Positions 1 to 64,000 of a stretch of DNA of 64,000 bases are shown one piece after another. Source of the DNA: Octopus vulgaris. Taxonomy: Eukaryota. Both the position numbers and the translations under genes were made by a program. The stretch lies in the NCBI GenBank assembly GCA_951406725.2, contig OX597815.1, forward strand, positions 79,546,001 through 79,610,000. The letters run 5' to 3'. Position 1 is the stretch's first letter. Each line of letters begins with the position of its first letter. The notes under the pieces were generated by a model. The model ran no database searches and was not told the DNA's origin. It worked only from the letters and a program-made list of their open reading frames with translations.

Positions 1-95
1 CAGCTATATGCATGAGAATACATACATAAAACAAAAACATAAAAATCATACAAATCAAACAAAAACATGCAAATCTGCACATATGCATACATAGT
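1..95 (+). mobile_element. 3' UTR remnant of R4/Dong-like RLE retrotransposon
   Basis: Matches the UTR of the copies at 265-330 and (reverse) 5365-5420; runs into a (TACA)n tract. Confidence 0.65.
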
Positions 96-156
96 GCATA
101 CATACATACATACATACATACATACATACATACATACATACATACATACATACATA

Positions 157-455
157 AGAGAAAGCTAATTCGAAGACTACAGATCCAATCCAGCACTGGA
201 ACTGTAAAAATCTGTAAAACGTTTCAAAAGTTTATCATATATAAATATATGAGCATGTCTAGATATGCAACTATATGCATGAGAATACATACATCAGACA
301 AAATATAAAAATCTGCACTTATGCATGCATACATACATACATATGTACAAACAAAAATGTTGATGCCGAAATTCCAATAAAAGAGTCTTGAATTTAGGTT
401 AGAAACCGGCTCTTTCTTTATTGGCAAGAAATCTTGAAATAAAACTGAATAATGA
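157..455 (+). mobile_element. 5'-truncated R4/Dong-like RLE non-LTR retrotransposon (ORF end + 3' UTR)
   Basis: Encodes RKLIRRLQIQSSTGTVKICKTFQKFII, near-identical to the end of the 5135-5835 copy; both ends in (TACA)n. Confidence 0.8.
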
Positions 456-661
456 CATACGTACATACATACATACATACATACATACATACATACATAC
501 ATACATACATAAACAAAACATATGTATATACACTTTATATTTCATACTTTTTTCCTCTTTTCTTTTTCTCGCTCCCCCTCTTTCACATTTTTTGCCGTAC
601 ACATTTGTTTGCTTTCTTACAAAAAATCTAATGCCCTTAGCTAAGACTTTTTTTGCGAGTA

Positions 662-736
662 ACCAGATCGAACAGTCTCAAGTGTAACTGCCCGAAACTG
701 TAAGGACATCTGGTAACTTGACTGAGGAAAGAGGGC
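662..736 (+). ncRNA. Predicted hammerhead ribozyme, non-circularly permuted strand order
   Basis: acaGUC (672-677); stem I tcaagt 678-683/acttga 716-721; gccc-GAAA-ctgt 690-701; CUGAGGA 722-728; gggc 733-736; outer helix accagat/atctggt. Confidence 0.75.
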
Positions 737-933
737 CTTTGTATCGTTTATCTCCTGAGATGTTTTATTGTCCTCTATTGCGTTTTTCCATATATATATA
801 TATATATGTATGTATATATATAGATATATATGTATGTATACATATATATATATATAGGTATATATATATACACATATGTATATACACATATATTTATATA
901 TACATATTTTAATATGTATTTATGTGTGTATGT

Positions 934-974
<41 letters not shown>

Positions 975-1470
975 GATATATATGTATGTATACATATATA
1001 TATATAGGTATATATATATACACATATGTATATACACATATATTTATATATACATACATATATATGTATATGTATGTATGTATGCATGTTTGTATGTATG
1101 TATGTATGTATGTGTGTGTGTATGTGTGTGTATATATATATATATATATAAATTTTCAGTATTCGAGAGAATCAGGCATTTAAATACTAAAAGCACTAAA
1201 GTAGAATCGGGGATAGCGCACCTGTATACCGACAATATGTACTGACATATACGTATTTACTAAAATTAATATGGATTGGCCCTTTCTGTTATGCATACTT
1301 TCACACGTAACTGACTGAATATACAAAGTTCACCAAAATCTTACTGGGCTACATTTACTGCACGTTTGCCACTTCCACTACAGACTCTAGATCCAAACGT
1401 ATGAAAGGTTCCGAGTTAGGTAAAGAATAGATAATACTACACCCCCCACTCACATTTATTCTCACAGATC

Positions 1471-1535
<65 letters not shown>

Positions 1536-1536
<1 letters not shown>

Positions 1537-1757
1537 CGGGAAGCTTTATGAAAATAAACAAAAGACTAAGGCAGGTGGAATACAAACAAACAATTGTATT
1601 AGTATGGCGCTCAGGAATATAAATAAAACAAGTCTTTTACGTTTCGAGCCTACGCTCTTCAACAGAAAGATACACAGAAAAGAAACACGGAGAGAAACAA
1701 GGAGAGAAAATAAATGCGTGCAGAGGCTAGCGAATCAACATGGCGATCATGGCGATA
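1536..1757 (-). mobile_element. Short PLE pLTR-like repeat, copy 1 of 3, with variant minimal hammerhead
   Basis: Homologous to 14838-15030 and 43951-44210; flanked by (TA)n; minus strand tcttt-CUGUUGA-a-gagc gtag gctc-GAAAC-GUA-aaaga at 1633-1670. Confidence 0.65.
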
Positions 1758-1789
1758 TATATATATATGTATATATACAGATATGTATG

Positions 1790-2210
1790 TTTTCTTTTAT
1801 TCTTTTACTTGTTTCAGTAATTTATTGCGGTGATGCTGGATTACAGCCTTAAAAGGTTTCAGTCGAAGAAATCGACCCCAGGACTTATTTTTGTAAGCCT
1901 AGTACTTATTTTATCACTGTCTTTTGCCGAACCGCTAATTTACAGTGACGTAAACACACCAACATCGGTTGTTAAGCGATGGTGGAGAGACAAACACAAA
2001 CACAGGGACACACATAAATATATGTACATATATATATATATACACAACGGTCTTCATTCGGTTTCCGTTTACCAAACCAACTCACAAGGCTTTGGTCAGC
2101 CCGAAGCTATAGTAGAAGACACATGCCCAAAGTGGCACGCAACGGGACTGAACCAGAAACCATGTGGTTGGGAAGCAAGCTTTTTACCAAACAGCCACAC
2201 CTGTGCCTGT
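1790..2210 (-). mobile_element. tRNA-derived SINE, family B
   Basis: Reverse complement of the 34334-34750 copy (head gtggctgtttggtaaaaagcttgcttcccaaccacatgg; tail gaaacaagtaaaagaataaaaga). Confidence 0.85.
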
Positions 2211-2254
2211 GTATGTATGTATGTATGTATGTATGTACGTATACACACGCAAGA

Positions 2255-2334
<80 letters not shown>

Positions 2335-2495
2335 CGTATACATACACAGACACGCACACCCACACACACAATTTGAAGCTAGAAAAGCACGGATAAGGAA
2401 CATTAGGTAAATGAATGACTTTAGAAATAAATGGGTCACCATTAACTAAACGCCACAAAGGCAGTCAAAACACAGACTGATAGACAGACAAACAG

Positions 2496-2542
<47 letters not shown>

Positions 2543-2881
2543 CAAGCAGTCTTATCTATATCTTTCTTTGCTTCGAGACAAAGAGATGTATTAGCGAGTT
2601 GCGGCCGAGGCTGCGTGATTATTTGTCATTTCGAACTGTCGCCATCTTTTTTAGTTTTTAAATCCCGCCACATTGTCTTGAATCTATGTATGTCGGTGTC
2701 TGTTTGCTCCAGCAACGTTTCAACATGAAGATGACACGTACACCTTATTCTGTCGTGTATTAGAACAGTAATGGCTTATATTTCGGCGATGTTGGACAGA
2801 AGATTTGCGTGTAGGTCTATGTATGTATGTATGTATGTATGTATGTATGTATGTATGTATGTATGTATGTATGTATGTATG

Positions 2882-2915
<34 letters not shown>

Positions 2916-3359
2916 TGTATGTATGGATGGATGGATGGATGGATGAATGCGCGCGTGCGTCTGTATATGCGTGTGTACGTACAAGTGAATGTTTGTGTTT
3001 GTGTATGTGCGCGCGTGTGTATAAATATTTACATAGCTTAGTATGCATTAACGTGTGCGTGTGTATATGTGCATATATTTGTGTATATATATATGTATAT
3101 ATATATGTGTGTGTGAGTGTGTGTATGTGCACATATGTTATGTATGCGTGTTTGCGTGTGTGTATGGATGTGTGTGTGTATGTGCGTATGTGCATGCATC
3201 TGTGCATGTACGTGTGTGCGTGTGTATGTATGCCTATTTACGTGTATGCTATAGACCAGATGTTGCTTAGGATTAAGAATTTCGCTTTGCAATCATGAAG
3301 TGCCGAGCACAACACCAATGCATAGCATCTTGAATAAGCACCTGTTGATACTCGGCCAC

Positions 3360-3732
3360 TCAGTATCAAGACTGTTCAGGTGATGGAAGTACTGCAATAC
3401 AGATCCTCTTCGGCCATGAATGACCACGGAATTGCACCTAAAAAATTCCCTTTCGAGGCACAAGTCCGGGCAAGGTTGTTTATGGAAGACCAGCAGTCGC
3501 CCATGCATACCAGTCTCCTCTCTCCGCGTCACTGATGTTATCCAAAAGAAGGGCAAAGGCTTATACAGTTTGGCTCCAGTGATGATGCAACTCATTTTTA
3601 CAGCTGAGGAAACTGGAGCATCATGAAATAAAATGTCTTTCTGAAGAACGCAACACACTGCATTGTCAGGGAATCGAACTCACTACCTCATGATTGTGAG
3701 CCCAACGCTCTAACCACTGAGCCATGCGCCTC
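3360..3732 (-). mobile_element. tRNA-derived SINE, family C
   Basis: Minus head ggcgcatggctcagtggttagagcg...gagttcgattcc with A and B boxes; related to 60502-60735. Confidence 0.75.
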
Positions 3733-3879
3733 TACTTTATGATGATGGAAATACTGAAATATTCTGAGTAGAAACCTATGAGGGACCCATTTACGTTTTT
3801 CTCATTTGAAAAAAAAAATTTCAATGGGCATAAATATAATTGTACATAAATTGATTTCCACTAATTTACACGAAGTGTG

Positions 3880-4190
3880 GAAGCACAATGGCCCAATGGT
3901 TAGGGCAGCGGACTCGCGGTCGGAGGATCGCGGTTTCGATTCCCAGACCAGGCGTTGTGTGTGTTTATTGAGCGAAAATATTTAAAAGCTCTACGAGGTT
4001 CCGGCAGGGTGTGGTGGCGACCCCTGTTGTACTCTTTCGCCACAACTTTTTCTCACTCTCTCTTCCTGTTTCTTGAGTAACACTGCGATGGACTGGCGTC
4101 CCGTCCATCTGGGGGGAACACATACGCCACAGAAACCGGGAAACCGGGCCCATGAGCACGGCTAGACTTGAAAAGGGCGATAAAAAAATT
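3880..4190 (+). mobile_element. tRNA-derived SINE (family C-related)
   Basis: A box tggcccaatggttagg and B box ggtttcgattccc; 3' part similar to 35560-35640. Confidence 0.7.
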
Positions 4191-4436
4191 ACACGAAGGC
4201 ATATTACTGGTAAGTCAAAGAACGTCTCCTCTGCGTATCGTAAAAAGGCGACTAAAAATGATTGAAGTAGGATTTGCACTCTGACTTCGTAAAATCCTCG
4301 CTAGCAACGACTACCCTAAACAAGCCCATGGGTTGGAGAGTTGTCGCTTGAGTGGTGCGAAGGTATCATCCGCCATGAGTAGAGAATCACCAACAAATGG
4401 TGGATGCAGCGACGCGCTGTTACAGCGCATGTCCCA

Positions 4437-4493
<57 letters not shown>

Positions 4494-5134
4494 CACCACC
4501 ACCACCACCACTACTACTACTACTACAAGGATTCTTTCTTTCTTCTCCTTTTTTTCTCCCCATATATTTACCCTGTTTTTCTATATTTCTCGATCTACCA
4601 ACTGACTTTTCTATATGCCACCCTTTAAGAGTTAAGACATCTGTCTGTCTGACTGTCTGTCTATTTCTCTTTCTCTGTTTCTATGCCTATATGTGAGTGT
4701 GTATATGCATGTATGTGTGTGTGCGTGCGTGCATATGTGCAGTTGAAATAAACAGAAAGCATGTTATTGATGCTTCGAATATTTCATTATGTACCTTTCG
4801 GTAAATAATCATTCAATCAATGACAGATTATATTCAACAGATTGAAATTACAGAACTATAAAACCGACGCTCCAGCCAGGAAAAAAATAACAATTGTGAT
4901 AAGTAATAGTTAAAAGATAAAAGGTGATTGGGAAGAAACCACTACAAATAATTAAATAAAGAAATAAATATAAGTAATAATGTGGAGAACGCAAGCGTTT
5001 CTAGGTTTTTAAGCAGATCATTTACTGTTACGCAACCCAGTACATGTTAATACATAATAATAGGAACAAATGGGAATGTAGAGTATGGATACAAAAGCTG
5101 AAGGTTTCATATCACTCCTCCATAGATGTATGTA

Positions 5135-5835
5135 TATCATTATTTAGATTATTTCTAGATTTCTTGCCAATAGAGAAAGAACCGGTTTCTAACCTAGATC
5201 CAAGGTTCTTTCATTGGAACTTCAACATCACAAGAATGCTTTTGTTTGTTTGTTTGTTTGTCTGTATGTATGTATGTATGTATGTATGTATGTATGTATG
5301 TATGTATGTATGTATGTATGTATGTATGTTTGTGTGTGTGTATGTATGTATGTATGTATGTATGGATGTGCAGATTTGTATGTTTTATGTATGTTTTCTC
5401 ATGCATATAGTTGCATATCTAGACATGCTCGTATATATTTAAATGATAAACTTCTGGAAAGTTTTACAGATTTTTACAGTTCCAGTGATGGATTGGATCT
5501 GTAGTCTTCGAATTAGCTTCCTCCTTTCTGGTTCTCAGAAGCCTAATTTCTCAAGATTGGTATTTAGGCAGAGCGCTACATATCCCAGGAACCCAATAGT
5601 TACAGGTATAGACCTGAACTTGTAATCTGGATAAAGTAATTGCGGAGATTTCTCAATAATTCAGCATAGGTTTTCTCTTTTTCACTGATCTTCAGATTTA
5701 TGTCAACATCCGGTGGGCAGCTAATTTCCACAACTGTACACAGTCTCTTTTCTCAATCCCAAATCATTATATCAGGTCTGTTGTGCTTACATTTTATTGA
5801 GGTCTTCACTGGTACATTCCACCAGTATTTTTTTA
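5135..5835 (-). mobile_element. R4/Dong-like RLE retrotransposon 3' fragment (endonuclease domain, decayed)
   Basis: Minus translation KYWWNVPVKTSIKCKHNRPDIMIWD*EKRLCTVVEISCPPDVDINLKISEKEKTYAELL...LEKLGF...GTVKICKTFQKFII: PD-(D/E)xK RLE motif; UTR carries a TACA tract. Confidence 0.85.
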
Positions 5836-5854
5836 TACACGTACATATAATCCT

Positions 5855-6050
5855 TTCTGCTACACACACAAGGCCTGAAATTTGATGGGAGGGGACTAGT
5901 CGAATACATCGAACCCAGTGTTTCACTGGTATTTAATTTATCGACCCCAAAAGGATGAAAAGTAAAGTTGACCTCTGCGGAATTTGAACTCAGGACGTAT
6001 TGACAGGTGAAATACTGTTAAGCAGTTTGTCCAGCGTGCTAACGATTCTG
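5855..6050 (-). mobile_element. SINE family A (partial)
   Basis: tttatcgaccccaaaaggatgaaaagtaaagttgacc...gaatttgaactcag is the reverse of the family A core. Confidence 0.8.
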
Positions 6051-6517
6051 TATGTATGTATGTATGTATGTATGTATGTATGTATGTATGTATGTATGTA
6101 TGTATGTATGTATGTATGTGTGTATAATGCTTATATGTGTATATACCCTATACACAGACTCTCACAAACACACACGCATATTTGTAAATTCGCGTTATAA
6201 TCGTCAACAAATTAGTTCTTATATTACAAATTAAACTTTGATTACTAATGATTGGAACAAGGCCACATACTTCAGAAGAGACACAGACTTTTAAATGAAA
6301 TTGATACGAATAGTACGTCGGTATTTGTTTTATTGATTTTGAAGGAATGAAATGCGTAATTCGATCCAACGCGATTTAAATCCAGAAAGAATAAAGCAAC
6401 GCAACTAAGCACTGCGTTGGTGCACAAGCACGCAGATCTCAGAAACAACTGTAAGATAGTGAACTTCATTACACGATTTCCTGTTCCTTTTCCTTTATTT
6501 AATTTCATGATATATAC

Positions 6518-6850
6518 GCGAGCCGGCCGAGTCGTTAGCACGTTGGACGAAATGCTTAACGGTATTTCGCATGCCGCTACGTTCTGAGTTCAAATTCCGC
6601 CGAGGTCGACTTTGCTTTTCATCCTTTCGGGGTCGATTAAATAAGTACCAGTTACACACTGGGGTCGATATAATCGACTTAATCCGTTTGTCTGTCCTGT
6701 TTAGCCCCTTTGAGTAGTAAAGAAATAGGTATTTCGTCTGCCGCTACGTTCTGAGTTCAAATTCCGCCGAGGTCGATAAATTAAGTGCTAGTGAATCGAC
6801 TAGTACCCTTCCCACAAATTTCAGGCCTTGTGTCTTTAGTAGAAAGGATT
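6518..6850 (+). mobile_element. SINE family A, dimeric form with internal deletion
   Basis: gagttcaaattccgccgaggtcgac occurs twice, joined by agtaaagaaataggtatttcg. Confidence 0.85.
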
Positions 6851-6860
6851 ATATGTACGT

Positions 6861-6907
<47 letters not shown>

Positions 6908-7690
6908 TGTGTGTGTATGTAAAGAAGAGGAAAGTAAGAAATACAATAGAAAGAGGCGAAGGGAATTGGGAGCGGGGCAGTAAGCATGACAGCATGGAAT
7001 CAGTGGTAGAGGATAGTAATCGATGAAAAGGTAAACCTGTATTTCAAAGGACCACCCTTGTCATAATGTGTATCACGCCAAATCTCCTTGGGAACTACGT
7101 TAAGGGTACGCGTATCTGGAGAGTGCTCAGTCACTTGCGCTTTGATTTCACGAGCCGGCTGCTTTGCTGATCGGATCAACTGGAACCCTGGTCGTCGTAA
7201 CCGACGGAGTACCAGTTGCATAAAGGTACATAAAAATAAGGTAACGCAAAAATGAATTGAGATTAGATGGGAGACCGTTGCAGTCCCACAAGGGACAGGA
7301 AATGGGCCTAACTTGGCTATAGGCTGAGGCTGCAAAAGCATTGCTAAGCTTTCGGTCACCATAACTATCACTGATTATATTTTTGCTTTGCAAATATCCT
7401 CAGTTAATTGCCAACCAAACGGCAATACCATCCAAGCAACTCTAAGATCTACATTAACCAGTTAACCAGCTACTGACAAACCTCAGAATAACAAGTAGCA
7501 TCTATCTGTTTCGTAGCAACATATGAAATTATCATTGCAGTATGGATATATCATAGCAACAATAGACAGTGAACGATATTTTATCTTCTTAAGTTAAATA
7601 CTTACGTATTGTACAATGATTTATTACTTAGAATTAGGCGTGTTATATATGTACGTACATATGCACATACGTATGTATGTATATATGCAC

Positions 7691-7721
<31 letters not shown>

Positions 7722-7790
7722 TGTATGTATGTATGTATGTATGTATGTATGTATGTATGCACGTACGTATAAAGGACAAAGAGATGCATG

Positions 7791-7808
7791 TAAATAATAA
7801 TAATAATG

Positions 7809-7893
<85 letters not shown>

Positions 7894-7916
7894 TAATAAT
7901 AATAATAATAATAATA
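7791..7916. repeat. (TAA)n microsatellite
   Basis: Direct inspection. Confidence 0.95.
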
Positions 7917-7919
7917 GTA

Positions 7920-8130
7920 AACCTTTCTACAAAAGGCACAAAGCCTGAAATTTTGGCGGGAGGGGACTAGTCAGTTACATCGATCTCAGTGTTTCATTAG
8001 TACTTAATTTATCGATCCCGAAAGGATGAAAGGCAAAGTCAACCTCAATGGAATTTGAACTTAGAACGCGAAGGCGGACGAAATGCCGCCAGGCATTTTG
8101 TCCGGCGTGCTAACGACTCTACCAGCGTGC
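7920..8130 (-). mobile_element. SINE family A
   Basis: Family A core reversed; further fragments at 8140-8460. Confidence 0.8.
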
Positions 8131-8811
8131 TGTAATAATATTTCTGACTTAGGTGCGAGGCCAATAATTTTGGGCGAAGTCAATCCCATCGATTCCAGAA
8201 GGATGAAAGGCAAAGTCGGCATCAGTCAGATTTGAACTTAGATCATAAAGAGCTGGAGCAAATGCCGAAGGTATATTTCCCCCGATATTCTAGAGAATGT
8301 CGCTTAGCATTTTTCTCGGCTCGGAAACGATTCTGCCAGCTTGTCGTTTTAATCTGAGAAAAAATATTAGTTTCAAATTTTGGCTCAATAACTGGTATTT
8401 ATTTTATCAAGGATGAAAGGCAAAGTCGGCTTCGATGGAATTTGAACTCAGAACGCAAGGACGGACGAATCTGAGATAAAATATTAACAATGAACCCGCT
8501 GGCGATAATATGTTTGTCCCACAGCCAACAGATACATGGTTCGATTCTTGTTAGATGGCTTGTTATTATTTTTGGTTGGCAGTCTGTTTTGCGGACACAG
8601 GCATTGAAGGTTGGTAAAGAAGTACCCTTCACAATCATATGGTTGCTAGTTCGATCCTATTCTGTAGCGCCTTGGAGAAGTTGTATCAGCCATAGTCTCG
8701 GTTTGACTAGTGAGTAAAATATGGTAAACAAGATGTGTACAGAACTCGTCATGTGTTCGTATGTGTATGGGTAGGTGAGCGGGTGCATACATACGCACGT
8801 ATATATATATT

Positions 8812-9037
8812 TCTTTATTGCCCACAAGGGGCTAAACAGATGGGACAAATAAGGAGAGACAAAGGGATTAAATCGATTACATCGACCCCAGTGCGAAACT
8901 GGTACTTTATTTATCGACCTCGAAAGGATGAAAGGCAAAGTCGACCTCGACAGAATTTAAACTCAGAACGTAGCGGCAGACGAAATACTGCTAAGCATTT
9001 CGCCCGGCGTGCTAACGTTTCTGCCAGCTCGCCGCCT
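8812..9037 (-). mobile_element. SINE family A monomer
   Basis: Complete head (aggcggcgagctggcagaaacgttagcacgcc reversed) through tail. Confidence 0.9.
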
Positions 9038-10088
9038 TATACGCACGTATATATCTTTCATACGTACATATCTTTCACCGATGTACTTTGGTAAAAACCA
9101 AACAAACAACCGTTTCTCTTCGAATAACAACAACAGTAACCTACCACATTCAGCTCATTATTATATAATTCTTTTGAGATTTTCTTTATAGAAATGCACT
9201 TTCAATAGCACAAGACACTCATGCTTGGACATAGAAACATATTTTCATTGTTAGCAAAATCATATTAATCTATATAATACATCACTGCAATACATTTCCC
9301 TATGTAGTTTCATTATTTAAGCTTCTCAAATCTTGCCTATACCTATATTTATATGCTTACATGTACGTACACAGGTATAGAATATTCTCTTTTCCCCTTT
9401 TTCTGTCTCTTTCTCATCAACCTGCACTTTCAACCTTATCCATTCCTTCTCTCCTTCATCTCTCTCCTCATCTCTCTGAATACATCTCCATCATTCTCCT
9501 CCAATTCGCATCTTTGGCTTTTTCTCTTCAAACTCCCCTTTAATCAGAATTTCTTTTCCTTTGACTACCACTCTCCTACATGTTTGTTCCTCTATTTCTT
9601 TCTCTGTCTCTGTCTCTCTCTTTTTCTTGCACCCTGCTTCTTAAGCTATTTCCTTCTCTATCTCGTAGCAAACGACCCTGAAGTATGCAACATATAAAGG
9701 CAGTTAGTTCATTTAGCTCTTACGTCAATCTCCAGACCTTAATATCTCACTGTCTGCCTGAGTGTCTGGCTGTCTCTCTGACTGGCGCCAGTCTGATCTA
9801 ACAAAAAATATTAAATAGATAGATAGATAAATAGATAGATAGATAGATAGACAGATACGATTGATAGATATGTAGATAGGTACATATGTATGTATATATA
9901 TATATAAAATATATATAAAATATATATGATATAAATATATATATGATATCATATATGTACGTGTATATACACACACACACACACACATAAATATATATAT
10001 AATTGTCGTGATTAATAATAAATTCTCGTATATTCCATCTTCTGTCTTTCATTTGCTATACACACACACACACACACATATATATATT

Positions 10089-10220
<132 letters not shown>

Positions 10221-10262
10221 CGCGTGTGCCTGTGTGTATACATACATATATGTATGTGTATA

Positions 10263-10338
<76 letters not shown>

Positions 10339-10540
10339 CATATCTGCTTGCATACACACAGGAATACACACATACAGATGTGCGTGTGGTTAGGTGGAAA
10401 GAGATATCATATATGATATCATATATGTACGAATATATATATATATACATACATACATACATATATGTATGTACACACACAATCACACACACACACAACC
10501 AGATGTGTGTGCGGGTGAGTGGAAAGAGAGAGATTTAGAC

Positions 10541-10584
<44 letters not shown>

Positions 10585-11045
10585 GAGGAAACAGAGAGAG
10601 AGTGATGGAATTAGTAATGATTGAACTAAACTTATGATTAAATGCATTCTAACCATGACCGTCACATGACCGTATGGGGCTCTAGAATTTTATAGTGTGC
10701 ATAGGGGCTCATTAACCGATGTATCTTTCAATTTTCAAGACGCTTGAATGATATTTGGCTTCTTTTTCGAGCTGAGTGACAACGTAGAAGTCTTCTCGTT
10801 GGTTTGATTTTCTGTTTTTATGGGTGGTGTATGCACGTTGGCGCTTGTTTATATATGGTAGACGATGGTTTAGGAATGTAGGTATTAGTCTTGTAACGAT
10901 TGGTAGTGTTTGTGTATGGTTGGATGATGTTGCAGAGGAGAAAAAAGTTTAACGTCATTCACCTTTCTTTGAAGATCTATAGCTGTATTCAAGAAATATT
11001 CATGACACCAAGAGGTATAATATTCTCACGGTAAGTATGCATGGA

Positions 11046-11433
11046 AAGGCGGTGAGCTGGCAGAAACGTTAGCACGCCGGGCGAAATGCTTAGCGGTATT
11101 TCGCCTGTCTTTATGTTCTGAGTTCAAATTCCGCTGAGGCCTTTCATCCTTTCGGGGTCGATAAATTAAGTACCAGTTACGCACTGGGGTCGATGGAATC
11201 GATTTAATCCGTTTGTCTATCCTTGTTTGTCCCCTCTGTGTTTAGCCCCTTGTGGGTAGTAAAGAAATAGGTATTTCGCCTGTCTTTATGTTCTGAGTTC
11301 AAATTCCGCCGAGTTCGACTTTGCCTTTCATCCTTTCGGAGTCGATAAATTAAGTACCAGTTGCGTACTGGGGTTGATCTAATCGACTGGCCCCTCCCCG
11401 AAAATTTCGGGCCTTGTGCCTAGAGTAGAAAAG
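11046..11433 (+). mobile_element. SINE family A, dimeric form
   Basis: Head, core, junction agtaaagaaataggtatttcg, second core, tail cctagagtagaaaag. Confidence 0.9.
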
Positions 11434-11599
11434 GTATATAGGTATGGAGTTTGGTCAAGATGAATACATATGGTAGTTAATCGAGGAAAGATTGTCGATC
11501 AGGCAGGCAACATGGTTATCAGCAGTTTGCCTGTCTTCCTCTATCACCAGTGAAGGATGATATGATTACCTTGAAATCGACAAGAATATTGCATGCGTT

Positions 11600-12560
11600 G
11601 GTTCTGTGAGAAAAGCTAAAGTAACAATAGAATATTTCAGCAAACTTTGGAAGATATGGAAACAAGAGCTGTTTGCATTTAATAAGACCATCTCCCACAA
11701 TACTTTCGCAGGGCCAGTACTAGTACCAGTAATTGAGATATGCTGGACACATCTAAAAATTCACAACTTAAACACATTAAAACTAGAAAGATACTAACAA
11801 CTGGTAGCTTTCACATCAACAGTGACACTAGCTGATCTATGTTAAACGGAAAGATGAAGGCAGAGATGTAAGGTTATTCTAGACTGCCTTTAAGTGTCAC
11901 ATTGGATCACTTAGAGAACACTTACAGTAAAGAGAGAAATGAACACATCAAGTGTGTGCTTAACAGCGAAAGTGGCAACATCACGATGCTAGGTGAAGAA
12001 CACATGAATTGGTACGCTGAGTGTAAAGCTGTTTCATATTAACAAAGGGTAATTGGATTTATCTAATCAAACAGAAATTTGAAGGAGAAATACTTATCAT
12101 ATCAAGGGTAAATATCCCGTAATTTAGAGAAGACCAATAACATTGAGAGAAACAGTAGCCTATCTGAACTTGCGATAGGTACATCAGATCCTACCTGAAA
12201 CGTTACGATCTTGTTATCCCGAAACAAGAGAAAAGGTATTAAATACCTGATCAATATAAAAAGATAAGGATTCCAATAGTTCACCACGGTGTGATAGAAA
12301 ATGTCAATTGTGCCACGTCAGTGTGGAAGATATCGCCTACGCCATCAGCATTTGTCCAAAAAGGCCTACAAGACACCAGCTTTCTACTGGGCATAGCACT
12401 GTCGCTAAAACTATTTGCAATACCATCCGCAGGAAGGGATCATGATGGCCACGCCAAAGGCACATAAGAAACAGAATGTGTAAACACCTTTAAAAATAAA
12501 GATTAATGATAGAGCATTCAAATAAAAATAGCAGCCCAGTACAAGTGCAATAGGACAGGT
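11600..12560 (+). mobile_element. Decayed R4/Dong-like RLE retrotransposon (RT C-terminus, CCHC knuckle)
   Basis: KVTIEYFSKLWKIWKQELFAFNKTISHNTFAGPVLVP; CDRKCQLCHVSVEDIAYAISICPK; many stops and frameshifts. Confidence 0.7.
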
Positions 12561-12741
12561 ATTTATGGACATGTCCTGAAGTAATGCATTGCTGGAGAGG
12601 ACAACTGTCCGGCAGATAAGAAGGTCTCGTCAAAATCCGTGGAAAAGGAGAATAGCTAATGAGAAAATAAACAGCTCTTATATTGAGTATATAGACATTC
12701 ATTTGTTTCTATTACACACACACATGCCCACACCAATTCAC

Positions 12742-13182
12742 CTGTAATCTTTATATCCAACTTAATGTGGATGTATTGTTAGAACACCGAATGTGCATTA
12801 TTAGCCTTGAAAGGAACTCTGATATGGACGCATGGTGCATAAAGCACGCATATTTATATCGTTGGCAGATGAGAACCGTCTGATGCGGATGCCGGAACAT
12901 CCAGATCACGTGATTTCGACGTACTCCGTCCCGTCAGTGAAAGACGTCTGGTAGCCGCATGCCAGCCGAATTTCACTGCCAACAATATATAGAATTTCAG
13001 TGACTTATCAGGCACTAATGTTGCAAATGGCCAGCAGGCTTATTAAAAAAATTATTATTTGCAAGTAAAACACTATTGATATCAAAAGGCCATCTTTACA
13101 TCCAGCTTAATATGTTTGCTTTGTTAGAACGCCGAATACTAGATTGTTTGTCTTCTGCGTTAAGTTGGATATCAAAATTACC
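12742..13182. mobile_element. Putative MITE with nested inverted repeats
   Basis: gtaatctttatatccaacttaa / ttaagttggatatcaaaattac termini; inner imperfect inverted repeat about 12857-12987. Confidence 0.45.
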
Positions 13183-13974
13183 TTTTGGTATTAACATTGC
13201 TTCTGTTGCTAATAATTAATTTCTATGTATTCATAAATCCCAAGAGCTTCGTCACTTCGTTATTGACCAGTTTGAATTCTGCAAACAAAAAGAAAAAAAT
13301 TCCAAAGAAGAAAATACATATATATATATATATATACATACATTTATACATATAAGTTTATATTCATGTAGATATATGCATGCATACATACACATACATT
13401 CATAAATACATGCATGCTTACATGCATATATATATATAAACATGCATACAAACATACGTATATTCACGCATGTATATCAACATATATTCAGACATACAAT
13501 TATACATAATTCATACGTGCATGCATACATACATACATGCATACATACATACATGCATACATACATGCATACATACATACACACATACATGCATACATAC
13601 ATACACGAAATCATACACAGTTGCACACACATATACACACACGTACCCCGCCACATATATACATACCTAGATAAACAATTGCTAGTGTCCTGAAGTATTA
13701 TAAAAGCAGCTTGACTGTCATCAAAGTGTTCAACAACTTTTATCACTAAGTAAAGCAACAACTTCCAATTAGTTAGCTTAGATTACATGATCAAAAGTAA
13801 AAATTAAAATATTTGCAATTAATTAGCGTAAATTTGTTAACTCATAATTGGTTTGGGATTATTATACCTTCGCATTGTAATTAATAACGCAGCAATTGGT
13901 GTTTTCTTCAGCTGTCAGAACAGGATCTGGTTTTCATGTGGTAACAATCTGTTTATCCTGCTGGTTTTCCCTCA

Positions 13975-14043
<69 letters not shown>

Positions 14044-14069
14044 CATGCATACATACATACATTCATACA

Positions 14070-14105
<36 letters not shown>

Positions 14106-14152
14106 TATATATACATATATAAATATACATATATATGTACATTATATATACA

Positions 14153-14400
14153 CAGTGTACATTTAAACACATAACAGTTGGCCATAATCGGACATCTAAC
14201 CCGCTTGAAGGAGTAGTTAAATAAATTACTTTCTTTGCTGAAGATAGCTTGAAACCATGGTCCAGGAAATAGATGGTAAATGTTTTTACTTTTCATTCAC
14301 TTTCGAAATTACCCCTATTTGTGGTTTGGACTTTAACTGCTCCCTCTAGCCGGTTAGATGTCCGATTATGGCCATCTGTTATGTGTTTCAAAGTACACTG
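14153..14400. mobile_element. Tc1/mariner-type MITE
   Basis: About 70-bp imperfect TIRs (cagtgtac...gtacactg), TA at the right end, no ORF. Confidence 0.8.
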
Positions 14401-14492
14401 TATATATCATGAATAATATATAGTCTATTGACTAGTTTTTCTACACGCTAGGCCACGGTGGTAAAAAAATTCTAAATAATATTTTACTTTCT

Positions 14493-14561
<69 letters not shown>

Positions 14562-14787
14562 TATATACACATATATATACACATATATATATGCATATAT
14601 GTATATACAAATATATATATATACATAAATACATATATATAATGATATATATACATATGTACATATGTATCTATATGTATGTATGTGTGGGGGATGCATG
14701 CATATGTATGTATACATACATAGGTGTGTGGGTGCATATGTAAGTGCGGCATGTCATTAGCATATATACTTGTTTACTAATACTTGA

Positions 14788-14837
<50 letters not shown>

Positions 14838-14840
<3 letters not shown>

Positions 14841-15030
14841 AGAGTTCACGAAAAAACAAAAGACGAAAACTGGTGGTCTAGAAAACAAACAGATGTGTTA
14901 GTATAACGCTCAGGAATAGAAAAAGGCTTTTACGTTTCGAGCTTACGCTGTTCTACAGAAAGGGACACAGAAAAAAAACAAGGAGAGAAAAAAATGTGTG
15001 TAGTGGCTACCGATCTATCATGGCGACTGA
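14838..15030 (-). mobile_element. Short PLE pLTR-like repeat, copy 2
   Basis: Homologous to 1536-1757; (TA)n on both sides; hammerhead-like motif 14927-14962. Confidence 0.65.
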
Positions 15031-15210
15031 TATATATATATATATATATATGTATATGTATTCTACAATTGAGATTTAGACATTCTCAGTATAGGAGACA
15101 CTTAGTAACGCTCAAATGATTCAAATTTAGATGCCAATGTCTTTACAGGGGATCATTTCCTTGGGGGTAAAGAATGGCTAAAAGAAGAATCAAGTTGAGC
15201 AGATATAGAA

Positions 15211-15496
15211 GCAATTACGAGGATTAACAAATTAAATACATTAAATATAACAGCTTGGGTATGAAATACAAAATATGTATTCATTCAAACATGCAAAACG
15301 AGAGAAAGCAAAATGGAGAAACTTTCAGACGATGAATATTTAAGTATAAATATATAGATATTTATATTAATAGATCCATTAATATAAATATCTATAACTT
15401 TGCTTTCTCTCGTTTTGCATGCATACATACATATTTTGTATTTCATATCCCAGGTGTTATATTTAATATATTTAATTTGTTTATCCACATAATTGC
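15211..15496. repeat. Foldback (about 100-bp inverted arms)
   Basis: 15211-15312 is the imperfect reverse complement of 15399-15496. Confidence 0.75.
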
Positions 15497-15506
15497 ACTC
15501 CTTCTC

Positions 15507-15581
<75 letters not shown>

Positions 15582-15625
15582 AGTATGGTTGTTAATTTCA
15601 TGTGGAAAGAGAAAATATGAAAATG

Positions 15626-17036
15626 GAAAGAGAAAAGATAAAAAAACACAGATTTGCTTTACACGACTAAAGTATATATTAGAATCATCATAGCGAAAGT
15701 ATTATACAATATTATACAAAATAAGATTTTTTCTTCCAACATAACCGGTTTCGCTAAAGCTTTTCAAAGTCTGAGTGTTGGATGACACTAAACAATACCT
15801 ATTATTTAGCTCATGCCACCCGAGACATATCAAAACAAATATCCCCTTCAACCTTGCAAAAAGAATTTGCACTATAGTGTCCGAAAAAGATACGAGAGAA
15901 CTAAGATTGCAAGAGCTTCAAAGTGTACTTACTAATGGACAGAAATTATCCAATTCAACTCATAAATAATTGGATTAAACGTGAAAAATCGATTGACATA
16001 GAAACATTAAGAAAAGTCGAACACAATAACATACCTACTCTGAAAACATTACCTTATGTCTCCACATACACCCCAGAAACAAAGAAGCATTTAACATCAT
16101 TGTCCAAAATCTCCCAATACTCCATAAGGACCCCAAACTGAAAGAAATTCAAAGTACCCATAAAATCATTAAGAGCAGTAAATAGCCAAAGGCATTAAAG
16201 ATAATCCTCATAACTGCTAAATTATTCTCAAGAATAACAGACGCATGAGTAAAAAAAAATGTGGTCGTCCTTACTGTAGAACATGTCCCAACCTTTTGGA
16301 AGGATCAGAATTCCATATTAGATAAGGGCAAATACTCAAAATTAAATCCAACTTCACTGGCACCAACGAAAACCTCATTTATGTAATCAAAAGCTCGGGC
16401 TGCCATAAAAACTATATAGGGTCTACAGGAATGACTGTCAGACGAAGATGTACAGTACACAGACAACAAATATCTTCCCCACAATATCGCTAGATATATC
16501 TCAGTCAACACATTGACAGATGTGCAGAGCAGCTGCAATCACAATTCCTAATTTTCCCATTATATCAATTTGCTATTTGCACCTCAACACAAGTGCAACT
16601 AAATAAAGAGGTCTCATTTATCGAAAAATATAAACCAGAATTAAATGTAAATCCATATTGAAAAGTAAAGATTTACCCCATCTATTGAATATAATACTGA
16701 CATAAGCCAGAATGAAATAAAATCAATATTCAAAATTGCATAGTTATCTCTCCTGTGCTGAAAAATACTTTGGTTGCCAAATTACACCCACTAGCAAACA
16801 AAATCTCTAACTCCGAATTGTATCCAACACTCAAACTTAGAAAAGCATTATCGAAACTGGTTATTATATTGGAAGAAAAAAAAATCTTATTTTGTATAAT
16901 ATTGTATAATACTTTCGCTATGATGATTCTAATATATTCTTTAGTCGTGTAAAACAAATCTTCTGTGCTTTTTCATCGTTTCTCTTTCCTTGTATGGACG
17001 CCCGACGGACTGGTCGGTCAAGGTGATCAAGGTGAT
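15626..17036 (+). mobile_element. 5'-truncated Penelope-like element (RT thumb, Cys linker, GIY-YIG) with inverted pLTR
   Basis: DTKQYLLFSSCHPRHIKTNIPFNLAKRIC...LPYVSTY...CGRPYCRTC...NLIYVIKSSGCHKNYIGSTG...FIEKYKPELN (frameshifted); 15626-15783 is the inverted copy of 16822-16989. Confidence 0.9.
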
Positions 17037-17051
17037 ATATACATACATACA

Positions 17052-18292
17052 CACAAACATGACAAGTAAATAGACACCTTTGTAATCATTAAAATTTATT
17101 TAAATCTGAAATTATGCATTCAGATTATTTATTGTTACAATGTGAATATTTAATATCTAGTAGACATGCCATTTGCATTTTTCAATGCAAAGACCCTATT
17201 ATACACGTTACTGATCAGATGACGAATATTCTTTTGCGGAATTTCTTTCCAAGTTTCACGTAGTAATCTCAAAAGATCTGGCTTTGAAGATGCGTTCTTG
17301 TTCTGTTTATGAAGTGTCCTTTTCATTATGCCCTAAACGTGTTCAATAGAGTTCATATCTAGTGACTAGCTTGGCCATGGAAATTTTTTTATGCCACTCA
17401 CATCCAACAAATCCTGATTCCTTTTCACCGTGTGACAAGGAGCCTCATCTTTCATAAATAAAGAGTCTTCTTTAATCATTTCACCACTGGAGAAGACTGG
17501 AAGAAATCCTTTCTGCAATATGAGCACATATAAATCTGAGTTTATGTTTCCTTCACACTCCACCAGCTCTGATCAACCATTGCTCCAAATTGCTCCCCAG
17601 ACCATCACCGAATAGCTGCTGTGTTTCATTGTTGGCTGTAATCTTTTCACACTAAATTCTTGATCACAGAGTCTCTAGACCCACACTCGACCACTGTCAA
17701 GAAATGCAGCTAATCTAGACTCATCAGAGAATATGACAGTGTCCCAAAATTCTAGTGGCCTTTGCACCATCTCACTGGCCCAATATTTTCTCCGCTTGAT
17801 GTTGGCTGGTCGAAGAAGTGGATTCCTTGTTGCTGCTCTGCCATAGTAACCAAGTTTGTGAAGATTCCTGACAGCTGTTCTGGGACTGACATCAACTTGT
17901 TCTGCTATGTCAGAGGCCTTGCAACGAGGATTATCTTCCACATTTAGCAATGAGAAGGGTCCTGTCAGAGGTCCCTGGTTGATCTGGGCGAAGTGATGTG
18001 GACTCTTTCCCCTCTCTGGTGAATTGCACAATCACTCTACTGTAGAAAGCGGAATCCCAAGGTTTTCTTCTATTTTACGTTGACTATGTCCACCTCCAGA
18101 ATGACACACAATACGGCCTCTTTGAAATTCAGACAGTTCCAAGGCTTCTTTTGTACATGGCGTGATTAAGCATTCACATATAGAACCTGAAACATAAAAA
18201 TGTCAATTAATAAAAAATATAAACCTTTACAAGTTAGAATAAACGTAAAACGATGTTTTATGGGGTGTCTATTTACTTCTGTCATGTCTGTG
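17052..18292 (-). mobile_element. Decayed Tc1-like transposon
   Basis: TIRs cacaaacatgacaagtaaatagacacc / ggtgtctatttacttctgtcatgtctgtg; minus FWDTVIFSDESR, FMKDEAPCH, WPS*SLDMNSIEHV. Confidence 0.9.
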
Positions 18293-18304
18293 TATATGTA
18301 TATG

Positions 18305-18336
<32 letters not shown>

Positions 18337-18386
18337 TGTATGTATGTATGTATGTATGTATGTATGTATGTATGTATGTATGTATG

Positions 18387-18708
18387 TCTCTTCTATTTTT
18401 TTAAATATTATAAATCTTCCACTGAGGAACGAGCCGATATCCAAAGAAAGAGATGAGGCTCCATCACATTTAGAACTTGAGAAAAATCTTGCATATTTTT
18501 ACTGTTCCACTCACAGATTGCACTTGTAATGTACGCATTAGCCGGTCGATTTCTCTTTCTGAAAATCCCAGTTTATCCAGATTCTCCTTTAAACGTTTAC
18601 TAACAAATCCTAGTGCTCCAAGTTTCAAAGAGATATTTATATCTGCAAGGCAGGTGACCTCTATGACGGTACATACCTTTGCCCGTCCGTTCCAAACGAC
18701 AATATCCG
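18387..18708 (-). mobile_element. R4/Dong-like RLE retrotransposon 3' fragment (second family)
   Basis: DIVVWNGRAKVCTVIEVTCLADINI...GALGFVSKRLKENLDKLGF...SVSGTVKICKIFLKF; TACA-type repeats at both ends. Confidence 0.85.
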
Positions 18709-18734
18709 TATGTATGTACATGCAATTATGTATG

Positions 18735-18768
<34 letters not shown>

Positions 18769-19022
18769 TGTATGTATGTATGTATGTATGTGTGTATGTA
18801 GACATTAATACATGATTTTGACTGGTGCATATTTTATATACTCATTCTCTTAAATCGATATATCTGAACAGATGGATTCACTTGTGTATATGTGTGCTTG
18901 TGTTTGATGTATGTGGTGGGATGTTTGTGTGCGTGAGAGAGAGCGTCTGTGTATGTCCTATGCATATATATTAGTATGCATACGCGCACACACAGAAATA
19001 CGTATACACACATACACACACA

Positions 19023-19091
<69 letters not shown>

Positions 19092-19680
19092 GTGTACAAC
19101 CTGTTGTATGGTCGGGCCGTCGGTGAGTAAACCGGCGATTCATTAGGCTTGTTTTGTAACAAGGCTTGGTTATCGTTGGATACCCTTGGTTTTCCTTGGA
19201 TACGAAAAACAGAACTTGTCAAAGGATGAATGAACTTAATAGAATCAACGGTCATCCAGCATCTGGGAGTGAGAAATCCCATGTCTTTGTTTGGGCATCT
19301 TTTTAGAAGGAAAACTCTGATCTAACACCTGCGATTTCGTTTGCATCCAACAATGTAAACTAGTTCTTTTTGAGCAAATACATACGTTATTAAGAGAGTG
19401 GTTGTGGCCCTATGCAAGGCCTTTCCTGACTTTAAAAAGCTTCAGAGACAGGCATCGCTAGATGTTTAACATGTAAAAAATTCTGTTACATGCTACATTC
19501 TATGGCTGGCCGTAATCGAAAAATGTATATATATGTATGTCACATATCAGTATATATATATATATATAGAAATTCGGGGTGAGTACTTGATAATTATAAG
19601 CACCTGTGTATACCGATTAGTGGTGTAGGTGGTGGAGTAAATTGATCAAAATAAAATAAAAACATGATGCGAAGGATTCA

Positions 19681-19758
19681 GCGGTACATATGTTTCGGGC
19701 TTTTATTAGACATATTTATAACAATGCATAATGTATGTCTGTGGCCTTCTTCAGCCGC
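19681..19758 (-). ncRNA. Predicted minimal type I hammerhead ribozyme
   Basis: Inverted copy of 19935-20012. Confidence 0.7.
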
Positions 19759-19934
19759 GCACAACAGCTTCCGCAAGGACATGTGTTACATCAAAAATTC
19801 TTGGTTGGGGATGCAAATCCTCTCATTCACGTACGACATAATGCGGCAGCAGCATAGAATTGAAGCGTCCATCTCTTTCTTCTCTCAATGTAGAATTTTT
19901 GATGTAACACATGTCCTTGCGGAAGCTGTTGTGC

Positions 19935-20012
19935 GCGGCTGAAGAAGGCCACAGACATACATTATGCATTGTTATAAATATGTCTAATAAAGGCCCGAAA
20001 CATATGTACCGC
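19935..20012 (+). ncRNA. Predicted minimal type I hammerhead ribozyme
   Basis: gcgg-CUGAAGA-a ggcc...ggcc c-GAAAC atat GUA-ccgc; palindromic stem III ACATATGT. Confidence 0.75.
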
Positions 20013-20048
20013 TGAATCCTTCGCATCATGTTTTTATTTTATTTTGAT

Positions 20049-20082
<34 letters not shown>

Positions 20083-20664
20083 CATGGGCGATTCTTTCTT
20101 GTCTTCGGATTCACGGTCAAACGGTTGGTTGGAATTGCGAAAAATTACACAGATGTGTAGAATGATCCGATGGTGATGCTGGGCTTTGTATTTTTTCATA
20201 GCTCCCATGGTGACCGAGATAATCTACTATAATAATATTCTTGTGTTTATGAATGAGAAAGGAAGGGGTGATAGATGAATAAGGAAGGAAGGGGTGATAT
20301 CATATTTGGTAGTGGGATGATGAAAGTTGTACGCTGAAAAAATTAATCAAACAGCGTTTCAACGCTGTGTGAATATATGTGTGTGTATGTAAAAAGGGGT
20401 ATGTGAATGCGTGTGTGTGCGTGTGAGCGCGTAATGGAAGTGGTTCATCTTTGCTCGCTTAGTATTTGGGTTTACTTTTTGACTTGGTTGAATCTTGGTT
20501 GTTTTTTTTTGTTGGTCAGTTATTTTTAGCGTTTTGACAGAAAAAAAAGTCATTCTAAAATTGTTTTTAACGTAAGCGTGCCCAAATAAGTCGAAAGCTT
20601 ACACAGAGCAGGTTTTACAGCCACATCATCCAAACCGACCAGTTGAAACTGGGCTTAGCTGCTA

Positions 20665-20706
<42 letters not shown>

Positions 20707-21436
20707 ATATGTGACAACGCAAGAAACTCTCGGCCCTCGAGTCATTCTGTTACTTCTGCTAAATATTAATAAAAATATGTATATACTCATATTTCGAGTT
20801 CTATTTTCCCTGTTTGCACCAGCACACAGTCACACACAGGCACACACAGGAACACACACATACACACACACATATATACACACATACATATGTATATGTA
20901 TATATATATATATTATATATGTATGTGTGTATGTGTATGTATTAGTGCGTGTGTGCATATATATTTATATATACACGTATATGTATCTATTGGTACATAC
21001 ACGCATATATACGTTATATCAATATACATGCATGTGTATGTAGGTGCACATACACACATGGACGATACATATATAGATGCATATACATACATACAATTAC
21101 ATACACTCATATTATATACAAACACAAACTCATATAGACAAACATAAATAAGCACGCTTTGTTTTTCTAGCGATAACCATAACATTGAAAAAAAAATGTG
21201 GGGCAATTAAATACAGGATAGACGCACACGGCACAAGACATCCCAAAGCAAAGGCTAATAATCCTATTATATAATTAAAATATAAGAAACCAGTGTATCA
21301 GGTTGAAAAGACAGTAAATAGGTCAAAAATGATATCACATATCTGATTATGGTCTTTAGAATTTCGAAGTGCTGATTTGATTCATTTATTCTTTATCCAA
21401 GACACGCTTTATCCCCCAAGCTTCCTTCCTTTCTTC

Positions 21437-21502
<66 letters not shown>

Positions 21503-21601
21503 GTTTTGGCCTTTTGTTGCTGCTCCTTGTGTTACTTTTGTTTTTGCTTATATTATTGTTCGTCCTGGTTGTTATAGCTTTTGTTGTTGGTGGACGGTTG
21601 T

Positions 21602-21692
<91 letters not shown>

Positions 21693-21834
21693 AACAACAC
21701 ACACACACGCATATATAATACATACAGATACACACATGTATATATATATATATATGATACGCAAACACACACACATATGTATGTACGATAATATGTACAT
21801 ATATACGTATATATGTATGTATATTATGTGCATA

Positions 21835-21950
<116 letters not shown>

Positions 21951-22442
21951 ATATATATATATATTCTATATTCTTTTTCTTACGGCGACAATGACAACGA
22001 CGATCATCATCACTAATGCTGCTACTACTACTACTACTACTACTACTACTAGTTTCAACATTAAGGAACTAATCATTCAGAGCAAGTGTGTAAATATTCA
22101 TGTCTCTTCCAACAAAGGCCGGACAAATCGACCTCTGAAAGCAAGCAATGACGTATTATAACTAAGTAACGTAATTTCACATACGCCCGCACGCACACAT
22201 GCACGCATGGGACGCACGCGCACCCGTACGCTCACACACACATGCATGCACACGTGCGCGCATACGCATACACACATATACACACACAAACACATTCACA
22301 CACTCACGCTTATGCACATACACATACACAGACACACACATACACACACAAACGCACACACACACATAATCACACTCGAGATTGTAAACACATTTTGTTT
22401 ACTCAGACGACAAAGACAGACAAAATACACATACAAACACAA

Positions 22443-22503
<61 letters not shown>

Positions 22504-22639
22504 CACACGCATGTATACAGTTACATGCATGCACGGCCGTGTGTAAGCACAAAGAGACATACAGGCACAGACACAAATAATTGATATTACAAAGCCTACT
22601 GGCCATTCGAATCCAGTCGCCTTTTATTCGTCGTAAATA

Positions 22640-23567
22640 CTGCGTGGTATCAAAAAGTACCCGGACTAGTTCTGTAGCTCACCAACAGATGGCAGCATAC
22701 GGTTGCGTGCGCAATGAGAGCTAGCAGTGACCTTCATGAGGCAGTGTGCCGAGTGACATCTCTGTGTCTACTTCGCAAGTTTGGAAGTTTGTGTTTTTGT
22801 GATGACGTGTATGCTGTGGTCACGTGTATGCTGTGGTCGCGTGTATGCTGTGGTCACGTGTATGCTGTGGTCACGTGTATGCTGTGATCACGCGTATGAG
22901 ATTTTTGTTACGGACAGGAAGCTGGAGAACGGTGCGAACGTGGAATTTTGCGTTAAACTTGGGAAGTCTGATACAGGAGACATTGAGCGTGCTTCGGCAA
23001 TCTTACGGCGACGAGGCAATGGGTCATGCGCAATGTTTCGAGTGGTACGGGCGCTTCAAAAATGGAAGAACGTCTCTGGAAGAAGATGACCGATGGAAGA
23101 CCTTCTACGAGTGTCACCCACGGAAATGTGGAGAAATTTCATCAACTTGTGCATGAGCATTGTTGGAGGACAATCAAAGATATTGCTGATGTTGTTAGTC
23201 TATCGCATGGGTCCGTGCAGGCAATCCTAACGCCTGAATTCTTCACGACGACAATGCAAACAGTTACTACGCTCTCCTCGCCCTATTCGCCATATTTAGC
23301 ATATACGGACTTCCATCTTTTTCTCAAGATGAAAATACAGCTCAAAGGTCCGCCGTTTTAACACCGCTGTCGAGATTAAGAGCGAATTTCAGCAGGTTCC
23401 CGACTTGCTTACCGAAAACGATTTTCAGGCCAGATTCCAAAAGTAGCAGGAGATCGGTGTGTTGCAGCGTAAGGTGACTATTTCTAAGGAGATGATATAA
23501 AAACTTAGGTAAATAAGTTATCTTTTATTAAACATAGCTAATCCTAGAACTCTTTGATACCACCTCG
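22640..23567 (+). mobile_element. Internally deleted mariner-like element
   Basis: TIRs gtggtatcaaaaagtac / gaactctttgataccacctcg-TA; NVEFCVKLGKS...CFEWYGRFKNGRTSLEED; PYSPYLAYTDFHLF; internal tandem cacgtgtatgctgtggt repeats. Confidence 0.9.
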
Positions 23568-23867
23568 TACATCGCCAAATACTAAATGTGGCTACCAAAA
23601 GAGAGCAGATACTCCCTCTAAGAGTGTATATTAATTTTGATAATTTTAACTCAGCTTTAAGCTTTAAATTTCTTGAAATTACTTTCCTTTCCCATTGAAA
23701 GTCGCCAACGATTAGCGCTGGATTTTTATCTTTTGTTTCCAATTCACTAACTAAAAAGGGATTTTCAATTAACTGAGAATGTCTTCCGGACATCGTTTCA
23801 TACATCACTTCTCTTAACATATTTATATTTATGCCATTGGCTCACTTTACAGCTTTATATTTTAATT

Positions 23868-23946
<79 letters not shown>

Positions 23947-24054
23947 CACCCCACCAACATATAACACTGTGATTATTGATGCAGATGGTATTGAATTTAA
24001 AGCTGACCTGAAGCTAAGCAACACATACACACATTCATACTTCATCTAAGCGAG

Positions 24055-24265
24055 ATATTTTAGCATAAGGTCAGCAATTTCCACGGGAGAGTAAGTCGAT
24101 TACATAGACCTCAGTGCTCAACTGGTATTTATTTGATCGACCCTGAGAGAATGAAAAGCAAAGTCGACCTCGGCAGATTTTGAACTCAGAATATTAAACA
24201 GAACCAGAAGAAATACCGCTAAGGATTTGTCTGGCGTGCTAGCTCCTTCCAGCTCGCTGCCTTCT
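24055..24265 (-). mobile_element. SINE family A (diverged)
   Basis: gaatgaaaagcaaagtcgacctcggcagattttgaactcag core reversed. Confidence 0.75.
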
Positions 24266-25826
24266 CTTGGTGAATAATAATAATAATAGTAAATGTTAAT
24301 AAAATGTTTTAAAATATCAATATTTCAACGACATTAACTTGCCGATGAACATGTGCAATACTTACGATAACATCGGCAACAAGGTTTTTTTATTTCAGAG
24401 TTTATTTAATTTCAAAACAATTTTATTTTCCAACATATATAAATCTACAGTCTTGTATATTTACTTAGTGATTCTTTTATCACTATTTCGGCAAATGAAA
24501 TTATTTCTAGTCATTGACTGGCACCGACTTATTCTTCAACATTTATTTTAGTTAGTCTTTTAATTCTCCGTGCATTTATTATGTCAACATTAACTTCACC
24601 CTTTGTTTTCCTAAGCCATTCACTTTGTGGTTCATTCACCACAATTTGAACAAGTACAACGATAGCTATGCTTTTCTGATGGGATCAGATTAAGACCTAA
24701 AAATGTTTGAAATTATCTCCCGTACATACTAGGAAAGAAAAAGTATTTAGCTAGTGACTAATGTCACGTTTTTCTCCCTAACCATATTTATTTCTAATTA
24801 GCTTTTTCAATGCTCTCTGCTGTAAAAATGTTAACACTAACTTACCTATTGTTTATGTAGTCGTTAAGCTCAACGAAAACAGACAATTTGGTCTCGCGAG
24901 ATATCAATATTCATGAGTTTTATGAGAGAGAAAAAACAAAAAAACAAAAACAAAATGAAAAAGTGAGGTGAAAAGTAAAATAATATATTTATTAATAGGT
25001 GGCATTATAATAAAAACAATAAGAACTATTTCAATTGATACATTCATTATTATTCATGACTTTTTTAATGAGAAAAAGGAAAAGAAAAAGTATAATACAG
25101 AACGAAACTTCCACAAAAAGAGAACTAGATTGAAAGTCCCTTTCAAACTCATCAACATCAATTTTAAGGTCGGCTTCCTTTTTTTTTATATCCGGATTTT
25201 CTCATAAAATGAAGAGCAAAGTTGAAGACGTGAGATTTGAATTCAAAATGTAAAAAGGCAAAACTAAATCCTGTAAAGTATTTTGTTCGTCACAAAACTA
25301 ATTCTGGTATCGAATGTCATCCACAATAGTAATAATGATATTTTCTAAGTTTGCTATAAGAGCACACATATTTTGAGGGAAGAGATATAGTTAATTATGT
25401 CGACTCCCGATGCTTCACTGATTCTTTATCGACCTTGAAAAACGAAAGGCAAAATGCTATAGTGCATCGAATTCCAAAAGACCTCATCTGTCACTCTACT
25501 GATTCTGCCAACAAATCACCTTTCTAACATAGGTACAAAGCCACAAATATTTAGGTGTGCTTACGGATGACATAAAATGTAACTAAATACTGAAATCCTT
25601 TTAGTCTGGCACTTTATATATTTACTACCAATACACCACAATTCTCTAGCCATAAGACCCTGAGATGATATGAACAACAAAAGGACGAATTGCAAATCAG
25701 TGGGGATTTACAGTGAGTAAAGGGAAGGCGAAATAAGCATAAACAATAGATAACAAAAGAAAACAATTTCAACAAGAAAAACTCTTTCAACAGAAGCATT
25801 TTTCTTGTTGATATTGCAATAGAGGA

Positions 25827-26224
25827 AGGCGGTGAGCTGGCAGAAACGTTAGCATGTTGCGCGAAATGCTTAGTCGTATTTCGTCTGCCGTTACGTTCTG
25901 AGTTCAAATTCCGCCGAGGTCGACTTTGCCTTTCATTTTTTCGGGGTCGATTAAATAAATACCAGTTACGCACTGGGGTCGATATAATCGACTCAATCCG
26001 TTGGTCTGTCCTTGTCTGTCCTCTCTGTGTTTAGCCCCTTGTGGGTAGTAAAGAAATAGGCATTTCGTCTGTCTTTACGTTCTGAGTTCAAATTTCGCCG
26101 AGTTCGACTTTGCTTTTCATCCTTTCGGGTTCGATAAATTAAGTACCAGTTGCGTACTGGGATCGATCTAATCGACTGGCCCTTTCCCCAAAAATTTCGG
26201 GCCTTGTGTCTAGAGTAGTAAAGG
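25827..26224 (+). mobile_element. SINE family A, dimeric form with target-site duplication
   Basis: Flanked by gatattgcaatagagg / gatatttcaatagagg. Confidence 0.9.
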
Positions 26225-26239
26225 ATATTTCAATAGAGG

Positions 26240-27775
26240 GAGGAAAGCCCGCATCGTCTAATTCTGGGGACAAAATCTCCCACACAAAGTCCTAGATTAC
26301 TTTGATACAGCAAATCCATCAGAAGTGCCCTCGCCCAGTTCCTTACTGCTTGTTTTTAGTCGCACAATTAGAATAGCTCTATTTAGTCCCGTTACTCTCA
26401 TTACCCCACCCAACCTTCCTAAAACACGTTGGAAGACAGTTCCTCCTTCTCCACACTCACCTTTCTTCGTCATAGGTAGAGGAAAATTAGCCACACTTCC
26501 TTGTCAAAAGAAGGTGGACAGTTGGTCTTCATAACAGATATGGCTGATAGACGGATCCACTTTACATGTGGTAACAGTTGTTCAACACAAGCCCACAAGT
26601 GGGCAATACACGAACGCAACGAATGCGCGGAGAACGGTTTTCACCCGCTGAGCGTTTCTCGGACAGGTTAGGCTGCTGGTACTTCCATCTAATATTAAGA
26701 ATGCTTTCCCCCATCTCTCTTTTCCCCCTGTAGCACTGCCATGTTAACTACTTTTAGACACCCATAATCTCCACCCAGAAAGACATCCAGGAAAGATTGT
26801 TCAGACTGTCCTCAACGACGTTCAGAATCAGTCACAGGCTATCGATGCTCAAGTCCTCCACTAAACTTTATTAGAATTTGAGGATCTGCTTTCTACCGAT
26901 TGCATTCCAGCTAATAGAGTACAGTGAGTGTGTGGCAACGTTGTAGATACCAAATATCTAACCTGTTCATTATTGCCGTCGTTCTTTAAGAATCTCTGTA
27001 GAAGTACTAGTCATAGCGTGTTGCTGCGATATCATTTGGACACATTCTCGTACTGGCTATTGACAAAAGAACTCTCGTAGAATCTGTTCCTCTTACGAAG
27101 CGGCGAGTTGGCAGAAACGTTATCATGCCGACCGAAATGCTTAGCGGTATTTCTCCTGTCTTTTCGTTCTGGGTTCAAATTCCACCTAGGTCGTCTGTAC
27201 ATTTCGTGTATAAAGGCGGCGAGCTGGCAGAAACGTTAGCATGCTGGGCGACATGCCTGGCAGTATTTCGTCTGCCGCTACGTTCTGAGTTCAAATTCCG
27301 CTGAGGTCGACTTTGCCTTTCATCCTTTCGGGGTCGATAAATTAAGTACCAGTTACGCACTGGGGTCGATGTAATTGACTTAATCTCTTTATCTGTCCTC
27401 TCTATGTTTATCCCCTTGTGGGCAATAAAAAAAGAAATAAGATTCTGTTCCTCTTACAAGGCGTGAAAGAGTAACCAATTCAGTCTAGTTTGGTGGTTCT
27501 TGGGACAAGGCATAACGGCCAAGCGATAGTAGACGACCGAAGCGATGTAAAAGTTAACAACTTTCGCTCGATATTTCAAGAGATTTTGCTTAGTTCATTT
27601 CTTCAATGTAACTGACCAATTTACTCGCGAACACTTTCCAGTTTTCCCCCATCCAGAGGTCCAGTCCGAGCCAGATCCTGAGGATCTTCACCGCACGTTT
27701 GGTTCAACGACAGTTCCTTCCACTAGATGGTATGGACTTGCTTACAAGATGCCGCACTGCAAACTCACCAACCTC
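26240..27775 (-). mobile_element. Decayed L1/Tx1-like LINE ORF2 3' region
   Basis: Minus fragments VKILRIWLGLDL...NWKV, WQCYRG, TCPRNAQRVKTVLRAF...CP (degenerate CCHC); interrupted by SINEs. Confidence 0.6.
27097..27443 (+). mobile_element. Two SINE family A units inserted in the LINE with a 14-bp TSD
   Basis: tctgttcctcttac at 27083-27096 and 27444-27457. Confidence 0.85.
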
Positions 27776-27926
27776 TATTTCTTTGCTACCCAGAAGGGGC
27801 TAAACACAGAGGGGACAAACAGGGACAGACAAACGGATTAAGTCGATTGCTAACGTTTCTGCCAGCACGCCGCCTTAACTCACCAACCTCATCCAGTAGG
27901 TGCATGCTCCCGAAGCTTTCCCGTAC

Positions 27927-28008
27927 GTAGTAGTAGTATAGTAGTTGTAGTAGTAGTAGTAGCAGTAGCAGCAACAACAGCAAAAGTAGTAGTAGTAGCA
28001 GCAGTAAC

Positions 28009-28072
<64 letters not shown>
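27927..28072. repeat. (TAG)n/(CAG)n compound microsatellite
   Basis: Direct inspection. Confidence 0.95.
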
Positions 28073-29441
28073 ATTGTTGTTGGTAGTGTAGAAGTAGGGA
28101 TGCTGGAGTCGTTAGACACTGCAAATTATTGTCGCTAAAACTGATGCTTCTTTAGAAAATTGCGCTTTTCTGAGTGCTGCTCACATCCTCGGGCGTGTCA
28201 TCCATTTCATGAGCCAAGATGTCGTCTTGTATTTCTGATAACTATTTTCCCTCGAGTGAGTGCGAGGGCCAACATGTAGCTGCGCATGTAAGAGATAACA
28301 GATTCGCAGTCCCACCGTTGTCGCTGTTGCTATTGTCATTGTTGTTAATGTTATTGTTGTTGTTGATGTTGCTGCTGCTGCTGCTGTTGCTGCTTCTGTC
28401 CTTCATGCAATGGCAATATAAATTTCTTCATCCATATGTCTTTAGCGTGACGTTAATGAAGCAATAACAGCTTTGACTGCGACGTCAATGATTTTGTTTT
28501 ACCTGGCTGTTTTATCTGTTTTTGTCTTGAGCAATTCTTTAGTGCCTATCTCCATTCCTGTTTGTATAACTTGAGGCCTCATCCCCATCTTCCATGCCAA
28601 ACATTATGATACCCTTACTGGAATTCATGATTTTTCAATGAAATTATGAAGTTAAAAAACACAAAGTTCAACGAAGACACGGCCCCGTAGGGCTCTCATC
28701 AAACGAAGAAGCACAGTTTTATCTAGCGAATAGGTTCCTCCTCGAAACCGTGAATTAAATGTCACGTATTGGTATCTCTTTCAGAAACATAGCAAAAATT
28801 TAGTGAAACTTACAGAGACAAACAATATTACGTCGATCACGATGAATGCAGTTTTGCGGCTTGAGGAGTTTATAGCTGATTATATCGATCATATTTACTT
28901 GACGGCTACTTTATTTTTTATCGACCCCAAAAGTGATGAGGAGCGACGAAGACATTTGTGAGATTTGAATACAGAGTGTAAAGGGACGTGATTATACGCT
29001 ACAACACATTTAATTCGATGATCTACTCATTCTACCGACCTACCACCTTCAGCAATAGTAATTATCATAAATATTATTGTTATTAGTAAGTAATCGCCAG
29101 ACAATAACGTTACATAGCGAATTGTAATAAATCAATCTTGTTTCAGTGTCGAAGATTAAGTGTCTTGCGAAGAATTCTGTCTCATCACTGTATTTCGTCG
29201 TCCTTGTCTACTTCACCTTGTTACAAGAATCTTTTATCGAGTTTGTTTCAGTTGAAGATAAAATGATTCAACCACTCTCCTTTGAGCCGTAATTGCTCTT
29301 AATGAAACAGGGTGCCTTATTTCCTTTCTTTCTGCGATAATATAATTACACATTCGTTGGCAACGTCAAAGGCAACGTCATCCGGTAAAAATTGTAGCTG
29401 TAGGTTTTAACAAATTGATTGAAAGTTTTCTCTCTCTTTCC

Positions 29442-29551
<110 letters not shown>

Positions 29552-30057
29552 CTCACTTAGTGGAATGTTTATTGGTTAAAGAGTCAGCATTTACTCTCCA
29601 CCCATACACACATATAAAGAAACAGAAAAAAAAGTATTAAAATAAAAAAAAGAATGAAACAAGAGAACGAAAAAAAAAATAGATGAGAAAGTATAAAAAA
29701 AAATCCAAACATTTTACGTACCGCATGATCTTATAAATAACAGGTTGACAAGTAAAAAAAAAATAAAGAAATAAAATGAAAAAGAAACAAATAAATGAAA
29801 GAAGATAAGGAAATGCAAAATATAAAAAGAAAAAAACTAGCTGGTCAGAATTAGATTTAGATCTTTCTTTGCAAAACTTGTGATTATGTCATATACATTA
29901 GTGTAATGATATAAAGTGTAAAACATAGGTGTTAGTCACTGTAAAATACAGCCAGAATGTACACCCCTGCTATCAAAGAAATGGCGACTATTTCAATTCA
30001 GGCTTTCTTTTCTTTATATTTGATTTTGCTAAGAAATACTTTTTATATTCCTTACAG

Positions 30058-30257
30058 ATGTAGAATTTCTACTCTCACCTGCACCACTAATGTATTCTTT
30101 CTACGGAATTGTTCAAATTGTAGCAGACAACGCGAATACGAGATATACTTTTAAAGTCTATTCATTGAAGGTCAATAAAAATTCTTTAAAAATCCATCCC
30201 GTCTCTTTAAATACTACAGTGTCACTTTCCCTTGAATCTGAAGATTACCTTGTAACG
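30058..30257 (+). CDS. Candidate internal exon of an unidentified host gene
   Basis: Polypyrimidine acceptor ttttatattccttacag, donor gtaaaa, one fully open frame (VEFLLSPAPLMYSFYGIVQIVADNANTRYTFKVY...EDYLVT); no recognised homology. Confidence 0.3.
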
Positions 30258-31484
30258 GTAAAAATGTACAGACATACCAAGCATATAACAGCCTTAGAAT
30301 GAGGTCTGTTATATACCTAACGAATTACAGAGTAGGACTGAATGCTTCGTCATATCAAAATTATTATCCTTCAGATATCTTCATGATTGATTTTGCTTTT
30401 CATTACTTCGGGGTCGTACAGGGAAAATTGTAGGACGAACTAAGCAATAAAGAACTGTAGGACGACCTAAGTATTGGAAAATCAATCGAAGAGTCAATGG
30501 TATGCCCTTAACAAAGACCGAGGGGTTAGAATTTACCGAAGGTGGTATAATTTATCGATGTTAGCGTTAGAATTAACTTCTTGACATATTATCCCGTATA
30601 TTTTCGTTCAGAGATGTCTAGTAAATATACATTTGAACGAAAATATACGTTCACTGTACTCTGAGGTATATGTCACTTATTTCTAACCCGAAATACTTCG
30701 CTCATGATGTTATTCCCATTTTCTATCATTAACTATCAGTAACTATCATTTCTATCAGTAACTTCAAAGTAAATCATAACTGATCCAAAATAATTTGTGT
30801 ACTTATTCTTCCTTATATACAGATTCAAAACAAATTATAAAAAAATGTAATGCATGGAAAGTGAAAAAAAAGTGTATGTTTAGAGGTTAACGTGTATTTT
30901 GTTGACTTGCAGTTTTGAGTTGAAATTCTTTTCGCAGAAAAACGCAACCTGCGATTATCCTAGCGTGCTATCCTAGGAGAGAATTTTCTTTTATCATCTT
31001 AATGGCTCTTAATTAAAAGATAAACACCAACCATATGGATTCCTGAGGATTAAGAACGAATTTACTGAATATATACCGCAGGTGATTCAATTACCTACCC
31101 ACCTCCTTTGTAAATGATCAAACTTGTGCTTACAAGAAACAAATCAATATACAATTAAATAATACTGAAGTTAAAATTGTGTTTGTATGCGTGCTCATTG
31201 ATTTTTGACATGTCTATGCATTTTTACAACGAAATGTTTCAGTTTATATGCACTTAGACATAAAAATAACCTGAGCGAATCTGGCTCTTAGTAATCACAA
31301 AACGGAAGAATTATGTTCATTATTATATCAACATATTACATACAATTTTTGGTTTCTTCTGATTACAAGGAAAGCGAAAAGAACCCGCAGACCTTCATAC
31401 ACACACCAAAAAGACATACCTACAGACACAGGCACAGATACACACAGACACACACAGACACACACGCACGCACACACAGACACA

Positions 31485-31526
<42 letters not shown>

Positions 31527-31734
31527 TACACATACAATTCTCAGATGCAAGACAAATAAGATTTAGTCTTCAAAATCGCATTTTGTTTATTTCAATAAAT
31601 AAATATGTTTAGGCTGTTTTCTTTTTAGTAATAATACACTTGAAAATGTATATCCCCCATTTTATACGAGTCTCGATTTACACGATGCATACTGTAGGGC
31701 AACTGTATATAGACCATCCTTACATACACACACA

Positions 31735-31765
<31 letters not shown>

Positions 31766-32330
31766 AAAACACACACACACGCACACGCACACAGATCTGC
31801 ACACATTAATATATTTGAAATTAACATACGTTTTGTGACATGCACTATTTCTCAAAATATATACATATATATATGGTGCTCCAGCATGGCCGCAGTCAAA
31901 TGGCTGAATCAGGTACAAGAATAAAATAAACGATATATATATATATATATATAAAAGATTGTTTAGATCTAGGCAAAATAACATAGAACCACCCCTGCTA
32001 TTTTTGGCTAGACAATTTATTCTGAAGAAAAATTGCAGGTAATTTAACTGCTCAGATCAGCAGCCAATACATAATCGAGACAGTTGTTTGCGTGTGTACG
32101 AGAGTGTATGACCACCTAAACATACATGTAACTTGTCCATATACAGCATTAAGAGTAATCTATCTTTCTTATCTATTATTTAAAGAATAAAGATGCGAAC
32201 ATCCTGTTTCGACGTCAGGTTTCGGAAATTTTTGTCTAGTTGAAAGGCCAACTGGCTAGCCTCGTAGATAAAAATGTTAGATTAATTCTAGTCATTAACT
32301 GACCACAAAAATCTTCCATAGCAACTAGAG

Positions 32331-33420
32331 CAGTGGTTCTTAACCTTATTGGAGGTACTGAATACCGCAAGATTCATCACTGCATTCACTGAAACCTTCG
32401 TAATTGGAAAAATAAAATAGAATTTCTTCAAAACATAGGTATATGTTTTATTAGTACACAAAATGAACCATGCACTAATTGCACACAAAATTACTGTGTT
32501 CAAAGAACAAAACCAACAAAACATGAATTTCACACAAAAATATAACTCAATGAATATTTACTGCAAATAAATATGACTTTGCAGTTGCCTTTCAGATACA
32601 AGTTCAGAAATGCTCGGCTTCCATATAATTTTTGCAACAAAGTCTGTTCTTTTTCTAAGTTTTCATGTCTTCCATCCTCGAAAAGGATTGCCCACAAAGA
32701 TAAGTTGTAACAAACGGTGTGAGTATTTCAAGGGCTTTCTTAGCAATAAGAGGGTATGATACGATTTGGTGACACCAAAACGTTGAGAGCGTTGTTGTTC
32801 TGAAGAGTTGCTGTTGAAACTGGCTCTACTGAAGTTCAATGATTTCGTCGGGGTATTCATCGTTGACATCTGCTGTCACAATACTAAAAGTGTCTCACCC
32901 ATGCTGGATATGACTCTCTGGCAGGGAAGTATTCGCCGAGGGACTTTGCGAGCTCATCGAAGTGCATGGCAATTGCTTGCTTCAGTTCCCCAAGTACAGA
33001 AATGTCTCCAATTCCAGACACGTCTTCGACCATACAAGTTTGCGAAGGTGTTATTCTCTGTTCGTCGTTTGCATAAAGGAAGCTTTTTTTTGTATGCCTT
33101 CAGGTTTTCTTCTGCTTCGATGATGTTGACTCCCTGTATCTGTCGATTGAGATGATTGAGAACATCGAAAATATTGGCCATGTACGCCAAAATGAGAATG
33201 AACTCAGAATTCTCGAGAGTAATCTGCGTGACAATGTTGCTACTCTCGCAAAAACAGGGCAAAGACACTATTCAGCACCTTTCCCCGGGATAACCACCGA
33301 ACGTTAGAAGGGTACAGAAATACCTCGGATTCAGAGACCATTTCATTACACAGCTCTTTGGAGATGCAGTGCTTCATAACACTATTTTGCACATAGTTCA
33401 CACATTCAATGTTACAATAA
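32331..33420 (-). mobile_element. Decayed hAT transposon (Buster/Charlie-like)
   Basis: Terminus cagtggttcttaacctt; minus NVRWLSRGKVL and LAYMANIFDVLNHLNRQIQG. Confidence 0.85.
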
Positions 33421-34333
33421 TTAAAACATGTTTGAAATAATGAATTCCTGGAAGGTTTCCATGATTCTCATTCCCGTTTGGGAATGAAAAATACATTGAC
33501 AAAGAGAAAAGAAAGAGGACCTGGAAAAGCTTAAACTACGAGTTCTTATTTACCGGGCAACGCCGAGTAACCTTCTAATAACTATCTACTCAACCAACTA
33601 ATTATGAAATCAAGATTTATCGATCGCTGACTTAGCATTAAAGGGAAAAATTGTTAAATAATGATTTACCAGGTAACATCAAGTAGCCTTCAAGTAACTA
33701 ACTAATAAACTAATTTTTAAATCATATTTATGGATTGCTAATTTAGGATTAAAGGATAAATACATACATTCAACAAAGCGAATCGTGCAGATATAAGGAG
33801 TTACATGAGTCCGATAAACTTTTATATGAAAACCGATATCTGACTTTATACATTCTTTATGTCGGACACTTCAATGGGTTTAAATGCAAATCCTTAACCT
33901 AATCATTTGCAATAATAAATACTGGAGTTGACATGTTTTCCTTTTAGTCGAGCACACTTTTCACTTGCAGAAACTGGCTGTATGACTTGTGAGAGGACAT
34001 CATTATGACTGTCATGGTGTACTATAAGATATTCATGCAGCCGAATTTCGATTAAAGCCAGTTGATTTCACTTTTCTCTTCAAAAATTTTGATACGTAAC
34101 TGCACTGCGTTAAAATGCAGGCAGACTTAGTTTTGCTTATCATCTCTTGAATATTGATAAAATGAGTATAAGTAATATTGCAGATTAGATATAGTAGAAT
34201 ATGCACCTCTTTCACACAAGGAAGCCATTACAATAGACGCAGACCAGTTCGAGATGTTTTTAGTTCTTGATTCACAATATTTTTTTTTATTTAAGCCCAT
34301 GTCAAAGGCATTACCGTTTCAGAATTTTATTTA

Positions 34334-34750
34334 GGCGTAGGAGTGGCTGTGTGGTAAGTAGCTTGCTTACGAACCACATGGTCCCGAGTTCAGTCCCACT
34401 GCGTGGCACCTTGGGCAAGTGTCTTCTGCTATAACCTCGGGTCGACCAAAGCCTTATGAGTGGATTTGATAGACGGAAACTGAAAGAATCCCGTAGTATA
34501 TATGTATATATATATATGTGTGTGCATATGTTTGTCTGTCTGTGTGTGTCCCCCCCAACATCACTTGACAACCGATGCTGGTGTGTTTACATCCCCGTAA
34601 CATAGCAGTTCGGCAAAAGAGACCGATAGAATAAGTACTAGGCTTACAAAGAATAAGTTCTGGGGTCGATTTGCTCGACTAAAGGCGGTGATCCAGCATG
34701 GCCACAGTCAAATGACTGAAACAAGTAAAAGAGTAAAAGAGAGTAAGAGT
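34334..34750 (+). mobile_element. tRNA-derived SINE family B, full length
   Basis: A box gtggctgtgtggtaag, B box gagttcagtccc, caccttgggcaagt body, (gtaaaaga)n tail; multiple copies in window. Confidence 0.9.
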
Positions 34751-35396
34751 ATAAATGCATTATTTTTGCTTAAATTTTAAACTATTATTGTACTATATGG
34801 TTAGCTAGTCAGTGGAAAAGGGTAGCATCATGAGCATTGAAGGACGTTCGAGAGTGAAAGGAGTAAAGCAGAAGAAAAATACAACTCAGAGGTTGCATTT
34901 CATAATGTAGCTTAGTAAAAGTCCTTATATGTAGAGGGGATTGCCAGAGGATAGAGCAACCTTCCGAGACGTTACTCACTAAGCCTGCGCCCTGTCGTGT
35001 TTGATGGCTGGTCTCTGCTGGAAAACTATTTCTTTGTGTATCTTCATACAAACAGTGACCCGACACGGAGAAAGGTGCAGTGCATCAGGATATCGAGTTA
35101 TCCTTGGAATAGAGATATGGTGCAAATGTTTGCAATAGAGAGGACCCCATTAAAGGCATATACAAAGGCCAGATGCATGCGTTAAACCGAATGGCAGATT
35201 AGATGTGGCACCTAAAATTGTATCTACCATCTAAAGTTGGTAAATCACTCGCATCAGTATAGAATTCTTTTCACAAACGCTGTTAATAGTTTTAAGACAT
35301 GAACACAATCTCATCTGTCATCTCTAATTATTCCTCATTAAAATGAATAATTATTTCTCTAGAAATACATATACACATACATAGATACACACATGT

Positions 35397-35650
35397 GAAG
35401 GCACGTGGCATAGTGGTTAAGGGTGCTGCACTCCTGATCTTAATATTGATGTTTCAATTCCTGGACCCGGTTATAAGTTGTGCTTTGGAGCAAAACACTT
35501 CATTTCACGTTTTCCCAGGCCATTTAGCTGGTAAAAATGAGTACTCCTTCGACAGATCGGTGTCTCGTCCAAGGGTGATACGCCACAGAATCTGGGAAAC
35601 TGGCCTTATGAGCCTATTGCTCGGGAAGGACCACTGATCCTTTTCCCCAT
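35397..35650 (+). mobile_element. SINE family C (diverged)
   Basis: gaaggcacgtggcatagtggttaagg head similar to 60502. Confidence 0.65.
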
Positions 35651-36079
35651 GCACACGCGATAGCACACACTCAACAGTGAACGTATTTTCTGCAAAAGAA
35701 ATGATTTTTCCCTTTGTATTAGTTTATTGAAGTCTCAAGAGTAACAATCACCAAAAGTAATCAATTACTGACCAGTAACCGATTACTGTCAACATGACTT
35801 GCAATAATCAGAGTTGTCAGTTATGCTCTTTTGTGTTAGACACCAAAATTTAGTGATTAAAGGATGTTGGCATATCCAGATGTCATCCGAGTACTATTCT
35901 CCGACAGTTTTAAGCATTTATATTCTTTGGCTTTGAATCTTCGAACTCAATCTTTGTACAATTTTCTAAAAGTGTTTATTGTTTATGCAGTCGAGTCCAT
36001 AAATAAGAAAAGAACATTAGATGAACACAGAAAAGAACATTCTATGAAGAATTAATACTGCAGCATTATTGGTATTGCT

Positions 36080-36430
36080 ATGGAAGATGAACTGATGTGT
36101 CTATTCGGCAATTCTGCTTTTGCAACACTGAAGAAATACAATGAACATCAATATTATCTTCTTTATGTAAAGATCGCAGATATTCTAAACTGGAAAGAGA
36201 ATACCAAAAACTACACCTAAGAAGATGCTAGCTACCAAGCATAAATAATGCTAGCAATTGAAATCATGGAAACAATTTAAAGAGTAACTTATATTCTTGG
36301 AAAAAGTAAGCTATTTACCTACGTGGAAATTATAAAAGAATGCATTGTTCAAGTGCTAGGATTATTAGAATCAGATGAGGTGAATAGGTACAGAATCGGT
36401 AGAGCGATGGAGAAAATATCTTATAGCATT
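36080..36430 (+). mobile_element. Decayed hAT transposase N-terminal fragment
   Basis: LMCLF..., FATLKKYN, RVTYILGKSKLFTYVEIIKECIVQVL resembles SPIN/GTF2IRD2-type hAT proteins. Confidence 0.5.
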
Positions 36431-36761
36431 TAGTTACATTTTTTTTACGTTGTGAATTTAAACTCATAGCATATTGGCACCATGCTCGATATAATCGATT
36501 TTAATCTTGAAGTTGGGGCCTCAGGATGATCACTCCGCAGTGATTGCAAGCAGTGAAAGAATAAGAATAAATGCACTCCATTTTTAAAAGGGGCCATAGC
36601 CAATCAACAACCTGAATCAGTTTTCAATCTAAGAGAAAAAATTCCTGCAAATATGCTAAAATGAAGATATTTGTAATTCGATAGCGCTTTGAATGTATCT
36701 CCTGTAATTATTAATACTATTTAGGTGTGCACATTTTCGATTATTGTTATAATAGTACACG

Positions 36762-37135
36762 AAGGCGGCAAGCTTAGCAGAATGGTTAGCACGCCGAACA
36801 AAATGCTTAGCGGCATTTCGTATGTCTGGTTTCAAATTCCGCTGAGGTTGACTTTGCTTTCCATTCTTTCGTGGTCGATAAAATAAGTACCAGTTGAGTA
36901 CCGGTGTTCAATGTAATCGGCTTACTCTCTTCCTCGAAATTGCTGACCTTGTGCCAAAATTAGAAACCAAAACTGTCATAGTAGACTGAAGGCGGCGAAC
37001 GGACAGAATCGTTAGCATGCTGGATAAAGTGCTTAGCGGTATTTCTTCCTGTTTTACTTTCCGGGTTCAAATTTCGCCGAGGTCGATTTTACCATTCATT
37101 CTTTCGGGGTCGATAAATTGATGTAATCGACTGGC
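36762..37135 (+). mobile_element. Two adjacent diverged SINE family A copies
   Basis: Heads gaaggcggc at about 36761 and 36988 with family A cores. Confidence 0.8.
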
Positions 37136-37177
37136 CTTGTATCTCGTTATTTTTTGTACCCTTTCGGCAAGAACATA

Positions 37178-38784
<1,607 letters not shown>

Positions 38785-39525
38785 TATAGAAGTGACATCT
38801 TCACTATCTTAAAAAAAACGGTAAAGAAACTGAATTTACATAATCTAGTAAGTGTATATGCATAGACGGTGCAGACACTCACTGAACAAGAAGTATTTGC
38901 TGTGTTACTTCAAAAACAAACAAAAAAAGAAAGAAAGTAAAAAAAACTGTCACGTTCAAAGAATTTATTTTTTCCTTTCATTGCCGTTTGAATGTGTAAT
39001 CAAAATTTGTGTTAAGTGATACATTATAAAAGTTTTTATATCAATTGCATTTGAATAATGTGTAACGCCATTGCTTATTTCATTACATATTTCAATCTGA
39101 TGATGAGATATACAGTGTAAATCTGATCTGTTCTGAAGTTCGTTGATTATCATAGAGATAATTTATTTGTTGGGAGTTTAATCAGAAAAGAGTTCCACTG
39201 AAGTTCTGTCTTTTCGTGTAATTTAATTTGCAAAGTAAAACTAAATTTTGACGTATGTGCGTAAATATCAAAACATGAAAAAAAAAGAAGAAAAAAACAA
39301 AACAGATAGGCCATCAGAACGTTTATTCATTTATTTAGCTAATTACTATGTAATTAATATTGTATGTGTGTATGTATGTATGTATGAATGAATGGATGTG
39401 TTTCGATTTACTAACAGGTGGAAAAAAATTATTCAGTACATGTAACATAGTTTATTCAATTTTTACTGTGGAAAACGGTAACGGAAAACTTAGAATTGTA
39501 ACAAAGGGTGCCTCTCCCTCCGTGC

Positions 39526-39600
<75 letters not shown>

Positions 39601-40085
39601 AATGCAGTTTATAAACAGGCTAAAAACAACACATTTAGATGTGACAGTACATTATACGCAACTGTTCCAGATTGTCTGATGGAAGACTATAATGAAATGT
39701 CAGTAGATTCTGAGAACCTTGGTCTCATACTAAAACTTGTTTGGCGTCTCCAAACAGAGATAGAATTGGTTGACATCTTAGAAAATAATAGACCGGAATC
39801 TTAAATTCCGATGAAATATGGGAAAATGTAGAAATATCGCGTCTACGCCCAAAATACCTGTTGAATATGCTACCTCGCTTTTTTAGTGCTGCTGAGAACT
39901 AACATTTTCAAATTACGACACAAATAAGAAACGTTTTATCTTGAGTTGCACTTGTTTGACAAGTGATCTAAAATTGTGTGATGGGACTAAAACAATTACA
40001 TTGTTGTACAGTCATTGTAATCATTTAAAAAACACAAGTTGTATGAATTTCTACTTATTACCATTTTCTTTTTGTAATATATATA

Positions 40086-40430
40086 CGAGGGGCGTTCAAT
40101 AAGTAATGCCCCTGACCCACTTCCCATAGCAGTAGAGCAACGAAACTTGGCACAGTTATTAGTCTTTTTTTTACATAGGAACCACCCAGAGTTACGCATT
40201 TTCCCCATCGTTTGATGCAGCTCTGGATACCGTTTTTGTAGAAGACCCCAGCTTGGTCCTCCAACCACGACCCGACTTCAGAAATCAAGGCTGCATCATC
40301 TGGGAAACGCTTTCCTTTCAAAAACAACTTCATGGCTGGGAAGAGGTGAAAATCAGAGGGTGCAAGGTCAGGAGAGTAGGGGGATGGGGGAGGAGTTCAT
40401 AGCCGCACGCCTGTGTTTCTGATCTGGCTA
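40086..40430 (-). mobile_element. Mariner 3' fragment
   Basis: TA-cgaggggcgttcaataagt TIR; minus PYSPDLAPSDFHLFPAMKLFLKGKRF...KRWGKCVTLGGSYV. Confidence 0.9.
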
Positions 40431-40756
40431 GAGATACAAGTCAGAGTGGAAATTAGCTCGTATTTGAACAGCAAAGATGAATAAAAGTATATCAAATACC
40501 AAGGTACTAATTTCTTGGTTCTGATTTCAAATAAGCGGAGTACAATGACATGCATTAATTATTAATAATAGTCAAAATGTAGAAGAAATATAGAATTTTA
40601 ATGCATTTGATGAATTAATGTAGTTTAATAGAATCTGTTTAAATACAGGAATGGTCTTCCCCAGTAAAACAGCTCCATAATCAATGGATATATGCTTATT
40701 TATCTCACACAGAACTGCTTGACTAGAGATATCCTTTAACAAATGATCAGCTCTAT

Positions 40757-41154
40757 TCTTTTCTACTCTAGACACAAAGCCCGAAATTTTGAGGGAAGGG
40801 ATCAGTCGACTAGACCGACCCCAGTACGCAACTGGTACTTAATTTATCGACCCCGAAAGGATGAAAGGCAAAATCGACCTCGGCGGAATTTGAACTCAAA
40901 ACGTAGCGGCAGACGAAATACCTATTTCTTCACTACCCACAAGGGGCTAAACACAGAGAGGACAAACAAGGACAGACTAACGGATTAAGTCGATTATATC
41001 GACCCCAGTGCGTAACTGGTACTTATTTAATCGACCCCGAAAGGATGAAAGGCAAAGTCCACCTCGGCGGAATTTGAACTCAGAACGTAACGGCAGACGA
41101 AATACGGCTACGCATTTCGACCGGCGTGCTAGCGCTTCTGCCAGCTCGCCGCCT
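40757..41154 (-). mobile_element. SINE family A, dimeric form with TSD
   Basis: Flanks atgatcagctctatt / atgatcagttctatt. Confidence 0.9.
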
Positions 41155-41416
41155 GAAGATGATCAGTTCTATTGACTAAAAAGTAGAGAATAAGGAGCGG
41201 TGATATGCATGCTTTTCCAAGGAAACAGATACAACAAGAAACCGAACTTGCATCATAAATTTGCTTTGTAAGAGGTTTGCCAAATACACAAATACGGTGT
41301 TAAGACGCGCGCGCATATACATACTCTCATACGCATTTGCTCTCGTACAAAGAACAACAGACACAAACACAAAAAAACATCTAATGAAACCATATGTCCA
41401 GAAACACACAGCTACA

Positions 41417-41485
<69 letters not shown>

Positions 41486-42151
41486 TATATTGTGTTAAAC
41501 ACACTCTCTCTCCTCACACATACACACACCTGTACACTAAACATACGCAATCGGTAACCAAGACATTTCTAATCGATCATATTCACCATTACTGCCGTAT
41601 CAATCGTTCTCTCGCTATATACTAGATCCCTTGATAATGCAGTCATATCTAAAACTGGTTTATCGGCTTGAAGTAGATTTACTGGTCCTTGTTACATAGT
41701 CATGAGTTTCTGATGGAGACATACAAGGCCGGAAACCATAATTTACATAGAAGTCATATGAATATATACATACATACAAACATACATACATATATATATA
41801 TACACATACATGCCTGCATGTATTTATGCATACATATATGTATGCATGTGTAAGTGTGCATATATATATATATATATATATGTATGTTTATACACACACC
41901 ACATATGTACTTGTATGTATGTGTGAATATACATACACTATTAATGTATGAATGGTTGTGGGCCAACCAAAGTAATATGCTTGAATTTACATTTCAGCAT
42001 AATGGGAACCAAATGTATACTTCACTATGGTTAAACATAAGACAAACGCACAAAAGTAAGCACACACATACATGCAAGCATGTATGCATACGTCCATTCA
42101 TGCATGCATACATACATACATATTTATAAATGTATGTTTTGTATGTTTACA

Positions 42152-42229
<78 letters not shown>

Positions 42230-42545
42230 GTTATGAGAGGTAATGATGTCAGGTAATGCTGAGTAAGTGCTATGGATAGACCATAGTTAAGCTCCAAGTT
42301 CGGTGATTATGCGAATAAGGAGTCCAACGTAGGTGATATATCAGCATGTGTAGCTATAAAAATTTTTTTTCAGAATGAGACAAAAAAACCCAACGCTGTG
42401 AAGATTCAGAATGAGATAAAAAAAACAAGGCTGTGAAGATAGAACATTTATAAATGATAGAACATTTTCACAGCCTTGGTGTTTTTTTAGATCGCATTCT
42501 GAAAAAAAAAAAAAAAAAAAAAAATTATATATATATATATGTATA

Positions 42546-42768
42546 TATAAATAACCTTATAAAATAAGGGCAAAAGAAAAACTCTAATGCCAAATATGCC
42601 GAAAAACGACAAAATTGTCAATAACCATTATAATTTATGCGTCTCGAAACAAGCCGATAGAAATTTCTAAAAAATAAATCCGTTATTACCGTATTGACAA
42701 TTTTGTCGTTTTTCGGCATATCTGGCATTAGAACTTTTCTTTTGCCCTTATTTTATAAGTTATTTATA
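42546..42768. repeat. Foldback (about 77-bp arms), PLE pLTR-like, in TA tract
   Basis: 42546-42623 is the near reverse complement of 42692-42768. Confidence 0.75.
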
Positions 42769-42848
42769 AATTTAACCTTTAAAGGTATTTTTTAATATAC
42801 TGGCCATTGATAAAATTGTTTTCGAAAAAATTTTCATCCTACATTAGT

Positions 42849-43013
<165 letters not shown>

Positions 43014-43950
43014 CTATCTATATATGTATGTACCTATCTATCTATCTATCTATCCATCTATATATATATATGTGTATATATATACATCCATATATATATA
43101 CTTATATATATGTATGTATGTGTGTATATTACATATGTGTGCGCGTAGTTTTGTGTGTTTGTCTTGAGTTTAAGCGCGTTTGTATTTTATGCGCAGCGAC
43201 ACTCATAATCTTCGTTCGTGTGTTCATAACAATCTCGTCCGAAAAACAAGAAAAAATAACTATAACCAAAAGAGACGTCAGCATTTCGTACCTATATGTA
43301 TACACGGTTCAATACAATTAAAACATTGCTTACTGAATGCTATTTCGTTTCTATCATAACGTAGATTATGCACAAACCCCCGTCTCTCCTTTTGTCTCTT
43401 ACCATCATCCCCGCCCACCTACCACCACCAGCACACACATTTTATCTTCCTCTCTTTTTCTGTACGCGTGTGAAAGTTAAAAAGAAATGTTGATTGTAAT
43501 TGTTAAGGAATTGCTTTTGTACAATTTTATAATTTATAGACGGTTTATGTGTATGTTGAAACATTAAAGCATTTACATAGGTATGCTAAAAGCTTATGTA
43601 ACCATGGAAAAGAAAAATAAGGGAAAAAAGCAAATAAAAAAAAACAAAATAAGAAAAACTGAATTGATTGAACTTCCTCTCTCTCCTTCCTCTCTCTCTC
43701 TCTCTCTCTGCGTATACATACGTAGTCATATTTTATTTCAAGTGCCATTAGTAACACGGGCATCTTATCTGGCTTCGAGAAATTCGGAACTTCCAGAAAT
43801 CCGGGAAATCTGTACGATATCGGGCAATATATACTGTACACCGTACTGAGTATACAGGAATGTCGTATCCGGCTTTCAGAAATTCGGAAACACTGAACTA
43901 TATCCGGTAAATATACTGTACCCTGTATTGTGTAAACAGACTGTGATTTT

Positions 43951-44210
43951 GTAACGGGAAAGTTTACGAAAATAAACAAAAGACGAAGGCAGGTGGAGTA
44001 CAAACAAACAAATGTATTAGTATAGCGCTCAGGAATAGAAATAGAAAAAGTATTTTACGTTTCGAGCCTACGATCTTCGACAGAAAGATACACAGAAAAA
44101 AACAAGGCGAGAAACAAGGAGAGAAAAAAGGAGAGAAAAAAGGAGAGAAAAAACAAGGAGAGAAACAAGGAAAGGAAAAAATGCGTGTAGGAGCTAACGA
44201 TCTATCATGT
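43951..44210 (-). mobile_element. Short PLE pLTR-like repeat, copy 3
   Basis: Homologous to 1536-1757; expanded ggagagaaaaaa repeats; motif 44051-44090. Confidence 0.65.
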
Positions 44211-45149
44211 CATGATTTTGTAGTTGGTTTGTTTAAAATAACTTTTTTTAAACCCATTTTTTGTGAATTGATAAAAACTAAACATTACAAGCAGATTAAT
44301 TTGTACTTGTATCTATTAAATAAAGTCATGTTCTTTACTTTTCTACGTTTAATTTTCATCTTATAAATACCATACTGGATACATAACACAGTGTGTATGA
44401 TATATTTTACGAATTTTAAGCGGATTAATTAATAAATTTCAAACAAATCCTGTTTTAGAAATGTTTTAATTTGAATCTGTTAAATACAATTTAGTTCTTT
44501 ACTCTTCATAGATTATCTCATATTTTAAGTGTATATTTAGGTTGTCTCCAGAAAACCGGAAAATCCAGAAATCCGGGTGTCTTCTGAATATCTGTTCCGG
44601 TACTGCAAAAGGTGTGTAAAGAGAAGTGAGATGTCTACAATCGGGAACTGAAGACGTGTGCCAAAATTTGAGACCAATATTTGATCAATGTAAGTGAAAA
44701 AAGAATATATATAAGGACTGGTGTCAATTCGTTCGATTAAATTCTTCAAGGCGGTGCCCCAGCATGGTCGCAGTCTAGTGACTGAAATAAATAAAAGATG
44801 AAAGATATACATGCATGTATGTACTTAAACATAAGGCAAAACTTAGATCCATACAGGACATGCATGGGAGCACTCATACACGTGTGCTGACACGTCAATT
44901 TACATATATATGTATGCATGCATGCCTACATACATACACACATACATACATACACACATACATACATACATACATACATACATACATACATACATACATA
45001 CATACATACATACATGCATACATACATACATAATACATACGTACATACATACATACATACATACATACATACATACAAGCATGCATGCATAAATGACTGC
45101 CTTGTTAAGTGTTGTCTAGGTTTCAATGAGTTTTGAGGTTGGAAACTGC

Positions 45150-45208
<59 letters not shown>

Positions 45209-45209
45209 G

Positions 45210-47200
45210 TGGCTAAACTGGGATGTTTTATAGTTTTTGCATTGTAATTGCTTAATTAGCTGTGTCCTTTCTGATTTTGTGAAACCCAGCTTATCAAGAT
45301 TTGTGAAGAGCTATTTCATTAGGCATCCCCCCCCAGTAATTACAGGTACACATTTCCCCAATAATTACAGATATAAATCTAAAGCTGTAGTACGGGCTGA
45401 GTATGTTTTCTTTGTCTTGCATTTTTATAAGATTTTCTTAATGCCCGTTGGGCAACTGATTTTCAAAATTACGGGCACTTACTTTTCTTAATCCCGGATC
45501 ATTTGCTGATCTATTATGCCAACATTTTACTGAGATTTTAACAGGAGTATTCTAATAGTCTTCTTTCTTATAATGAATGAGTACACTCTCCGCGACACTG
45601 TAATTTCTTATGTTTTTGTTTTCTGGACAATTCTTTCTAAAGATTGCAGGGCACATTGTTTTGACCATAGCAGCATGCTGATGAGATTTGCAGGTAGCTT
45701 CTCATGATGGAAGTTACATTTTCATAGAGGAAAGATATGAATGGACATTAGGCGTGAATACTGTTGGAGTATAAAAAGAGACTGCCCGATACTAAAATAT
45801 TTAAGGATGTCTAAAAAACAGAGTTTTCTTCTTTCATAATGACATTTGACATTTTTTTGGGATATCATGTTATATACGCATAATTTGCAGATTTTGCTGT
45901 GTTTAAGATTTTATATCAATAGAATAGAAAACGGCCATAGGCGTCCTTCTGTATTTTCTCTAACATAGGCAAAAACTGTCCCTATTTCTGACCGAAACAG
46001 GTAATCTATATAAGCACAGAATCAGCTATATTCATAATTTTACTATACTTTAAGCAAGGGAAGAGATGGTTTTATTTGCATTTCTATCGATCTTCTGCAT
46101 CAAGTATTTTGTTATTATTTTTAGTTCCTGGATAGTAAAAGCATCCCATTTAACCAGAGCTAATGTGCATGCCCTTCTGCTGATAGCAGAAAGCCTTTCA
46201 TTTGATGATCTGTTGTGCTACATTTTCTTATCGATTTTTACCAGAAAGCTCTCTGTATGGATATTAATGAACAAAACTGGTTACTTTTGATGTAATGTAG
46301 GGACATTCAAAAAAGTTATTCTAGCTTGACTGATTCCTGGTTAACTCACTTTTTTTCAATCTCAGTTTTCGTCCAGAATAAATCAGTATCTTCTTGAGAA
46401 GAAACCTCATAATTTTTATTGTGTCCACATCGCTCTATAGATTCTTGGTGTATACCGATTGAGTATATTACACAGGTCTACAGAACTTGGGGCAGAAATG
46501 TTTCTGTTGAATAGACAAGCATTTCTGAAGCACATGTTTGAGTTGAATCCAGATATGTAATTCTTTTTCACCAATCGTTTTCACCAATCATGTCAGGATC
46601 TTTGTAGACATTACGGTGGATTTTCATAAAAATGCAGTTTTCCTTGATTTTATATCCTGGTCTGACTTTGGAGCAGTTGGCCAAAGTTTGAAAAATGCTT
46701 CATTATCACTCTTCCCTTGTATTAAATATAGTAAAATTATGAATATAGCCGATTTTGTGCATAGATAATTTAATTGTAGTGTAGCAAGTCTTAATAAATC
46801 TTTATCGGCGGTAATTTGACGTCATGGTCATGTTGGCCGAATAGGTATAATTATTAGTTTCCCATTGGTTAAAATTACTGCCCGTATTTGAATTCTAACT
46901 TTCGTCAAAGAGAAATCTTTCACGAAATACGATTCTTAGAATTTAGATATCAGCAGTTATAAAAACCCTGAATTTTGGGAAATAAATCAGTGTTCCTTGG
47001 TTGTCTACTTGATTCCACGATACTCACTTTCCTGAGATTTGGTTATTACCATGCCAAGTCTTTTGTCTAATTCAACAATGCTATTTTGAATTGTTGTTTA
47101 AAACTCGTTGTAGCTTAGTTATGAAAGATTAGTTAATATAATTTTTATGTCGTAAATTTTCTACGACAGTCTTCTTTTGACTTCTTTTATAAAAATATAT
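45210..47200 (-). mobile_element. Highly decayed R4/Dong-like RLE retrotransposon
   Basis: Minus fragments KCWHNR, ILKISCP, FRFISVIIG, DKLGFTKSERTQLIKQLQ; weaker RT-like remnants upstream; 5' limit uncertain. Confidence 0.55.
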
Positions 47201-48477
47201 TGTAAATATCAAATGAACGTAAATAAATTAATCTAGTAAATGATTTATCTGCATTTCTTCAACCTGTTGATGAAATTTACTTTTGTAACTACTGAAACTG
47301 TTATTATAGCTGTGAAAAAGAGTTAGTTTATCTATATTCAACATACATGCACGTTCAGCGTCCAGGTGTATACAACTCACCACAGAGTTTATGTAGTCTG
47401 AGCTAGAATTTATGTATGGTGATAGAATACTTATAATTAAGCTATAAGTGACGGATTTATCACGACAGATTCCTGCTAAAGAAATATTTATATTCATTAT
47501 ATTTTCAAGTCGAACACGTTATAAACAGATTAAATTATCTAATTGTTATAGGTAATTTTCCACTGTTATAAATTGCCACTTATTCTTCTCAATACCAACG
47601 GCGTTATAAATTGGCGACCAACCGACGTGGATTCCGAATTCTACTCGGGGGAATAATCACCATAGAAATTGGCAACCCACCGTTATAGTAGTAAGGTTTC
47701 GGATAGAAACAGGAGTGTTTTTTTTTTTTACTTATGATAGAGAGAATACAAAAGGAGCGCAAGGGTCAGTCTATTCTATTACTTCAGAATTTTAACCACA
47801 GCAAAATCTGCAAATTATATGCACATAACATATCTCTAAAGTCAAAGGCCATTATGAAGGAAGAATACTCTGTTCCTTAGACATTCTTGAATGTTCTATC
47901 GTTGGGCAGTCCCTTTTTATTCTCCAACAGTAATCAGCCATCAAATTCACACCCATCTCCCTTGATATCTCTCCTCTATTACCCTCATATTTTGGTGGAA
48001 ACTTTCTCCCTGTTCATCGCTGATGTTTCCCAGCTCATTTTGCAGTCGCTGAAAAGACCAGAGCATTTTTTCGACAATTTCCTTGAAATTGGCTGCTTTA
48101 TTGTGGCCAAGAAAGTTTTTTTTAGAGATAAATAAAGAGGAGTGGGTGACTTAATTTGGCTTAACCTGCCATGTTGCAAACATGTAGAAACAAAGATACC
48201 AAAGAACTCACTTGCGATTTTCAGCAAATGAACCAGGAAATATTCACCACAAACAACGTATAAATTAAGGAAACTATTATACGAAAACATAACCAAACAC
48301 AGTGAACATCATAAAAGATGATATCAAATGCAATTGAAAGATCCAAAGAAAGATTGACTGAAAGCACTGAAAAACATCTCAGTCAGATTCCTTTGATAAG
48401 AAAACCTGTTCGAGAGCCGTTACTGACGACATTCTACATCTTTGTGAACGTAATAGCTTTATCCGAATATAGCTTAT

Positions 48478-48838
48478 CTTCTGCTTTTTCAGTCATTGGA
48501 TCACGGCTATACTGGAGCAGGCCGTGAAAGATTTAGTCGAGCAAATCGCCCCAATCCCCGTACTTTTTTTCGAAGCTGGTACTTATTCTGTTGCCTCGTC
48601 TACTGCTTGGTTACGAGGACGTAAACAAACCAATACCATTTTTCAATCGATGTGTGTGTCTGTGGGGAACAAACACAAACATACACACACAAACGGTGAG
48701 CTTTCATCCAGTTTCTCTCAACCAAATTATTTCACAAGTCATTGGTCGTCAAAAAGAAACTTGCCCAAATTGCCACGCAATGGAATTGAACTTGAAACTG
48801 TGTGGTTGCTAAGCAAGCTTGTTAACTACACAGCCATA
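48478..48838 (-). mobile_element. SINE family B (diverged)
   Basis: Reverse similarity to 34334-34750. Confidence 0.75.
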
Positions 48839-49774
48839 AATTGTCCGTATATTAAAAAAAAGGCAGCAGCATTATAAACATCGAATGAGCAACTATAGAA
48901 TCCGTTAAACTCGTCCAGGGATGCATGAGTATACAACCTATTTCTGATAGGAAAAATCATATATGAACCTGTGCCTATGAGACCGTCAAAAAAAGATAGG
49001 AACTAGTTTCTAAGCACCCCCGCCCCACACACACACCGAATCAAGCACAAATACGAAAATTGAAACCAACTGACTAAAATTTCTTAATCACTGCAAGAGA
49101 TTGCTTTTCTCTACATTTATATAATTTCCTCAGACCCACCAAATTCTCAAAACATTAATCAGTGTCAAGCATCATAGACTGACCAAAACCACTTAGTCTT
49201 AAAACCAATCATCTACCACACAAAAGAACTGAAAAACCTTTCAGTGTTCAGGTACAACTCGCTGATGATTGAAAAAAAAACAACACAAAAACACACACAA
49301 AATAACAAACAAAAACAAGCACGTTGCTGCCTGGAAACTAGATTATTGAAGTTGGAAAATATCAAATTTAACACACACACACACACACACACACACTCCC
49401 CCCTCTTTCTCTGTCTTTCCTCATATATACACTTATACATCTATGTGTATGATAACCAATTTTTCACATTTTTCTGTCAGGATCAATGTGACGAGCAAGC
49501 AGATTCGTTAGCGTGTCGGGAAAAATACACCGCGGCATTTCTTTCGGCGTTTTACATTCTAAGTGCAAATTTCTACCCAAATCGACTTTTACCTTTTATT
49601 CTTTCGGGGTTTATGATATAATTACCAATTGAGCATTGAGGTCGATGTACTCAACAATCCCCTTCTCCTAAATTTCTAGCCTAGTCCTTATATTACAAAC
49701 AATTTTAGAGTCAGAATACTATATGATGTTGATGGTCTGGACTATATCTAGTAAGAGCACCGGATAAAACGACC

Positions 49775-49905
49775 TCGACCTTCTTTGGAGCAGGTGAGGA
49801 GGAGTGTTCCTACTGCATGGATTATTTCTTAGTTTCTGGCTCAAAGTGACGAAGCCAACACTCATCCTGAGTTAAGAAACGTTCAAGGTAACCAGCTGGA
49901 TTACT
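49775..49905 (-). mobile_element. Mariner fragment
   Basis: Near copy of 52235-52365. Confidence 0.7.
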
Positions 49906-51445
49906 CTTATATAAAACTCTATTGTATAAAAACAATTCTGTACGCGTGCATGTATTTGTTTATACTTGATTAATTTTGATAAAATGGCTGTTATACAGCA
50001 CAGAGTTTAACATGGATGACTGATTCACTGTATTGCTGTATCACATTACTTACTACGAAATATAGTATCAGTGACCAGGTCATAATTATACGATGAAAGA
50101 AATTCATGTGAAAATTACATCTATAATTGATAAGACGAGTTAACGAGGGAGCCTTTGTGGGAGCCAAATTAAAGTCGTTACGTGGTCAACTGATCTGCTA
50201 AACATAACAGCCAAATATTCTTCAAATCTATCGTCTTTAAAAAAGAAAGGCATATTAGGTAATGTACGGCTTTGTTCTTAGATTTCTTTTTCGATCAAGA
50301 CTGACCGGAAGATAAACAACTACCAGCAGCAGCAGCAGCACCACCACCATCACCACCACCACCACCACAACAACAACAACAACTGAAACAGTAATAAAAC
50401 CGGGGCGAATACAATGCACGCGTATTCCAAACTGTCAATAAGACACCACACCATCATATAAACTGTTTTAGTTTCAACATTACAGTCTCAGATCAAATCC
50501 GTTGCCGAACAATTAATATAGAAGCCGAAAATAAAGATGACAAAATGTATAAATATATATTCAACTCACGAACTAGTTTGATAACGGGCTCAAATGATTG
50601 ACCTTTTCGTGATAAAAGATATTCAGTTGTTGATTAGACTTCACTATTGATTTCAGGAGGTGGAGAAAAAGGAAATGGGAATTGCGACTTTTATAGCTTT
50701 ATAGAATGTACCTATTATTCTATTGCACTTTCTGCTGAAGCAAATAACTGTTGCTAAATAATGCACTGCGGAAAAAAAATACTATGAAAAAATAATTAAA
50801 TACGAGCTTCCAAACCACAACAAAGTGATATTAAATTGCAGCCACATGAATGAGGGAAGGAAATCACATTTCATCTTATCGTAAAAAGAAAAAAAAAGTT
50901 GAGTGAATCAGTTGTATTTTGGTACAAGAGTACGTGGTATGAGCTTGGCAACAGACGCGAAAATACGTCTAAAGGAACGGTACAAGACGGGCAGAATATA
51001 CTTTGAACTTCAACCTCATGCTCTGTAACTCTTTACAAGGCTGTGACAACAGTGTTAGCAATTTGATTGCTTTCTTTGAAGCATGTCATTATAAAAAAGG
51101 AACTTACAAATCAAAGAGTGAAAGTCCAGCAAACGTAACAAAAATAAAAAAAAAAAGAGAAAGGAAGAAAAATTGCCTATTTCCGTTCCATATGACATCC
51201 AATGGAAATGAAGCAATAAATAAAGCAAATATTGATTACAATCTGGCGGTTAAAACGTATTCTATTTACAATTTCATTTAGCCAGATGATGTATAGTTGC
51301 CAACGTCATAATAGACATAGGTATAATAATCGTCATGTATCACTATCGTTGTCATCACAATACTGTTCTTCCTCCACCTCCTTCGCAGTTGTTAAACCAA
51401 AGTCGAAGACATCATCTTCGCCTGAGTACACATAAAGGCACACAA

Positions 51446-51721
51446 TGTATGTATGTATGTATGTATGTATGTATGTATGTATGTATGTATGTATGTATGT
51501 ATGTATGTATGTATGTATGTATGTATGTATCTATGTATGTATGTATGTATGTATGTATGTATGTATGTATGTATGTATGTATGTATGTATGCATGCATGC
51601 ATGTATGTATGTATGTATGTATGTATGTATGTATGTATGTATGTATGTATGTATGTATGTATGTATGTATGTATGTATGTATGTATGTATGTATGTATGT
51701 ATGTATGTATGCATGTATGTA
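51446..51721. repeat. Long (TATG)n microsatellite
   Basis: Direct inspection; one of many such tracts. Confidence 0.95.
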
Positions 51722-51723
51722 TA

Positions 51724-52435
51724 CGAAGGTCGACTCAAAAGTATACCCATGGAATGTGATCAAATGAGGTTTATTTTTGAACGTAATCCTCCTTGCGGTT
51801 CAAGCACCTTTTTTATCGGTGCTGCAGTGCTTGGATGCCAGTGGTGGAGAAGCTTTCATTCTGTTAGTAAAAAAAGTCATCAACAGCAGATATGACGTCA
51901 TCATTTACTGCGATACTGCTTCTCAGCCATGTGTTTTTTTTTTCATGTTGGTCAAATCACGAGAATAGGGAAGGTGATCAACCAGTTCAAAGCCAGTCAT
52001 GCACAGCAGCCAGCCGTTGAAACAAAGATGTGTGCTGGAACATTGCCCTGATGACATAAAACCCCTTTAATAAGTTTTCCTAGGCGTTCGGTCTTGATAA
52101 CCTTTTGCAACTGCCTCAGCAAGTTGGCCCAGTCCTCTCCACCGACAGTGTGGCACTTTTGAAAATAGTCAATAAATGCAATGCCATTTGCCTCCTAAAA
52201 AACTGAGGCCATCACCTTCCTTGCAGATGTAACAACATCGATCTTCTTTGGAGTAGGTGAGGAGTGTTCCTACTGCATGGATTATCTCTTAGTATCTGGC
52301 TCAAAGTGATAAAGCCAATACTCATCATGGCTTAGGAAATGTTCAAGGAAACCAACTGGATCTGCCTCAAACAATGTCAGATGTTCCCGGGATGTGATCA
52401 GTCTGGAGCGCTTTTGATCCAAATATTTACCCAGC
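51724..52435 (-). mobile_element. Decayed mariner-like element
   Basis: TA-cgaaggtcgactcaaaagt terminus; minus HDEYWLYHFEPDTKR*SMQ, KVMASVF. Confidence 0.8.
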
Positions 52436-52933
52436 TAGATAAATTTTCGGATATCGATTATACGCAAAATATGCATTAGAGTCACATGCTGGAAATCCTT
52501 GACTATACGGATACATATTACACGCATAGTATATTCTTGATATCACACGATTCAGAGAAAATATATGTATATAAGATAATAAACATTTTTACGAACTTAC
52601 AACTTCATGGAATAATTTTGCGTCGAAACCAATGAAATCTCAAACCTTAACAAAACGCATAATGTATGTATGTAAGTATGTATGTATGTATATACCCTAA
52701 ATTATTAAAAATTATCATAAATGACTTGAGATACTCGTCCTGTCTTGTTTTTTTGCTGTCCTTTTCTGCTAATATATATCTGCTAACACGGAAGCCTAAT
52801 ACGGATCCCTAACTCCAGCCTCAGCTGTGAACTTGGGACCTAAAGGATGACCAATTATAGCATTTACTCAGCGTACCTGTTCATTTAGATCACCAGTGAA
52901 CTAAACCCTCATAAACCCTCATGATTTTCTTCT

Positions 52934-52983
<50 letters not shown>

Positions 52984-54737
52984 TGTATATATTTCATCTT
53001 TTACTTATTTCAAACATTAGACTACGGTCTGGAATATTTTAGTCGAATGAATCTGCTCTAGTACTTCTCTTATATAGAACATCACTTGTACTCAATCAAA
53101 TATATAAATACAATGGTAACATGAAATACTAATAACAGAACATTTTCTTACATTTTATAATTTTTTTCTTCGTTCATGAGCGAAATAATAACGCTCTGCT
53201 ATACAGAAATCTCTTAACACCCAGATAAATGAATCTGCGGTAATTTGATAAATCTGATTACTTCTTCCACACACAATGGTTCCTTTTCAGAAACTCATAA
53301 AAGGGAAATATTTTTATTTCTTTTATTCTTTTTTTTCCCCATGAACTCAGAAGTTACAGAATTAGAAGAAAATACTTATCAGCATTTTGCCCAGCGCAGA
53401 AAGGATTCTGCCAAGTTGCCACCAGAATGATGACGATGTTGATGAGAATAGTAACAATTTCTTTATTGGCTACAAGAACTGAAAAAACTGTAAACGTGTT
53501 ATGTAAATTAAAAAGTAAACACATGACAAAGCAAGTGGGGATGTACACATGCATACATATGCAAGCCTTAGGAATGAACATATAAAGATCTCACATCTGA
53601 AGAATCATATTATGGGGCAACTAGGAGTTGTATTATAAAACCGGAATATCTAGCCAGTGTTGTTGGTTCGTTATCAAATATGGCAATCTTTTGCGCATGT
53701 ATATATACATAACTGCATACATACATACAAACATACATACACACATAAATATATACATTCATACAAGCATACATACATGCATGCACACATACATACAAGC
53801 ATAAATGCAGGTACGCATGCATAAGTGCAAAAATAAACGCGTGTGAGATGTGATACATTGCATTAAAACAAGTTATAACTTTAGTGTACAAAACATTTAA
53901 GCACCTGCTTACATAGAAATGAGAAATTACCAGTTATGTGGTGTGTACCACTGTATTCTATCATACTGACTACCTTTCGCTCTCGTCAGTTCTTGGAATT
54001 TTGGACATATCGGTAAACATATTGCTCTTGACCAAGGTATGAAATCTTCCACATCCTCTGAGCAACTAAAGTTTAGCTATGTAACCATCGATCACTACAG
54101 CATTCCTCTTATTCTGCTTCAGGTCATTTAGCACTAATCATCAAATTTTCGTTACCATTTCAGACATTATGAATTTTTGGTTCTCCGGTATATGGTATGT
54201 GAGTAGGTGGGGGGAGGTTGGTGGTCTTTTGCAAGAAAGACTTCAAACATCCGACTGGCGACCTGTCTGCACCATTTTTTTTATCGCTGCTTGTAATGGT
54301 TTTCTACATTGCTACTAGATCCATATGTCCACATTGCTCCCAGACAAAGGTGAAGGAACTGTTGTTTGGAATATCTATCCTGTTTTGAACTCCAAGATAA
54401 GACTCCTCATCACACGCTTCCATATGCCCTGCCCTTATCAAACGAGCGTATATCATACCATAAAAAGGATCATATGGAAACTCATTACATTTATGGCAAA
54501 ACAGGGGTATGTCCTTTTCATTCTTGTCCCCTCATGGATAAATTCCTAGAACTAGTAGACACATCCACTCTTTCTTTTTTGCCTGGGGCTAATTCATGAC
54601 TAACACTTGTTTATGTTATTGTTTTTTTTTTCCTTTTTACTCAAATTGTAATTGCTTCTGTTCGTAATTGTGGTTTGTTGATTTAACTGTTGAATTTTGT
54701 TTTCGTATTTATTTTTATCTACTTTTTGTGTTTGCAG

Positions 54738-54850
54738 AAATTTGGAGGCGTATTTACTGCTACCACCATTGTAGCTAGCACTTCCAATATTGCCACGGAG
54801 GTGGCCATATTGGACTTTAATAAACAAAACAAATGGGTGTTTGCAGAAAT
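54738..54850 (+). CDS. Candidate internal exon of an unidentified host gene
   Basis: Acceptor tttttgtgtttgcag, donor gtatgt, single open frame KFGGVFTATTIVASTSNIATEVAILDFNKQNKWVFAE. Confidence 0.35.
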
Positions 54851-56239
54851 GTATGTACACAATAAAAATGCCGTAGGTAAAATCTTTTTTTTTTTTACTT
54901 TACCCGAAGATAAGGGGTTGAACGTTTAAATATTCCGAAGCACTTTTTGTTGGTGAAATGAACCAAAAATATCAAATATTACTGGAATAAATTACCTTCT
55001 CGGCGGAACTCTGTGAAACGCAACCTTTCATGGCATACAACAACATCATCATCATCATCAACAACAACATTAACATTAAACAATGAAGAAAAAAAAAAGA
55101 AGGGGAAAGAAAAGTATACTTTCCAAGCCATTTGCTGTTTCTGTCAAAGTGTCATTCCTCGCCGATAACAGACGTTTCAGCAATAAAGCCTACGTGATTG
55201 ATTGGTATTTTTTTAATACACTACAATCACTTAGAAAGTGTGGGACGCACCAATACATTATTTAATTTCTTTGTTTTGTTTCATTTGGTTTTGTTATTTC
55301 TCTCTACTTCCCCGTTCAACCCTGCCACATTTTCTCGGTATTTATTGTTACTTACAGGTAATTCTATCAGTTACCATTATCATAAAAAATTTCGTTCTTG
55401 AATCCGCCATTTTCCGTCGCTTTTGTTAACAACAGCTCGTCGAAATTTGTTTGGTATTTGACTTCTGTCGTCTCTTCTCAGCAAGCAGACGATAAAAATG
55501 AGCGAATTTGTTGTAGTACTTGAAATAATAGCATTCTTTCACTCTTACTTGGCTCGTTAGCTTTTGCTTTATTCCGTTTCTTAACAGAAATGACAAGAAG
55601 AATAATACAATAAATAAAACAAAAATAATAAAAAAATATTAAGATTTGGAAGTATGTAAAATTTTATTGAATGCTGATAAGAGTGTAGAACCTGATTTTG
55701 ATTTTAGGAGTGAAAAAAAAAAAAGAGAAGAAAACTCTCCCGAGGTTACATGAAAAATTACAAGCATATGTAAAGAGGAATTAAACACGAATGAATACAT
55801 TGCTATTGTTGATAAACCATAAAAGAAAAATACGATGCAGAAAAAAATTCCGAATTTGTTCACCCGTCGAATTTAACAACTTATGGTGCAGTTTTAACAT
55901 GTATAACCGCTTAACTAATATAAATATTTAATCAATGAGAAGCATGTCTGAAGTAGCACGAAATTTTATATATTTTTTTATTGGCTTCAGTCACTGGACA
56001 GTGGTCATACTGGGATAACACCTTCAAGAATTTTAGTCGATCACGTCGAAACCAGTACATGTTTTTAGTGTGATATTTATTTTATCGATTTCTATTTATT
56101 CAACCGCTAATTTACAAATTTGATATAAACAGATGCAACTCAATGGCGGAATCTAACTATTTTAGATCCTACGATGTTGATACCTTTCAAGATATATGGT
56201 GGGACAGATTAGTATTCATTATTCAATTCATTACCGTTA

Positions 56240-56798
56240 CAAGGGAAAATTAGCTGGTGATGCTGCAGGAATTTGCTGTGCCACAAATTCAGACGAGGAG
56301 TGATCTTTCTAATGCCATTTTTCAACAAGACGCAGCCCCTCCCCACTTTGCCAGGTTAGTGAGAGGTTTCCTGAACATCAAGTTCCCTGACCGATGGATC
56401 GGTCGAAGTGGTCCTCTGGGATGGGCTCCGCGCTCCCCTGACCTCACACCCTGTGGTTTTTTTCTGTGGGGCTATATCAAAAGCAAGGTATATGCCACTA
56501 AACCCCGTGACTTGTTACAGTTTGAAGAAAGAATCTGCAAGGCCTGCAGCGAAGTCGGGGAAGTGATGCTGCAAAATGTCGGAGAGGCCGGCATCCGAAG
56601 GTGTCTTAAGGTTGTCGAAAATGGATGCGCTCATGCGAAGGTATACAGCTAGTCCTCTAGGCAGTAGAACGTGACGCAAGTCTAACAAGTAAAACAGCAA
56701 TGATTCCTTTTTTGATACTAAGAATATGAATAAACTCAGTTTCTTATATAATTTTTAGGAATTTATTAAAAGTGTATAGTGACTTCTGGGACACCCTG
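56240..56798 (+). mobile_element. DD41D (rosa/VS-type) transposon 3' fragment
   Basis: FQQDAAPPH...WAPRSPDLTPCGFFLWGYIK with 41 residues between the D and the mutated third position; terminus gggacaccctg-TA. Confidence 0.85.
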
Positions 56799-56807
56799 TA
56801 TATATAT

Positions 56808-57234
56808 GACTGTATGGTAAGAAGCTTGCTTCCCAACCGCATGGTTCGGGGTTCAGTTTCGCTGCTTGGTACCTTGGGCATGTATTTTCTACTATACCAC
56901 AATCAAGCCTTGTAGTGGATTTGGTAGGCGGAAACTGAAAGAAGTTCGTCTATATATATATATGTATATATATATATGAATGAAAAATGAAGAAAATAGA
57001 TAAAATTGACTTACAGATTTTATTTATTTAAAAACATTCAAATTCATATAGAGTAATTTCTGCCTACAGCTGTTTCCACACTCAATTCAATTGCAGAAAT
57101 AAAATTCAATTCAAATTCCCATAAAGTTCCAATGATAAACTAATATACTTAGTTTACACTGAACGCTGGTAAAACCGGAGAACTAGGATGCTCTCATCCC
57201 TTAAGGGAATTTAGTTCCTTGTCTTAATAAAATA

Positions 57235-57265
<31 letters not shown>

Positions 57266-57831
57266 TGTATGTATGTATGTATGTATGTATATATATATAT
57301 ACATACATACATACATACATACATACATACATACATACATACATACATACATACATACATACATACATACATACATACATACATACATACATACATTAAG
57401 ACAAGGAACTAAATTCCCTTAAGGGATGAGAGCATCCTAGTTCTCCGGTTTTTACCAGCGTTCAGTGTAAACTAAGTATATTAGTTTATCATTGGAACTT
57501 TATGGGAATTTGAATTGAATTTTATTTCTGCAATTGAATTGAGTGTGGAAACAGCTGTAGGCAGAAATTACTCTATATGAATTTGAATGTTTTTAAATAA
57601 ATAACATCTGTAAGTCAATTTTATCTATTTTCTTCATTTTCTCATTCATATATATATATATACATATATATATAGACGAACTTCTTTCAGTTTCCGCCTA
57701 CCAAATCCACTCACAAGGCTTGATTGTGGTCGGCCCGAGGCTTTAGTAGAAAATACATGCCCAAGGTACCAAGCAGCGAAACTGAACCCCGAACCATGCG
57801 GTTGGGAAGCAAGCTTCTTACCATACAGTCA
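56808..57831. repeat. About 1-kb palindrome (SINE B head + unique segment) centred on a TATG/TACA switch
   Basis: 56808-57230 is the reverse complement of 57396-57831 apart from small indels. Confidence 0.9.
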
Positions 57832-57839
57832 CGCCTGTG

Positions 57840-57947
<108 letters not shown>

Positions 57948-58072
57948 GGTCCCGGGTTGAGTCGGGGTTAACCACAGTAAATAAGTTACTCAATACATAG
58001 CAGAGTAAATTAATTTATTTTATAGAAGGAGCTTCTACAGGACTAGAACTGTTTCATTCAAAAGAAATCATC

Positions 58073-58129
58073 AGGAGCTTCCTGATGATTTCTTTTGAAT
58101 GAAACAGTTCTAGTCCTGTAGAAGCTCCT
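58073..58129 (+). ncRNA. Predicted type I hammerhead ribozyme inside a 131-bp palindrome
   Basis: aggagcttc-CUGAUGA-t ttc tttt gaa t-GAAAcag ttctagtc ctGUA-gaagctcct. Confidence 0.75.
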
Positions 58130-58191
58130 TCTATAAAATAAATATATATATGAAACTCCTTCATGCCCAAGGTACCATAAAAACCCCGAAC

Positions 58192-58230
<39 letters not shown>

Positions 58231-58233
<3 letters not shown>

Positions 58234-58400
58234 CACAGGCGTGACTATATGGTAAGAAGCTTGCTTCCCAACCGCATGGTTCGGGGTTCAGTTTCGCTGC
58301 TTGGTACCTTGGGCATGTATTTTCTACTAAAGCCTCGGGCCGACCACAATCAAGCCTTGTGAGTGGATTTGGTAGGCGGAAACTGAAAGAAGTTCGTCTA
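58231..58400 (+). mobile_element. SINE family B head
   Basis: Almost identical to the reverse of 57675-57842. Confidence 0.85.
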
Positions 58401-58404
58401 TATA

Positions 58405-58466
<62 letters not shown>

Positions 58467-58496
58467 GGGTGGGTTTGTATGATTGTATATAGAAGA

Positions 58497-58911
58497 ATAT
58501 ATTACTCAAAGGAATTCCAACTCTGTTTGTTATGTTTTATTTACATTCTTATATTAATATAGGTTATAGAATATAGAATATATAGTAAGAAAGAAATGAA
58601 ATGAAGTATTGATTGTCTTATTGAACAAATGAAATATTAAATGTCTATTCTCATTGAACTAGTATACTTTCTTGCATTTAAGCATTCATCAGGTTCAGAT
58701 TGTAACAGGAACGCTTCGACTGAACGCACAGTCTATTCAATGAGAATAGATATTTAATATTTAATTTTCAATATTTCATTTGTTCAATAAGTCAATCAAT
58801 ACTTCATTTCATTTCTTTCTTACTATATATTCTATATTCTATATCCTATATTAATATTATAAGAATATAAACAAAACATAAAAACAGACAGAGTTAGAAT
58901 TCCTTTGAGTA

Positions 58912-58916
<5 letters not shown>
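58497..58916. mobile_element. PLE-type foldback with about 160-180-bp inverted arms
   Basis: 58497-58658 is the imperfect reverse complement of 58736-58916; TA tracts on both sides. Confidence 0.8.
58655..58697 (-). ncRNA. Predicted minimal type I hammerhead ribozyme
   Basis: Minus tgaac-CUGAUGA-a tgc ttaaat gca a-GAAAg tata CUA-gttca; palindromic stem III AGTATACT. Confidence 0.75.
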
Positions 58917-58942
<26 letters not shown>

Positions 58943-59237
58943 TTATTACTTAACCACCCGTAATATAAAACTGCAGTTTAGAATATTTTAATGCTTTTAT
59001 TTTTCACTCTATCTGGAAGGGCTGCAGAGGGTAGAATCTATTCAATGCTGTTGTAGTTGTTTAGACCTGATCTAGTATTTCTATGATTAATGGCATTCCA
59101 AGTGTGACCACTCTGTATGTTATATAAATTGTCGAATCTTCCTCCTTTTTTTTTAAGACGGAGAGGTTTTATGTGGTGCAGAATTAGCCGCTATTTCAAA
59201 GTTGGTCGAGCATATACCATAAAGGTTCTCTTATTAG

Positions 59238-59297
<60 letters not shown>

Positions 59298-59299
<2 letters not shown>

Positions 59300-59578
59300 C
59301 TGTAAAATAATATGTGACAATTATTCAGTAGCCAAGAGTTTCGGATGCCGAGGTGGAAATCCACACCACCATATCTTCGGTTATCTCTTTGTTTTTGAAA
59401 AAGGTAGAGAGAGAAAGAAAAGCAAAGCAAAGAGAAGGGGGAATTAGAAGCCCCGAAATACAGAGAGCCATAAATGAGCAGATAACCGAAGAAATGGTCT
59501 GTGGATTTTCACCTCGGCATCCGAAACTCAGAGTTTTATCTTGGCTACTGAATAATTGTCACATATTATTTTACAGAT
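59298..59578 (+). mobile_element. PLE-type foldback with variant hammerhead and RT scrap
   Basis: Inverted arms 59298-59386/59480-59578; spacer encodes SPEIQRAINEQ shared with 61070-61165. Confidence 0.75.
59480..59541 (+). ncRNA. Variant type I hammerhead (core CCGAAGA)
   Basis: agataa-CCGAAGA-...-GAAActc a gaGUU-ttatct. Confidence 0.55.
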
Positions 59579-59624
59579 AAATTCCTCTATTTACATAATA
59601 TTTATATATATATATTTATATATA

Positions 59625-59687
<63 letters not shown>

Positions 59688-59689
<2 letters not shown>

Positions 59690-60468
59690 CATATATTTTA
59701 TTTATTACACTATTGTATGACTGAGCGCCTTCGTGTCGATTCGATTCGTTTGGTTTCGTTTCGTTTCTTCTTTTTCTCTAAGCTGGTTTTTATATATAAT
59801 TATGACGCGAAACTCTATAACTCCTTCTTCTCTCTTTCTTTCACCCTTTTTGCTTCCTTCCTCTCTATCTCTCTCTCTCTCACTCCTCATCTCTCTCACA
59901 GCCGGGTCTACGAACTTCCTTTCGCCGATGGCCTTATTCAAGTAAACATGTTTCTTCCTGCGCTCGTGAAAAAATTTTTTTCCTCGTCTAGGCTTATAGG
60001 CCCTCTTTATTTGTTTTCCTGTCCTGTTTCTATTCTTTCTTGTACTGTATTTTTTGTAATTGTATTTTTATTTTGTATTTGTTTTTATTGTATTGTTTTT
60101 ACGTCCTGTTTTTGTCACATTTTTCCCTTGTTTTTACCCCCTGCAAAGGAATTTTATTTAATTCTTTCGCAGGAAGGATTAGTTCGACGAGACGTGTTCT
60201 GTCCTCACCTTCGAAACACGCTGGAGTTGAACTAGGGACAGCTGATGAAGGGGATTTTTCCTTGTGTAGTTGTCTTATACTCTGTTTTTTCGTTGTTAAA
60301 AAAATGATCCGTTCCATGCTGTTTTTACGTTTTCGTTTCTCATTGAGTTCTACGTCTATTTGTGATGTCCTGTACACACGTATATATATTTATATATGCA
60401 TGTATATATACATGTAGATGTAGGTACGTACATATATGTTTGTATGTATGCATATATTTTATTTATTA

Positions 60469-60474
<6 letters not shown>
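59688..60474 (+). mobile_element. Non-coding 761-bp unit with 26-bp terminal direct repeat (pLTR/retrozyme-like)
   Basis: tgcatatattttatttattacactat at 59688-59713 and 60449-60474; embedded in (TA)n; contains a predicted ribozyme. Confidence 0.65.
60180..60253 (+). ncRNA. Predicted hammerhead ribozyme, non-circularly permuted strand order
   Basis: cgtGUU 60193-60198; stem I ctgtcc/ggacag; ccttc-GAAA-cacg 60208-60220; CUGAUGA 60242-60248; agggg; outer helix tagttcgac/gttgaacta. Confidence 0.75.
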
Positions 60475-60501
<27 letters not shown>

Positions 60502-60503
<2 letters not shown>

Positions 60504-60735
60504 GGCGCGTGGCTTAGTGGTTAGGGCATTCGGCTCACGATTGTAAGGTCGTGAGTTCGATTCCCGGCGACGCATTGTGTCCTTAAGCAAGAAACTTTAT
60601 TTCAAGCTGCTCCAGTCCACTCAGCTGGCAAAAATGAGTTGTACCTGTATTTCTGTGTTACGCTGAATCTCCACGTTAATTTCACGAGCAGGCTGTTCCG
60701 TTGATCGTATCAGTTAGGACCCTCGTCGTCGTAAT
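60502..60735 (+). mobile_element. tRNA-derived SINE family C
   Basis: A box tggcttagtggttagg, B box gagttcgattccc; 3' part related to 7035-7215. Confidence 0.85.
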
Positions 60736-60814
60736 TCCTCTCTCTCTCTCTCTATCTATCAGCTTATCTACCTGCGTATACTTCTATCTATCTATCTCCA
60801 TTGTTTCTCTACTC

Positions 60815-61165
60815 AGCGTTTGACTACTTCCAGGCCCAAAGTGTAAGGTATATTGATATAAAGGTCGGTGACATCAATGCTTGTAAGTATAGTAGGTGGA
60901 ATGTACTGGAGGAAATCTATGCCGTCTCGTATATAGTTGGGTATAAATGAGCATAAAAGTTTTAGAGGTATGACAAAAATGACTCAGTTGTTGTGTTGTT
61001 GTTTGAGGTCAAGCAACTATTGGTCTCAGTTTGAGGTCAATAGGCTTCAGATTTTTAAGTACTGGTTCCTCTGCTCATTTATGGCTCTCTGTATTTCGGG
61101 GCTTCTATTTTCCTCCATTCTTTGCTTTTCTTTCTTTCTCTCTCTCTACCTTTTACAAAAACAAG
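60815..61165 (-). mobile_element. Penelope-like reverse transcriptase fragment
   Basis: Minus SPEIQRAINEQ, DLKLRPIVA, FIPNYIRDGIDFLQYIP, TILTSIDVTDLYINIP (RT motifs 1-3, frameshifted). Confidence 0.8.
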
Positions 61166-61758
61166 CAAAAAACAAAAACACGAACAATATTCTCCTCTTC
61201 TAAATAGAGCAAAAGAGAAAAAAACAACAACATCCGAATCATATAAATGCACAACGAAACGTTTTGTTTTTGCCATTTTGATTTTGATTTTGTTTTTGTT
61301 TTGACGAGTTCGAAAAACGAACAAAAGAGCTAATAAAAGATTATCCAAAATTCTGACTGCTTCCTTTTTCTCAATACATACATACATACATACATACATA
61401 CATACATACATACATACATACATACATACATACATACATACATACATACATACATACATACATACATACATACATACACACACACATACATACATAGATA
61501 TTCATATTGACAGATGGGGAGAAATAAAGATAGATAAACGGTCAGGTAGATAGGTAGATAAAAAGATATGAATCAGCTAGATAAAAAGATATGAATATGT
61601 ATAGATAAATAGAAAGATAGATAAATATGTTGACATTCGCAGAGAGAATGAAGAACTGTTGATTAGACGCATATTGCAAAGCAAAAACTGGAGAGGGAAT
61701 GGCAAGATGGATAGAAAGAGATATAAAGATAAATATATTGACAGGCCTGGCAGACAGT

Positions 61759-61801
<43 letters not shown>

Positions 61802-62144
61802 AAGTTTTAAAGCATTTCTGGCAGTGTAACATGAAGTGCCAATAAATGCTATTATACTATTAGCGAACATTAAAAGGGATAAATGAAATGAGGCGTGCAG
61901 GAAGGCTGTTTAACGCCTGAGTAAGAAAGTGAAGATGTATCTTTAAGACATGGAGAGGGGCTCACTGTTCAGTTTCAAGTTAACTTCCTTTTTATTGACT
62001 TACCCGATTCCTTTTACACAGAGCAATGGGACATAGTTTGCCATATGTAACCCCTTTTTTCTGTCTTAAGCGGCGTACTTCAAATACAAAGTCAAATAAA
62101 GGAGAGGCCTCAACATATGTGTTGCAAAAAGACAATACCTGTTG

Positions 62145-62500
<356 letters not shown>

Positions 62501-62544
62501 ATCTAGGCATAAATACATGTATGTATGTTTGTATGTATGTATGG

Positions 62545-63005
62545 GATAGTTCAACCCAGTCGACAAGACTTTTTGCGTTAAGAGAGCTCCCTGTATTTGC
62601 AAACATGTGGTTGAGTTGGTGTGTTGGTTGAACTGCCTATGCACATACATAAGTGTGTGCATCTATTCACATAAGAATCTCAGATGGAGAATCTTTGGAA
62701 TGTCTCACAAATCTTCACTGTACCACTAATAGATTGGATTGGGAGAATCCAAGTCAGTTTCTTTTGCTCTTTTACCGTGAAATCAAGTATTTCTAGGTTT
62801 TTGTGCAAATTTTTTGGTACATAACCTAATGCACCTATGATGAGCTTCATAGTCAGTATACAAGAGCTGTCAGTTCTGCATTAATTCGCCATAAATGTTC
62901 TCTTTTTCCTGAACCTCAGATTGTACATTTACATCTCTTAAGCAGCTGACCTCTACAACAGCGCATGACTTTTGTTCCCCTTCCTATAGAACAATATCAG
63001 GTTTA
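62545..63005 (-). mobile_element. R4/Dong-like RLE retrotransposon 3' fragment (third family)
   Basis: Minus KPDIVL...CAVVEVSC...QEKENIYGEL...LIIGALGYVPKNLHKNLEILDF...QSISGTVKICETFQRF; 3' end abuts TACA repeats. Confidence 0.8.
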
Positions 63006-64000
63006 TAGATTGTTGGGAGTGTTGAAGTGTCAGACGAGCTGTCTTGCATCACTGTTCTGGCTTAGCGAATTCTGAATTCAAATCCGGCCCCGCCACCAAA
63101 CGGCGACAGCAAAAAAAAAAAAAAAGGGATTATATTTTCCTTGGCTTTATGGGAAAATCAGCTACCACCAGCATCAATGAAAGATCAGGTCTGGTATGGA
63201 GGCATGTGTCATTTCAGAGCATTGTTGTATTGTCGGTAAATTCCTGGGGCCTCCCAGGCGACCCGTCGAGTCCAAGTCAGTCCCCATCTCCGCGAGATAC
63301 CTCCTCATCTGCCATAATCATGTAGCATGTGGTCGATCAACACAAGCCGTCAGCCCAGCCGGATCTTCAGTGAAGAGAACATGGTAAGCAAAATCTAACT
63401 CGGAAAATCGCGCAGTATAGCACTCCCAAATCATACAAGGAACAGGATGCGGCCCAGTTTCAGAGTAGAGTATTTTTGGGGGTACAAAATCCGACCAATG
63501 GTTATGGATTATCACTAGTGGGATCAACGAAAGGATAGTCAATAAAAAGGGTACTTCGAACAAAAGTTATTTACCTCCCATTAAGCCGAAGCAAATGTAG
63601 CCAATTGATAAATATAGCTCAATAAATTGGTATGGTTAATAATCCTTTACTTGAAATTCTGAAATATGACACCTTCCAAAATGGAAAAAATCTACATACT
63701 TCTCTTTTTAAACATTTTATAACACCTAACTGGCTTTTTAAAACTACCAAACAGTGAGGAATATCTTTCATAAGCGTACAACGTAGCAGTTCCATTTTCG
63801 TAAAAGTGGTTTTCAAATGGATTTGCTTCTCTATAATATAAAAGTACTTTGGTTTATGATAAAACTACACATATGAGTCTAAAGCTGCTCGAGCATTGAC
63901 TATGAATTATTACATCTTTACATGAACATTATTTTCTTTATTGTAATTTCTATACCAATGGTATTTTCGTTTGTTTCAGTTTTATTGTTGGAGTATTATT

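Follow-up and report, generated by a model that had tools for sequence, protein, structure and literature searches.

Hammerhead ribozymes of types I, II and III are circular permutations of three strands, namely the CUGAnGA core, GAAA and the cleavage site. Non-circular permutations have been reported as type SGC from metatranscriptomes (583 sequences) and as type CSG from metagenomes (2 sequences), and cleavage in vitro is documented for both types (Eckert et al., 2023, PMC10085705). In type SGC the blocks run in the order site, GAAA, core, a strand of stem II begins 0-2 nt after CUGAnGA, and stems I and II are connected at their outer ends by a fourth helix. That work takes the A9-G10.1 bond as uninterruptible, and the available parts of the literature describe only insertions of 1-2 nt there (PMC10085705, PMC4209133), one unpaired base at this point being common in the hammerheads of Penelope-like elements (PLEs; PMC4209133).

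The hammerheads of PLEs and non-LTR retrozymes are of type I and often minimal and dimeric; the retrozymes are Penelope-derived, non-coding units of some hundred bases that occur in tandem or singly with one hammerhead per unit, and the available text of a 2026 preprint on them uses type I models only (PMC4209133; bioRxiv 10.64898/2026.07.22.740005). Processing of precursor RNA has been proposed as the task of other PLE hammerheads (PMC4209133). Naiad elements were reported to be without canonical hammerheads, 9 Naiad rows being marked 'HHR_core' and 8 'HHR_half_core' (Craig et al., 2021, PMC8557442), and 5' truncation, partial tandems, a tail, inverted pieces and (TA)n targets are known as marks of Penelope-like and Naiad elements (PMC8557442). 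At the level of sequence comparison, the present analysis of an Octopus vulgaris locus establishes a hammerhead with four helices, an upstream stem II strand and a conserved core, and finds this layout again downstream of Naiad reverse transcriptases (RTs).

Strand layout and conservation

The window (the whole stretch of 64,000 nucleotides that was analysed) holds two ribozymes of this layout, one in a copy of a repeat termed family A and a second in a repeat termed family C, for which the cut is predicted after 60198 (Table 1). The sequence-only reading had described the former as a pseudoknotted hammerhead of non-circularly permuted strand order, sited in a small retroelement within TA sequence and beyond the reach of standard searches. 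The strand order (site, GAAA, core), which is none of the circular permutations, is borne out; stems I and III, the U-C site, GAAA and the core (here CUGAGGA) lie where they had been placed, as does the extra helix, termed P below; the setting proved to be a TA-targeted Penelope-like repeat; and an Rfam scan of window positions 1-3000 gave no ribozyme, only low-complexity, repeat-driven microRNA matches. The proposed start at 662 has to be moved to 657, because the conserved stem II partner is 657-661 rather than 733-736 with 690-693, a helix that is complete in only 5/71 copies, versus 35/71 for the upstream strand.

Table 1. Ribozyme strands and repeat copies in the window
Feature	Position	Strand	Remarks
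Family A copy, 5'-truncated and internally deleted	544-790	+	ends at a (TA)n run (end read from sequence)
Stem II 5' strand; G10.1 = 657	657-661	+	upstream of all else; covaries with 689-693 between families A and B
Helix P, 5' strand	662-668	+	89.9% of family A cells paired; helix here in 13/13 representatives
Non-bulged strand of predicted kink-turn, between P and stem III	669-671	+	G670 in 61/72, A671 in 69/72
Stem III 3' strand (672-675), U16.1 = 676, C17 = 677	672-677	+	
Stem I 3' strand	678-683	+	94.2% of cells paired; A-U to G-C change in family B
Stem II 3' strand 689-693, GAAA 694-697, stem III 5' strand 698-701	689-701	+	
Predicted kink-turn: 3-nt bulge, GA, one further base	702-707	+	G705 in 68/72, A706 in 67/72
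Helix P, 3' strand	708-714	+	
Stem I 5' strand 716-721, CUGAnGA core 722-728	716-728	+	core is the last element of the ribozyme
Copy-specific alternative stem II partner (sequence-only reading)	733-736	+	not conserved
Family C repeat, young, ~785 bp	about 59619-60474	+	
Family C ribozyme, intact, second in window	60173-60248	+	II-5' 60173-60177, GAAA 60213-60216, core 60242-60248

From 109 BLAST matches in 120 loci, 72 distinct family A copies spanning the region were obtained. The hammerhead core (CUGAnGA, GAAA and UH) is complete in 57 of these, its positions being kept in 68-72 copies while N7 is free (G 19, T 12, A 18, C 23). In stems I and III 94% of cells are paired, the strongest covariation being between columns 674 and 699 (A-T 35, T-A 19, C-G 3). 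Stems I, II and III enclose the core, with covariation and a G10.1-C11.1 pair, as in a hammerhead; the covariation among genomic copies that the sequence-only reading had proposed to test for was found. In 13 representatives the upstream pairing is built in, because a descriptor chose them; the stem II pair beside the core is G-C in all 13, and helix P, which the descriptor did not require, is likewise present throughout, in 12 of them beginning 0-2 bases past the stem II strand. When strands were exchanged among 11 lineages, stem II became complete in only 2/110 cases.

In the consensus kink-turn, two helices flank a 3-nt bulge and the tandem G-A and A-G that come after it. Positions 669-671 with 702-707, between stem III and helix P, are taken to be a predicted kink-turn by this consensus. 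The loop at this place fits the pattern in families A, B and C as well as in the resident Naiad of this genome; in several of the metagenome cases a short bulge takes its place.

The window copy has two internal deletions, matching unit positions 1076-1119, 1449-1596 and 1652-1727 of copy L002, and is aged: mean identity in family A is 84% over the ribozyme, and the upstream stem II strand is decayed by two changes (A at 658, T at 660). It may be weak or dead, and because of its age the earlier description as active or recently active suits the sister families better, the top matches of which are 93-98% (family B) and 98-99% (family C) identical.

The partner of stem II and the resulting topology

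The two candidate partners of stem II were compared on an alignment of families A and B, the copies of which were chosen on the core plus stems I and III alone (59 chosen, 58 used; L101 was dropped as a duplicate of L099, and L035, a chance match, was kept). For the upstream helix 85.8% of cells are paired, 5/5 pairs show double changes and the commonest pair beside the core is G-C, and the score of the whole structure was reached by 0/500 shuffles, slid controls being 16-36% paired; these counts are of cells and not of events, families A (with three stem III states) and B representing few independent changes. Helix P was not counted on this alignment because family B is misaligned there. In family B stem II reads GGCTGG/CCAGCC where family A has GGGCA/TGCCC, three pairs being changed on both sides.

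The fold of the sequence-only reading, i.e. a plain type SGC hammerhead with stem II formed 3' of the core after a 4-nt insert, is very improbable on this evidence. Its helix pairs in 47.6% of cells of the same 58 copies, with the core-adjacent pair open in 47/58 rows, and has no downstream strand in family B or in 5/7 metagenome cases (described below). In the window copy the downstream duplex is indeed the stronger one (-8.1 versus -2.0 kcal/mol), and family C keeps a conserved, weaker downstream alternative of 4 bp with two G-U pairs; a well-kept copy, however, favours the upstream helix (-9.9 versus -4.4 kcal/mol). Position 733 is G in only 2/72 copies, that of the window among them, and the downstream pairing looked right there because of this rare G and the two changes in the upstream strand. 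Likewise, the registers adjacent to the core that type SGC would use pair in just 25-28 of 65 cells in the 13 representatives. That the whole fold is chance complementarity within an AT-rich repeat can be practically dismissed: the RNAfold z-score of 640-780 is only -0.81, a value that is uninformative here because the fold is knotted and RNAfold cannot model pseudoknots, while covariation across unrelated families refutes chance, and shuffles give few matches (3 classified descriptor matches in 100 shuffles of the whole window; 2 split-layout matches in 40 shuffled metagenome sets). Two further places in the window match the descriptor without stem II, namely 19,939-20,007, on both strands, and 58,014-58,140, which was set aside as a near-perfect inverted repeat of ~60 bp between TA runs. 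A standard type I fold using sequence 3' of the family A core was rejected by eye, there being no stem I partner.

Because the conserved stem II partner lies upstream, A9 of the core is not joined to G10.1, and the topology differs from type SGC for the same reason. The block order is that of type SGC and the placement of the stem II strand is not. With SGC and CSG the present form shares the core and its pseudoknotted state, the cyclic strand order and a fourth helix between the outer end of stem I and that of stem II; helix P would be the counterpart of the stem I-II interaction helix. It differs in being opened at A9/G10.1, where the published descriptors exclude it, in residing in retroelements of an animal genome rather than metatranscriptomes and metagenomes, and, in the families of this genome, in the predicted kink-turn that joins stem III to the fourth helix (PMC10085705, as far as its available text describes these forms). 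If the layout is joined end to end, the same cycle as in SGC, CSG and GCS would result, with helix P replacing the stem I-II interaction. SGC would then be opened between P and stem III, CSG at stem III/P on the other strand and the present form at A9/G10.1, as a fourth opening of the cycle. Tolerance of a broken backbone at this point is plausible, because a single unpaired base there is common in PLE hammerheads.

Family A, its sister families and Naiad elements

A search of this 2.8-Gb assembly with 640-780 gave 1,696 first-look candidates, of which 40 were scored and which do not represent a copy number; a 33-base exact pattern from family A has 82 matches in the genome (control 0). The unit of ~750 bp is variably 5'-truncated and ends ~110 bases past the core in TA runs; (TA)n flanks are seen at its copies as an observation that is not counted against background. 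Many copies follow the 3' portion of a further unit (partial tandem, pLTR), and some carry a 60-base tail or are joined to inverted pieces. Family A is non-coding, the longest Met-to-stop frame having 115 codons, and has no ORF related to Naiad proteins. With its 5' truncation, partial tandems, tail and inverted fragments it has the features of a non-autonomous Penelope-like element. Like the non-LTR retrozymes it is a short non-coding unit; in contrast to their tandem units with a type I hammerhead each, its copies are mostly truncated singles or partial tandems, and its hammerhead is non-circularly permuted with a full stem III (compared with PMC4209133 and the available text of bioRxiv 10.64898/2026.07.22.740005). 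At L040:2120-2900 (+) a broken Penelope-like ORF with a C-terminal endonuclease lies inverted and abuts a family A copy.

The same layout recurs in further repeats. Family B is about 70% identical to family A over 660 bp and has a tandem spacing of 768 bp. Family C shows no BLAST similarity to family A; a 21-mer from it has 366 exact matches, and the split layout is complete in 64/89 copies that hold the whole region. Two more families with other stems are represented by one copy each (L268:780-870, + strand; L287, - strand, core at 442). Separately, a descriptor match of ordinary type I order with long stems was seen in L138 (- strand, about 2650-2750), near a Naiad 3' UTR fragment.

The layout is also found at the ends of Naiad elements, with which family A shares (TA)n targets, 5' truncation, partial tandems, tail and inverted pieces (PMC8557442) and from which it differs in having no ORF. 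Inspected by eye, two Octopus Naiad consensus 3' ends (PMC8557442, supplement) have the same split layout with other stems, and a motif derived from them occurs in exact form 334 times in this genome, versus 0 for the control. Locus L145 encodes a C-terminal Naiad-type RT running into a 3' UTR that ends in a decayed copy of the Naiad ribozyme, and its full-length relatives carry an N-terminal GIY-YIG domain. Among 80 of 399 metagenome loci matched by an alignment of these relatives, seven hold split-layout ribozymes, all on the sense strand and 3' of the RT match, with no other type present. When no demand was made on stem II, both strands of the 80 loci yielded only seven compact triples of core, GAAA and site, again all on the sense strand, and all in site-GAAA-core order with an upstream stem II of 5-6 Watson-Crick bp. 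An ORF bearing the DKA motif of Naiads is present in six of these seven loci, and one with an N-terminal GIY-YIG-like motif in four. No hammerhead was found in the other 73 loci; of all 80, only 42 have at least 600 bases downstream and 38 have under 600. Viral contigs that were searched held no Naiad relative.

The supplement of PMC8557442 was inspected by eye at 60/81 occurrences of a six-letter term, a non-exhaustive sample. The split form was seen at seven places (1, 4-6, 8 and 32-33, with a stem I of only 2 bp at place 1) and intact type CSG at another seven (11, 13-16, 19 and 20). By their headers, places 14-16 are Nippostrongylus Naiads and 32-33 Octopus, and the remaining ones are placed among ctenophore, cnidarian and nematode entries solely from their order in the file; the readable 'HHR_core' and 'HHR_half_core' entries are full CSG or split hammerheads. 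Places 34 and 36, in the hemichordate part, share a conserved base-paired structure without hammerhead core, possibly another ribozyme. A further side observation concerns Naiad-like RTs with a ubiquitin C-terminal hydrolase domain (L169, L196 and proteins P0027, P0028, P0030, P0031, P0033, P0034 and P0038-P0040; precomputed PF00443 for the proteins, a similar C-terminal stretch by eye in the two loci), a domain without mention for Naiads in the available text of PMC8557442.

Predicted cleavage, mobilisation and significance

With a probability of roughly 0.7, the window feature is an aged, likely self-cleaving hammerhead with its strands in the order II-5', P, III-3'/site/I-3', II-3'/GAAA/III-5', P', I-5'/CUGAnGA; it is situated close to the 3' terminus of a non-coding Penelope-like repeat whose likely source of mobility is a Naiad element. 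The RNA would adopt the ordinary hammerhead core, except that the backbone is interrupted at A9/G10.1; A9 would stack on the G10.1-C11.1 pair without a backbone link, and coaxial stacking together with helix P would hold the core. The kink-turn or 3-nt bulge would make the helix of stem III and P turn back to stems I and II, supplying a bend whose explanation posed difficulties for Eckert et al. (PMC10085705). By analogy with other hammerheads, the cut is predicted after C17, between 677 and 678. Read-through or tandem transcripts would be cut into unit-length RNA, possibly re-closed to a circle, which the Naiad RT-endonuclease would copy into TA repeats.

Most genomic copies run across the predicted cut, so templates would be uncleaved or re-ligated: 95/99 family C copies hold >5 bases upstream of it, and 30/30 family A copies cross it. 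Family C 5' ends fall within 0-2 nt of the cut in 2/99 copies (P=0.13) and within 0-5 nt in 4/99 (P=0.03, in a bin chosen after looking and with ends blurred by microhomology); such ends number 0/30 in family A and one duplicated locus among 30 in Naiad, and one inversion junction in L328 lies, by eye, at the predicted cut. RNA reads of a related species (X8-X10) and contigs X1, compared with L051 at 80% likeness, form no end pile at the site, the reads being unstranded and of low depth there, and reads cross the unit junction, as might be expected of a circular RNA form, but genomic tandems explain such crossing.

These spanning copies are what might be expected if the fold were selected as a binding site for the Naiad protein, or cut only with that protein, with slight self-cleavage on its own. 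In the same direction point the anole Poseidon hammerhead, without which insertion still took place in vitro and whose cleavage was confined to particular conditions (PMC11167929), and minimal PLE hammerheads, which cleave poorly (PMC4209133). Every catalytic position is, however, kept across unrelated stems while N7 is free, and stem III has a full 3-5 bp instead of the minimal dimer type, which makes this account unlikely. A little less likely still is that the ribozyme is as described but family A was moved by another Penelope-like clade with a C-terminal endonuclease. The inverted ORF fragment in L040 is of this kind, and Neptune and Hydra elements also favour TA repeats (PMC8557442); yet L040 is one case among the loci examined, the fragment's 3' end lacks such a ribozyme by eye, and family A agrees with the Naiad ribozyme in layout, helix lengths and linkers. 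Family A shows no DNA similarity to the Naiad 3' UTR outside the ribozyme layout, the Naiad ORF (N-terminal GIY-YIG, DKA, C-terminal RT) occurs in other carriers of the ribozyme and in none of the family A, B or C loci, and no autonomous partner sharing a 3' end with these families was seen among 30 of 140 RT matches. Mobilisation of family A by Naiad elements is nevertheless the preferred reading, a likely tie that rests on shared layout and insertion habit.

Judged from its sequences, this is a real, covarying hammerhead in several high-copy families of animal retroelements, and no match to its layout was found in print: the literature covered (including work since 2022-2023, few subscription journals, mostly by title) holds no split-core hammerhead and no permuted hammerheads in Naiads or animals, and PMC13725137, in its available part, merely cites Eckert et al. 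(2023). On balance, the discontinuous-core hammerhead with its upstream strand and kink-turn is probably an active, unreported topology, which together with type CSG would constitute the missing Naiad ribozymes across animal phyla. The split core breaks the assumption that hammerheads consist of three unbreakable blocks with six possible orders, and therefore all published descriptors would undercount. It would also explain why Naiads, which are among the most abundant invertebrate retroelements, seemed to be without ribozymes, and would move non-circular permutations from metagenome rarities to high-copy elements of animal genomes, where the presence of intact CSG and split forms in one retroelement clade would offer a system for tracing the origin of permutations.

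Follow-up and report, generated by a model that had tools for sequence, protein, structure and literature searches.

The window analysed here, a 64,000-nt stretch of the Octopus vulgaris genome, contains at 60137-60253 (+) a knotted hammerhead motif of six helices that is predicted to be self-cleaving, with a core likely open between A9 and G10.1, where two helices would clamp it, and that lies in a Penelope-like repeat likely copied by a Naiad-type enzyme (Table 1). The original prediction, made from the letters of the window, had proposed a rearranged hammerhead at 60180..60253 and another of the same topology at 662-736. Stem I, stem III, the outer helix, CUGAUGA, GAAA and the GUU are all present in the window sequence where it had placed them, the strand order of the two copies matches, and the predicted cut after U60198 agrees with the layout; the extent was too short, since the motif begins about 45 nt further 5' and comprises six helices. 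The site-GAAA-CUGAnGA order as such has already been published (Eckert 2023), a precedent that the prediction did not name.

Table 1. Features of the predicted ribozyme, its repeat unit and the second copy (window coordinates)
Feature	Position	Strand	Remarks
Family-A repeat unit, non-coding, Penelope-like	59689..60473	+	flanked by (TA)n
P4, 5' strand cccc (cccct in most copies)	60137..60140	+	partner is the tail after CUGAUGA
P5 hairpin, ctgc/gcag and aaggaatt/aattcttt	60141..60172	+	ends directly before G10.1; pair probability 0.97-0.98
Stem II, 10.x strand gaagg; G10.1 = 60173	60173..60177	+	5 Watson-Crick pairs with 60208-12
Outer helix P0, 5' strand	60179..60188	+	pairs with 60226-35
gaga, non-bulged side of kink-turn-like loop, irregular in family A	60189..60192	+	from the sequence and the general kink-turn consensus
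Stem III, 16.x strand cgtg, with U16.1 (60197) and U17 (60198)	60193..60198	+	predicted cut 3' of 60198
Stem I, 1.x strand ctgtcc, with 3-nt linker tca	60199..60207	+	
Stem II, 11.x strand ccttc, with GAAA (60213-16) and stem III 15.x strand cacg	60208..60220	+	
ctg bulge and GA, then P0 3' strand	60221..60235	+	
Stem I, 2.x strand ggacag, with CUGAUGA (A9 = 60248)	60236..60248	+	
P4, 3' strand agggg	60249..60253	+	stem II strand of the original prediction
Family-B copy, same six-helix order	611..736	+	P4 611-618/729-736, GUC site 675-677, P0, III, I

The strands follow one another in the order P4-P5-II-P0-III-(cut)-I-II'-GAAA-III'-P0'-I'-CUGANGA-P4', and the hammerhead core is complete, with CUGANGA at 60242-48, GAAA at 60213-16 and U16.1-H17 at 60197-98, H17 (60198) closing a predicted GUU cleavage triplet. 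Stem I consists of six Watson-Crick pairs (60199-204/60236-41) and stem III of four (60193-96/60217-20), while P0 has 10 bp (60179-88/60226-35; eight Watson-Crick and two G-U), starts 1 nt after the 10.x strand and runs without a gap (0 nt) into stem I. The R10.1-Y11.1 pair below G12 is supplied by the upstream strand, although the G-C at this base follows from the search pattern and is not independent of it. The minimum-energy fold contains P5, P0 and III, on which stems I and II would form as pseudoknots. P4 has a pair probability of 0.17 in this copy, which lacks one P4 base (at 60140) that most relatives have; its first P0 pair (60179) is U-G where relatives often have C-G, and its kink-turn-like loop reads gaga rather than gagt at 60192. 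In the family-B copy, stem II (657-661/689-693) is worn to three Watson-Crick pairs and one G-U, and the kink-turn motif is regular.

Rfam gave no ribozyme match at this locus (four weak non-ribozyme matches) and none among the 150 matches listed of 225 over the whole window, the listed ones being microsatellite hits to miRNA models plus one plastid model. A strict descriptor with stem II directly after A9 had no match in the window because an A faces a C at the base of the stem II originally proposed; a descriptor with stem II relaxed post hoc, after the strict version had failed, gave two matches of the site-GAAA-CUGANGA order, whereas among 200 block-wise dinucleotide shuffles one match occurred in three and two in none. 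The same relaxed descriptor also picked out two matches of the classic type I order, at ~58085-58150 (+) and ~58600-58690 (-), which are probably worn Penelope-type hammerheads. One could regard the motif as a chance match inside a repeat, given this post hoc relaxation and a 74-nt fold energy no better than that of shuffled sequences (z 0.50), but minimum-energy folding of 74-101 nt is uninformative for a knotted fold, and genome-wide a pattern without any pairing rule had 2175 matches against 4 for the reversed control. A looser pattern, which includes these and revealed further families, had 4527 against 31. Together with the compensatory changes between families and phyla, these counts make chance extremely improbable, and the earlier argument for a selected structure holds. 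The claim of two independent instances needs rewording: the copies at 60180 and 662 represent two lineages rather than two unique loci, because they are members of two large repeat families.

One departure from the original prediction concerns stem II, which had been drawn between agggg and ccttc. Complementarity exists there, but it is weak (0.0 or -1.3 kcal/mol, compared with -4.6 kcal/mol for the upstream gaagg). With stems I and III as the sole criterion, we gathered 91 distinct copies in loci L001-L173, overly worn ones being dropped uncounted, and a helix of at least four Watson-Crick pairs with the strand preceding GAAA was found upstream in 66/91, downstream in 11/91 and in an equal-size control window in 4/91. 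The upstream offset is nearly fixed within each family (in family A, 28/32 copies have the partner at offset 23-25 or in a chance register), and the upstream strand is also carried by families that came to light later through a pattern in which it had no part. Stems I, II and III vary in sequence across 11 intact representatives of different lineages, picked by hand, yet stay paired in 10 or 11 of 11 per column, with 2-5 pair types per column in stems I and III; this covariation table leans towards the model because the stem II register was chosen as the best of 26, and copies of one family are not independent. From the sequences, then, the partner of ccttc is most likely gaagg at 60173-77, and agggg most likely closes a further helix, P4, beside the hairpin that ends at G10.1; an upstream stem II and P4 beside P5 would therefore leave the backbone opened between A9 and G10.1.

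Alternatively, the motif could be an ordinary type-SGC hammerhead that builds its active stem II from the sequence following CUGAUGA (gggg/cuuc, after one extra A), gaagg, P4 and P5 then serving as an off-switch. Such a classic downstream stem, with two G-U pairs, is possible in 32/32 family-A copies, where this register gives at least three pairs; in some copies of families B, D and F a match of 3-6 bp persists 5 nt beyond A9, and one extra base also follows A9 in SGC-1. However, the downstream register is possible in only 4/59 copies outside family A, and the Naiads of the corals, ctenophore, hydrozoan, box jelly and acanthocephalan do not have it; its 0.0 kcal/mol stands against -4.6 for the upstream partner, and agggg has a Watson-Crick partner of its own in P4, so we consider this alternative quite unlikely and retain the upstream stem II. 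A family F copy at L123:4940-5060 has the stem II partner twice, upstream and again 5 nt after A9, and behind the downstream one the stem I strand is repeated as well; this doubling is possibly a switch or a relic of the ancestral order.

P4 and P5 were predicted, adjacent to each other, in 54/91 copies, compared with 91/1820 shuffled leaders and 2/91 shifted windows. They are most regular in families A (28/32) and D (16/19), and few copies passed this strict test in family B (7/18), in the Naiad-type family C (2/14) or in family I (0/4). P5 ends within 2 nt of G10.1 in all 32 family-A copies. P4 is cccc/gggg in the copy at 60137 and cccct/agggg in most others. In a leader-tail duplex test, a leader of 35 nt proved too short and family A alone gave a signal (mean z -0.42 overall); 60 nt were used instead. 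The loop between stem III and P0 resembles a kink-turn, in which a 3-nt bulge is followed by tandem G-A/A-G pairs between two helices: families B and C fit regularly, family A has two extra bases, and in the remaining families the kink-turn is not informative, as their search pattern demands it. The Naiads of the corals, ctenophore, hydrozoan and squid lack it.

The host repeat of the copy at 60137 is a unit of ~760-785 nt with a 24-nt end redundancy (59689-59712/60450-60473), its period being 761 here and 785 in a tandem locus of two units (L019). Family A is young, as 40 copies scored among 1725 candidates are 98-100% identical, and its exact core pattern has 598 matches in the genome against 0 in the control; the copy at 662-736 belongs to the older family B. 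Among 30 family-A loci, 24 are 5'-truncated, 8 have an inverted piece and 13 carry a microsatellite at the 5' end, and an extra tandem piece was found in 25, some of which may be microsatellite matches. Family A thus has the 5' truncation, partial tandems, inverted copies and (TA)n targets typical of Penelope-type elements. It has no credible reading frame, and in particular none encoding GIY-YIG and reverse transcriptase (RT). In family D, five tandem units about 723 nt apart share 99% identity, each with an intact predicted ribozyme; this family is very young (loci L128, G000:C1:79497000-79506900, and L137). No RT gene tied to families A, B or D-I was found in 18 + 12 longer loci, RT-like frames near L123 being taken as unrelated neighbours, and no DNA likeness of families A and B to family C was evident outside other repeats, in hits that were not inspected singly.

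Several other repeats lie nearby. Inverted pairs of another repeat flank the family-A unit (59389-59482/61070-61164, 88%; 59242-59386/59480-59647, 81%), and a dispersed repeat with matches in L012, L017, L022 and L041 follows it directly at 60500-60735; from its tRNA-like head we take the latter to be a SINE, and ARAGORN calls no tRNA in it. Short frames at 56254-56652 and 22987-23361 resemble pieces of Tc1/mariner-type transposases.

The 5' ends of genomic copies bear on whether the RNA is cut. A 26-base anchor located 146 nt downstream of the site has 872 matches; in a map built from the first 90 of these, 20 of the 70 copies reaching +20 have their 5' end in the interval from +20 to -1 relative to the predicted cut, where 3.0 were expected (p about 1e-11), at a background of 0.002 ends per nt on both sides and for a 22-nt interval that was picked after the 5' ends were seen. 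Of these 20 ends, only 4 lie no more than 1 nt from the cut, and inversion junctions account for at least 2. The excess stops at the cut, the next end lying at -17, and in the same map ends are not enriched at the P5 hairpin or the fold's 3' edge; an apparent rise of ends beyond -150 marks the limit of the alignment and was left out. A partly overlapping sample agrees: in 14/100 copies the first base lies in the stretch from the cut to ccttc or 1-2 nt past it, and in 0/100 does it lie 14-22 nt upstream of ccttc. The other 50 of the 70 copies continue past the site, so that uncut or re-joined templates also exist. We regard the pile-up as a hint, a fossil sign of cutting in vivo.

One could instead envision a hammerhead-derived fold that does not cut, or cuts only as a dimer or with a protein, and that has been kept for recognition by a retroelement protein, the truncations reflecting stalling of the RT in the knot. 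The read-through in 50/70 copies fits this view, as does the finding that eight of nine Xenopus retrozyme dimers were uncut in vitro (bioRxiv 10.64898/2026.07.22.740005). Stalling in the knot sits poorly with an excess that ends at the cut and spares both the P5 hairpin and the 3' fold edge, and loss of cutting sits poorly with the retention of all core bases and of the NUH site across families; we judge this explanation rather unlikely and continue to favour a cleaving RNA.

The fold is not confined to the non-coding families. Naiads are Penelope-like elements that insert at (TA)n and are reported to have no canonical hammerhead, with an 'HHR_half_core' flagged in 8 families (Craig et al. 2021, PMC8557442). 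By eye, in the last ~600 nt of 39 of the 54 consensi listed, 10 end in the split six-helix fold, of which about seven are independent: Bfor, 3_Chem, Amil, Aacu, Anas, 2_Movir, Plae, Obim, Ovul and Esco. They come from a ctenophore, a hydrozoan, corals, a box jelly, an acanthocephalan and cephalopods, and their sequences appear unrelated by eye; the weak points in these consensi are a stem I of only 2 bp in Bfor, a stem II of 4/5 in Esco and a short P4 in Obim and Ovul. Seven nematode Naiads in the same set (Parc, 1-3_Nbra, Hcon, Hpol and Asuum; File S5 of PMC8557442) end in a type-CSG hammerhead with an intact block C, again by eye, and in the other 22 of the 39 ends, no hammerhead, split or CSG, was seen by eye in the part examined. 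A different conserved 3' motif, roughly gcgggtg ... gcagg ... gcttac ... acacctg, is present in Naiad_Pmar, 1/2_Skow, 1/2_Pfla and 1/2_Chem (likewise in File S5), which have no hammerhead in the part of the consensi in view, and several bivalve Naiads there share a second motif; both are possibly other structured RNAs.

The motif of Naiad_Obim and Naiad_Ovul is that of family C in the present genome (331 matches against 0 in the control). Some family-C copies have broken RT-like pieces upstream on the same strand, one of five such pieces matching RVT_1 at E 0.003, below the cut-off. Family A has in common with Naiads (TA)n targets, 5' truncation, partial tandems and inverted copies, and differs from them in its length of 760-785 nt and in being without an endonuclease-reverse transcriptase (EN-RT) reading frame. 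Its anatomy and the shared fold make a Naiad-type enzyme the likely agent of its copying; family A itself would be no more than a non-autonomous passenger.

The closest known relative is the type-SGC hammerhead. According to Eckert et al. 2023 (PMC10085705), this is a non-circular permutation, shown to cleave and found only in metatranscriptomes, not in genomes of known organisms; those authors took the A9-G10.1 link as fixed. HRIMA-1 and its variants share with the octopus motif the order site-GAAA-CUGAnGA, all core bases and a helix that connects stems I and II at their far ends, and in the SGC-1 oligos given there, by eye, the junction is the same, with a tca linker, a single base between stem II and the joining helix, and the extra base after A9. 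In type SGC, CUGAnGA is followed by its own stem II strand and the RNA is open between the joining helix and stem III, whereas in the octopus motif that end is closed, the chain is likely open at A9/G10.1, and P4 and P5 are added. Because an unbroken block C (a stem II strand 0-2 nt after CUGAnGA) is most likely lacking, the octopus motif was not filed as type SGC; joining the ends of SGC-1 and reopening it at A9/G10.1 gives, by eye and from the same oligos, the octopus order. Type CSG, known to Eckert 2023 (PMC10085705) from only two metagenomic sequences, is a third opening of the same closed helix ring but has an intact block C and neither P4 nor P5.

Non-LTR retrozymes likewise consist of tandem units that encode no protein and contain a single hammerhead apiece (Cervera and de la Pena 2020, PMC7229834), and they have been proposed to derive from Penelope-like ends (PMC7229834; bioRxiv 10.64898/2026.07.22.740005). 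They carry type I hammerheads, in contrast to the site-GAAA-CUGANGA order found here, are mostly 150-450 nt long (51-972 in vertebrates) and have circular RNA (PMC7229834). For the octopus repeat, the reads consulted were contigs of four runs, three of them tentatively taken as RNA, and show neither ends nor circles. The nearest precedent for a disturbed A9/G10.1 step in the sources at hand is the CChMVd(+) viroid hammerhead, which tolerates an extra A10 there (PMC3705267), a single inserted base as opposed to a chain break bridged by two helices. In the literature searched, which leaves aside Weinberg 2015 (variants, additional helices), we found no hammerhead split at A9/G10.1 and no Naiad hammerhead, and the consulted parts of Perreault 2011, Forgia 2023 and Zheludev 2024 contain no A9/G10.1-split form.

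The RNA might work as follows. P4, P5, P0 and III would form a nested scaffold, and the loop of stem III would carry strands of I and II; by pairing with the unpaired segments next to P0, these strands would make two pseudoknots. P4 and P5 would abut, so that A9, entering P4, meets G10.1, leaving P5, and P0 would take the place of the loop I-loop II contact. Cleavage after U60198 would define where the template begins on its 5' side; reverse transcription, entering at the 3' end, would run off near the cut end, yielding the pile-up of truncations, and read-through of uncut or re-joined RNA would yield tandem copies. Tandem or read-through transcripts could thus be trimmed to unit length and copied into (TA)n by a Naiad-type EN-RT, and circular intermediates are possible by likeness to type I retrozymes. 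On balance, we favour the broader proposal that the motif is a seventh active permutation of the hammerhead, its A9/G10.1 break re-closed by a four-way junction that two extra helices form, that it is the missing ribozyme of Naiads in at least four phyla, that it cuts in vivo, and that it forms one ring with types SGC and CSG, opened at three points.

If this is true, a form that breaks the core would be added to the six permutations thought possible for the hammerhead, and non-circular hammerheads would be present in animal genomes in thousands of copies. It would also explain why Naiads seem to lack the ribozyme carried by other Penelope-like elements, an apparent absence that had served as an argument for the dispensability of the ribozyme. 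With the pile-up of 5' ends, moreover, genome sequences alone would suffice to test what cutting contributes to Penelope-type copying.
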